DNA from: Eledone cirrhosa
Lineage: Eukaryota
DNA: 64,000 nt
Direction of reading: 5' to 3'
Assembly (NCBI GenBank): GCA_964016885.1
Contig: OZ024740.1
Location: 361,708,001-361,772,000 of the forward strand
The notes under the pieces were generated by a model that had not been told where the DNA came from, did no database searches, and worked only from the letters and a program-made list of their open reading frames with translations. A program made the position numbers and the translations under genes. This document shows, piece after piece, positions 1-64,000 of the stretch; position 1 is the first letter of the stretch, and every line of letters starts with the position of its first letter.

Positions 1-65
1 ACTTTCCCCTCCCCACAAATTGCTGGCCTTGTGCCTATATAAGAAACCATTATATGTATATACAT

Positions 66-96
<31 letters not shown>

Positions 97-130
97 CAAA
101 TATACATACATAAATATATACATACATTTA

Positions 131-170
<40 letters not shown>

Positions 171-806
171 CATAATAAACAACATAATATAATTATTCCA
201 TTATCAAAGGTTTCAGGAGACTAGACGATGCTTACAGATGAAGTATACATATTTGTTGTTTAAATTCATAAGGAACTACAAGAAGTGTGAGTCACTTGGT
301 AAAGGTGATGTAACTACATCCGTTTACGTTTTGTGTTCAAGTTTCACCGGTGTCGACTTTGCCTTTCATCCTTAAAGAAACGATAAAATCAAACACTAGT
401 AATGCGCTGATTCGATGCAATTAACCATACTTTTCCCCCTCAAATTACTAGTATTGTGCATATGTTAGAAATTAATATTGGTATCTAATTTAGACAAAAG
501 GTCAGTACGTTTGAGGATAGCACAAATTTGATTAAACTAACCCCAGTACATGAGTGGTATTTTGTTTTATCGCCCTCAGAAGAATGAACGGTAAAGTTGA
601 TCTGATTTACACTCAGAACGTAGAAATCATGGCTAAACACCGCATACATATCATTTTGTCCAACGTTCTACCAATTGTGCAAATTTGCTTGCATTTGCTA
701 GCAATTAATGTTAAGATTACTATATATAAATAATTATGTTACCCCCTTTTTACAGACCTACGACTAAAGGCGTTTCAGTCATGACTACTTCCATTCTACA
801 ATCGTA

Positions 807-1765
807 CTTTGTAAATTGAGCAATGCATAGTTTTTTACAGAAATGCTCAACTAGTGTTTGAGATGAGCCAACGACTGGAGCAAAGTGAAACAAAATGTCT
901 TACTCAAGGACACAACGTGCCGCCGTTGGGCCCGGAATCGAACTCACGACCTTACGATCGTAAACCGACCACGCTAACCACAAAACTGTGTGACTTCAAT
1001 TGTATACACTTACATATAGATAAATGTGGCTTAGATAAAATAAAGAGACATATAAAGTGACTGGGGTATATTGAGATGCTAGAGAAGAAAGAGGTTTGAT
1101 AATATTATGAAACGTAGCTAACTTGTTGACTTAGAAGAAATGAAATAGAGAAAATATCTGTAGAGATTGATGTTGGCGTTAAGGGTGCTTTCGTTTTTAA
1201 TGTAACACATACTTCTCTTTTTAATTATGTCATACGGATTGGGTTACTAATATATCTTAAGTGAAGACTGCCTGTTTGTTATGTTAACAACGTTGTGTTG
1301 AGCCTACATCGGTTCCGATGACGAGCGTTTCAATCATCCGTAAAATATATGTGCAAGGAGCTGATCATTCTACAAACATATATAACCATAAGGTAGTGGA
1401 AAGCGTGGAAAGCGAAATAACCATAAAAAAACGCTTGAAAACGACTTAGAAAAAATTTAAATCAGAATAAAAATTTAATCCCAAAATAGAGGAAATTGGA
1501 ACATTATCCACTGAAAGTTCCTTAAACCCTGAAGAAAGGACTTGTAGGTCCCGAAATATTGGACAGATACAAAAACAAAAAAAGAAAACAAAACAAAAAC
1601 AAACAAAAAGGTTACCAGGTAACTTATTTTTACTTTTCGTTACCTCATCCTACACGTTGTGTCCTTGAGTAAGACATTTTGTTTCACTTTGCTCCAGTCG
1701 TTGGCTCATCTCAAACACTAGTTGATCATTTCTGTAAAAAACTATGCATTGCTCAATTTACAAAG
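807..1765. repeat. 113-bp near-perfect inverted duplication (807-919 vs 1653-1765) that includes part of a decayed SINE
   Basis: ctttgtaaattgagcaatgc...ggacacaacgtg is the reverse complement of cacgttgtgtcc...gcattgctcaatttacaaag; I count one mismatch. Confidence 0.9.
1527..1562 (+). ncRNA. Degenerate minimal type I hammerhead ribozyme motif
   Basis: cc CTGAAGA aa ggac-ttgtag-gtcc c GAAA ta TT gg; stem I is only 2 bp. Confidence 0.45.
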
Positions 1766-1931
1766 ATGTCCAGCGTCTTTTACAGCTATTGGGAGACTTG
1801 ATAGTTTTATGACCCTAACTGAGGACGATAACAGTCGCCGTGTTCTAACTGCTTGATCTTCATATGAGGGACTAAATTCTGTGAATGAACACCGTTAATT
1901 TTCTCCCTCATATTAAAGATTTGAAGACAAT

Positions 1932-2020
1932 TCATTTTCACCTGACGAGATCAGTGATAATCGATCATGGCTACACGATCGATCTATCTCTTTTTGAAAC
2001 ACGTGTCGTCATTAAAATGA
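1932..2020 (+). ncRNA. Type I hammerhead ribozyme motif with long stem II
   Basis: CTGACGA 1942-1948; atcgatc/gatcgat hairpin; GAAAC-ACGT-GTC 1996-2007 (palindromic stem III, GUC site); stem I ac/gt plus tcatttt/aaaatga. Confidence 0.65.
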
Positions 2021-2424
2021 TTGGAAATTTATACCATGCCTTCTGATCTTTATTTTGATACAAATACTCCATTTTACATCATCTAGCTGTTCCCATAAAT
2101 GGAATTGGAGATATACAAAAGCGTGGAGAACTTAATATTGCTAACAAAAATTTTATTGGACAGTTTGACACAACCAATAACACACCTTACTATATATATA
2201 TATAAGTATACATGTATGTATGTACACGTGCGCACACGTGGTTGTAAAGGTAATTAATATATTTATAAAAGTTGTTTTTTGATTTTACAGTTATTGTTGT
2301 TAGAGGGCTTGGAATAAACGTTATATAGAAATGTGATAGTTATTTGAAGGGTCTGGTTATTAGGAAGTTAAAAAGTGATAGAAATAAACAGATAGAAAGG
2401 TAGAAAGGGCGTGTATATTTGAAT

Positions 2425-2590
<166 letters not shown>

Positions 2591-2805
2591 ATACATATAT
2601 ATATATAGGAATGAAAAATGGCGTGCTGGCCATTTTTCAGTCCTATATTTTTTCCCTTCGCTGTGGCCTGTCTTTTTCTCTTCCCTTACTGCTATCCTCT
2701 TTCTCTCTCCCCCTTCTCTCTCCTTGTACCTCTTACTTTCATTCACCCCCTCTGCTAGTCACCCTCTCTCGGCTTTCACTCACTCACTCACCTGGCTTCT
2801 TGTTC

Positions 2806-2883
<78 letters not shown>

Positions 2884-2885
<2 letters not shown>

Positions 2886-3080
2886 CGAAGGAAGTGTGGT
2901 AAGGAACCAGGTGGACCATAACGCACCAGAGTACTCGATACTTAGGGTAGTAGAGTGGGTAATAGGAAAAGAGTCAGGACCCTGACGGCTCAGCTCCGGC
3001 CGTTTCGACAGCTCGATCTGAACTCAGATCTAGCTGTCGAAACGGCCGGAGCTCAGCCGTCGGGGTCTTGACTCTTTTCC
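2884..3080 (-). mobile_element. Fold-back element, family B copy 1 (hairpin 2965-3080 plus unique tail abutting (TA)n)
   Basis: About 55-bp inverted arms around gatctgaactcagatc; same family at 33480-33656 and 33846-34025. Confidence 0.85.
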
Positions 3081-3966
3081 TTATGTATTTACTTTTTGGG
3101 GAACCCACTACAATGCAGAAAGCTATAATAATAGTTGTATTGGAGATGAAAACAGAGAATAGAATCGCCTGACTTATTCAACTATTAAGTATATCTATCT
3201 ACATTGTGTGGCATCCCCGAAAATGAAACATTTCTAAATTTCAAATTACCCCAGTTCTTCTTAAATGAATATCCCAACTCCCAAAATGAGTTTTTCAGTA
3301 ACTGTTTGTATCCCAATAAATACTTGCTCTCTTCATTGAAACCTCATCCCCCATGACATTCAGTCTACGCAGCTAGTTACCCTACATACTCATAGTCTCT
3401 CTCAAAATATTCTCACATTTTCCTCTCTCAACATGTCACATTTTAAAAAATATACCGCCATATTCTAGAATATCGCACGCATTATCTACTTTCTCCAACT
3501 CATCTTCATTTTCTTCTTCTCCACACATTCAATGTAATTCTAGGACCTTAATATTTCTTTTTTCCTGGTCGAGGAAACGTGTAAAATTTTTAACCCCGGA
3601 ATTACCGGCCCTTCACCTTTCCGCCAGATTTTCATCAAATTTCGTTCAGACATTTTACGAAAAGGTATCTAAAGTGGTGGTTGATAAACGTCGATTTCAA
3701 TTCTATAATATTATCATATCATGCGCAATAAATTTTCGTGTTTAATAATCATAATACACACACACACACACACACACATGTGAGTCCCGGGTTCAATCGG
3801 AGGGTAGCCACAGTAAGTAATGTACTCAATACATTAGTAGAGTATATACAACAAATTTTATATAGGAATGGCTTCTACAGGACTAGAACTGTTTCATTCG
3901 AAGGAAATTATCAGGAAAGCCCGATGCGTAGATACATGTGTGTGTATGTGTGTGTATGTGTGTGTA

Positions 3967-4034
<68 letters not shown>

Positions 4035-4293
4035 GAATGTACGTGCAAGAAACGTCTATACTTTAAGTTATTTATGTTTACATTCTTATCAAAGGCATCT
4101 AATTTTGCCACAAATATTCCAACAGTTCACTTCAAATAAAACCAAAATTTCAACTAAGAGGAAGAAAACTCAATGTAACACGGAACAGTATTTATTGCAA
4201 TGCCAGTTGGAATTATTGCCTGAAAACATGTTATATTATAAATAGTTAATTTTATCTATTTTTTTTTACGACGTGTAACAATTGTCTGCAGCC

Positions 4294-4340
<47 letters not shown>

Positions 4341-4369
4341 CGCGTGTCTATATGTGTAAAGGCATATAT

Positions 4370-4630
4370 ATGGCTTAGTGGTTAGAGTATTCGGCTCACG
4401 ATTGTAAGGTCATGAGTTCGATTCCTGGCAACACATAGTGTCCTTGAGCAAGACACTTTATTTCACGTTGTTTCAGGTCACTTAGTTGTCCCCGTAATTG
4501 AAAGGGGCAACCATGTCACACACTGTGTCACGCTAAATCTAACATGTTTGTGGAATGATCAGCCAGTTTCACGTTAATTTCCATTACTTAAACAACTGGA
4601 ACATTCGTCCTGGGAACCAACGGAGATTTA
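4370..4630 (+). mobile_element. tRNA-derived SINE with CORE-like central domain; other copies or tails near 860-995(-), 15435-15540(-), 21345-21530, 29820-29975, 39285-39560(-), 42890-43160, 49785-50090, 50790-51055(-), 62440-62580
   Basis: A box tggcttagtgg, B box gagttcgattcc, then gtgtccttgagcaagacacttt resembling the CORE/MIR motif; recurs through the window. Confidence 0.8.
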
Positions 4631-4699
4631 AAAGCAGTCCAATACATGTGAGAACGTTTAGACAACTGATATTCTAACTGTGCTTTATTGCTGCTTCGC

Positions 4700-5010
4700 A
4701 AGCAATGTCCGGTCGCTTCCTCTTCACACTGGTCGCTGTCGAAACCTCAGGCGTACTTGGACCCCGGACTGTAGAGCTCCTCCACAAGATCAGAACGTCG
4801 GCAGCCAGTCTGAGGAAGGAGCCCCGTGATGTGGGGTGGCTGTTGCAGTGGGTGTCGCTGGCCATTATCCGCGGGAATGCTTTTGCGGCCTTCTCCGCGG
4901 GGCGCAGCCCCAACACCATCACGCCCTAGGCCTAGAGCCAATCACCCCCATCTCCATTCTTCTGTCACCCTGGAGCCCTTTCCTTTTCTATTTTTAGTTA
5001 TTAATAAACA
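4700..5010 (+). mobile_element. 3' fragment of a CRE-like non-LTR retrotransposon (restriction-like endonuclease C-terminus)
   Basis: VAVETSGVLGPR...WLLQWVSLAIIRGNA matches the longer copy at 52075-52758; a further remnant lies near 10380-10500. Confidence 0.75.
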
Positions 5011-5986
5011 TTGTAATAGAAAATTATTCATATACTTTTTTGAGACATTTCTTTTTGTTTATTTTATCTTTTCTGTATTTCTCACTTTCTCACGTTGTCT
5101 CTTGTTCTGGGAGTAATGGCTGTGTTCAGACCTCAACAGAGATAAGCCCCGTCATGTTTAAAAGGCACAAGTCACTGTAAATCTCCACGGTATCCCTACA
5201 ACTCCATCAGATGTTAAGGACCAAAGAGAGGAAGAGTACTTTATATAGCCTGCGGGACTTTTTTATATTTTTGCATGAGAAAAGATGTCTTCAGATAAAA
5301 ACTCCAATTTAATGGCAGACCAGTCAATCGTCCGACGGGGAGAACTCCCATCTACTTTGGGGTGGTTGAGAGATGTCTTCTCTAGTGAAAATTGGTATAG
5401 CTTTCATTATGTAAAATCTCCCTATTTTGCCACAGTTCTCCCCGTTTTGGGGTACTTTTTTTACATGGTACTTTACATGGTACTTACAGGTTGGCAGGCT
5501 TGTAATGGTGAATATTGTTATAGTGTGTTCAGAAATAGAACATTATGGAAATGTATACCATTATCACTATTTGCAAATGAGGCGCGATGGTATATTTCTG
5601 CTTCTGTTCAACTTCAATAGCGTCGAAATATTTCTTTGTCGTTAGACACTATTAAAAGAGTAGTGTTTATTCTTCCTCAAAAATATCATGAATATATGAC
5701 AATAATAACGAGATAATTGGAAATGAAGGCTAACATTCAACCACCGAGGCAACCACAACAGTCATATTACATAACAAGCAAATAAAACCCTGGAATACCA
5801 AGAAGACAGGTGATGCGCTAATATAATTAAGCCTTAAGCTGCATTCTTATTGCTCAACCGATAGAAAGGTAAATTGTTTTTGTTGTCTGTAATAAGGCTA
5901 GAAATCTGACTGTAAAAATATGATTCTACTCCTCCTTCCCGAACTCTTCCTTACTCTCTCCACACACACACATACATACATACATA

Positions 5987-6500
5987 ATGGCTGCCCCATC
6001 GTTATCGAGTATGGCCATTGCACGATATAAATGCAAATACATACACACATATATATTCATATATATTCATATATATATTCATATATACATACATATATAT
6101 ATGGTGGCTGCCAACTCGTTTTCGAGTACGGCCACTACTTTATATCCATGTAGGAGAACCCCTACCGATGCGCTGAACGAGTGTGACTTTTTAGTCCAGC
6201 CAGCGACTTGAAAACTCTGGTACAAACACTACACTTGTGACAATTATTGACACATAGTGCTTTGCCTTTGGTACCATGTGACGACAAGTGCAGAGAGATC
6301 TCCAGATACAAAGCAATGCCTGTGCCGTGAAGCTCTTATAGTGAGCAAAGGCACTGCACAAAGCCAGTCCCACTCTCTTAACCAAGATGATATTTACCAA
6401 AAAGAAGAACAAGTCAACATCATTGGATACCATCAGAGTTGCAAGTGTTATATCAGAGTTTTCCTTCTCCTAGAATTCTGCCTTGACAAAGGCTAAGGGG
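5987..6500 (-). mobile_element. Decayed 3' end of an RTE-like LINE; same terminus at 14543-14575 and 28988-29050
   Basis: Repeated terminus atggctgccc..ttatcgagtatggcca next to microsatellites; weak RWL..GH.R-like remnant on the minus strand. Confidence 0.45.
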
Positions 6501-6512
6501 TCATCTCTCCCA

Positions 6513-7003
<491 letters not shown>

Positions 7004-7889
7004 AGAACAAAAGATGGTTAAAAGAGTTCCATGTATTTTATTATGCGCATTTCAAAAACAAATATCATCATGCAATAATATTTGTGTTTTCATCAGATAA
7101 AACAGGAAGACATGATATGAAGATTAAAAAACACTTGTGGATAGTGCAGTTTTAAATCAACATATCATTTGTTCTTATATATTATATATACTCCAGTCCT
7201 ACAAACTGTAGAGTGCTTCTTATCCGATATCTGCATTGCTTTATTGTACTACAATAAAACTCACCTCCTACATATATATATATATATGTATGTATATATG
7301 TATGTATGTATATGTGTGTATACATATATATACATACATATATGTATATATATATATATATATTTATGTTTGTGTACACATATACATACCTACACACCTA
7401 CATACATAATACATACATACATAATACATACCTACCTACCTACATACGTACATACATACATACATACATACATACATACATACATACATACATACATACA
7501 TAATTATACAGACAGTAAAACTGACAAAGACAGACATACAAAATAAAACAACAACAACAACACAAACCCCAACAAATACTTTTTTTTTACTTTGATGCCT
7601 TCTTATATGTCACGAATGGTAAATTCTTTCTTTGAAAAAAATCAAAGGAAAAACCAATATTGCCGCCAATGTTTTAACGTTTAAATATGATTACTTATAC
7701 ATTTGTTTATGATTTTATTAAGATAATTAGAGGATATTATTTAAATAAAAGGCAAGCGGCAATTAATATATGCCTCTGAGCCACTCTACTGCAATGTTGC
7801 TGAACAATTACGAGACGAACATTCTCAGAGAAAATGGAAAACAGTCTTTCGAGGCCTCAGGTTTCTAATGAGAAATTGCTGATGGTGCT

Positions 7890-9590
7890 TGTAGAGCGTA
7901 ATGGTGGAGGTGACAGGGAGTAATGATAGTGTGTGGTGGTGGTGGCAGTTGTAGTGGTGGTGGTAGTGGAGGTGGTAGTGGAGGTGGTAGTGGAGGTGGT
8001 AGTGTTGGGGGTAGTGATGGTAGAGAGTAATGGTGGAGGTGACAGGGAGTAATGATAGTGTGTGGTGGTGGCGGTTGTAGTGGTGGTGGTAGTGGAGGTG
8101 GTAGTGGAGGTGGTAGTGTTGGGGGTAGTGATGGTGGTGGTGCTGGTAGAGAGTAATGGTGGAGGTGACAGGGAGTAATGATAGTGTGTGGTGGTGGTGG
8201 CGGTTGTAGTGGTGGTGGTAGTGGAGGTGGTAGTGGAGGTGGTAGTGTTGGGGGTAGTGATGGTGGTGGTGCTGGTAGAGAGTAATGGTGGAGGTGACAA
8301 GGAGTAATGATAGTGTGTGGTGGTGGTGGCGGTTGTAGTGGTGGTGGTAGTGGAGGTGGTAGTGGTGGTGGTAGTGTTGGGGGTAGTGATGGTGGTGGTG
8401 CTGGTAGAGAGTAATGGTGGAGGTGACAGGGAGTAATGATAGTGCGTGGTGGTGGAGGCGGTTGTAGTGGTGGTGTTAGTGGTGGTGGTAGTGGTGGTGG
8501 TAGTGGTGGTGGTAGTGTTGGGGGTAGTGATGGTGGTGGTGCTGGTAGAGAGTAATGGTGGAGGTGACAGGGAGTAATGATAGTGTGTGGTGGTGGTGGC
8601 GGTTGTAGTGGTGGTGTTAGTGGTGGTGGTAGTAGAGGTGGTAGTGTTGGGGGTAGTGACGGTAGTGGTGGTAGTGGTGGTGGTGGTGGTGGTGGTAGTG
8701 GTGGTGGTAGTGGAGGTGGTAGTGTTGGGGGTAGTGATGGTGGTGGTGGTAGTGGTGGTGGTAGTGTTGGGGGTAGTGATGGTGGTGGTGCTGGTAGAGA
8801 GTAATGGTGGAGGTGACAGGGAGTAATGATAGTGCGTGGTGGTGGTGGCGGTTGTAGTGGTGGTGTTAGTGGTGGTGGTAGTGGAGGTGGTAGTGTTGGG
8901 GGTAGTGATGGTAGTGGTGGTAGTGGTGGTGGTGGGGTGGTGGTAGTGGTGGTGGTAGTGGAGGTGGTAGTGTTGGGGGTAGTGATGGTGGTGGTGGTAG
9001 TAGTGGTGGTAGTAGAGGTGGTAGTGTTGGGGGTAGTGATTGTGGTGGTAGTGTTGGTGGTAGTGGAGGTGGTAGTGTTGGGGGTAGTAATGGTGGTGGT
9101 GGTGGTTGTGGTAGTTGTGAAAGTGATGGTGGTGGTGGTAGTAGTGGTAGTGGCATTGACGTGGTGGTGATGGTAGTGGTGGTAGTGGTGGTGGTGGTAA
9201 TGGTGGTGGTGTTAGTAATGGCGGTGGTAGTGCTAGGGGTGGTGGTGGTGATGGTGTTGGTGGAGGAGGTGGTGAATGTGAGAATTGAGTGATAGTGACG
9301 GAGGGTGTCGTGGTTGTGATGGTAGTGATGTTGGCGGTGTTAGTGGTGGTGTTAATGCTGGTGGTGAAGATGGTAGTGGTCGTGATGGTGGTGTTGGTGG
9401 TAGTGCTAGTGTTGGGGAAGGTGGTGCTGATGCTTGTGGTAGAGGGTCAGGTGGTGGTGGTTGTGGTAGTAGTTGTAGTGGTTGTTCTGGCAGTCGAAGT
9501 GTTGGAGTGGGGGTGTTAGTGGTAGTGGTAATGATAATGGTTCTGGTGTTAGTGGGGGTGACGGTGGTGTAGCAGGGGGTAAGGATAGTG
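7890..9590. repeat. GGT/AGT-rich minisatellite (about 120-135 bp units to about 8900, some longer) grading into low-complexity sequence
   Basis: Anchor gagtaatggtggaggtgacagggagtaatgatagtg recurs about 7 times. Confidence 0.9.
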
Positions 9591-9679
9591 AATGCTTTTA
9601 TAAGCTTCATTCTCTCAAGTCTATTTTTAGTAAACTATTTCAAGACACACCTAAGCGACTTATATTTAATATGGAAGTC

Positions 9680-9739
<60 letters not shown>

Positions 9740-9761
9740 TGTTTGTGTGTGTGTGTTTAGA

Positions 9762-9795
<34 letters not shown>

Positions 9796-9892
9796 GGTAT
9801 ATATATGCATATATATGAATATATATACGTAAATATAAGTAGAGATATATAAGTATACATATATACATATGCATCTATCTATCTCTCTCTCT

Positions 9893-9924
<32 letters not shown>

Positions 9925-10185
9925 CACATACATAACTGAAAATATGAGAATTGTGCTTTTAAAGTATTTGTGGAGAAAAATGGGAAGCAAAAGAAAGCAA
10001 TAACAAAATAAAAAAAGGACTACTAGAAATAAATGAGTGGAGGAAAAATATAAATATTAAAGACGGAAAAAATATTTTAGCAAATGGGAAAACATATTGA
10101 AAGAGAAGGAAGGGGAATAGAGAGAGGACAAGCAGGATGCAATTTAAACGTGAACGATTTTCACAATTCTCGGAAAAAGATATTA

Positions 10186-10320
10186 CCGTATTTCCTGGCG
10201 TCGAAGGCGCTACTTTTTCCCTAAAATAAGTCTGAAAAATTTACCTTGCGTCCTGGAGGCCGAATGTTGTTTATTATTTTAAAAAAAATTTGGTTGTCAA
10301 AATTAGGGTGTGTCCTTGAG
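10186..10320 (+). mobile_element. Left end of a Tc1/pogo-type non-autonomous DNA transposon
   Basis: TA followed by ccgtatttcctggcgtcgaaggcgc, resembling pogo-like TIR starts; no partner end seen. Confidence 0.4.
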
Positions 10321-10894
10321 GTGTGTCGGCGTCGGGAAATATGGTAATTCAAGTTCCAGTGATAAGGTATCGGTGGCCAGTCTGTCCAGTGTGTTACTGG
10401 CCATTGTCAGCAGGAATGCTTTTGCGGTCTTGTCCGCGGGGCGCGGTCCATCTACCGCCGCGCATTAGGCCCAGAGCCCAATTATCCCCCTTCCCCTCCC
10501 CATTTTTCTGTCACATAAGAGTTCTTGCTATTCCCCGCTTCCCGTTTTTATTTCTTTTTCTCTTTTTTCCTAAATTTTCCTATTTTACATTCCATTCTTC
10601 TCAATCTCAATCTTTTTTCTTCTTTTTCTATTAAATCATCCGATAATGTTAATACAACGACTGAGAGATTAAGATGTGGTTTTATATAAAAAAACTATTT
10701 GAACATGTGTGGTTTATTTAATTCTTTTGCTGGCTTCAGTCATTAGAATTCAGCCATGATGGGATTCCACTTGGATACAGTCGAATATGTTCACCTCAGT
10801 ACTTTTCAAAATCTGTTACTTATTTTATCGATTTTTGTGTCGAACCGCTAATTTACGAATCACACACACAGACACATTCTAAAACGTAAACATA

Positions 10895-11030
<136 letters not shown>

Positions 11031-11211
11031 CACATATACGCAAATAGCTGCCTGCACGCGGGTGTGTGCCTATAAATAAATATATATCTACCACCTTTAT
11101 TTTCTCGTTTTTTTAAATTCTGTTTTTTATATTTATTTTTATTTCTCCCTTCTTTTCGTGTCCTTTACTTGTTAACTTCCCTCCTTACTCCTACTCAGAG
11201 TTCTGCTCAAC

Positions 11212-11247
11212 TTTCCTGATGAAGGACTTAAGTCCGAAACGCCGAAA
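11212..11247 (+). ncRNA. Minimal type I hammerhead motif with mutated cleavage triplet (GCC)
   Basis: tttc CTGATGA a ggact-ta-agtcc GAAAC GCC gaaa; downstream sequence resembles the PLE 3' end at 45700-45790. Confidence 0.7.
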
Positions 11248-11398
11248 CCTCCCCCAACTCTCACCAAGCGTGAACTTAATATAACTATGTACAATTGACT
11301 CCTGCGTTTGTTTGTTCTTTTCATACAGCGTGTCCCGAAATATTGTAAACACATTTATTAGAATGCTGTTCAAGTGTGTATATATTTTTTCGAATATC

Positions 11399-11460
<62 letters not shown>

Positions 11461-11561
11461 TATAACGAGACTATTTTGAGTTTCTAACTCAATACATGCC
11501 TTTGATATATATATATCACATAAAAAACGGAGAATCAGTGGTGCGACGAATAGAATTTATT

Positions 11562-11658
11562 AGACCTATTACAATCGTTTCTCTGGCGACCAGCTCGAGG
11601 CACGATCGATGCAATGATCGAACCTGACTCTGAAATCACAAGGTCCTCAGATACGTCT
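11562..11658 (-). ncRNA. Type I hammerhead ribozyme motif, long stem II
   Basis: Minus strand: agacgtat CTGAGGA ... GAAA cgattg TA ataggtct; lies between (TA)n tracts. Confidence 0.7.
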
Positions 11659-11739
11659 CGATTCTTCGAAGCAGAGTTTCCCAAAGCATCGAGTGCTCAA
11701 ACGGCCTACCGCATACGGACGCTTTAAGCATCCCACTCC

Positions 11740-11783
<44 letters not shown>

Positions 11784-11789
<6 letters not shown>

Positions 11790-12388
11790 CGTAAAAAAAG
11801 AAAATTTAAAAAAAATTAAAAAAATTAACTTACTTACTAAAATTTTTCACTCCAACTAATTAGTTTCTGCAATGGGATATAGACAGTTACGTAATATAAC
11901 CATCGAGAATTCATTGCGTCATCAAGGAGTCTATTCTCAGCTAAGTCTCCAGGCAATGCGCGGACACTGGGGACTCATATAAAAATAATAATAATTCGGT
12001 AGATGGAACAGCTAGCGGGGACTGGATTCCATGCACTGAAAAGCTCGCTGTCTCTGGTCAAATGGCAGATTCTAAAGAATCAATCACGTGACGCTGAGGC
12101 TAGTCGGAAGGAGTGGGATGGTAAGATGACAGAAGCCTACTACCACACCAATAAATTAGTAGTGGTTTTGGCAGGTTTGCTCAACAAATAAATAATTTGG
12201 AGATAAATATAGAGAATTTAGTATATCTACTAACATATGCGTACAGATGTACGCTCATGCTAGCAAATACATAAGTTATGTCATAGTACCTAGGTGGTTC
12301 GATGCAGGAGGATGCAGAACAATAATATAAAACTTATGTATTTGCTAATTTGCTAGCATTGTACGCATATGTTAGTAGATATACTAAA

Positions 12389-12395
<7 letters not shown>
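11784..12395 (-). mobile_element. HHR element family A copy 1: circularly permuted monomer of about 550 bp with short terminal fold-back; HHR at 11849-11930 with core TTGATGA
   Basis: Homologous to 32228-32877 and 61297-61621; actcc/ggagt stem I, gcaatg/cattgc stem II, GAAA-ctaattag-TT. Confidence 0.8.
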
Positions 12396-12430
<35 letters not shown>

Positions 12431-12499
12431 ATATATATATATATATTCATTAATTCCCCAATTTGTATGTGTAGATGTGTGCGTGTGTCTGTGGTGGTG

Positions 12500-13010
12500 G
12501 GTGTGAGTGTACGTACAAGCCAACCTACATAAGTCTTTTTATTTGTACATTTTCTACTCTAACCATAATTTTCAGTAGCACCACTCCACATAAATTCCTC
12601 AATTTAAGAATGACCTGTAGTATCTATTTCATACTATTAACCTTAATTGAATATATATCTGACCAGGAATGCTTTTTGTGAAAATCAGTCATATGGAACT
12701 ATTGTCATCTTGCCTGACGGTTTGAACTTTACAACACCACCTGCCTCTTTGAGGTCAAATACCAACCCTACTAGCATCTACAAACTGACCAATGAGAATT
12801 AAGACTATTCCTGCTGATACCATTAAATTATTCCTAACAAGCTCATATGTACCAAGGCTCTGATATCATCAACACTATAAACACAGAGCTGGCATATCTA
12901 AGAACTGACTAACTGCCTGATGAGGTCATAGCCATTCAATGGCTATCATCGAAATATATATAGCAGTAAATAAAGGATTATGCGTTCATGCAATTGACTT
13001 ATGTTTCGTC
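12500..13010 (+). mobile_element. Probable 3' end of a Penelope-like element
   Basis: PDGLN codons at 12713-12727 (typical PLE GIY-YIG C-terminus) followed by an intact HHR and (TA)n. Confidence 0.5.
12912..12967 (+). ncRNA. Intact type I hammerhead ribozyme motif
   Basis: actgc CTGATGA ggtc-atagccat-tca-atggctat-catc GAAA tatata TA gcagt; 5-bp stem I, palindromic stem III. Confidence 0.85.
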
Positions 13011-13043
13011 ACTATATATATATATATGAAATCCACCCCCCAA

Positions 13044-13080
<37 letters not shown>

Positions 13081-13296
13081 TAAAATAACAGATTAAAGTT
13101 TAAGCAAAGAATCGCTGCTTTCACCCTTAACGGGATTTTCTGAAACTAAAAAAAATCAATCGGTGAACGCAGAAGTAAATATTTAGTAAAACGTTGCAAC
13201 CGAAGGAAAAATAAAATGTTTCTCATTAAAAAGCTTAATAAACATCTGCTCAGAGCATCAATATACGCAGATTTATTATATTATATTATATTATAT

Positions 13297-13332
<36 letters not shown>

Positions 13333-13479
13333 GGAGGCTTGAACTGGGGGAGGGGCAGGGAGGGATGTGCCCCCCCTCCATAATAATTATATTTTTCTCC
13401 CCCAAACTACTAAAACACACATCTATTTGTATATGCGCTACAATCTATGTACATGTTATCTATATAACATGTACACATG

Positions 13480-14065
13480 GAAGAGATAGATATAGACATA
13501 GAGAGGGGGAGAGTTTTCTGGTAATTGATATAGAGAGGAAGGTTGGTAGAGTCTGTTGTATATTAGACATAGAGAGGAGGAGAGATTGATGGTTATTGAT
13601 GTAGAGAGGGGGATTGGAAGAGAGTTCTGTGTAGTAGCTATAGAGAGGGAGAGGATTGATAGAGATAGGTATTGATAAATATAGAGAGAAGGAGAGTTTG
13701 GTAGTGATGGATAGAGAGAATGAGAGAGAGTGTTGTATATTAGATATAGAGAGGGGGTGAGTTTGGTGATAATTGATATATAGAGGGGGATTGGAAGAAA
13801 TACTGTATAGTAGATATAGAGAGGCGAAGAATTTGGTGATAATGAATAGAGTGAGAAGATTGATAGAGATAGGTATTGATAAATATAGAGAGGGGGAGAG
13901 TTTGGTAGTGATGGATAGAGTGAGAGACAATGAGAGAGAGAGTGTTGTATTGTAGATATATAGAAGGGGTTAGGAGAGTGTGTTGTATATTAGATATAGA
14001 GGGAGAGAGTTTGGTTCTAATAGTGAGGGGGAATGGGAGAGAGTGTTGTATGGTAGATATAGACA
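13480..14065. repeat. Degenerate GA/TA-rich repeat with internal duplications
   Basis: gattgatagagataggtattgataaatatagaga occurs twice (about 13655 and 13858). Confidence 0.7.
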
Positions 14066-14509
14066 GGGGGTCGATAAAATAAAGTACCAGTCACGCACTG
14101 GGGTCGATTTAATCGACTTTCCCCTCCCTCAAAATTGTGCCTATATAAGAAACCATTCTTATTGTATAATATATATGCATAACCATCCAACAATCCCTTT
14201 CTAGTCGGGCAACCACAGGGAGCAGTCGTACTACTGCCTTTCTGTAAGACAGATGGTAGGAAAACTTGTTGGTAATACCCCGTATTCCTTGCTCGCCAAC
14301 AATAAATTTTCAATAATTGTGGTTAGAAATTTGTTTCAGGTGTTGAAATCAAAGTATTCTGGTCCAGGTGAAGAAGAATCTGTAAGTATTTCAACTCCTT
14401 CTTTGTTAAACTGTTGGAATTCTAATGTTTTCTTTGATCGTTATCCCCCTTATCGTTTCCACATGAGTACTGCTGTCCTATGAACGAATCAATATGATTT
14501 ACGCCAAGG

Positions 14510-14543
<34 letters not shown>

Positions 14544-14619
14544 GATGGCTGCCCCCTCATTATCGAGTATGGCCATATATATATATATATATACATACAT
14601 ACATGCATACATACATATA

Positions 14620-14681
14620 TAGAGCGTGAAACTAATAAACTTTTGTTCGTACTGCTTCTCTGTTTTGTTCCCGTTCCATTT

Positions 14682-14687
<6 letters not shown>
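14620..14687 (+). mobile_element. Isolated 3'-terminal fragment of the PLE at 44067-45788, inside (TA)n
   Basis: agagcgtgaaactaataaac...tgttttgttcccgttc is nearly identical to 45721-45788. Confidence 0.85.
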
Positions 14688-14765
<78 letters not shown>

Positions 14766-16279
14766 TATTTCTATCGTATTTATACATTTTAATGATCATT
14801 TATGAAAATAGTTTAAATAGAAAATCGTGGATGTAACAATCTTTCAAACAAAATACATACATCATGTTTTTGTAATAATCTATTTAAAAAAACATCACAT
14901 GCCTTGGAATGTTGCCTCTGTGTGTGTAGGATGAGAACATTTGTGGCACGACAGAAAACAAAAAATATAGATAATAAATTGAGTGAGTTGAAACAAAACA
15001 GTTTTTCATGAAACGGGTCCGACTGTTATAGATAAAAATATCTCGGACAGAAACTGAAGGTGGGACACAGGTGGATATCTCAAGAACTCGAGAACTATGT
15101 ATTTAAAATCTGCAATGAAAAAATTATTTGAGAAAAGCCAGCTGGGGAAATAAAGAGGAAGTTAGAACATATTTCACTTATGTCTATAGGTGTGGAAATA
15201 TGTGAGAATGGAAGAAGATTGGAAGAGAAAAGTAAGAAAGGATTACATAAAGAGTAATAGTAACTGCAATTGTAGCTTCATCATCATGATCATCACCATC
15301 ACTATCACCATCAACAGCCTTGCTGGAAACAATAACAGTAGAACGGCAGCATTAGTAGTAATAGAAGCATTAGAGAAGATAATTAATTATACTGGCTAAT
15401 CTAGGAAATATTGACGATAATAGATTCTGTGAAATGGACCTCCGTCGATATCGACGGTGAGTGTTCCAGTTCTTCGATCAATGGAACAACTTGTTCAGGA
15501 AATTAACGTATAAATGGCTGAACATTTCACAGACACACGAACGGGCTTCCAAACAGTTTCCATCTACCCAATTTCACTCACAAGGCTTGAATCAACCCGA
15601 AGCTATGGGTAACTGAATCTTACCCAACATGCCATGCAGTTGGATGGAACCCGTAACCTAATGAATGCAGAGCGAACTTTTTAATTATTTGGCCATGCTG
15701 CCATGAAGAAACCTATACATAACAACATCTGTATAGGTTACTTCAATATATAAGGAACTAGAAGTTACCTGAAAGTTACCTGAACAGGATTGTAAACAAC
15801 CCAACCTGTTACTTTAGAGTACCGTATTTGCTGTCATACTGCTAAAAAAAATCACCCGAGCCTTAGATGAAAAGTTGAGGTTTTTGGTCGGCTAATGTTT
15901 TTTTTTCTTCTTAATATTCACTGCTGAAATGTCCGAGGGATCCACATACTATCAAATACGTTAATTACAATGCTAGAGACCATAGTGAGATAAAGTGAAC
16001 TAAATCAAAGATATTACATTTAAGTTTCTTCTACTTTTTTTTCTGAGGTGCAACAGTTCAATAAATTAATTCAGTTATACGACAGGTTTACGATTAATTA
16101 GGTAAGATTAATTAGGTAAGATTAATTAGGTAAGTTTGAAAATTTGAAATTTATTTACTTTATTGTGAAAAAACAAAACTAACACGATTCACATAATTAC
16201 TATAAAATAGTCGAATAAGTCAAGTAAATTATTGATGGAGATAGAAAAAGGTGAACAGAAAAAGATGGACGGAAGCATC

Positions 16280-19200
16280 TGTAAAAGGGTGGACAGAGAT
16301 ACCTGTAGAAAGGTAGACAGAGACACCTGTAGAAAGGTAGACAGAGACACCTGTAGAAAGTTGGACAGAGATACCTGTAGAAAGGTAGACAGAGACACCT
16401 GTAGAAAGTTGGACAGAGATACCTGTAGAAAGGTAGACAGAGACACCTGTAGAAAGGTGGACAGAGACACCTGTAGAAAGGTGGACAGAGACACCTGTAG
16501 AGAGGTGGACAGAGACACATGTAGAAAGGTGGACAGAGATACCTGTAGAAAGGTAGACAGAGACACCTGTAGAAAGGTGGACAGAGATACCTGTAGAAAG
16601 GTAGACAGAGACACCTGTAGAAAGTTGGACAGAGATACCTGTAGAGAGGTGGACAGAGACACCTGTAAAAAGGTAGACAGAGACACCTGTAGAAAGGTAG
16701 ACAGAGACACATGTAGAAAGGTAGAGAGAGACACCTGTAGAAAGGTAGACAGAGACACATGTAAAAAGGTAGACAGAGACACCTGTAGAAAGGTAGACAG
16801 AGACATATGTAGAAAGGTAGACAGAGACACCTGTAGAAAGGTAGACAGAGACACATGTAGAAAGTTGGACAGAGATACCTGTAGAGAGGTAGACAGAAAC
16901 AAATGTAGAAAGGTAGACAGAGACACATGTAGAAGGTAGACAGAGACACATGTAGAAAGTTAGACAGAGACACATGTAGGAAGGTGGACAGAGACACATG
17001 TAGAAAGGTAGACAGAAACAAATGTAGAAAGGTAGACAGAGACACATGTAGAAGGTAGACAGAGACACATGTAGAAAGTTAGACAGAGACACATGTAGGA
17101 AGGTGGACAGAGACACATGTAGAAAGGTGGACAGAGACACATGTAGAAAGGTGCACAGAGACACATGTAGAAAGGTAGAAAGAGACACATGTAGAAAGGT
17201 GGACAGAGACACCTGTAGAAAGGTAGACAGAGACACATGTAGAAAAGTAGACAGAGACACATGTAGGAAGGTGGACAGAGACACATGTAGAAAGGTGGAC
17301 AGAGACAACTGTAGAAAGGTGGACAGAGACACATGTAGAAAGGTAGACAGAGACAACTGTAGAAAGGTGGACAGAGACACATGTAGAAAGTTGGACAGAG
17401 ACACATGTAGGAAGGTGGACAGAGACACATGTAGAAAGTTGGACAGAGACACATGTAGAAAGGTAGACAGAGACACCTGTAGAAAGGTAGACAGAGACAC
17501 ATGTAGAAAGTTGGACAGAGACACATGTAGAAAGATAGACAGAGACACATGTAGAAAGGTAAGCAGAGACACCTGTAGAAAGGTAGACAGAGACACATGT
17601 AGAAAGGTGGACAGAGATACCTGTAGAAAGGTAGACAGAGACACATGTAGAAAGGTGGACAGAGACACATGTAGAAAGGTAGACAGAGACACATGTAGAA
17701 AGGTAGGCAGAGACACCTGTAGAAAGGTAGACAGAGACACATGTAGAAAGGTGGACAGAGACACATGTAGAAAGGTGGACAGAGACACATGTAGAAAGGT
17801 AAGCAGAGACACCTGTAGAAAGGTAGACAGAGACACATGTAGAAAGGTAGACAGAGACGCATGTAGAAAGGTGGACAGAGACACATGTAGGAAGGTGGAC
17901 AGAGACACATGTAGAAAGGTGGACAGAGACACATGTAGAAAGGTGGACAGAGACACCTGTAGAAAGGTGGACAGAGACACCTGTAGAAAGGTAGACAGAG
18001 ACACCTGTAGAAAGGTGGACAGAGACACCTGTAGAAAGGTAGACAGTAACACATGTAGAAAGGTAGACAGAGACACATGTAGAAAGGTGGACAGAGACAC
18101 ATGTAGGAAGGTGGACAGAGACACATGTAGAAAGGTGGACAGAGACACATGTAGAAAGGTGGACAGAGACACCTGTAGAAAGGTGGACAGAGACACCTGT
18201 AGAAAGGTAGACAGAGACACCTGTAGAAAGGTGGACAGAGACACATGTAGAGAGGTAGACAGAGACACCCGTAGAAAGGTGGACAGAGACACATGTAGAA
18301 AGGTGGACAGAGACACATGTAGAAAGGTGGACAGAGACACCTGTAGAAAGGTAGACAGAGACACATGTAGAAAGGTAGACAGAGACACCTGTAGAAAGGC
18401 AGACAGAGACACATGTAGAAAGGTGGACAGAGACACATGTAGAAAGGTAGACAGAGACACATGTAGAAAGGTAGACAGAGACACATGTAGAAAGGTAGAC
18501 AGAGACACCTGTAGACAGGTAGACAGAGACACCTGTAGAAAGGTAGACAGAGACACATGTAGAAAGGTGGACAGAGACACATGTAGAAAGGTAGGCAGAG
18601 ACACCTGTAGAAAGGTAGACAGAGACACCTGTAAAAAGGTAAGCAGAGACACCTGTAGAAAGGTGGACAGAGACACATGTAGAAAGGTGGACAGAGACAC
18701 CTGTAGAAAGGTAGACAGAGACACATGTAGAAAGGTGGACAGAGACACCTGTAAAAAGGTAGACAGAGACACATGTAGAAAGGTAGACAGAGAGACATGT
18801 AGAAAGGTGGACAGAGACACCTGTAGAAAGGCAGACAGAGACACATGTAGAAAGGTAGACAGAGACACATGTAGAAAGGTAGACAGAGACACACGTAGAA
18901 AGGTGGACAGAGACACATGTAGAAAGGTGGACAGAGACACATGTAGGAAGGTGGACAGAGACACATGTAGAAAGGTAGACAGAGACACACGTAGAAAGGT
19001 GGACAGAGACACACGTAGAAAGGTGGACAGAGACACATGTAGAAAGTTGGACAGAGACACCTGTAGAAAGGTAGACAGAGACACATGCAGAAAGGTAGAC
19101 AGAGACACATGTAGAAAGGTGGACAGAGACACATGTAGAAAGTTGGACAGAGACACATGTAGAAAGGTAGACAGAGACACCTGTAGAAAGGTAGACAGAG

Positions 19201-19800
19201 ACACCTGTAGAAAGGTGGACAGAGACACATGTAGAAAGGTAGACAGAGACACATGTAGAAAGGTAAGCAGTGAGACCTGTAGAAAGGTGGACAGAGACAC
19301 CTGTAGGAAGGTGGACAGAGACACCTGTAGAAAGGTAGACAGACACACCCGTAGAAAGGTAAGCAGAGACACCTGTAGAAAGGTGGACAGAGACACCTGT
19401 AGAAAGGTAGACAGAGACACCTGTAGAAAGGTAAGCAGAGACACCTGTAGAAAGGTGGACAGAGACACCTGTAGAAAGGTGGACAGAGACACCTGTAGAA
19501 AGGTGGACAGAGACACCTGTAGAAAGGTAAGCAGAGACACCTGTAGAAAGGTGGACAGAGACACATGTAGGAAGGTGGACAGAGACACATGTAGAAAGGT
19601 GGACAGAGACACCTGTAGAAAGGTGGACAGAGACAACTGTAGAAAGGTAAGCAGAGACAACTGTAGAAAGGTAGACAGAGACACCTGTAAAAACGTAGAT
19701 AGGAACACCCGTTAAAAGAAGGACGGAAACACCTTTAAAAAGATGGACAAAGACACCTGTACACATGGACAGAGACACCTGTAAACGGTGGACAGAGACG
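16280..19800. repeat. 24-bp minisatellite, about 145 copies (consensus GACAGAGACACMTGTAGAAAGGTR)
   Basis: Seen directly; contains a duplicated 119-bp higher-order unit at 16891/17010 carrying a 1-bp deletion. Confidence 0.98.
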
Positions 19801-21184
19801 CCCTTTCTTTTGTCTCCAGAAATATTCTTTGTTAGGCTTATAGAATATATTATCTATTTTTCTGTATTCTTATAAAATTGCTAATCACAAACAAATTGAC
19901 ATGGGTTTTCTATTTGGCCATTCGGTCTGTTTGAAATAGCAGTCAAATCTCTTTAAAATTACACCCTGGTGTCTCTTAAAATAATGACACATTGGATGAT
20001 GTACTTCTAGTTGCATTGTCCCTGAGAAATGGACGGAATGATCACGGATAAAATAAACGTTTATCATAAGTCTACTTGATTAGGACTAACTTGACAAGAT
20101 TTGATCTTAGAGCACAAAAAGCTGAAACAAATACCTCAAAACATTTCGCATTTTGCCCTAGGCTCAAGCATCTAAACTAACTGTACTGAAAAAATATTTC
20201 ATTAGATTTTTCATTGTAATTTATTCTGTTTCTAATAAATTATATTTAATGATGATACACATCTAAATCCTTAATGATAAATATTATATAAATGGTAATT
20301 AGTAATTTCTTTGAAATATGGCCAGGTGTTGTGTTAGTGCCTATTGCATTATTAAAGAAGGTGTAGAGCTACAGTTATTAAGTATCAGATGGTAGAAACA
20401 GCAATAAAATAATTTAATCTGTTGTGCTTCTCTTACATCTGAATGTGGGTGGAAAATATGATTCTTGTGTAAATATAATGAACTAACTGGATGTTCGAAT
20501 GAACTACTGAAGACGGTAATTGAGAAATTAAATGAACATAAATAGCATACCTTTACAGATTCTTCACAAAATGCCGTTCAGGTCATGCAACAAACACTTA
20601 CATATTTTATATATTATGATGAATCAATATTAAATAGATAAAATAATTTTATATACTATTCAACAGCTATCACGAATTTCTCTCACTCGCTTCGAAAATA
20701 TCACTTTTTATTATTCGAAAATTCTGACAGTAGAAAATAATGGATAAAATTCCCCCAGATAACTGTGTGAAGACACAAACAGCTGCAGTGAAAACATAAA
20801 TATATAAACAAGAAAACAAACATATAAACAATAAAATATACATATATAAACAATAAAATATAAATATATAAAGAAGAAAATGTAAATATATAAAGAACGA
20901 AAATGAAAATTATGCAATAGAATTGAAGGGTCGATATCCCGACTAGGAAAAGAATGGCCTTTATTGTTTTCATAAAGCTGAAATAGAAATTCTTTTTTTA
21001 CAACAATGTTATTGTTATCAGTAATAAAAAAGAATACTTAAGAACCAATGAAAGTTTACCTCATACAAATAATATACAATTATTGTTCAGCCAGCAAATT
21101 ACTTGATATATAAATAAACATTCTGCAGAAAAATTATGGCTGACACAGACAAACATTCTATTAGTAGATATGACCGAAGAGTGG

Positions 21185-21340
21185 ACGCAGCATGGCTGAA
21201 TGGTTAAGGAGTTCGCTTCACAACCATTAGGTTCTGGGTTCAATCTCACTGCGGGGCCTCTTGGAAAAATGCCATTTACCTTAGTTTCGAACCAGTCTTG
21301 TGAATGAAACTGGGCAGACACAAACTATTTGGAAGCCCAT
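21185..21340 (+). mobile_element. Second tRNA-derived SINE family; also near 15540-15700(-), 29600-29730, 30213-30320
   Basis: gcagcatggctgaatggttaag...gggttcaatctcactgc A/B boxes; recurs in the window. Confidence 0.7.
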
Positions 21341-21599
21341 CGAGTGAACTGTACCCCTAATTCAAAGGGCTAAGTTTGTCACACGAAGTGTCACGCAGAA
21401 TCTCCACGAGAATTAATTTAAGGGTACACCTGCCTGTGGAATGCTCAACTACTTATATGAAAACTTCATGGCAAGCTGTTTCGTTGATCAAAAACTAGAA
21501 CACTCATTATCAAAACCGACGGTGGTTCATTCCAGTATGACCGAAGAACTTCATGACATTTTAATGACATGAGATTGACCAGGGTTTCTCGACAATGTA

Positions 21600-21775
21600 C
21601 AAGGGTCAGTTGAAAAGTTCATCATGGAATGACCAAATGAGGTCTATTTTTCAACATAGTCTCTGGAAAGAAACAAAGTAGCTATTAATAAGAGTTGAAA
21701 TTGATGCATGTAAGATTTCCCAGCTCTAGCATAACTCCTTCATATTCAGCACATGAACTTTTCAGCCGACCTTCG
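21600..21775. mobile_element. Mariner-type MITE with TA target duplication
   Basis: TA-caagggtcagttgaaaagttcat ... atgaacttttcagccgaccttcg-TA imperfect TIRs. Confidence 0.8.
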
Positions 21776-22294
21776 TATTATCTGGTTTTAATGGTGAGAT
21801 TTTATCTAGTTCTGTTTTCTTTACAGATTTGTGAATTAATTTAATTTAATGGTTTGCTGAAATAGTCCGTTAAAGTTTTAAAGATATTATAAACGGTAGA
21901 TATCTCTCGCCTCTACAATATTAAATGTGACTGTTACTTCAAGCAAGTCAAACAACCACGTAATGGTTCCCTGGAGATATTTAGGATATAGGATATGTTT
22001 GAGAAACATATTGAGACAATTTGTTCAATTTTATGTAAGGATCACACATTTAATATTGTACAGAGTAGACATGTCCGACCAATTGGCCAATTTGCAAGAC
22101 CATAGGGTGCTTGAGGTTCTGGGTGTTTTTAATAATGGTCGAGTTCGTTCTGCTGATGGGATTGTATTTGGAGATTCTCTGAGTCCAAATACAGAAACAA
22201 TGTTGAAAATGTATCTGACTACATTTACTTAAAAGAAAAATACAACTAGTCTGCTTGCACTACAGTATACAATATCCTCCTCCTCCTCCTGCTC

Positions 22295-22365
<71 letters not shown>

Positions 22366-22530
22366 TTTGCGCCCCCTTTTCATACTAAAATAGGTTGGAT
22401 GGCTCATCACGATGGGAAACTAGATAGGTCGGATAAACATGTCTTGTCCCATATTTTGATATGGTTTCTATGACTGAAAGCCATTCCCAACGCCAACCAC
22501 TTTACAGAGTGTACTGAGTGAATTTTTATC
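22295..22530 (-). mobile_element. RTE-type 3' tail ending in (GAT)n
   Basis: Reverse-complement similarity to the 3' UTR at 47080-47254. Confidence 0.6.
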
Positions 22531-24772
22531 GCAATGCCAGTATTAAAGAGCTTGTCATGTACATGGAATATGCTCTCTACCCTACAGTGTTTCCGTTGAG
22601 TCACCAAGAGTACGTTTTCAGAATTTCCAGATTACCAATATCAAAAATCAATTAAATTTTCCTCAATTATTCATACAAAATTTGATTGTTACTCAGAGAA
22701 ACTTTTTTTTATCACAAACCAAATATCTCTAAATTGTAACTCGTCAGGTTAGAAATAACATCGAATCTCATTGAAATCACGCTCCAGCTTTTACAAAACG
22801 AGCGCCTGTGCACACTATGTCTAGAAAAATGTGGGATGGTCACGACTAAAATACCTTTGACCATATGTCTGCTCAATTAGGATCGATTTGATCTTACACA
22901 AAAACAACAAGTTTCACTCAAGTATTAAAAAAATAAGGAAATTTACATTTTATGATGTAGTTCAGTGTACACTGACTAGAAAATGATAGGATGATGACGG
23001 CTGGAATGCCTTATATCCTATGGTCAATGCCTTATATCATATGCTTAATCAGGGTCAACTTGAGCCTACACAATAACGAAAACAACAACATCTGTAATCT
23101 ATTCATTTCCTCTTTAATCAACATTCCTTCTAGCAACATTATGACCTACCTTTCTACAACTTGTTTCTTATTAATATATTATTTACAATTTTGAATCGTA
23201 TCATCTGCTTGAGTTAAAACGCTGCAGGACATTGAGGTTTTTTCATGCACCAAGTAAAATATTACTCCCCCAATTTCCTCCACCCACACATTTCATTATT
23301 TTACGTTCCATCACTTCTTTTTATCTAAAATTATATTAATTTTTCACCTTCTTCCTTTAACTTCTAAATATCTACTTTATCGCTCTCCTTTGCGTCTTCT
23401 ATCTTATCTCCAAGAAAATTATTTGTAATCACTTTATATGTTGGGATAAAGCGTCCATGTATGTCAGCGCATAATGATTCTTTGAATAAAGAATTAGATA
23501 TACAGTAGCTCGTTGTAAAACGTATCTTTTAATGTGTACACTCTAGTTCAGTCTCTTTTGGCTAATTTCTTTCTACCCGTGAGTGTGTTTTTCATAAAAA
23601 TGCACATTTATATATCGAGGATAAAACTAACGCATAAACGTCGATTACAAAGCTGTCTGATAAATGTAACATTGAATTCTGGCTGGGTCACAAGGTCTCA
23701 CATTTGTGGGAAGGTTGTTAGCAATCATATCGGCCCAGTAGTCGACTGGTGCTTTATTTTATCGACACGGGAAGAATGAAAGGGGGAGTCGACCTTAACA
23801 GGAATTAAATTCAAAACAAATTGCCAAAACAAAATACCGGACATCGCAAGGTATTTAGTTCGTTGTTCTGTCGTTACTGCAGACCCAACGCCGTTAGACC
23901 AGAAACCCCCAACTTGTGGCTCTTTAGTCTATTTTGAGTGTCTCTTAGGTGTCACATTTTGAATTTATTTTATTATTTATTTATTTATGTAGTTATTACT
24001 AATCTCGTATTGAAATAAAACCCACGACTTATGAAGCGGAGATTGATGAACATTTTTGATAAGTTTTAAAGCACTAAATCCCATTGAGTAAGAACACAGT
24101 AAGCTAAATTATTGTCTTCGTGTTCGTCTGTTTCTAATAAATTACGCAACTCCCTGGTCTCAGTTATTATTATTCACTTTTATTTTAGCTAAAAATGGCT
24201 CGTGTACCGTGCCGACATCACCTCCATGCGGTGGACCTTGGGAAAAAATTTGTTGTAATGCTTTGCTAACGATGCTCTATATGAAAAACAATATGCTGAT
24301 GAACGATAATAATTTACATACATATGTACACACACGAACACACACATATATGTCATACTTTTCATCGCATGATGTGGCATGGATAGAAGAAAAATGACTG
24401 TCCAGTGTGAAGAGGTTCCCCATGCATGCTCTAGATCTGGTATATGTAATATTAACTATTAACAGAATTTAATTTCAGAATATAGACTTCTGCAAGGTCC
24501 AAACTCAATAAACTGTACTTATAAAAATTATGAGCTTCTTTTGAATACAAAACTTCTCACTGGGTATGGAACACATTTTACTGTGGCTTTTCATGTCAGT
24601 GTCAAATATAATAACGAATACCTTTCGTTGTTCTGTGAAAACGTTTAGATTTCAGATATTTTTACAACTATAAAATATATGTTATCCACTTTCCTTACTT
24701 TAGCTAAGAAAAAATAGTTGAGATATTCATGTGAAAGCTGAAAGACATTTTTTCGGCGAGATTTTCCTTCAC

Positions 24773-24854
<82 letters not shown>

Positions 24855-25027
24855 GTATGTATGTATGTATACATATAAAGATATATCCAACCCCAAAATA
24901 TCAACCAAAGAATACATAAATATTCTCAAAGACAATATACAACGAATTGCTATACAGTATTTTTCTGTAGATTTCCTGGAGGAAGCGGATTGCAGCAGCA
25001 ATAGGATGAACTACAATACTCACTCAT

Positions 25028-25107
<80 letters not shown>

Positions 25108-25185
25108 ATTGTGTATTAATATATGTACACATATACACACGCACACACATATATACTTATATATATATATACTTATATATATGTT

Positions 25186-25255
<70 letters not shown>

Positions 25256-25486
25256 TTAGAAACACACAGATACATGCGGACACACACATATACATGAATG
25301 CATCCGCACCCAACCGTGAGTTAAGGGTGCCAACTTCACCGATGTTGCTCAATGAATGACTGGGACAGACCAATCCGGTTGAACTAGACTGAACCAGTAT
25401 CAGAGTTAAAAATACATTATGAAGAGAGAAGAAACATTTAGATATAATTAGTAATAAAATGTATCATACCTAAACTGCTCCTAGAT

Positions 25487-25576
25487 TCCTCGACTACGTA
25501 GTTTCGTGGCATAAACAAAAACAATACATCATAAAGATATAGAGTCCTTGCGAGGTCTGCCGACTTATCAAGAGGA
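25487..25576 (-). ncRNA. Type I hammerhead, U3-A8 variant (inverted arm copy)
   Basis: Reverse complement of 25710-25799. Confidence 0.75.
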
Positions 25577-25709
25577 TACCTCATTTTACTAGTCTCAAGA
25601 ACGCGTCTACACGACGTGAGAAAGAATCCCAAAAGGCGGAGGGGGAGATAGTCACGCGATATAACGGTCGAGAAACAGAGCTAAGCCTCTTATAACCCCG
25701 AATGAGGTA

Positions 25710-25799
25710 TCCTCTTGATAAGTCGGCAGACCTCGCAAGGACTCTATATCTTTATGATGTATTGTTTTTGTTTATGCCACGAAACTACGTAGTCGAGGA
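25710..25799 (+). ncRNA. Type I hammerhead, U3-A8 variant
   Basis: tcctc TTGATAA gt(c)ggca...tgccac GAAA ctacgtag TC gagga. Confidence 0.78.
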
Positions 25800-26301
25800 A
25801 TCTAGGAGCAGTTTAGGTATGATACATTTTATTACTAATTATATCTAAATGTTTCTTCTCTCTTCATAATGTATTTTAACTCTGATACTGGTTCAGTCTG
25901 GTTCAACCGGATTGGTCTGTCCCAGTCATTCATTGAGCAACATCGGTAAAGTTGGCACCCTTAACTCACGGTTGGGTGTGGATGCATTCATGTATATGTG
26001 TGTGTCCGCATGTATCTGTGTGTTTCTAAATATATTGTTAATAGCTCCCTCTGGTCGAGCAATCTTTGAAGTGTGGGGACTGCCGGAAAGCTTCCATTAC
26101 TCATACTTCTCGCCCCCTTCACCACCTCTTCTACGGCTTCGATATAAATACCCCCTCCGCCTCCGTGGTATTTTCTTCGGGGTTATAAGAGGCTTAGCTC
26201 TGTTTCTCGACCGTTATATCGCGTGACTATCTCCCCCTCCGCCTTTTGGGATTCTTTCTCACGTCGTGTAGACGCGTTCTTGAGATTAGTAAAATGAGGT
26301 A

Positions 26302-26391
26302 TCCTCTTGATAAGTCGGCAGACCTCGCAAGGACTCTATATCTTTATGATGTATTGTTTTTGTTTATGCCACGAAACTACGTAGTCGAGGA
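26302..26391 (+). ncRNA. Type I hammerhead, U3-A8 variant
   Basis: Same motif in tandem unit 2. Confidence 0.78.
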
Positions 26392-26894
26392 ATCTAGGAG
26401 CAGTTTAGGTATGATACATTTTATTACTAATTATATCTAAATGTTTCTTCTCTCTTCATAATGTATTTTTAACTCTGATACTGGTTCAGTCTGGTTCAAC
26501 CGGATTGGTCTGTCCCAGTCATTCATTGAGCAACATCGGTGAAGTTGGCACCCTTAACTCACGGTTGGGTGCGGATGCATTCATGTATATGTGTGTGTCC
26601 GCATGTATCTGTGTGTTTCTAAATATATTGTTAATAGCTCCCTCTGGTCGAGCAATCTTTGAAGTGTGGGGACTGCTGGAAAGCTTCCATTACTCATACT
26701 TCTCGTCCCCTTCACCACCTCTTCTACGGCTTCGATATAAATACCCCCTCCGCCTCCGTGGTATTTTCTTCGGGGTTATAAGAGGCTTAGCTCTGTTTCT
26801 CGACCGTTATATCGCGTGACTATCTCCCCCTCCGCCTTTTGGGATTCTTTCTCACGCCGTGTAGACGCGTTCTTGAGACTAGTAAAATGAGGTA

Positions 26895-26984
26895 TCCTCT
26901 TGATAAGTCGGCAGACCTCGCAAGGACTCTATATCTTTATGATGTATTGTTTTTGTTTATGCCACGAAACTACGTAGTCGAGGA
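26895..26984 (+). ncRNA. Type I hammerhead, U3-A8 variant
   Basis: Same motif in tandem unit 3. Confidence 0.78.
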
Positions 26985-27071
26985 ATCTCGGAGCAGTTTA
27001 GGTATGATACATTTTATTACTAATTATATCTAAATGTTTCTTCTCTCTTCATAATATATATATATATATAT

Positions 27072-27165
27072 AGAAGTGGGTACACAACAGTTAGTTCACC
27101 ATACCGAGAACAATTCTGAGTGCTCTACCACTACGGATATTACCTTCCAGTGATCTAGCACTAAA
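27072..27165. mobile_element. Miniature inverted-junction copy of the family at 58565-58800, between (TA)n tracts
   Basis: agaagt..cacaacagttagttca..ccgagaacaatt joined to ctgagtgctctaccactacggata; both parts occur at 58565-58770. Confidence 0.7.
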
Positions 27166-27182
27166 TATATATATATATAGAG

Positions 27183-27847
27183 AGAATTCACAAGAATCAA
27201 AGCTATGTTCAAAGCATTTATTCACTTATAATTGTTTCATCCAAACCTAGGCTTGGAGTCTTTGGATCATTTTTCAATGTTTGTACACATAATTGACCTC
27301 CTTTCCAACGCAAGAGACATACAGATACATATGTATATATTGATGTACAGTGGAGTGACATATATTATACTATATTATTTCTGTATAGCAATTCAAATTC
27401 AAAATAAAAATCAAAATTAAAATTAAAACAAAATTAAAACAAAATTAAAATACATTCGGCAGTTAACATAGATAATGCAAGAGGATAGTTTGTTAGTCAG
27501 ATGTAGTAGTTAGTGTATGCGTTAGTTACACGTGGGGCATGCATGTGTGTCTCATTTATATATGATTATTGTGTGGCAGGGTGTTACATGTAATACAAGC
27601 ACTTTAAGCGGATAAGTAAGAGTATTATGGAGGTTGTAGTGGTAAGGTATATTTTATATATAATAAAAAAGTATGTGTGCAGAAAAATAAAAATAAAAAG
27701 GAGAAGCAAAAGAAAGTTATGGTTTTCGTATCCACCACCAGTTTCGCATTCACGAAAATTAATATATAAGACTCCAAGCCTAGGTTTGGATTAAACAATT
27801 GTAAGTGAATAAATGCTTTGAACATAGCTTTGATTCTTGTGAATTCT
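27183..27847. repeat. 79-bp inverted repeats (27183-27261, 27769-27847) containing an HHR-like 3' half
   Basis: tccaagcctaggtttgga hairpin followed by GAAAC-aatt on the minus strand of the left arm; CUGANGA not intact. Confidence 0.8.
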
Positions 27848-28003
27848 ATATAACTGCTCTGTAGAACAACTGATGTTATTACATTGAGCTATTTATCTTA
27901 CTGGTAATAAGATAGTAATAAATTACTGACCTTCACTGTTTAGGGTTTAAAATATATATAACTATGAAAAGTTTTAGTATATACATAACCATAAATAGTA
28001 TCC

Positions 28004-28112
<109 letters not shown>

Positions 28113-30759
28113 CATATATAAGTGTGTGTGTTTATGTGTGTTTATGTGTGCACCTGACTGAAGCAGAAGAATCAGTTACATACAGCTTAAACGAAGGATA
28201 TGTAGGCTGCCGGTTTTCATTTTTGTGTAGCTTTAGTACCATTAAAATACTCCGTTCCAGAACAATTAATGTGGTAGATATGAGCATTGTGGCTCTCTAG
28301 AGACATAACGCTTGTTAGATAGATATCTCAGCTTCCTAGGGTCAAACCCTCACCGAATTTGTCTAACTTTAGTACTATTATACTATACAGTTTTAGAACA
28401 ATCAGCATGTTAATTATTAAGAAGATATCTTGGCTTCAAATCCACCACGAATATTAAATTATTTTCCTCATCAAGAAATAAACTGAATTCCCAGTTATTT
28501 CGTACTGTATTCTCGTTTTCATGGTTGAATCTGAACAGAGGTTAACTCTGCCTTCAATCCTGCCGGGGTCGACAAAAGAAAGTATTAGTCACATAGTGGG
28601 ACTGATATAATCAATTTTCTCTTAACCCCCAAAACTGCTGGCTTTGTGCCTATATTAAAAACACATTCTGAAACCTGAGATAAGGGTGGTTGATTTCGAA
28701 ATTATTGGAGCATTTGTTCTAGCTTTTTTACGTATGGAGTTTTAAACCCACCCAGGTCAATTTTGTCTTTCATCCTTCCATACTGGAATCAATGTAATTT
28801 ACTCCCATTTGCATAATTTGCTGTTCAGCCACTTGAAAGTTAATTTCACCAGTAGCATGTTATATTGATCGAATCAACTGGAACACTCATCGTCGAAACT
28901 GACAGAAGGAACACAACATCATACATACATACATACATACATACATACATACATACATACATACATACATACATACATACATACATGATGGCTGCAACTC
29001 GATCTAGAGTAATGCCATCGCTTGATACTTAAGCATGGACATCACGGACGTGGCTTTTTAGTCCTGCTAGGGACTTGGCTATTGCCAGACATGTTATACA
29101 TGGCAAAACATGTCACATATGCTGCCTGTGATTGAAATTTTTTTAAGAGAGGAAAGGCTTTGCCCGGAGCCAATCCCACTCTCTGAACATCGAATACATT
29201 TACCCAAAAAGTAGAACTGGTCTTCATTATTGGATGCAAACGAAGTTGCAAGTTTTATATCAGAGTACCTTCTTCTAGAAAGATGTCTTAATGAAGACTA
29301 GGAGGCTCTCGCACGACAAAAAACAAAACAAAACAAAAAAAATCTTTATTGGATGGCCGTTGGCGCTCCTGAGTTAGTCCGCCCTTTGACGGGTCTTGTT
29401 TTTCATCCAGCAGTGTGTCCAAAATCACCCTCCTCACCAAGCAAGCTTGGTGGGGTTGCCGGTTTAGTCGCTGACGATCCGACCATGCACAAGTTGTATT
29501 GGGTTACATGTTACATACATACATACATACATATTCGGTAAAATTACTACAGAAGTATTTTTACTAATCAAAGTTGTATTTTATAACAGAAACGCCGCGG
29601 AAGCAGCATGGTCAAATGGATAAGAAGTTTGGTTCAGAATCATTAGGTCTCGGGTTCGATCCCACTGTGTGGCATCTTTGACAAGAGTAAATTAAAACAG
29701 CCCCGAATCGACACATGTATTGTGAGTGAAATTGAATCAGCCTTAAATCTTCTGTTGCGTTGAAACTCCCTGAAAATTTCTGTAAGTGTTAACGTGGAAT
29801 TCTCAACCATTTACACTATGTGTGACAAGCTTTGTCACACATTATGTGACACGGAGAATCTCCCTGAGATTTACGTTCATGCTACATGTGTCTGTGGAAT
29901 GCTCAGCCACTTAGACATTAATTGTTATTCCACTGATCGAACTACTATAACACTCATCACGGAAACCGATAGAGGTTTGTTCAGTTATTCCGTTAACAGA
30001 AAAGAAACACTGCACCCTCATCTATATTCAGAAGATCCATGTAGGCAAAGTACCAAATTTAGTATACGATACCAGAGAAATTCTAGAACATTTGTGGTTT
30101 TCCAAAGCTCTTACACGTTCCACTCGAACGAAGACATGCTACGCATTACATCACCGAGATATCATAGTTTTCAACAGCCTATATTCTATTTAGTGCAACT
30201 TCTGTCACATTTGTTGTGTGGTTAAGGAGTTCTTTTCGCAACCAGCTCGTTCTGGGTTAACTCCCACTGTGCAGCACATTGGGCAAGTGTCTTATAGTGT
30301 TCATAGCCTGCAAAATCCCATGGTATATATATATATATATGTCTGTGTGTATGTGTTTGTATGTATATATTTATGTGTGTGAGTTTATTTATGTTTATAT
30401 TATACCTAATTATGATTCTATGTATGTGTTTACGTATATAGTTGTGTGTATGCGGTTGTATATATGCTTTTGTTTTTGTCCATATAGTCTTACGCATGGT
30501 TTTGTATGCGTGTGTTGGTTTCTCATTACGTGCGAGTGCGCGCACGCATGTGTATACGTTTGTACGTAGGGTTTGTACCAATGCTCTTTTTTGTAGGGTT
30601 TATGTGTGTGTTAGTATATTTGGTTGTATGCATGTTTTTTTTTTGTATACGTGTGTATGCGTGTGTATATGTATTTTTGCACGCATGTGTATGTGGATGT
30701 GTACGTATGTTTATTTTATATTTTATATTTTTATAGTTTTGTGTATGTACATATATATA

Positions 30760-30818
<59 letters not shown>

Positions 30819-31021
30819 AGAAAGTAGTACAGCATAATCGGAGCTCTGGTTGCGGGCAAGCTAACGAATGCTGTCGGGAAGTGCAGCCAAAAGCACTCAA
30901 TAAGGAATTTTACCTTAGAGTTATAACATTACGTTTAAACAGCTATGCAAATTGAAGCCAGCGACCGAAATGCGAGCCGCTAGGACCAGAACAACGAAAT
31001 AACCGACTCAGGAAAAAGTTT

Positions 31022-31081
<60 letters not shown>

Positions 31082-31678
31082 ATATGTATATACACATGTG
31101 TATATGTATATACACATACATTTGTGTATGTGTTTTTATACGTGTATGAGTATTTGTGCATTTTCTTTTGTGTGCTGTGCGTGTGTATGTACGTATGTGT
31201 GTATACATATATATATATATTTATATATATATGTATATATATACTTTGTATATATGTATATTTATGTATATGCATAACCTCGTGTATTTGTTAATTTTAA
31301 TTGTTTTTATCCCCCCGCCCCCCTCCTCTCATTTATCGTTGTCAACACGCATCCTTTGTTTTATTTTTTATTTTTGATTTTATATTTTTTGTTCTTATTC
31401 ATTTATTTATTTATTCTTATGACTTCATGTATATGTATGTGTATGTATTTTGTCCATGTATGTAGATACTTATACGTTTATGTGAATATGTATACGTCTA
31501 CGTACTTTTTAAGTACATGCGCGTGGTTGAGTGTGTGCATGTTTATATATTTATTGTTTTTATATATATATATGTATTCTTTTTCTTCTTCTTCTTCGCC
31601 CGTTGTTTCCTCAGCCTCACTTTCATATTTCTTATATTTTGTTTTCAAATCCATATTTAATAAAAACACCATGTTTTA

Positions 31679-31736
31679 TTCATTCTGACGACTGAAAACA
31701 GATATATCTGCTTTCAAGAAACCACTGGTAAATGAA
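31679..31736 (+). ncRNA. Intact type I hammerhead ribozyme motif
   Basis: ttcatt CTGACGA c tgaaa-a-cagat-at-atctg-c-tttca a GAAA cca-c-tgg TA aatgaa. Confidence 0.85.
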
Positions 31737-31837
31737 ATAATTATCTTATGTTGTTTATTACATAACTAATAAGCTCTGTAGCCTACATAGAGCACTCTTT
31801 TTTCCTGTACCTTTCCGACGGAATTACTTCATTTATA

Positions 31838-31893
<56 letters not shown>

Positions 31894-32004
31894 GGAGGAG
31901 GTTATAGTTCACTTGAAGCATTGTGTAATGAGGTATAAACGTTTGTATATGTATAATAAAGCCATTGGCAAGCTATTTAGAACACTGGTTTGACAGCTTA
32001 CTTC

Positions 32005-32039
32005 CCTCTGAAGAAGAGATATTATCTCGAAAATTAAGG
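32005..32039 (+). ncRNA. Minimal type I hammerhead motif
   Basis: cct CTGAAGA a gagat-att-atctc GAAA at TA agg. Confidence 0.75.
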
Positions 32040-32153
32040 AAATTTAAATAAATCTAAGGTAAAAGACTAATTATCAACAATATCTTTTGCATTTGCATTC
32101 TTTATTCTATGTCCATACCTGCATTGCTTTGGCTTTATTATACATATACAAAC

Positions 32154-32212
<59 letters not shown>

Positions 32213-32227
32213 TCTTTTATATAGATA

Positions 32228-32870
32228 ATTTAATATATCTACTAACATAAGCGCACAGATGTACGCCAATGCCAGCAAATACACAGGTTATGTCATAGTA
32301 CCTAGGTGGTTCAATGCAGGAGGATGCAGAACAATAATATAAAAGACGTAAAATAAGAAAATTAAAAAAAAAATTAAAAAAAATTAAAAAAAAATTAAAA
32401 AAAATTTTTTTTAAAAATTAACTTACTTACTAAAATTTTCACTCCAACTAATTAGTTTCTGCAATGGGATAAAGACAGTTACGTAATGAACTGTTGAGAA
32501 TTTTATTGCGTCATCAGGGAGGTCTATTCTCAGCCAAGTCTCCAGGCAATGCGCGGACACTGGGGACTCATATAAAAATAATAATAATTCGGTAAATGGA
32601 ACAGCTATCGGGGACTGGATTCCAAGTACTGAAAATCTCGCTGCCACTGGTCAAATGGCCGATTCTAAAGAATCAATCACGTGACACTGAAGCTAGTCGG
32701 TAGGAGTGGGACTTGGCTGAGAATAGACCTCCCTGATGACGCAATGAAATTCTCAACAGTTCATTACGTAACTGTCTTTATCCCATTGCAGAAACTAATT
32801 AGTTGGAGTGAAAATTTTAGTAAGTAAGTTAATTTTTAAAAAAAAATTTTTTAAATTTTCTTATTTTACG

Positions 32871-32877
<7 letters not shown>
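32228..32877. mobile_element. HHR element family A copy 2: fold-back with HHRs on both strands (32442-32521 minus; 32729-32808 plus)
   Basis: Arms 32338-32540 and 32710-32877; ctcc CTGATGA c gcaatg...cattgc a GAAA ctaattag TT ggag. Confidence 0.88.
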
Positions 32878-32949
<72 letters not shown>

Positions 32950-32988
32950 TTCACACACATATATATATATATATATATATTTGTATAT

Positions 32989-33025
<37 letters not shown>

Positions 33026-33085
33026 CATATTTCATATATATGCATATTTCTGTAGGTACTTAGTGCCTGTTGGAATATCCATACC

Positions 33086-33137
<52 letters not shown>

Positions 33138-33141
<4 letters not shown>

Positions 33142-33456
33142 GAGCGGAACAAGTAATCATCAAACAATCTTTTAAATAAATTAAAAAACGATTTAAATAT
33201 TCACCTGTTCTATTGCCGATTGGAAATTCTCTGAATTTCCAATCTTTTGATTAGTGAAACCGTCGGTAACAGCAATAGAACAGGTGAATATTTAAATCGT
33301 CTTTTAATTTATTTAAAAGATTGTTTGATGATTACTTGTTCCGCTCATTTTTATAGTTCTGGTATCTCAATTTAGTACCATCGAACCACAACTATTATAA
33401 ACACCATGCATATTTCTGAAGGTACTTAGTGCCTGTTGGAATATCCATACCCTTTT
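33138..33456 (+). mobile_element. Fold-back element with HHR 3' half (GAAAC-cgtcg-GTA 33256-33268); its last 49 bp are repeated at 33041-33089
   Basis: About 80-bp inverted arms; (TA)n on both sides. Confidence 0.8.
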
Positions 33457-33479
33457 ATATATATATATATATATATATA

Positions 33480-33655
33480 TAACGAAGAAAATGTGGTAAG
33501 GAACCAGGTGGACCATAACGCACCAAAGTACTCAATAGGGTAGTAGAGTGGGTAATAGGAACGAGTAGGACCCCAACGGCTGAGCTCAAGCCGTTTCGAC
33601 GGTAGAATTAGCCGTCGAAACGGCTTGAGCTCAGCCGTCGGGGTCCTACTCGTTC

Positions 33656-33656
<1 letters not shown>
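33480..33656 (-). mobile_element. Fold-back element family B copy 2
   Basis: Homologous to 2884-3080; hairpin centred near 33606. Confidence 0.85.
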
Positions 33657-33687
<31 letters not shown>

Positions 33688-33782
33688 TTATTCTTTATAT
33701 ATCAACTCTGCATGAACTCTATTGCATTGAGCTTTAAACCTGCTGGTTAAGTCTATACCCAATAATAGCAACACTGTTAAAG

Positions 33783-33843
<61 letters not shown>

Positions 33844-33845
33844 AG

Positions 33846-34025
33846 GGTCCGGTAAGATACCAGGTGGACCATAACTCACCAGAATACTCGATACTTGGGG
33901 TAATATGAAAGGATTCAGGACCCCGACGGCTGAGCTCCGGTCGTTTCGACAGCTAGATCCGAACTGAGTTCGGATCTAGCCGTCGAAACGGGCGGAACTC
34001 GGCCGTCGGGGTCCTGAATCTTTTC
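33846..34025 (-). mobile_element. Fold-back element family B copy 3
   Basis: Homologous to 2884-3080; hairpin centred at gaactgagttc near 33966. Confidence 0.85.
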
Positions 34026-34040
34026 ATATATATATATATA

Positions 34041-34622
34041 TATTGTTATACTTTGGGAGGGTCATGTTGCCAATAAAGAAACACACGCACCAGTTGCTTT
34101 CACTTCAATTTAATTTATTATATATTTATAAATTTACAAATTTATAAATTTCTGGTTGGTTGGTTGGTTCCACAACCAGATAGTTGTTTATATATATATA
34201 GTCATAGTTCTTTCGTCACACACTCTGTGACCTCTTCAGTGGACTGGGGATTTCTTTCTTCGTTTCTGTGCCTTTCCTTTTCTTCTATCCTACGCCATTT
34301 TCAATTTGAAAATGGCGTAGGATAGAAGAAAGGAAAGGCACAGAAACGAAGAAAGAAATCCCCAGTCACTGAAGAGGTCACAGAGTGTGTGACGAAAGAA
34401 CTATGACTATATATATATAAACAACTATCTGGTTGTGGAAACCAACCAACCAACCAGAAATTTATAAATTTGTAAATTTATAAATATATAATAAATTAAA
34501 TTGAAGTGAAAGCAACTGGTGCGTGTGTTTCTTATTGGCAACATGACCCTCCCAAAGTATAACAATATCGGTTTCAACACACGATTTCAGATAAAGAATC
34601 TTGCTAAACAAATTCAGAAACG

Positions 34623-34626
<4 letters not shown>
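34041..34626 (+). mobile_element. Palindrome of about 527 bp (34041-34567, centre 34305) plus 60-bp tail, with an HHR in each arm
   Basis: Arms are near-exact reverse complements with a 1-nt spacer; a related tail lies on the minus strand at 34806-34940. Confidence 0.92.
34364..34408 (+). ncRNA. Intact type I hammerhead motif (mirror copy at 34200-34245, minus strand)
   Basis: agtca CTGAAGA g gtcac-agagtgt-gtgac GAAA gaac TA tgact. Confidence 0.85.
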
Positions 34627-34673
<47 letters not shown>

Positions 34674-34768
34674 TTTTTTACCTGTCCCAGCCATCCGACT
34701 GAGGCCATACTGGGGCACCGCTCTTGGAAATTTATTTCGAGCCCACCAGTATATATATATATATATAT

Positions 34769-34805
<37 letters not shown>

Positions 34806-35243
34806 ATATTCGTTTATGTATTTGTTCTGCAAGATTCTTGATGTGAAATCGTGTGTTGAAGCCGATATTATTATATTTGGGGTTGGTCATGTTTGCCAAT
34901 ATTGCAAATAGAAGAAAACATACGCACCATATAATTTTCACTTCATCTTTATTGTTCGTTATTCATTTGTTTATCATTCTATTTCTCTCACATTCAGTTA
35001 CCCCCCCCCCTCTTGTTTCCTCTCCCATCTACTCTATTCTCCACCTGTGTGTTTTTGCTTCTTCTCTCCACCACATCATGTCTTTTCCTCTACCGTATTG
35101 ATAGGCGCCTCCTGTCGTTTCTCCACCCTCTCCCCACTCTTATCTTTCATCATAATCATCATCATCATCTTTCCTCATCATTTCAATGTCTGATTTTCCC
35201 ACGCTAACATGTGTTAGGCGGAGGAGCATCATGCCCAATCTCA

Positions 35244-35300
<57 letters not shown>

Positions 35301-35655
35301 GTATGGATGTATGTATTATGTATGTACGGTGCCGAATAAGCAGTTCTTAGAATTTCGGTTAGAATTTTTTTGCAGTAGTCTTGAGATCAAAAACTCCACA
35401 AGATCAACTTTTCATCCTTTTGATATAGACAAAAAAGTACCAGTTCAATACTGAGGTCGATTCTTCCTTAATATCTATTTCTCACTTCCTCTATGTCGCC
35501 CCCCTCTCTGTCTCTCTCTCTACTTCTCTTAAAAAATTGGCTGTGGAGAAGGAATGGGCTTCGTCAGGTTGTAAAATGCCCAAGACACGTTGCGTGTCAT
35601 TATGGCCGCCTCTACGACATCATCAGGAGTTTACCTGTCCTTGCATACATGTGTG

Positions 35656-35771
<116 letters not shown>

Positions 35772-37324
35772 TGTGTGTCCTGTGCATATTCATATATGTA
35801 CACAATATTTTTCTTATATCCATGAATCTGACTCAGTTTCTACTTCATTTAATTACCAAAGACAATGATAATATTAAGCAGAAATTGCTTTTAAATGAGA
35901 CACACATTAGCATATATGAAACATCATCCTCCAGCTGTACTGCTATTATTTGGTAACAGGGGGCGATAGATTTGAAGAAACCTTAGTGCGTCGAACAAAA
36001 TGCTTTGCAGTGTTTGTTCCGGATCTTTATTTTTGAAACCCAATCACTTCTAGAGTCAATAAAATAAAGTACCAGTGAAGTACTGAGATCGATATAATTG
36101 AATGTTGCCTCCCCACAAATTGCCTTGTGCCTAAACCAGAAATCCTTATTAAACCTGAATTTAAGGCGGTGGATTGGCGGAATTTTTAGAGCATTTTGTG
36201 CTATTCATCCAGGCTCTTTATGATATGAGTTCAAATCCTACCAACATCAACTTTACCTTTCATCCTTCCAGGGTTGATAAAATAAAGTACCAGTCAAGTA
36301 CTGGGGTAGATTTAATCGACTTTCTCCCCTTGCCCCAAACTGCTGGTCTTATGCCTAAATTAGAAAACAATTATTTGCCGATACCATCCCCTAATCTATC
36401 TCAAAAGAAAGAACAATAACATACACACGAAGGACAAACACATGTCAGAGTAGACAAATCATAACACAAAACACAATGAACCCACAACATAAAGGTTATA
36501 ATACTACATCGTAAAGAAAACAAATACACTAGCCAGACTCCTTTCTGACAAGACGACAGAAATAAACTTGGAATAAAAAAGGAAGAAGCCGACTGCAGTC
36601 AGTCGTTGTTGTGTTTGTTTCTAGTGTTTATCTAAGTTTCATGTTACCTGTTAGGAGGTCTGATATCTCTTGACTCATATACAGTTTAGTTATCGTATCG
36701 ATGAAGTTTATATAATAACCACAGTGAAAGTTGTAACGCACCCGTAGCAGAATCAGAGAAGAATGTTCGGCCCGCGAAGCTCAAGATTGTTTTTGGTAGC
36801 TGCGCTTTAGACTTTAATTCTCATCGTATGATGATCTGAGAAAATAATCTAGATATTTTCTCTATTTTTAAATCGCCTCATTCCTTCTTTCTTTCCTCTC
36901 TTCCTTCCTCCCTCCCTTCCTTCCGTATCTTTATTTATGTATTTATTTGTTTACTTATTTATACCACTCGTCAAATATAATCTTCCTTCTAATATATATC
37001 TCTCTCTTCTTCACATCTGTTGATTTACTTCTGCTTTCTCCTTTCTTTTTGACTTTGAAATACGATATTTCTTCCTCTTTTTTCATACCACTTATTTGTT
37101 TTCATTATTTATTTATATATTTTCATCTATTTTTAACCTGATGTTAATAATCATGGTTTTGCAATCTGCAACTAGTTGCAGAAATTCTTTGTTACCTTAG
37201 ACCAGGGTTTAAAAGGAAGGGGGAATGGTCGGTGTAAAGACAATTACCTCACCCTTAAAGAAATGTATATATATATATATACCAGGTTATGAATATGTAA
37301 AAAATAGATTTAAATATCTTATTT

Positions 37325-37378
<54 letters not shown>

Positions 37379-37391
37379 ATTATTATTATTA

Positions 37392-37441
<50 letters not shown>

Positions 37442-37459
37442 GATAAGGATATATATATA

Positions 37460-37518
<59 letters not shown>

Positions 37519-37709
37519 GTATATAGATAAGGATAACAAGGTCGATTGGTTACTCCACTCGTCCTTGTTATCCTTTCAATATATTACACTCTGTATAGCT
37601 CTACACCTCAACACAGAAGTGAACCTAAACATCGAGTGCTCACTCGGGTGAACCTGCAGTAACGCCAAGTTACACTCCCTGGATATATATATGTATATAT
37701 ATATATATA

Positions 37710-38045
37710 GGGTTCGGACGATATTTGTTCGCAAGATTACTGTCTATGAAAAAATAACACAGTAGTTTTATTTTTTAAGATATATTTATCAAAACTTGGG
37801 TTAGTTTGTCTTCATGACTTGTTCTTTCGATTTCACTCGATAAACCCGCCATTGGCTTTTGATGGACGGCCTCAGGGCGGCCTCGGAACCGGCTACAGGA
37901 CTTCGTCACTGTCCCTCGACTTAGGCTCCTAAAGGCACTTGTGATTCTGGCCTTCAGATCGTCTTTCGTATTGCAGCTAGATCTGTTGGTATGTCGTTCC
38001 ACTGCGCCTCACATAAAGAAGTCGAGGGGGGTTGCAATACAAATC
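37710..38045 (-). mobile_element. Tc1/mariner-superfamily transposase C-terminal remnant with one end
   Basis: Minus strand reads CNPLDFFM*GAVERHTNRSSCNTKDDLKARI, like the SPDxNPxD..W motif; abuts TA. Confidence 0.75.
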
Positions 38046-38851
38046 GTAAGAAGCTGGGCGTCAGAGAAACAGAAAGATCACGGCGAGTTAGGAAGTTGCA
38101 AGTACAGTTCATTACTAGTATTGTAAAAATATTGAAAACATTTCAGAAATACAGGTAATAACTGCATCTACACACCTATAGATACAGAAATATGCACTTG
38201 TACACATATACCGCAAAGCATACAGATCCATCGTTGCAATAACGTCCATAACAGCACACTCATATACACACTCACAGATATACGTATGTATCTTGTTGAT
38301 GTCTAAATTTCTGTGAAAGAGTCTTTGTCCTATGCTAGAAACCGGCTTTAACTCTTCTGGTGGTGGTGGTGGTTACTTTGTATGCAAATGCAATAAAAAA
38401 AAGATCTGCGCGGTGGCCATTGCTTTGTATACATATGCAATAAAAAAAAGATCTGCGTTTTCAATTTTGTGCTTTGCAAAATATTGAGAAACAAATATTA
38501 TAAATATGTTTAATTAGTCTATTGTTTGCCGTACTAACACACGAAAATTTGAGGGTCGGTGTTTTTTCAACGATCTACCAACTATAAAACAAGGATTTAC
38601 AATTCATGGGGGCCACGAAAAAATTCAACAACAGAAACATTAAACTGTTCTATAGCTGTCTTTTTGTTTCACTTTCATTTTCTTATATTTGCTTTTTCTA
38701 TCCATTATTTTCTTTCTCTTGGTTTTGTTTCTTAATTATAGAGGGTATTAGATACATTTCTCAGTCTTTCATGGTTATCAACTTTACACGAACACTTAAA
38801 TTGATTAAATAAATAAATAAGGGATAAAAAATAATTAATAAACTAATGCTG

Positions 38852-38892
<41 letters not shown>

Positions 38893-38916
38893 TACATACA
38901 CACACACACATACACA

Positions 38917-39116
38917 NNNNNNNNNNNNNNNNNNNNNNNNNNNNNNNNNNNNNNNNNNNNNNNNNNNNNNNNNNNNNNNNNNNNNNNNNNNNNNNNNNNN
39001 NNNNNNNNNNNNNNNNNNNNNNNNNNNNNNNNNNNNNNNNNNNNNNNNNNNNNNNNNNNNNNNNNNNNNNNNNNNNNNNNNNNNNNNNNNNNNNNNNNNN
39101 NNNNNNNNNNNNNNNN
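38917..39116. other. Assembly gap (200 N)
   Basis: Seen directly. Confidence 1.
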
Positions 39117-42100
39117 ACATAATACATTCATTAACTCCTAAACTAACAGAAGTGTTATATTTACCATGTGAGTAGTGTTTATGTTATCTTAACCACGAAA
39201 TTTATTATCTCTATACAAACTGCATAAAATCGACATTCTCTATTCTGATTTGTGTTCTGTGTGGGGTTTTACACTTCCATCTGTTTCGACGTGGAGTGTT
39301 CCAGTTATTCCAGAACCGACAGCAAGTGGCTGTGAATTCCACAGTCACGTGAGCACTTAATGTAGTTTTCAAGGAGATTCAGCGTGACATAATATGTGAC
39401 AAGGCCCGCTCTTTGAATTATAATTACAACCCAATTTTGCCAGCTGAGTGGACTGGAGATGCAGGAAATAAAGTTTCTTGCTCAAGGATATTCCAGGAAA
39501 CAAGCTCATGACCATACGATCGTGAGCCGAAAACCCTAACAACTAAGCCACGTGCCTTCACATTTTCTAGTAATAACCAAACAATGACGCCAAATATACA
39601 CTTGTGTTATATTTATTTGTCCCACCAATTTTGCAGTTGCTAATTAATTTGTATGCTTTGAAAATCCAGAATCAGTAGAGTGTCGAAAAAATACTTTGTT
39701 TCGGCTCTCAGCGCTTTGAGTTGAAACTTCGCCGAGGTCAACTTTGCTTTATTCTTTTCAAAGTTATTAAATAAAATACCTGTCTAATACTGGGGCCTAT
39801 TCTTCCTCCAGTGCCATACGTTATTCTAAAGAAAAATAATATCTGATAACTTTTCTTAAATAGTTTAATTTATTTTATATCACAATCGTATTGTGTTTAC
39901 GTTGTGTTTACTTTGAGACCCTTAAATACTCATGGACTTGTAGGAGTATCGCCATAACATTCGGCATGTCTTGAGCACTTAAAACCTGGCAAAGTTCATC
40001 CCTCACCAGGTATAAACACAGCCGATTTCTTCTAGCAGAAGAAAGAGAAGATAAAGTGAGAAAGAGATATAGAGGAAGAATCGATCCCACCACTGGATTG
40101 GTACTTTATCAACCTCGAATGATGTAAGGCAAAGTTGACCTCGATAGGATTTGAACTCAGCTCAGAGCGGGAACCAATACTGAAAATCGTTCTATCCGAT
40201 GTTCTAACCACTCTGTCAATTCGCCGCCCAATTGTATCTTCGTCAGATGCACTTCATAGCGTTGTTATCATGAACTCATATAATTATAGAACACTTCTGG
40301 GTTTAGATGTTTTTTGTTTTATGCCATCCCCAACATTCAAGAATCTAACATATGATCAAATATGTTAGCGATGGAAGGTTTAAGGAGCGTGTAGTAAGAT
40401 CGAAATTTAAAAGTTTTGTTTGATGCAAATGACACTGTAAAGCAGATTAACTATAAGACAGTTGAATAAAATGAGGGCTATAACCCCTTGAGATAGAAAA
40501 AGAGAAGAGAATCACCCGCGGAATCGAACCATACTACTGCCCTATGCTGACAAGCTGTGTTACCTCTTCAGGTTATTTTGTCTACTTTTTCCTGCCTCGA
40601 AGGGTTATATCCTCGATTTTATACAACTATATTGTAGCTAATATGCATTGTAATATAATTTCAATAAAGCAAAATATACTCTTAAATGATCAAATATATC
40701 CAATAGACAGAAAACCAAACAGGTGTTAGATCAACTTTTTCTCATTGGTGGATTTAATTATTTTAACTGAAGATATGCGGAATCCAGTAGTATCCTAATG
40801 CATACAGCCAACTGTAACTAAATAGCAATTATGAGGCTAACATTCCTGTAGTATTTCAACTGCTACTCTATACAGGCAGCAATGCCAAAGCATTGGGTTT
40901 TTAAACAAAATATGACTGTAAAGATACTAGTATATCATATGTAAAGTATTCACTGACGTCACATATGACATTGATACTGGTAGCTTTCTTTCCTGCAACA
41001 TATCAAGCAGTACACCCACCTATTCCCAACTGTTAACTTAAATACCTGGAAGATGTGTTAAAAAGTCGAAAAGAAAAACTGTTCTTCTTCGCATCCTATT
41101 TCACTGCCCCCAAATCCTATTCATTTTCTTTCAATTTGGCAATGTTCCAAAGCTAAAATTGCTAGGAAACTCAAAAGATCATATATTATGTCATATTATT
41201 TCCTTATAACCACCAGATCAAGATAGAGTTACTGAACGGATCAAAATTTCGGCGTTACATATCACACCACTCGTTTTCTACATCATGGTTATCAATATGT
41301 GTGAATCTACGAACATGTTCAAATAAAATGTCATTCTTTTTACACCAAACACACCATGAACCAAATTTTTCAGCAGACCAAAGTATAGTACATATGAAAT
41401 AGGGATAGCCTTCGAAAATAAGGTTGCAAATATTGAGGTAACAAGGTTGGATAAGGAAGAATGAGAAAGAGAGAGAGGCACACACGAGTGATAAAAAAGA
41501 GGGAAAAACGAGAAACGAGAGAATCTGGATGTCATATTGGCACTGTTCATTAGTCTCGATATATTTCAGACAAGATGCCCATGTTCAAGGGAGTTACTAA
41601 AAGCGTCGTAGGACATTGTTAGACCTCCATATCAAGTGACTTGACTTAAGTTTATTTGTTGAAACTGTTACATCGCAGAAGGCTCAGTTTTTGCCACTTA
41701 ATGAAACAAGTCCTTATGAAAAACATCTAAAAATGTAGGACAGAGATTTTGGTTGCTTCAGTCATTTCTTAAATATATTCGATTTATTTATTGAGTTGTA
41801 TATAGGAAATTAAGTACTGTATATGATATTTGTTTGTACATACATAATAAATAAATAAAACCTGAAAAATATCATATTGATCGTTTTAATACTTGGTAGT
41901 TGTTTCTAATTAAACAGGGTTAGCTAGTTTTAAATTAAATACAAAGGATTCAAACAATAAGGACCTCAAAATACATAGCGACATTTGAGACAGACTGTGT
42001 AGTGTATTGTAGTATTATATGTTTTGATGTGAATGATAAATGGAGTTTAATAACACAATACAATCATTTAGTACAGGATTCGATCTTACATCATGGAATT

Positions 42101-42344
42101 TTGGGCATGTGTCATTTATCATATCCTCGATGGACCTATGCCTTGCGAGTCAAACTGGTTAAACAGTAACTGTTTACAAACCCATCTGCCTGAGAATTAC
42201 TTTAAGGGTACACGTGTTTGTGGAAGGGTCAGTTATGTATACGTTAATTTCATCAGCGGGATGTTCCGCGATGAAACACACGGAACAATCATCCTAGAAA
42301 CCGAAGGAAGACCAACGCTGATTTTTTATTATTATTTGGTTTAA

Positions 42345-42510
42345 AGGGCGGTGGATTGGCAGTATCGGTAGAGAGTCGGACACCATGCTTTGAAGCATAG
42401 AGTTCAAATCCCGCCGAGGTTAACTTTGCCTTTCATCCTTACGGGGTCGATAAAATAAAGTACCAGTAATGTACTGGGTATTTGCTGGCCTTGTGCCTAA
42501 AATAGAAACA
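42345..42510 (+). mobile_element. tRNA-derived SINE with MetaSINE-like core; about 20 copies or fragments, e.g. 335-470, 480-690(-), 23715-23895(-), 36163-36370, 40080-40230(-), 47660-47860(-), 47885-48065(-), 50279-50430, 51677-51835, 59335-59515(-), 63275-63436(-)
   Basis: gagttcaaatcc B box then aactttgcctttcatcctt.cggggtcgataaaataaagtaccag, repeated through the window. Confidence 0.8.
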
Positions 42511-43421
42511 ATTATTTGGTTTAATGAGTGTTATGTGTTTTTTTTTACTGTTCAGTCAGAGAAAGAATGTCAGTGTTCAGGACCTCTCAGACAAATGCCA
42601 GGGAAGAATTCTCTAACTGGAGACCAGGTTCGAATGATTACAATAGGGTGGACTCTGTTAAACGTACTCTAGGGCAATGTGGTAGTATAAAACCGGGCGA
42701 CAGATTAAGTCTACCATCGTCCGGTTTAACACCACTACCTAGTCTTTAAGTGCCTTTTGTGCAGTCCTGTCTATTGCATGTGATGGATCTAAATAACTTA
42801 AAGTATAATAGTGTGACGTAATGTAGTTTTATTGAAGACTATGTCAAGTGTAGTAAGATGTATATTCAATTATGTAATAGGATACAAGGAAGGCGTGGCT
42901 AGTGGTTCAACTCACGATATTAAGGTTGTGAGTTCAATTCCCGGTGGCGCGTTGTGGCTTTGAGCAAGACACTTCATTTCGTGCTGCTCAAGTCTACTCG
43001 CCCCTGTATTTTGAAAATCTAATCTTATTACATTCTGTTTAACGCTAAATCTGCCTGGGAACTGCTAATGGAATACTCAATCACTTGCATGTTAATTGCA
43101 CGAGCAGGCTGTTCTGTTGATTGAACAATTGGAACACTCGTCGTCGCAACTGACGGAAATTTATCACGGATACAAACACATATCATTCTATAATCTAAAG
43201 GGGTAATTCTAACGGTGAAATTTAATGTGTGTTTATGAAGTTTAAGAGACAGGTTAATTCTCAACATCGTAATATATTTAATTAATGCGTTTGTAAAAAG
43301 CCATCCAAACTTGTTTAGGTTATTCCCTCAGCATTGCTTGTAGGTAGGAGAGGGGGTTATAAGTGAATTTAAACTGTGTCTTTCTGAGCTAAAATATCAC
43401 AACCTTGAGAATTAGTTTTCA

Positions 43422-43874
43422 ACACATCATATTTATAAGACGAAGTTGAATCAATTTCAAAAATCACACAAGTATATTTGCATCTGTATTTATCATTGGT
43501 AGTAAACAAAAGGAAGCAATCATGTAGCTAGAGTCATGTTAGGATCTCGGGTGTATAATACTGTAGATTGAATAAAATTGCGATCATTGGAAGGAATGAC
43601 AAGTTGTTGGTTATGTTCTGTTGATCATCATGTGATATGGCAGCAAGAATATTATTGTAGTTTAATGTTCTTGCTGCCATATCACATGCATGATGATGAA
43701 CAGAACATAACCAACAACTTGTCCTTCCTTCCAATGATCGCAATTTTATTCAATCTACAGTATTATACACCCGAGATCCTAACATGTTGTTTACTACCAA
43801 TGATAAAGACAGATGGAAATATACTTGTGTGATTTTTGACAATGATACAACTTCGTCTTCTAAACATGATGTGT
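43422..43874. repeat. Imperfect palindrome of about 450 bp (fold-back or MITE-like)
   Basis: Arms are reverse complementary around about 43657, with an indel of about 25 bp; no HHR and no (TA)n flank seen. Confidence 0.9.
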
Positions 43875-44066
43875 ATGTAATTTGATGTTAAAATCTAACG
43901 ACTCATCTCCGCATGCTGTCTCTGTGCGGTGGTTTGGTTACAGCACAGCAGATGTATCGCTTGATTCTCGTTTAATGTATCATCACGTTTTTTTTAATCA
44001 TATGTCACTTGTATATATTTATATCATTAAAAACATTTAACCAATATATATATATATATATATATA

Positions 44067-45788
44067 CACCCGCCACTCTCCTCAGGGTCGAACAACGAAC
44101 CATCTTCACCCTACAGACTCACACTCCCCCGGCCTGAACTCCCCACCCTTATTCCTTTAGCCTTCGACCGCCCCCCTCCCCCCACACATATCCCCCACTA
44201 ACACCACTAACACACCCTCCTTTTCACCGCCGACCCCACAACTAACTATACTAACACCTCCACCCCACACCCGACAACCTTCCCCAACTAACATACTAAC
44301 ATCCCTCCCTTCTTCTCCTCCCCCTCCTTATCACACGCACACACACCGGTACATATATACACGCGCTCACACTAAACACACACCCTACTACCACCACTTA
44401 CCCTCACCCCCACACATCCACCCCACCACCCCGCAACTAACATCACTAACACCCCCCGACCCCAAGCACACGAACATACACACCCACTTACACCACCCAC
44501 TCTACACGCAACTAACATCACTAACACCCCCCAACCCTACGCACACGAACACACACACCCTCTTACACCACCCACTCTACACACCCTACCACCACTGACC
44601 CCCACTCACACCCGCATTCAACCCTTTCTCCACCTCCAGTATACTAACACCCACTAACACCCCCTTCACCACACACACACTCATCCAAACACGCACACAC
44701 ACACACCAGTACACTACACTCCCTCCATCGGCCCCCACACCCTTCTCTCCCCGCTCCACCCACACCCTTTCTCTCACACACAAACATCCCACTAACACCT
44801 CTACTAATACACACACACCCCCTCCTCACTCCAACTTTCACACCTACCCATCCTCTCCTCTGTCCACCGCACCTCCGCACACACTGACACACCGACTTTC
44901 TTCACTTACCATTCTACCCTACTGTTGCTATGCCCTTATCTCTGACCACCTCCCCGCGCACACAGACACACAACCCTCCTCCTGCCTTGACCCTCTGACC
45001 ACTTCCTGTTGCGCGCGCACCCCACATCTCCCCTCTTCCGACCAATCTCTTCACGGATTACACATATGTGAACATCGATCCCTAGAATCCACCACATCCC
45101 AAGGATGTTACTCAGCATTCCACCACATCGTCTCCGGAACTACCTTAAGGACTCACCCACTGACATACACCCCAAAATATTTTTTTCCCCCACGCCACCT
45201 ACATCCACAACACGCATAAACACCACACACACACGTGCGTACCACCACATATTTACACATTCAGCCTCCGGAATCCTCTCCCCCACCCCTCTATCCACAC
45301 ACGCACACACACTCCGACCTACACGCCACCCCACACACACCTCTTCCTGAACATGCAACCCCGTTCTTCCCCCAACTCTTACTTTCACATACACACACAC
45401 ACACACGTACACCTACACACACACACCACCTTCAGCCCTCCCCGCTCGGACTCCTCGCCTCCCTCTCCCCACTCCACCCGCCACCACCCCTACACGCCCC
45501 ACATCATTCCACCACCTGTTTTACTTCATGTGTATTTTTATTTTTATTTTTATCATGCTTTTATATTTAATTTCATTTGTACCGTTTCCTCTCACCCCCT
45601 TTTTTCTATATGTCTCTCCACCACTCCCCTACACACCCTTGGAACTCTCTTCCCACACACTTTTCACCTGAAGAAGGGCTTATGCCCGAAACGTCGTTCC
45701 CCACCACCACCCCACTCTCAAGAGCGTGAAACTAATAAACCTTTGTTCGTACTGCCTCTCTGTTTTGTTCCCGTTCAATTTTTTACTA
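44067..45788 (+). mobile_element. 5'-truncated Penelope-like element: GIY-YIG C-terminus, long C/A-rich 3' region, HHR
   Basis: 44081-44160 reads LRVEQRTIFTLQTHTP/GLNSPPLFL* (one frameshift), matching the PLE E..I..L.T..P.GLN terminus; HHR at 45666-45697; (TA)n on both sides. Confidence 0.75.
45666..45697 (+). ncRNA. Minimal type I hammerhead motif
   Basis: ac CTGAAGA a gggc-ttat-gccc GAAAC GTC gt. Confidence 0.8.
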
Positions 45789-45809
45789 TATATATATATA
45801 TATATATAT

Positions 45810-45859
45810 AGTCTAACAAATTTCTTTCGTTGCACATCTGTAACATCATCAGTGGTACT
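45810..45859 (-). ncRNA. Degenerate type I hammerhead motif, related to the 34041-34626 family
   Basis: Minus strand: agtacca CTGATGA t gttaca-gatg-tgcaac GAAA gaaatttgt TA gact; shares nearby tacgccatttt. Confidence 0.6.
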
Positions 45860-45947
45860 ATTATCATGTTTCCTCCTACTGTATTGTATCGTATTGTAAT
45901 ATCTACGCCATTTTTATTTTATCTATTTATTTATTAATATATATTCA

Positions 45948-47254
45948 CTCATAGCGGAATCAATGGCCGAGCTAGAGAAGAAATTCCAAACATGGAAGCA
46001 CGGCCTAGAGTCAAAAGGACTTAAAATTAACCTGGCTAAGACCAAAGTTCTAGTTTGTAGGAAAGAAAACAAGGCGGCGGTCCCTTCTGGGAAATGGTCG
46101 TGCTCGGTATGTAGGAAAGGCGTAGGTAGAAACTCCATCTTATGTCCTAAATGCAAAGTATGGGTGCATAAAAGATGTAGTGGGATCACAGGTAAGCTAA
46201 CTAAGAACATAGACTTTACATGTGGCCGGTGTTCTGGTGCAATAAGTAGCAGCAAGTGCCCACAAAATACTAGCTCTTTCAATTGCGCAGAGGGTTCTAT
46301 AGAAATAGTGGACAGCTTCCGTTACCTGGGCGATAAAATCAGCAGTGGGGGAGGGTGCTCTGAAAGTACTGTAGCTAGAGTCAGAACTGGTTGGAAAAAG
46401 TTCAGAGAGCTTATACCACTATTAGCTGCTAAAGGGTTCTCCCTAAAAATGAAAGGCAGGTTGTACGATGCCTGCATACGAACAGCAATGTTGCATGGTA
46501 GTGAGACCTGGGCATTGTGTGCAGAAGATATACGCAGACTAGAGAGGAACGAAGCTTGCATGCTCCGCTGGATGTGTAACAGTAATATACGTGAACGGCA
46601 AAGCATAAACGAACTAAGGAAAAAATTAGAGATAAGAGGGATCAGATGTTGTTTACTCGAGAGAAGGCTGCGTTGGTATGGACACGTGATGCGCATGAAA
46701 GTCGATAGCTGTATTACAAAGTGCAGGGCAATAAAGATAGACGGTAGCCACGGAATAGGCAGACCTAGAAAAACATGGGATGAGCTGATAAACTCCGACC
46801 TCACACACTTACACCTCTCCAAGACAATGTCACTGGACCGTGACCTTTGGCGGTACTCAGTAACAGAGAAGACCCGCCTTGCCAGTAGGCATCTCTAACA
46901 AAATACACCCCGTCCCGCCACCACCCCCACCCCATCCACACCACCCCGTTCTATGTAAAGTTATGTTGGTGCCGCGCCATCCAGGCCGAAACAAATGAGA
47001 TCGTGTAGGTGTCACGACAAAAAAACACACAGTCCACGCTGTAATGTGGCCGTGAAGGCAACACGGTAAAAACCTCCCAGACCCACACTGTAAATGTGGT
47101 TGGTGTTAGGAAGGGCATCCAACTGTAGAAAACCTGCCAGACAGTCCTATGCGAGCAAGACAATCACTCTTGCCTCAAGTGGGACTACCCCCGTCCAAAC
47201 CCATGCAAGCGTGGAACACGGACGTTAAACGTTGATGATGATGATGATGATGAT
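45948..47254 (+). mobile_element. 5'-truncated RTE-clade LINE with 3' UTR and (GAT)n tail
   Basis: RT C-terminal motifs and a short tandem-repeat tail. Confidence 0.9.
45963..46898 (+). CDS. RTE LINE ORF, C-terminal part of reverse transcriptase with PHD-like zinc finger (partial, not a host gene)
   Basis: GLKINLAKTKV, FRYLG, MLHGSETW, RRLRWYGHVMR, GRPRKTW; CSVC..CPKC..H..C..CGRC. Confidence 0.85.
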   Translation: MAELEKKFQTWKHGLESKGLKINLAKTKVLVCRKENKAAVPSGKWSCSVCRKGVGRNSILCPKCKVWVHKRCSGITGKLTKNIDFTCGRCSGAISSSKCPQNTSSFNCAEGSIEIVDSFRYLGDKISSGGGCSESTVARVRTGWKKFRELIPLLAAKGFSLKMKGRLYDACIRTAMLHGSETWALCAEDIRRLERNEACMLRWMCNSNIRERQSINELRKKLEIRGIRCCLLERRLRWYGHVMRMKVDSCITKCRAIKIDGSHGIGRPRKTWDELINSDLTHLHLSKTMSLDRDLWRYSVTEKTRLASRHL

Positions 47255-47333
47255 ATATATTTATATTTATATAGAGAGAATAGAAAACACGAGGAAGTTT
47301 CATTTACATATGAAAAATATTTATTGCGTATCG

Positions 47334-47425
47334 ACCTGTTACGTGCGTTTCGCAGAGGATTGGCTCAAGGTGACCCATAGGAGTTATGGATCCAACGCCA
47401 GTATCGATCTGCTCGTCAGACTGGT
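47334..47425 (-). ncRNA. Type I hammerhead motif, long stem II
   Basis: Minus strand: accagt CTGACGA gcaga...tctgc GAAA cgcacg TA acaggt. Confidence 0.78.
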
Positions 47426-50400
47426 GATGTGACAAAATATATATTGTTGTCACATATACTGTACCGATTGTGTTGTTATTTCTGTTTACCTTTTACACAC
47501 ACACACACATGGGGAAAGAGAGTGTATGTGTGAGAGAGAAATAGAGGGAACATAGTAATGTTGGTGATGATTATCAACAATATAGATGGAAAAAATCCAT
47601 AAGGAAGTTTTTTGCACACCAGATACACATACGGTATGATCTTACAGATGTAATATAATGGCTTCTAATTTAGACCAACCATTTTCTAGGGAAGGAGAAA
47701 GTCGATTATAATGACACTAGTACTTTACAGGAACCTTACTTTATCGACTCTGGAGGATGAAAACAAAGTTGACCTCGACGGTATTTGAAACCAGACTGTA
47801 GAGAGCCGTAACGAAATACTGCAATGCATTTCATTCGACGAACTAACGATTCTGCCAATATCCTTCCCTATATATGTAATATAATTGTTTCTACTTTTTG
47901 GCACAAGGCCAACAATTATCCCAGTACATTACTGGTACTTTATTTTATCGACCCCGTAAGGATGAAAGGCAAAGTTAACCTCGGCGGGAATTGAACTCAG
48001 ATGGTAAAGGGACGTAACTATGCTGGAAAGCATAATCCAACCCTTTACCGATACTGCCAATTCACGTAATATAAGAAGTCAAAGAACTTTGATCATAAAT
48101 TCTCTGTTGGTGTGCTTAAAACCCTAAAGTAACAAGCAAAGGGGGTATTATTTTTGTACTTACAGTTCCATTGATGCCCTCCGTAATCCCATCGATTTCC
48201 TGTGTAGTTCAATCAACCCCTGGATGGTCCAGCGATGGACCTCCGTCGGTTTTGACGATTAGTGTCCCAGTTGCCGCATCTGCTTTTACTAATTTTATTA
48301 TAATACAATGGGTGTCTTACAAATGGTTTTAAATACTCGTATTTTAAATCCAAAGTAGCGAATAGGCAGAGTCGTTAGAATGTCAGATGGAATGCCTTTC
48401 GGTATTCATCCCGATTCACTGCGACCTCTGAGTTCGAGGAGTGAATAATATCTTGGTAGGGGTGAATAAAAGCTTAGGGGCCACCTGATGTTGAATTTAC
48501 TAGTTTGCATTTATTAATGCCTTTATATGGGGAGAACAAAAATCGCTGGATCATCGAGATTAGCTTCCTATTACAAAATAATTCAAGCATTAAAAGCGCA
48601 TTTACATCTATAATTTACTGATTCTTTTCTCGCGTAAGCTGTATCAAACATTGGAAAATTAGTTTTATTTTGTGATTTTATATTCGATTAATATGAATAG
48701 GAAATTATATTTGGTTGCAAGGGTAGGGTCTATCAAGTAAGAAGTTTGAGAAGCCAAGCACTGCAATATTATAATTGGAGAGAAGGCACAATGTCTCAGT
48801 GTGTAGAAATGTGTTTTTCTAATATGACCTCGAATAAATATAGGAACTATTTGTACTTTAACAAGTTTTACTTATAAGACATTGGAGTTGAAAAGATAAA
48901 AGGTGCCTGTTTCATGAAAGTTTTGAATAAAACTTTGTTGAACATAAAAATAATTCTGGTTGATTATTGGAGAGATCAAAGAGATCTTAAGAACCACCAG
49001 TAAAAAGTACCAGAACTGACTCAAGTGTAAGAAGAGAAAATATAATTATATATCGCAGGTAACATTGAATAATATGTTTGTTCAAGAATTTAAGTACGAA
49101 GGACTAGCCATATTCTGATAAAACAGTAATCTAGTATAAGTATAATTTAGCTGCTGTACACAGGGCAGAGCTTGTTTCATAATTTTCAGTAACTTTATCA
49201 TTGAAATTCATAGTATTTTGGGACATGATTTTATGGGAGGCTTAGAAAGATATATAAAGGATATTCTATAAAATCAACACCATTTATATTCTCCTACAAT
49301 TGTGCATCTGTTTATACTTATCTTTTAGTAAACATTACCTTCCTACCTATATCTTCTACAACGAAAATAATTTAGCCATCAGTAAAATGCTGTTTATTAG
49401 TTGCGTCAGATAGCCGAAAATCGTTTGAATGGTGGCAGACATGCATTTAAATGCTTCATTGCTGAACAGCTGGAAATATTTGTGTATATTTTCTTTCTCT
49501 CTCTATTAAACTTATGTATTAATATCTTAAGAGGTATGGGAAAGAGAAATTATTGCACAATTTAAGAGGCAATACAGTGAAAATGTTGTAGGCAGTGATG
49601 ATAACACAGGAAATAGCAACAAAATCACCAACAGTAACAGCAGCAGTAACAACAACAACGACAATAACAACAACAGCAATGGTTTCTAATTTAGGCAAAA
49701 GACCAGCAATTTGGCAGGGAAGAAACAGTCAATTTCATCGATCCCAGTACTCAACTAGTACTTTATTCTATCAACCCCAGAAGGTTTAATGGTTAGGGCA
49801 TTCAGCTCACATCGTAAAGTCGCAAGGTTGTAAGTTCAATTCCCGGTGGAGGGTTGTGTCCTTTAGCAAGAGACTTTATTTCACGTTGCTTTAGCCCACA
49901 AAGCTGGAAAAATGAATTGTACCTGTTATTCAAAGAGTCAGCTTAATCAAATACTGTGCCACATTGAATCTACCCGAGAATTGTGTTATGGGTTATGTCT
50001 ATAGAATGCTCTGCTAATTGCACGTTAATTTCACGAGTAGGTTGTTTCATTGGTCAAACAACTGAACCATTGGTCGTCGGAATCGGCGGTGGTCTAACAA
50101 CATATATAAATCTTAAATGACAGGCGCTAGAAAATGATTACATGTTTATTGTATGATGATTACTTGGTATGGGAATAAGCAAAGCAAACATTTTAAAATT
50201 AAAAGAATATTATTTTATTCTTTCACAGACTGTACTGCTTTGAAGAGATTTAGTTAAACATATCAATACCAATAGCATAGGCGGCGAATTGGCAGAATCG
50301 TTAGAACGTCGGATAGAATTTTTATGGCATTCGTTCCGGCTCTCTGAGTTCAAATCCCGCGGAGGTCAACTTTGCCTTTCACCCTTACGAGGTCAATAAA

Positions 50401-52074
50401 AAAGTACCAGCCTAGTACTGGGGTCGATGCTTCCTCTCTCTGGAAGTAATCTGCTGTACTCAAACCTCGAGAAGGATGGGCTCCACCAGGCTTAAAATGT
50501 TCAAGAAACGCCGTATGTCAATACGGCACCCCACATCTCTACCAGGAGTTACGGACCATACATACATCAATACTTCTTTTTCATTTCATTGTTAAGATAA
50601 TATTTTCAAAACCATTCAACCAATCTACGTTATTTTTCTTCCAGTTATTTAATCCACCTGAAGTTGTATAAAAGACGAATAATGAATTATTGGTACTCTG
50701 TTTATTCTGAATACGATTTACAAAATGAAAAAATAGAAAATATACTTTTACTGCTACTATAAAGCAAGCAGGTAAATGATAGGACGCTTCGGTTCCGACG
50801 AGGAGCATTCCAGTTGTATGATCAATGGAACAACCAGCTCATGAAATTAACGCGCATTAGCCAAACATTCCACAGATACGTGTGCCCTTAACGTAATTCC
50901 CAGAGAAATTCAGTGTGACACAGTGCGTGACAAAGACAGGACTTTTGAGTTGTAGCAATAGGAAATAAAGTGTCTTGTTCAAGGATACAACGCGTCGCCG
51001 CGAATAGAATTCACGACCTTAAAATTTCGAGCCGAACACCTAACCACTAAGTCATTCTAGTACAAAATAATACCCTTCATTTATAACACCCATCGACCTA
51101 GATGAGATATCATCTTCACATTCAAATTTTAATCTCGTCAATTCGAGACAGCACAAACGTTTCGATCAGAAGAATTTTCTTCTAGCCCAGTTACAGATGT
51201 AGAAATTACTGTTTCCTCTAGCAAATAAAAAAAGTATTTCTATTATTCATCTTATAAATTAGTTTATTATAATTGATAGTCAGTATAATTATTATGGCGA
51301 CAACTAAGATTTATTATCCCGTTGGTGTACGCAACCATTGATATACAAAGAAACTGGAATGCTTGAGGTGTGTCCACACCAAGGCTTAAAACATTCTTAA
51401 ACAAAATGTTTAGAGCTTCTATAAACATTTCTAAGCAAATAGCTTATCTAGCTTTTTTATAGCCGCTATAAAGATTTTTAAGCAAATAGCTACATAACCC
51501 TATAACGATGAATCTCCGGAAGTATTTCGGTGATTAATTACAATAAATGTATATACATGTGTGGAGCTGAATTGTACTAAGCTGTTAAAATAAATATATG
51601 AAGTAGTATTTACAATATTAATTATAACTCATAAAATTATATATAACTACTTGTGTTGTTACATATTAAAGGGCAAAGGCGGAGAAGTGGCAGAGTCGCT
51701 AGAACGTCGGCTAAAATGCTTTGCGGTATTTGATCCGGCTTTCTGAGCTCTGAGATCAAATCCTTCCGAGGGCAACTGCGTGTTTCATCTTTTCGAGGTA
51801 GATGAATAAGGCACCAGTTTAATACTGAGGTCAATTCTTCCTCTTTCTCACTTATCTTTCTTTGTCTCTCTTTACATTTCCCTGGAAGAAATCAGGTGTG
51901 TTTTGAACTAGAGGGAGATGGGTTACGCCAGGTATAAAATGCCCCAAACACGCCATATGTTAGGCGACCATCCTACGATTCTATGAAGAGTTAAGGGCCT
52001 AGACACGTCGTGGCATAATATAAGGCCGTAGATATATGTTATATATATGTATGAGATGAAAGAATGGTATTTAA

Positions 52075-52758
52075 CTAATGTAATTGTACGCGATGGGGCC
52101 CACCCACAGCCCCGGCGGACCGAATGGAGAAGGTGTTTCCCCGGAGGACGGCAAGGGAGACGCGCTGGAAAAGCCACTCCAACTCGCGGGGCTCACACCT
52201 ACGGCTGGCCAGCTCAGCGTCTATGGTGGTGAGTAAGGAGGTAGCCCTGGGGCCGAGGACACCAGAAGTTTCCACTGCCAGGGGAACGACCGCAAACCTG
52301 TTGGAGAGCGACCGGTATTTGAGGAGTTTGGCCCCTTCAGCCCGACCTGCAGCAGAACCTGGGTCAGTCGCAGACTGCACCAGGTTGCGGCTGCAGAAAG
52401 TGTCGGTGCAAGTGGCATCCCAGACGAGGAGTTTGCCACCGCAGAACAGGAAGATGTCATCTGGCCTTTTGCCGTCCCCTCGATCCAGCCCCACCGGCTC
52501 GAGCTGGGAAGGGAAGCCTGCAGCGTCCAAGCCATGCTTAATGACCTCGTTGAGGGCAGTATGGCGTGGAATGCGGCCGGCACCGTGGCGACAGAAAAGC
52601 GGGTGGCGGCCGAAAGAGTCCACGGTGGAACCGCAGCGACATTGGTGTAAAGGGAAGCTAAACTCACAGCTTCCCCTGCCACTGGCACAGCACCAGATGC
52701 CAAAGGCAGAGGTCAGCCACCTGCTGACCGACAACTTGATGTAGCCACAACTATACAA
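52075..52758 (-). mobile_element. CRE-like non-LTR retrotransposon 3' part (zinc knuckle plus restriction-like endonuclease)
   Basis: CRCG..H..C, RH..LN, RPD..D.T, K..KY, PLAVETSG, QRVSLA..RGN. Confidence 0.85.
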
Positions 52759-52759
52759 G

Positions 52760-55700
52760 AAACTGAAAACAACAACAACGACAACAACGACAACAACAAC
52801 AACACTAAAGACAACAAAAACAACAACAACACCAACAACAATGATAACAACAACACCACCAACAACAACAGCAACACGAACAAGGAAAAGGTCTCCTTCG
52901 CCCAGACTGCAAGGAAAACCCTCGACTATCTGCCTTAGATATAAGCAAAGCTAAGGAGCTACTGGCAGATGCCAAAAAATACGTAGTGTACGGGGAAAAT
53001 GGATCATTTTCGACCCCCACCCCCACCCCCCGGAACTAAAAAGCCAGAGATTCCTAAACACTGTCATGTTTAGGACAGTGTTAAACAAAACCAAAAAACC
53101 ATCACAGAGTGAGATAGAGCTGGTTTTAAAAGATGTCATGAAAGACATATTCATTCAGAAGGATAGACTCTCATGAATAAAAATTCACACCACCCTTCCG
53201 ATTATGGACATATGGTGAGTATTGACAGGTTTCCTGGACCTAGACAATGACACATTAATATCCATGGGAAAGGCATTGGGTGACGCGTTCAGTGGAACGG
53301 GCCTCGAACTTGTAGTTCAAATGAGGCCCGAAAGGATCGCCCAGATCCCTGAACGCGTCATACTGGATGATCAAACTTTTATTAACATTACCGTTGAGGG
53401 TAGGCGGCCCTCATGTTACCTCTATGGAGCCAGAGGTCACCTGAAGGCTGTCTGTCCTCAACTTAAAAAGAAAACCCCAATCCCGCCTACACCACCAACA
53501 ACTGCACAACCAACACAATCACCACAACCACCACTACAAAACAACAACCACAGCTCAAACCAAAACAAAACACTGTCCAACCCATCCCCCCCACTCAAGA
53601 AAAAACAATTTCCAAAACACCCGCACCGCAAACACAACCCGAAAATCTACCCCTCCCCTCCAACACGGAAGATGACCCTCGTTCGTCGTCAGACGAGGAG
53701 GAGCACTTCCACACAATCAAAAGAAAAAAAAGAAAACACACCTCAGACACACAAATGAAAACAACCCCTCCCCAAAACATAACACAGACACCAACACAAA
53801 AGAACACACAACAGCAAACAAAAAACACCACACAAAAACAAAAACATGCATACACATACATAAACACAAGAAATAAAAAAAAACTGCTAAACATTGTATA
53901 CAACAACAATTTAGTGAAAACCCAAGGGCCTAACTTCACCCAGGCAGGGGATTTCCACCACCTCGAAATGATTAAGGCCCCAGAGGACAAATACAAAACG
54001 CTAAAAAACTACTTTAAAGAGGACGTGCCCCCCCCCCTCCTCTGCGTCGGGCACATTAACCGCGTCCTCCTAAAAAATTTCGCCACCCCCTCCCCAAACA
54101 CCCACACAACTCAAAACACCCCAACCACACAACACACTGATGCCTCTACACTTTCACAAACCACCACCCTACCCAACAACCCATCCCCCACCCTCATGGA
54201 AATTGTGCAGCCCAATACCCGGGACGCAGAGAGGTAAGTGCCTTTTCTCTTCATCACCAACATGGCTATGCTAAGATTAGGCTGTCTAAATGCGCGTGGC
54301 ATGGGCTCAACTTGGAAGCAAGCAATGCTTCTAAATGACCTCAGGTCACAACGTATAGATGTGATGGTTATTTGCGAGGCCCGGATCAGCAACGTGCGAC
54401 AGCTGGCCCCCACCTTTGATGACTTTGAGATGCACGCATCTCTCTGTCAGCCCGGAGGTGAGGGTGGGGGTTGTCGTTCTGCTTCAAAAACATCTGGGTC
54501 TCGCAACACAGACGGTACATTTGGACCCGGAGGGTCGACTAGTGGTTCTGGACCTTGGCAGTGGTGAAGGCGGAGCGTTTAGGCTGGTAGCCGTCTACGG
54601 CCCTTTCGGGTCAACGCGGCCGGACTTCTTCCATCGTCTGGAGACTTTTCTAGGGACGTCCCGCTCCTTGCCATTAGTGGGGGATTGGAATGGTATCTTA
54701 GATGCACGTTTGGACTACGTAGGGGCTTGTCCCGATAGAGAGGGGTGTAACAGCCTCAAAGGGTTAATCGGCCGATTTGACCTGGCCGATAGATATCGAC
54801 TAGATTTTCCGACTGCGCCAACCTGGACTTGGGCAAATCGTAGCGGCTCATCTAGGTCGTACCTAGATAGGTTCTTAGTTAGAAATAAGAATAAGGACTT
54901 TTCAAGTTGTCCAAAAATGCTCATGGTTGGCTATTCAGACCACAAGTTAGTGACCTGCATGGTCAACCTTGACAGAACGCATAGACAGGGACCCGGTTAC
55001 TGGAAGCTCAACTTGTCCTTACCGGCAAGTAAAGCTTACAGGGACCGTATTAGCACCTTAGTTAAGGAGCGGTTGACGGGCGCCATCGTCAACAGCAGGT
55101 GGTGGGGATCTCTCAAAAGAGAGATTAGAGTAGTCTCTATAGAATTTAGTAAGGAGTTAGCCTCAAATAGAAATAGGAAGGAAAGGGAGTTGGTAGATAG
55201 TGTAGAAGAGGCAATTAGAAGCGGCGGCGTGGCCAGAGTGCTAGCGTCGAGAACGGCCCTGGGCTAGTTCTTCGACGCGAAACACGAAGGCTGCATCGTC
55301 CGAAGCAAAATACGTGCTCTGGGAAACGAGGGGACCAAAGCTGTTAGCTGGGCCCGCGTGACAGAGGCCAAATGAGGGAGTAGATCCACTATCCGGTCTT
55401 TGTGAGACCAGGATGGACGGGTGATCGTTGAACCTAAGCAGATGTGCGAGGCTTTTCAAAAGCACTTTGCCAGATTGTTCGGAAGGGGCGGGGAGCCGGT
55501 TGGGGAAGTCGACTTCGGTCCATACCTCGACGGCCTGCCGCGTCTCTCGGACAAGGAGGCGGAGTCCTGCGAGGAGCCGATTTCAGCCGCTGAGATAGAG
55601 GACGTGCTGAGCCAATGCAGCAAACGCAAATCCCCGGGTCTCGATGGTCTTCTATACGAAATATATCTAGCTATGCCGGACTTGTTCCCCGATTTCCTCG

Positions 55701-57636
55701 AGGCGGTCTACTGCAACTGGCAACAGAACGGGAGAATTCCCTGCGCTGTGACCAAGGGCGTAGTCACGCTAGTGAGGAAGGACGAGAACAAGGGGGACGA
55801 TATAAATAATTTCAGGCCCATAACTCTGCTAAATACAGAGTTACAGATTTTGGCCAAGGTGCTAGCAAAGAAGTTGGCGCTTGTCGTGGGCAACCTGGTG
55901 GTGCCCTCTCTCCTCCCTTCTGTATGTAATGACTCTAGAGCCACTGCTGCGGAAGTTGGAGTTGTTGCAGGGCATCCCGTTGGAACCAGGATTGCGGAAA
56001 GCGGTATCGGCCTACGCCGATGACGTAATGGTATCGACAGCCTCGGAAATCGGGGCGATCGGCACCTTACTGGAGGAGTACGATAGGTTTACAGGGGCTA
56101 AGCTCAACCGGAACAAGTCGATCAGTCTGCAACTCGGCACGTGGAGGGGAAAATCGATGCCCTCCGATGGCGTGGTCGGGCGCTGGACTGAGGCCCGGTG
56201 AAGGTGCTCGGGGTCTGGTTCGGACGAGACCTCCAGGTGGAGAAGAACTGGGGTGAGGTAACGAACAGGGTTTGCACTGACTCAGAAGTGGGCCGAGTGC
56301 AAACTGTCCCTGAAAGGTCGGGCGGAGGTGGCGAACACTTATATAGCGTCCGTCATCTACTACCGCCTGACCGTCGTGCCTTGACCAAGAGAAACGCTCG
56401 GCAAAATGGAGCGCGCACTCTTCCAATTCCTTTGGAAGAAACGGGCTCCTATGGTGAGGAGATCCATCTGCTGTCAACACCCTTCGAAAGGAGGGCTGGG
56501 GATGCCGTGGCTGATGATGCGTAAACACGCATTAAGGCTACGGCACCTCCAGGTATTCCTCACCGGTCAACCGGTGTGGGCCCCGTTTGTGAGGCGAGCC
56601 TTTGCCAGACTCGTCTCGCTCACCGAGCTGCAATCCTGGGTCAAGCAAAGACCGAGAAAACTGGGCACCTGGAACACTGAGTATGCCCAGGCGCTCACGG
56701 CCCTCTGGCTGGAGGACCCGGCTGTCAGTGGAGAATCCACCTCGTCATTCTATAGAGGGCTGGTGCGACGACGCCCTCGGAGAAGGCATGGAGGAAAACG
56801 AACTGGCCAACCTGTTCGGTAGGACATTCAGCCCGGGACCTATGGATAACTTCCAGAGGGCCCTGGCTTGGCAGTGCTACCGAGGGGCTCTGCCCGTTCG
56901 AGAAAGGCTCTACAGACACGGGCGCCCGAGTAGGGACCCCTCGAAAAAGATCTGTCCCAGATGCGGGTGCGACGAGGAAACCATTGCACACGCATTGGTA
57001 CACTGCTCGGGCATTTCCGATCTGTGGGACTATGTCGAACGACTGCTGTCACGGGTGGGACCGATCCGGTTGACCACCGAGTCTATTGTAACGATCAAGC
57101 CGCCTCCCCTCCTCAAAAACGAAGGAGAGGCGGTGTTTCTGTGCGTAATAGCCATGGCGAAAGAGGTTGTATGGTGGACGCGTCTGAAAGGGCTGAGGTC
57201 AGACACCTTTCTCTCTGGCCAACAACTGGTCCGTTTCTTCCGATATCATTTCGGAAGAAGGATCAGGATGGAGAGAGAGGTCCTGCACCCCAGCCGTTTT
57301 TATGAAAGATGGGTGAAAGTGGCGAGAATGGCCCGTGTGAATGGGCCTTCACTCTACATCAGACTGTAGGTGAGAAAGATGAAAGATCAAGGGAGCACCT
57401 TCTCTTTGTGCTCCTGGGGAGAAGGGTTGCACACTTTTTCGGGTGTGTGTGCGACCCCCAAGGCTCCTCCTCCCTATTGAGGATTTTGTTATTCAATTTA
57501 TTTTTATTATATTTTATATCTTATATTTTTATATTTTGTTATTGCCTCCTCCTTATTGAGGACGCCTTTTTATGTAAACTCCCCTCATTGTTCTTGTCCC
57601 ACTCTTTGACGCCCTGGTGGCAAATAAAAAGAAAGT
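52760..57636 (+). mobile_element. Decayed Tx1/L1-clade LINE ending at a (TATC)n tract
   Basis: ORF1 remnant with knuckle-like CYLYGARGHLKAVC; ORF2 from 54262; 3' aataaaaagaaagt. Confidence 0.9.
54262..57369 (+). pseudogene. LINE ORF2 (APE endonuclease, RT, zinc finger) with frameshifts, stops and an internal RT deletion near 55900
   Basis: LNARG, GDWN, SYLDRF, SDH, KSPGLDG, RPITLLN, YADD (56013-56024), GGLG, CPRC..ETIAHALVHC. Confidence 0.9.
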
Positions 57637-57640
57637 TATA

Positions 57641-57674
<34 letters not shown>

Positions 57675-57686
57675 ACTATCTATCTC

Positions 57687-57773
<87 letters not shown>

Positions 57774-58269
57774 GTCTGTTAGCAGCTTCAAACCCAGTCG
57801 CTGAGCCCCCGCAGTGTTGGTGAGAGATAGATAGATAGAGAGAGAGAGATTAATCTAGCGTGTACCCTCAATATTCAGCCTTTGTGAAAATATATATGAT
57901 TCCGAAATATATTTTTACTTCTGGTGCTGAATCACTTTGAAAAAATATTTTCGATCTAAGGGGGGTAATCCCGGGTGTGAAAAAAATATTTTTCTTCGAA
58001 TGTATTCGCTTTTTGTCTGACGTAGCGCTTCGGCACCAAACAAATTCTCCCTCGCCATTCCGTGGAATCTCTCAGCTCCCTAGCGAGTAGCGGTGTTGTA
58101 GTAGACATTCGGTAAGTGCGGGAGAGGGCGTTTGTGGTGTGCCGTGGGTATTTGGCTGCGTGGAAGCCAGAAACAAAGAACGGATTTTGTACAGTGAAGG
58201 CAAGGTTTCCCTAACGAGTTTTTCAATCATAGCTAACATATCAGTGTTGCAGGGATCATTTTCCTCATT

Positions 58270-58800
<531 letters not shown>

Positions 58801-58951
58801 CATATAAAATAATACAACTGGCTATTCGCAAAATACATATAGTTAGCACCCCAAACGTAAAATTTGGATTATACTAAGGTATATCCTAATGTTTGTTGAG
58901 TGAGATGGAAGCCGGTCAGAGTATTGCTTAAAGCTTTCTCTGTTAATGTAT

Positions 58952-59038
<87 letters not shown>

Positions 59039-59627
59039 CACGGATGTATATCTGAAGTATCTTTTTTCTTTTTTTTTCTTTAATCCGATAGAATAAGAGT
59101 TTTTTTTTAAAAAGGGGGTTCTCATAAATGAGAATATTCTCATTACATAAAAATAAAGAGACTTTTTCAACTTCCAATTTTTCAACTTTTAATTTTTGAC
59201 TTTTTAAATTTAATATTTGATAAGATGAATTTACTCATTGAAACCTGTAATATTTTATAAAACCCCCTTTAAAATAAAACAAAAAAACTCTCACTCTGTC
59301 GGATTAAATAAAAAAAAAGAGAAAATAATTGTTTTTACTATTGGCACATGGCCAGCAATTACCCAGTACATTACTGGTACTCTATTTTATCGACCCCGTA
59401 AGGATGAAAGGCAAAGTTAACCTCGGCGGGATTTGAACTCAGAATGGCAGGGGCGTAATTCTATGCGTCAAAGCATGGCGTCCGACCCTCTACCGATACT
59501 GCCAATTCACCCACCAAATTCACCCCCCAAAAAGGATAAAATAATGCATTAAATATACTTCCGTGTTGTTTCCATTTTTACGTTTTACATATACCCTTTG
59601 ATTTGTAAGGAATTTTATCCTCCTTTT

Positions 59628-59674
<47 letters not shown>

Positions 59675-59727
59675 GTAAGTATGTATGTATACGTACATAC
59701 ATATATGTATACAGACGTACAGTAGCA

Positions 59728-59811
<84 letters not shown>

Positions 59812-59981
59812 TATACACATATGCATACAGGTACACATACATATATGCACGCATCAGTTTAGCCGACGTTTATTATAACGCCTGCTTTGTTCGTTTGTTT
59901 GTCAACAAATCGAATAGCCTGAATTTATGCCATACGGTGTTAAGGCAACCACGTCACCTTTTTGTTCAACACTGACACAGG

Positions 59982-60026
59982 AACGATGTACTAGTTTCAA
60001 GCTTGTTAGCTATCATCAGCACCGTT
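59982..60026 (-). ncRNA. Intact type I hammerhead ribozyme motif
   Basis: Minus strand: aacggtg CTGATGA t agct-aaca-agct t GAAA ctag TA catcgtt. Confidence 0.88.
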
Positions 60027-60260
60027 TACCCATCTGCCAGATAGTTGAACGTTCGAAAGTATATACTTTCCTTATGAAAATTAACGGCTGAGCAGCCTAA
60101 TTTGCATATTGAGTGAGTTAAATCGGTCAGGCATACCGAAAACGATAAGTTTAAAAAAATGAAAACGAAATTTCATTTCTCACTCTTAGTATGGCACTTA
60201 CTTAAATGTAAGTATGTATGTATACGTACATACATATATGTATACAGACGTACAGTAGCA

Positions 60261-60328
<68 letters not shown>

Positions 60329-60498
60329 TATACACATATGCATACAGGTACACATACGTATATGCACGCATCAGTTTAGCCGACGTTTATTATAACGCCT
60401 GCTTTGTTCGTTTGTTTGTCAACAAATCGAACAGCCTGAATTTATGCCATACGGTGTTAAGGCAACCACGTCACCTTTTTGTTCAACACTGACACAGG

Positions 60499-60543
60499 AA
60501 CGATGTACTAGTTTCAAGCTTGTTAGCTATCATCAGCACCGTT
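60499..60543 (-). ncRNA. Intact type I hammerhead ribozyme motif
   Basis: Same motif, unit 2. Confidence 0.88.
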
Positions 60544-60777
60544 TACCCATCTGCCAGATAGTTGAACGTTCGAAAGTATATACTTTCCTTATGAAAATTA
60601 ACGGCTGAGCAGCCTAATTTGCATATTGAGTGAGTTAAATCGGTCAGGCATACCGAAAACGATAAGTTTAAAAAAATGAAAACGAAATTTCATTTCTCAC
60701 TCTTAGTATGGCACTTACTTAAATGTAAGTATGTATGTATACGTACATACATATATGTATACAGACGTACAGTAGCA

Positions 60778-60821
<44 letters not shown>

Positions 60822-60991
60822 TATACACATATGTATACAGGTACACATACATATATGCACGCATCAGTTTAGCCGACGTTTATTATAACGCCTGCTTTGT
60901 TCGTTTGTTTGTCAACAAATCGAACAGCCTGAATTTATGCCATACGGTGTTAAGGCAACCACGTCACCTTTTTGTTCAACACTGACACAGG

Positions 60992-61036
60992 AACGATGTA
61001 CTAGTTTCAAGCTTGTTAGCTATCATCAGCACCGTT
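60992..61036 (-). ncRNA. Intact type I hammerhead ribozyme motif
   Basis: Same motif, unit 3. Confidence 0.88.
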
Positions 61037-61172
61037 TACCCATCTGCCAGATAGTTGAACGTTCGAAAGTATATACTTTCCTTATGAAAATTAACGGCTG
61101 AGCAGCCTAATTTGCATATTGAGTGAGTTAAATCGGTCAGGCATACCGAAAACGATAAGTTGAAAAAAAATG

Positions 61173-61203
<31 letters not shown>

Positions 61204-61237
61204 TGCATCTATATATATATATATATAGATGCATCTA

Positions 61238-61294
<57 letters not shown>

Positions 61295-61296
61295 CG

Positions 61297-61621
61297 ATGC
61301 TAGCAAATATATAGGTTTTGTCTTAATAACATTGTGGTTCAATGCATGGGGTTGCAGAACAATAATATAAGAGACGTAAAATAAGAAAATTATAAAATTA
61401 ACTTACTTACTAAAATATCACTTCCAATATATATATATATACTCTGGAATGGAGTAAATACATCTTCCGAAGAAGGTGTAGAGAATAGACTTTCCTGATG
61501 ACGGGATGATTCTCAACACCTTCTTCGGAAGATGTATTTACTCCATTCCAGAAACTAATTAGTTGGAAGTGATATTTTAGTAAGTAAGTTAATTTTATAA
61601 TTTTCTTATTTTACGTCTCTT
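61297..61621. mobile_element. HHR element family A copy 3 (diverged subfamily), fold-back; HHR at 61490-61569 on plus
   Basis: ctttc CTGATGA c gggatg...cattcc a GAAA ctaattag TT ggaag; tail homologous to 32228-32445. Confidence 0.82.
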
Positions 61622-61643
61622 ATATATATATATATATATATAT

Positions 61644-61698
<55 letters not shown>

Positions 61699-61722
61699 AA
61701 GCAGTCAGACACCCACACATAA

Positions 61723-61854
<132 letters not shown>

Positions 61855-63056
61855 GCGAGTATGTATGGTCTTTTTGTGATTATCATCTTTAACATAACCG
61901 GTAAACAAATAGACACCAAACCATTGCTATCCACAAAATTAAGCAAATGTCATCCATAAATAGACGCTCTACGTTATCCAACTGGTTTCTAATCAAATAG
62001 TCATAGTATAATCTCTCCTCCCAAATATATATATCATTGCAAAGAGAATATACTGAAGGCCAACTTCCAATTAGTTACAATTTTGAGATGAGGTTCATCA
62101 AAGACAGTTTTTGGTATTCAAAATGTAAAATATAATTTATTTAATGATCCTTGTACTAGTACAGTACTGGAGTAGATTCTAAACTGTATTTACCAATGGC
62201 CGAGCCCCTAGGCATTCAAATATTTAGGACCCCCTTTTACTACTTCAATCATTGGCGCCTCAACAAATAAAATATTGACGGTGTTTTTAGTCACTTTGAA
62301 TCTCCTAGGCTTCACCCCAGTCAACCTTATGAATAATACGACGAGTAAATTTCCTCCTCTTTCTCTCTTTCTTCCTCTCTCTCCCTTTCTATCTTTTTAT
62401 CTCCCTCTCTCTGAATTGTATTTGTTATTCAAACGTTAGTGTGTTACGCTGATACGGTTTGAGAATTGTATTAAAGATACACATACCTATGGAATACTCA
62501 GCCGCTTATACGTTTATATATGCGAGTAGGAATTCAGTTGGTTGAACAACTGAATGTTCATCGCCGTGGCAGACGGAGAATCCGCCATATGTTTCTTATC
62601 CTCTCTCTTTCTCACTGTATGTGTGTGTGTGTGCTTGTGTGTACGAGTGTGCGTGCGTGTATGTAGCATAAAGGAAACAAACAAAAGATAGCTTTAGATA
62701 TATTTTATAGTACACGTTACTACCTTAATGGTCAAAGTAAACATTAAACTCTACTAAACGCTTATGTTTAAGCTAACTTTCTAAACACACATACGCACGC
62801 ATACACACACACACATATGCACGCACATATGCACGCACACACTCACATATGTGGTTTCTCGTCAACATTGTTGCTTTCTGATACAGGCACAAAGCCAGAC
62901 AATCTTATAGAGCGCTGTGGAAAGTAATGTAAATGAAAAAATCACTTAACTCCTGATGTGGTCGTAGGGTTACCGTCCTGACACAGAGTGTATCTTAGGC
63001 ATTTTAAATTTGGCGGAATTCATCCATTTCCAGGTCTAAATACATCCGGTTTCTTT

Positions 63057-63113
<57 letters not shown>

Positions 63114-63140
63114 TGGAAGAGAGAGATGAGAAAGAGAGAG

Positions 63141-63186
<46 letters not shown>

Positions 63187-63197
63187 GAAAGAGAGAG

Positions 63198-63242
<45 letters not shown>

Positions 63243-64000
63243 AAGAGAGGGATAAGAAACATAGATAGAGGATAGATTAACCCTAGTACATGATTGGTAT
63301 TTTATTTATTGACCTTGAGAGGATGAAAGACAAGTTGATCACAGCACAGGTTTTGAGTTCAGAACGTAGAAAGGTGGAACAAAAACAGAGGCATATTTAC
63401 TCCGGCACTCTAATAACTCTGCCAATATGTCGCCTTTAGTGTGGTATGTACTTGCATACCATGTATGTTTAGAAATACGAAATTTCTATACATATCTGCG
63501 TACAGCTATGTCTGAAGCTAAATCCTAATTCTCTCTCTCTCTCTATAGTGAAACATTTAGAATGTTACAAAGTTTGTCATCTCCGAACAACAATTATTTG
63601 AACTCAAAAAGCGAATTTTTTATGGGATGCCTCCATCTAAAAATCTGGAAATATTAAAACAATTCGACTGATTTTCAACCACTTTAATTTGATTTATATC
63701 TTTTATTTCTCTTTCTCTTTCCACACTTACTTAATACAATACACTTTCTATCATACTCTTCTATACCTTAATAAATATTACAATCTCTATTTTACATTCC
63801 ATAACACCATACTGTACTTCTGCTCTAGCCCACGAATACTAACAAGTGTATGATCTCGCTTTTCAAATTTACATCTTGGAGTTATTTCCTTTTGTTATGA
63901 TACATTTTTCGTAAACTAGTGTTTTAGCACGTATTACTTTAACAGTATCTTATAAAGTCGTAGAAGTGCCTAGATATTAGGTCTCTTACATTTTGGAGAT

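Follow-up and report, generated by a model that had tools for sequence, protein, structure and literature searches.

The insertion and its hammerhead motifs

The window, by which we mean the whole 64-kb stretch of Eledone cirrhosa DNA under analysis, contains an insertion of a ~592-bp repeat in which four copies of a type I hammerhead motif carry the core UUGAUAA (Table 1). As originally predicted, this core is exact in all four copies, and stem I, stem II, GAAA, the palindromic stem III and the GUC site could be confirmed letter by letter. The motif has UUGAUAA, GAAA, A15.1-U16.1, C17 and a Watson-Crick pair between positions 3 and 8, here as U3-A8, as a type I hammerhead core requires, and three helices surround the core with helix I open, helix III being stable only as a duplex between copies. 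That these two positions pair as C3-G8 in the active fold, which the original prediction took as established, is supported by the available sections of PMC3884650 and PMC3088659. The core-plus-stem 14-mer has four matches in the window versus 0.49 expected by chance, and none of 100 shuffles reached four.

Table 1. Positions of the features discussed (in the window unless a locus or contig is named)
Feature	Position	Strand	Remarks
Whole insertion	25249..27064	.	inverted 454-bp part (25249-25702), then on the + strand a partial unit, a full unit and a 291-bp terminal part
Reference repeat unit	26176..26768	+	593 bp as cut; hammerhead spacing 592 and 593
(TA)n microsatellite, left end of insertion	25044..25255	.	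target sequence
(TA)n run, right end of insertion	27056..27072	.	
Type I hammerhead motif, copy 1	25710..25799	+	U3-A8 core (TTGATAA) 25715-25721; predicted cleavage after C17 at 25794
Hammerhead motif, copy 2	26302..26391	+	core 26307-26313; C17 26386; identical to copy 1
Hammerhead motif, copy 3	26895..26984	+	core 26900-26906; C17 26979; identical to copy 1
Hammerhead motif, copy 4	25487..25576	-	in inverted part of insertion; core 25571-25565; C17 25492
Copy 1 stem I	25710-25714 with 25795-25799	+	TCCTC with GAGGA; 5 bp
Copy 1 stem II	25722-25728 with 25775-25780	+	GT.GGCA with TGCCAC; 2+4 bp, C bulged
Copy 1 GAAA	25781-25784	+	core strand
Palindromic helix III/loop 3	25785-25792	+	CTACGTAG, 8 nt
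Copy 1 cleavage-site bases	25793, 25794	+	U16.1, C17; GUC site
Hairpin extending helix II	25736..25770	+	15 possible pairs, 13 formed in window subfamily; internal loop to basal stem
Tail hairpin	26387..26457	+	downstream of cleavage site; ends just before preferred 3' end, unit position 291
Predicted monomer RNA between two cleavage sites	26387..26979	+	593 nt, 43% G+C; prediction only
Intact 775-aa Penelope-like frames	L203:2144-4471 and 6056-8383	-	RT, CX4CXXC linker, GIY-YIG
Region of intact 775-aa Penelope-like frame	G000:C4:28494800-28504700		U3-A8 hammerhead ~1 kb downstream of frame

The four 90-nt motifs in the window are letter-identical (one distinct sequence among four) because they are copies of one unit, and the units that carry them are 98.8-99.6% alike. 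They therefore count as one observation, not as the covariation that the original prediction had read into them.

The repeat unit of ~592 bp has a longest frame of 134 aa and no coding frame that we recognised, and a Pfam search of one of its reading frames gave no match. As in retrozymes, it is non-coding and low in G+C (43%), and three consecutive motifs on the forward strand lie 592 and 593 bp apart; tandem arrays of up to five motifs occur among the genome matches listed. Its copies are dispersed over many contigs and have variable, often inverted 5' ends, while their 3' ends are confined. Counted on loci L001-L068 (68 of the 168 loci), 76 of 81 distinct 3' ends lie at unit positions 283-293 (46) or 449-461 (30), and 71 of these 76 preferred ends run into at least (TA)5, versus one of the five others. 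Contigs of four runs, of unrecorded kind, were set aside as evidence of expression: they cover the unit and a unit-to-unit joint, which tandem DNA explains.

No Rfam hammerhead model matched at gathering score anywhere in the 64-kb window, and between 25400 and 27100 none of the four matches with E up to 10 is a hammerhead; matches to mir-268 and mir-3149 were rejected as far below gathering score. The missing Rfam match is not class-defining, and is likely due to the variant core and the long helix II.

Other hammerhead-like sequences and repeats occur elsewhere in the window. At ~7025-7105 (-), adjoining a long (AT)n tract (6514-7003), lies a hammerhead-like motif with a canonical CUGAUGA core, a long AT-rich helix II, a TGCGCA palindrome and a UA site, and a hammerhead-like word at 59207-59256 (+), rich in AT and with U3-A8 but with a loop 3 that is not palindromic, may be a decayed copy or chance. 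A 24-bp unit repeated 147 times forms a minisatellite at 16280-19799. Fragments of a LINE-like element at 53467-57366 match Exo_endo_phos (E 0.0025) and zf-RVT (E 6.9e-07), and an open frame of 332 aa at 45900-46898 (+), in which a PHD finger is matched (E 1.8e-06), is possibly the first frame of a LINE.

Descent of the core and constraint on the motif

We searched the genome (3.0 Gb in 1796 contigs) with a motif pattern that left positions 3, 7 and 8 free and fixed the flanks, so that its 7185 matches, compared with one for the control, are a lower bound. U3/A8 is found in 7153 of them and C3/G8 in none, the remaining 32 having single changes. U3 is replaced in 15 matches (8 C, 4 G, 3 A), all of which keep A8, and A8 is replaced in 17 (9 G, 2 C, 6 U), each of which keeps U3; one of the 15, at locus L053, resembles a chance match. 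Since position 7, which is free in hammerheads, differs about as often (13 matches), the single changes are best read as neutral decay after insertion, at the background rate. C3/G8 copies, or uncoupled changes at positions 3 and 8, were to tell against the original prediction. The former do not occur among the 7185 matches; the latter do, but in the light of position 7 they are decay, and the bar had been set too strictly.

The 3-8 pair is UA in all 18 aligned rows, which were hand-chosen from 49 distinct motifs. When the genome was searched for a C3-G8 relative that shares stem III, a single match came back; it lies in a rearranged copy, where the upstream word is there by chance, and is unrelated to the core. 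Candidate relatives with a shorter helix II (26 genome matches) were set aside as deleted or rearranged copies of the 592-bp family. Judging from sequence, then, the uniformity of the core among copies reflects descent, and the U3-A8 swap, measured against the general hammerhead consensus, is one inherited event with no covariation within the family. The change from C3-G8 to U3-A8 would have happened once, before the subfamilies split, and would have kept the pair between positions 3 and 8.

The U3-A8 core variant itself is not new, contrary to what the original prediction implied, and the 592-bp repeat is an ordinary new example of a published swap. In the parts of the literature available, natural U3-A8 cores have been in print since 2011 (Perreault et al. 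2011, PMC3088659), and section 8 of that paper, citing its ref. 32, describes such ribozymes as active in vitro. Its examples, as presented there, are scattered ones from database searches, whereas here a repeat family has thousands of copies. Cervera and de la Pena (2014, PMC4209133) describe U3-A8 in the Cercyon Penelope-like elements of Schistosoma mansoni (~1,300 matches), a variant that their first descriptor missed. This bears out the expectation that searches built on CUGANGA would pass over the present family, as does the lack of C3/G8 among its matches. From the accessible account of the Cercyon hammerheads, the motif shares with them the swap, the type I topology, a 5-bp helix I, a long helix II, a dimer-type helix III, copies in tandem and on opposite strands, and the failure of a CUGANGA descriptor. 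It departs from them in its 8-nt palindromic helix III, in a helix II that is bulged mid-stem and extended by 15 pairs, in having no additional base between A9 and G10.1, and in the great uniformity of its copies, which lie in a non-coding 592-bp unit. A Drosophila virilis Penelope variant likewise has a base bulged halfway along helix II and a helix III that is palindromic and lengthened; as described in the same source, its helix I is 2 bp long, its element is a coding one, and no U3-A8 swap is mentioned for it there.

The subfamilies of the repeat, which reach down to ~75% identity, offer a clean natural test of whether the motif is constrained. So as not to select copies by their hammerhead, we fetched loci with a non-hammerhead part of a divergent subfamily, ~77% identical to the window's, and used 27 of 30, leaving out L124 (the query itself), L135 (a duplicate region) and L131 (which overlaps L130). 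Among the 45 pieces that cover the core, two of them window-type copies, U3/A8 is read in 44, the remaining piece being gapped at position 3. Between the majority sequence of the divergent subfamily and the window unit, 1 of the 44 positions in the core and stems is different, versus 125 of 543 elsewhere (Fisher p 4e-4), and only 5 of 593 circular shifts of the mask gave a value as low. The differences by part are 0/13 in the core, 0/10 in stem I, 1/13 in stem II and 0/8 in the palindrome. A first contrast (1/44 versus 120/543) had been set aside because many of its loci were fetched by hammerhead patterns, and a TATA-like word at 26143-26150 was dropped as a promoter candidate, being absent from the divergent subfamily.

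These differences indicate that copies still spreading keep the whole motif. The original prediction had argued from covariation to selected catalysis; its claim of selection on the motif is supported, by this other test and in a single lineage comparison of sequences, while catalysis itself is not what the contrast shows. The invariant block (unit 117-145) extends past the motif and takes in the free position 7; part of the constraint could thus come from a further function.

Predicted folding and a proposed dependence on a dimer

From the structure of the insertion and the constraint on its motif, we think it probable that the window holds a U3-A8 type I hammerhead within a ~592-bp non-coding repeat of more than 7,000 copies, and that this repeat is a non-autonomous Penelope-like retroelement, a retrozyme, which depends on the motif to cut its RNA. 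Tandem copies would be transcribed together, two neighbouring motifs would join by their palindromic helices III into a dimeric hammerhead, and cleavage after the GUC would release a ~592-nt monomer, perhaps to be ligated into a circle whose fold leaves the hammerhead unformed.

Folding of the motif alone (26295-26400) is predicted to form stem I (pair probabilities 0.91-0.94) and the upper four pairs of stem II (0.89-0.91), with the two basal pairs of stem II at only 0.16 and stem III at 0.08-0.10, and the folding energy is no better than that of shuffles (z -1.4, 22/200). For the palindromic helix III, a 10-bp duplex with a second copy is predicted at -12.9 kcal/mol versus +1.5 kcal/mol for a single hairpin. 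By this calculation the palindrome favours a dimer, which fits the dimeric model that the available text of PMC4209133 describes for hammerheads of this sort.

The surrounding RNA changes the prediction. Stem I is predicted to be lost (probability 0.00) with 131 nt of upstream sequence or with the full tail; the tail hairpin sequesters the 3' half of stem I, in competition with the hammerhead. Likewise, it is the tail hairpin and the extension of helix II that make up the consensus fold of the alignment, in place of the hammerhead. The extension hairpin is kept in the subfamilies mostly through one-sided changes between A-U and G-U; over the 18 aligned rows the stems are nearly invariant and only two pairs change on both sides, a number that 81 of 500 shuffles match, and the covariation score was reached by 24 of 500. 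As a circle, the 593-nt monomer has a predicted energy of -174.5 kcal/mol versus -140.2 +/- 6.0 for 40 shuffles (z -5.7), with the hammerhead unfolded. Folding the hammerhead away may protect the circular monomer, or it may be a sign that cleavage is rare.

A stem I that is outcompeted in its predicted context would also suit a hammerhead descendant that no longer cuts, conserved as a promoter element or a binding site for reverse transcriptase, with U3-A8 a tolerated relic. Such an explanation would account for a conserved block that exceeds the motif and for a position 7 as fixed as positions 3 and 8, and there is precedent in the accessible literature: minimal Penelope hammerheads cleave poorly in vitro and Cervera and de la Pena (PMC4209133) allow for low activity or other functions, while Naiad elements spread without canonical hammerheads (PMC8557442). 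It has more difficulty with the pattern of what is kept. All 13 core positions, both strands of stem I and a palindrome 60 nt away are retained jointly, as a catalytic fold would demand, and the two departures from the consensus are precisely the positions that pair with each other. We therefore consider the loss of cleavage unlikely.

Mode of spread and candidate mobilisers

The name non-LTR retrozymes is used for non-coding units that are arrayed in tandem and carry a type I hammerhead (Cervera and de la Pena 2020, PMC7229834), and these have been argued to be non-autonomous derivatives of Penelope elements (Li et al. 2026, bioRxiv 10.64898/2026.07.22.740005). With the animal non-LTR retrozymes, as far as these accounts are available, the 592-bp repeat shares non-coding tandem units, one type I hammerhead in each and a G+C content under 45-50%. 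Its unit exceeds the 150-450 bp given in PMC7229834 and falls within the 51-972 bp of the later preprint. It differs from those retrozymes in its non-canonical core and helix sizes, and its circular RNA is a prediction only. Our literature search, with most subscription papers outside it, found no paper on this 592-bp family, though the supplements of the 2014 and 2020 papers may list it or a relative.

Among the traits that PMC8557442 gives for Penelope-like elements are tandems with partial units, a 5' copy in inverted orientation and insertion into microsatellites. All three are seen here, together with a fixed 3' end, as would be expected of a non-autonomous member. The dispersal of the copies, their fixed 3' ends running into (TA)n, their variable 5' ends and their inverted 5' parts fit target-primed reverse transcription. 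For a retrozyme of this kind, the reverse transcriptase and GIY-YIG endonuclease of a Penelope-like element that targets TA would copy the RNA into a nicked (TA)n tract, and this copying would give rise to more-than-unit and inverted insertions.

The same features of the insertions are hard to square with satellite-like DNA that spread at the DNA level with the motif as a passenger. The short tandem arrays, the lack of a reading frame and the lack of a homologous coding partner among those found could be taken that way, and yet a passenger should not be selectively conserved between subfamilies, and we regard this origin as very improbable. A chance look-alike in AT-rich DNA, to which the missing Rfam match and the unexceptional folding energy might point, can hardly be credited, as the subfamily contrast already largely refutes it: a complete core, three stems, a palindromic helix III and a GUC stand in the correct order, are conserved across subfamilies, and lie in a repeat of Penelope-type structure.

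If the 592-bp repeat is a retrozyme, it needs a coding element to move it. None of the coding elements that we found is homologous to the unit, which leaves the mobiliser a guess; the comparison for pseudo-LTR homology, which covered two young coding families, gave none with either. The first has intact 775-aa frames with reverse transcriptase, CX4CXXC linker and GIY-YIG endonuclease, many of them near-identical in the genome; GIY-YIG is matched at E 2.6e-06, above the Pfam cut-off, and RVT_1 at E 4.4e-06, below it. We call it Neptune-like from its linker and domain order as described in the available part of PMC8557442, not from a tree. The element ends in (TA)n at two preferred 3' sites. Its own hammerhead, ~1 kb downstream of the frame, is short, with the core UUGAAAA and a CCGG palindrome, and is unrelated to that of the 592-bp repeat; it has 13,143 pattern matches in the genome, with position 3 not fixed by the pattern. 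Of 15 loci checked, all have U3/A8, and so does every one of the 30 motifs that 27 of the 30 endonuclease loci contain. The coding family has no homology to the 592-bp unit beyond simple-sequence matches, and a likeness of their 3' ends (a T-rich word, then TA) was discounted as low-complexity. The 775-aa element is a candidate mobiliser only.

One could go further and propose a live pair, in which the intact Neptune-like U3-A8 element moves the 592-bp retrozyme by way of 3' ends that both have in common and that anneal to (TA)n, and in which the weaker core, the palindrome and the tail hairpin make cleavage dependent on a dimer and switchable. We offer this as a tentative proposal, more doubtful than not by a wide measure. 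If it were true, more than 20,000 hammerheads with a non-consensus core would represent selected tuning, and the pair would be a ready system for reconstituting Penelope-like retrotransposition. Should the intact U3-A8 Penelope-like element in fact mobilise the repeat, the role of the hammerhead in such retrotransposition would become directly testable. Whether or not one moves the other, two unrelated U3-A8 families account for more than 20,000 motif matches in this genome, where Rfam and surveys built on the consensus consequently undercount both hammerheads and retrozymes.

The second family (loci L100-L102 and L069; 13,699 first-look candidates in the genome) is a young, C-rich, Neptune-like one with a minimal hammerhead of canonical core, and it too ends in (TA)n. 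It was rejected as the coding partner of the 592-bp unit, to which it has no homology. In one locus (L013:2382-3103), a 5'-truncated reverse transcriptase of this family starts exactly where a divergent 592-bp unit stops at the second of its preferred 3' ends, from which we take TA-like targets to be common to both. An older copy of its 3' part (~73% identity) lies in the window at 44066-45810. Further repeat families are inserted beside copies of the 592-bp repeat, with CUGACGA or CUGAUGA cores and a CTAG palindrome at loci L039-L044, L025 and L048, and with a CUGAUGA core and CGCG at locus L031.
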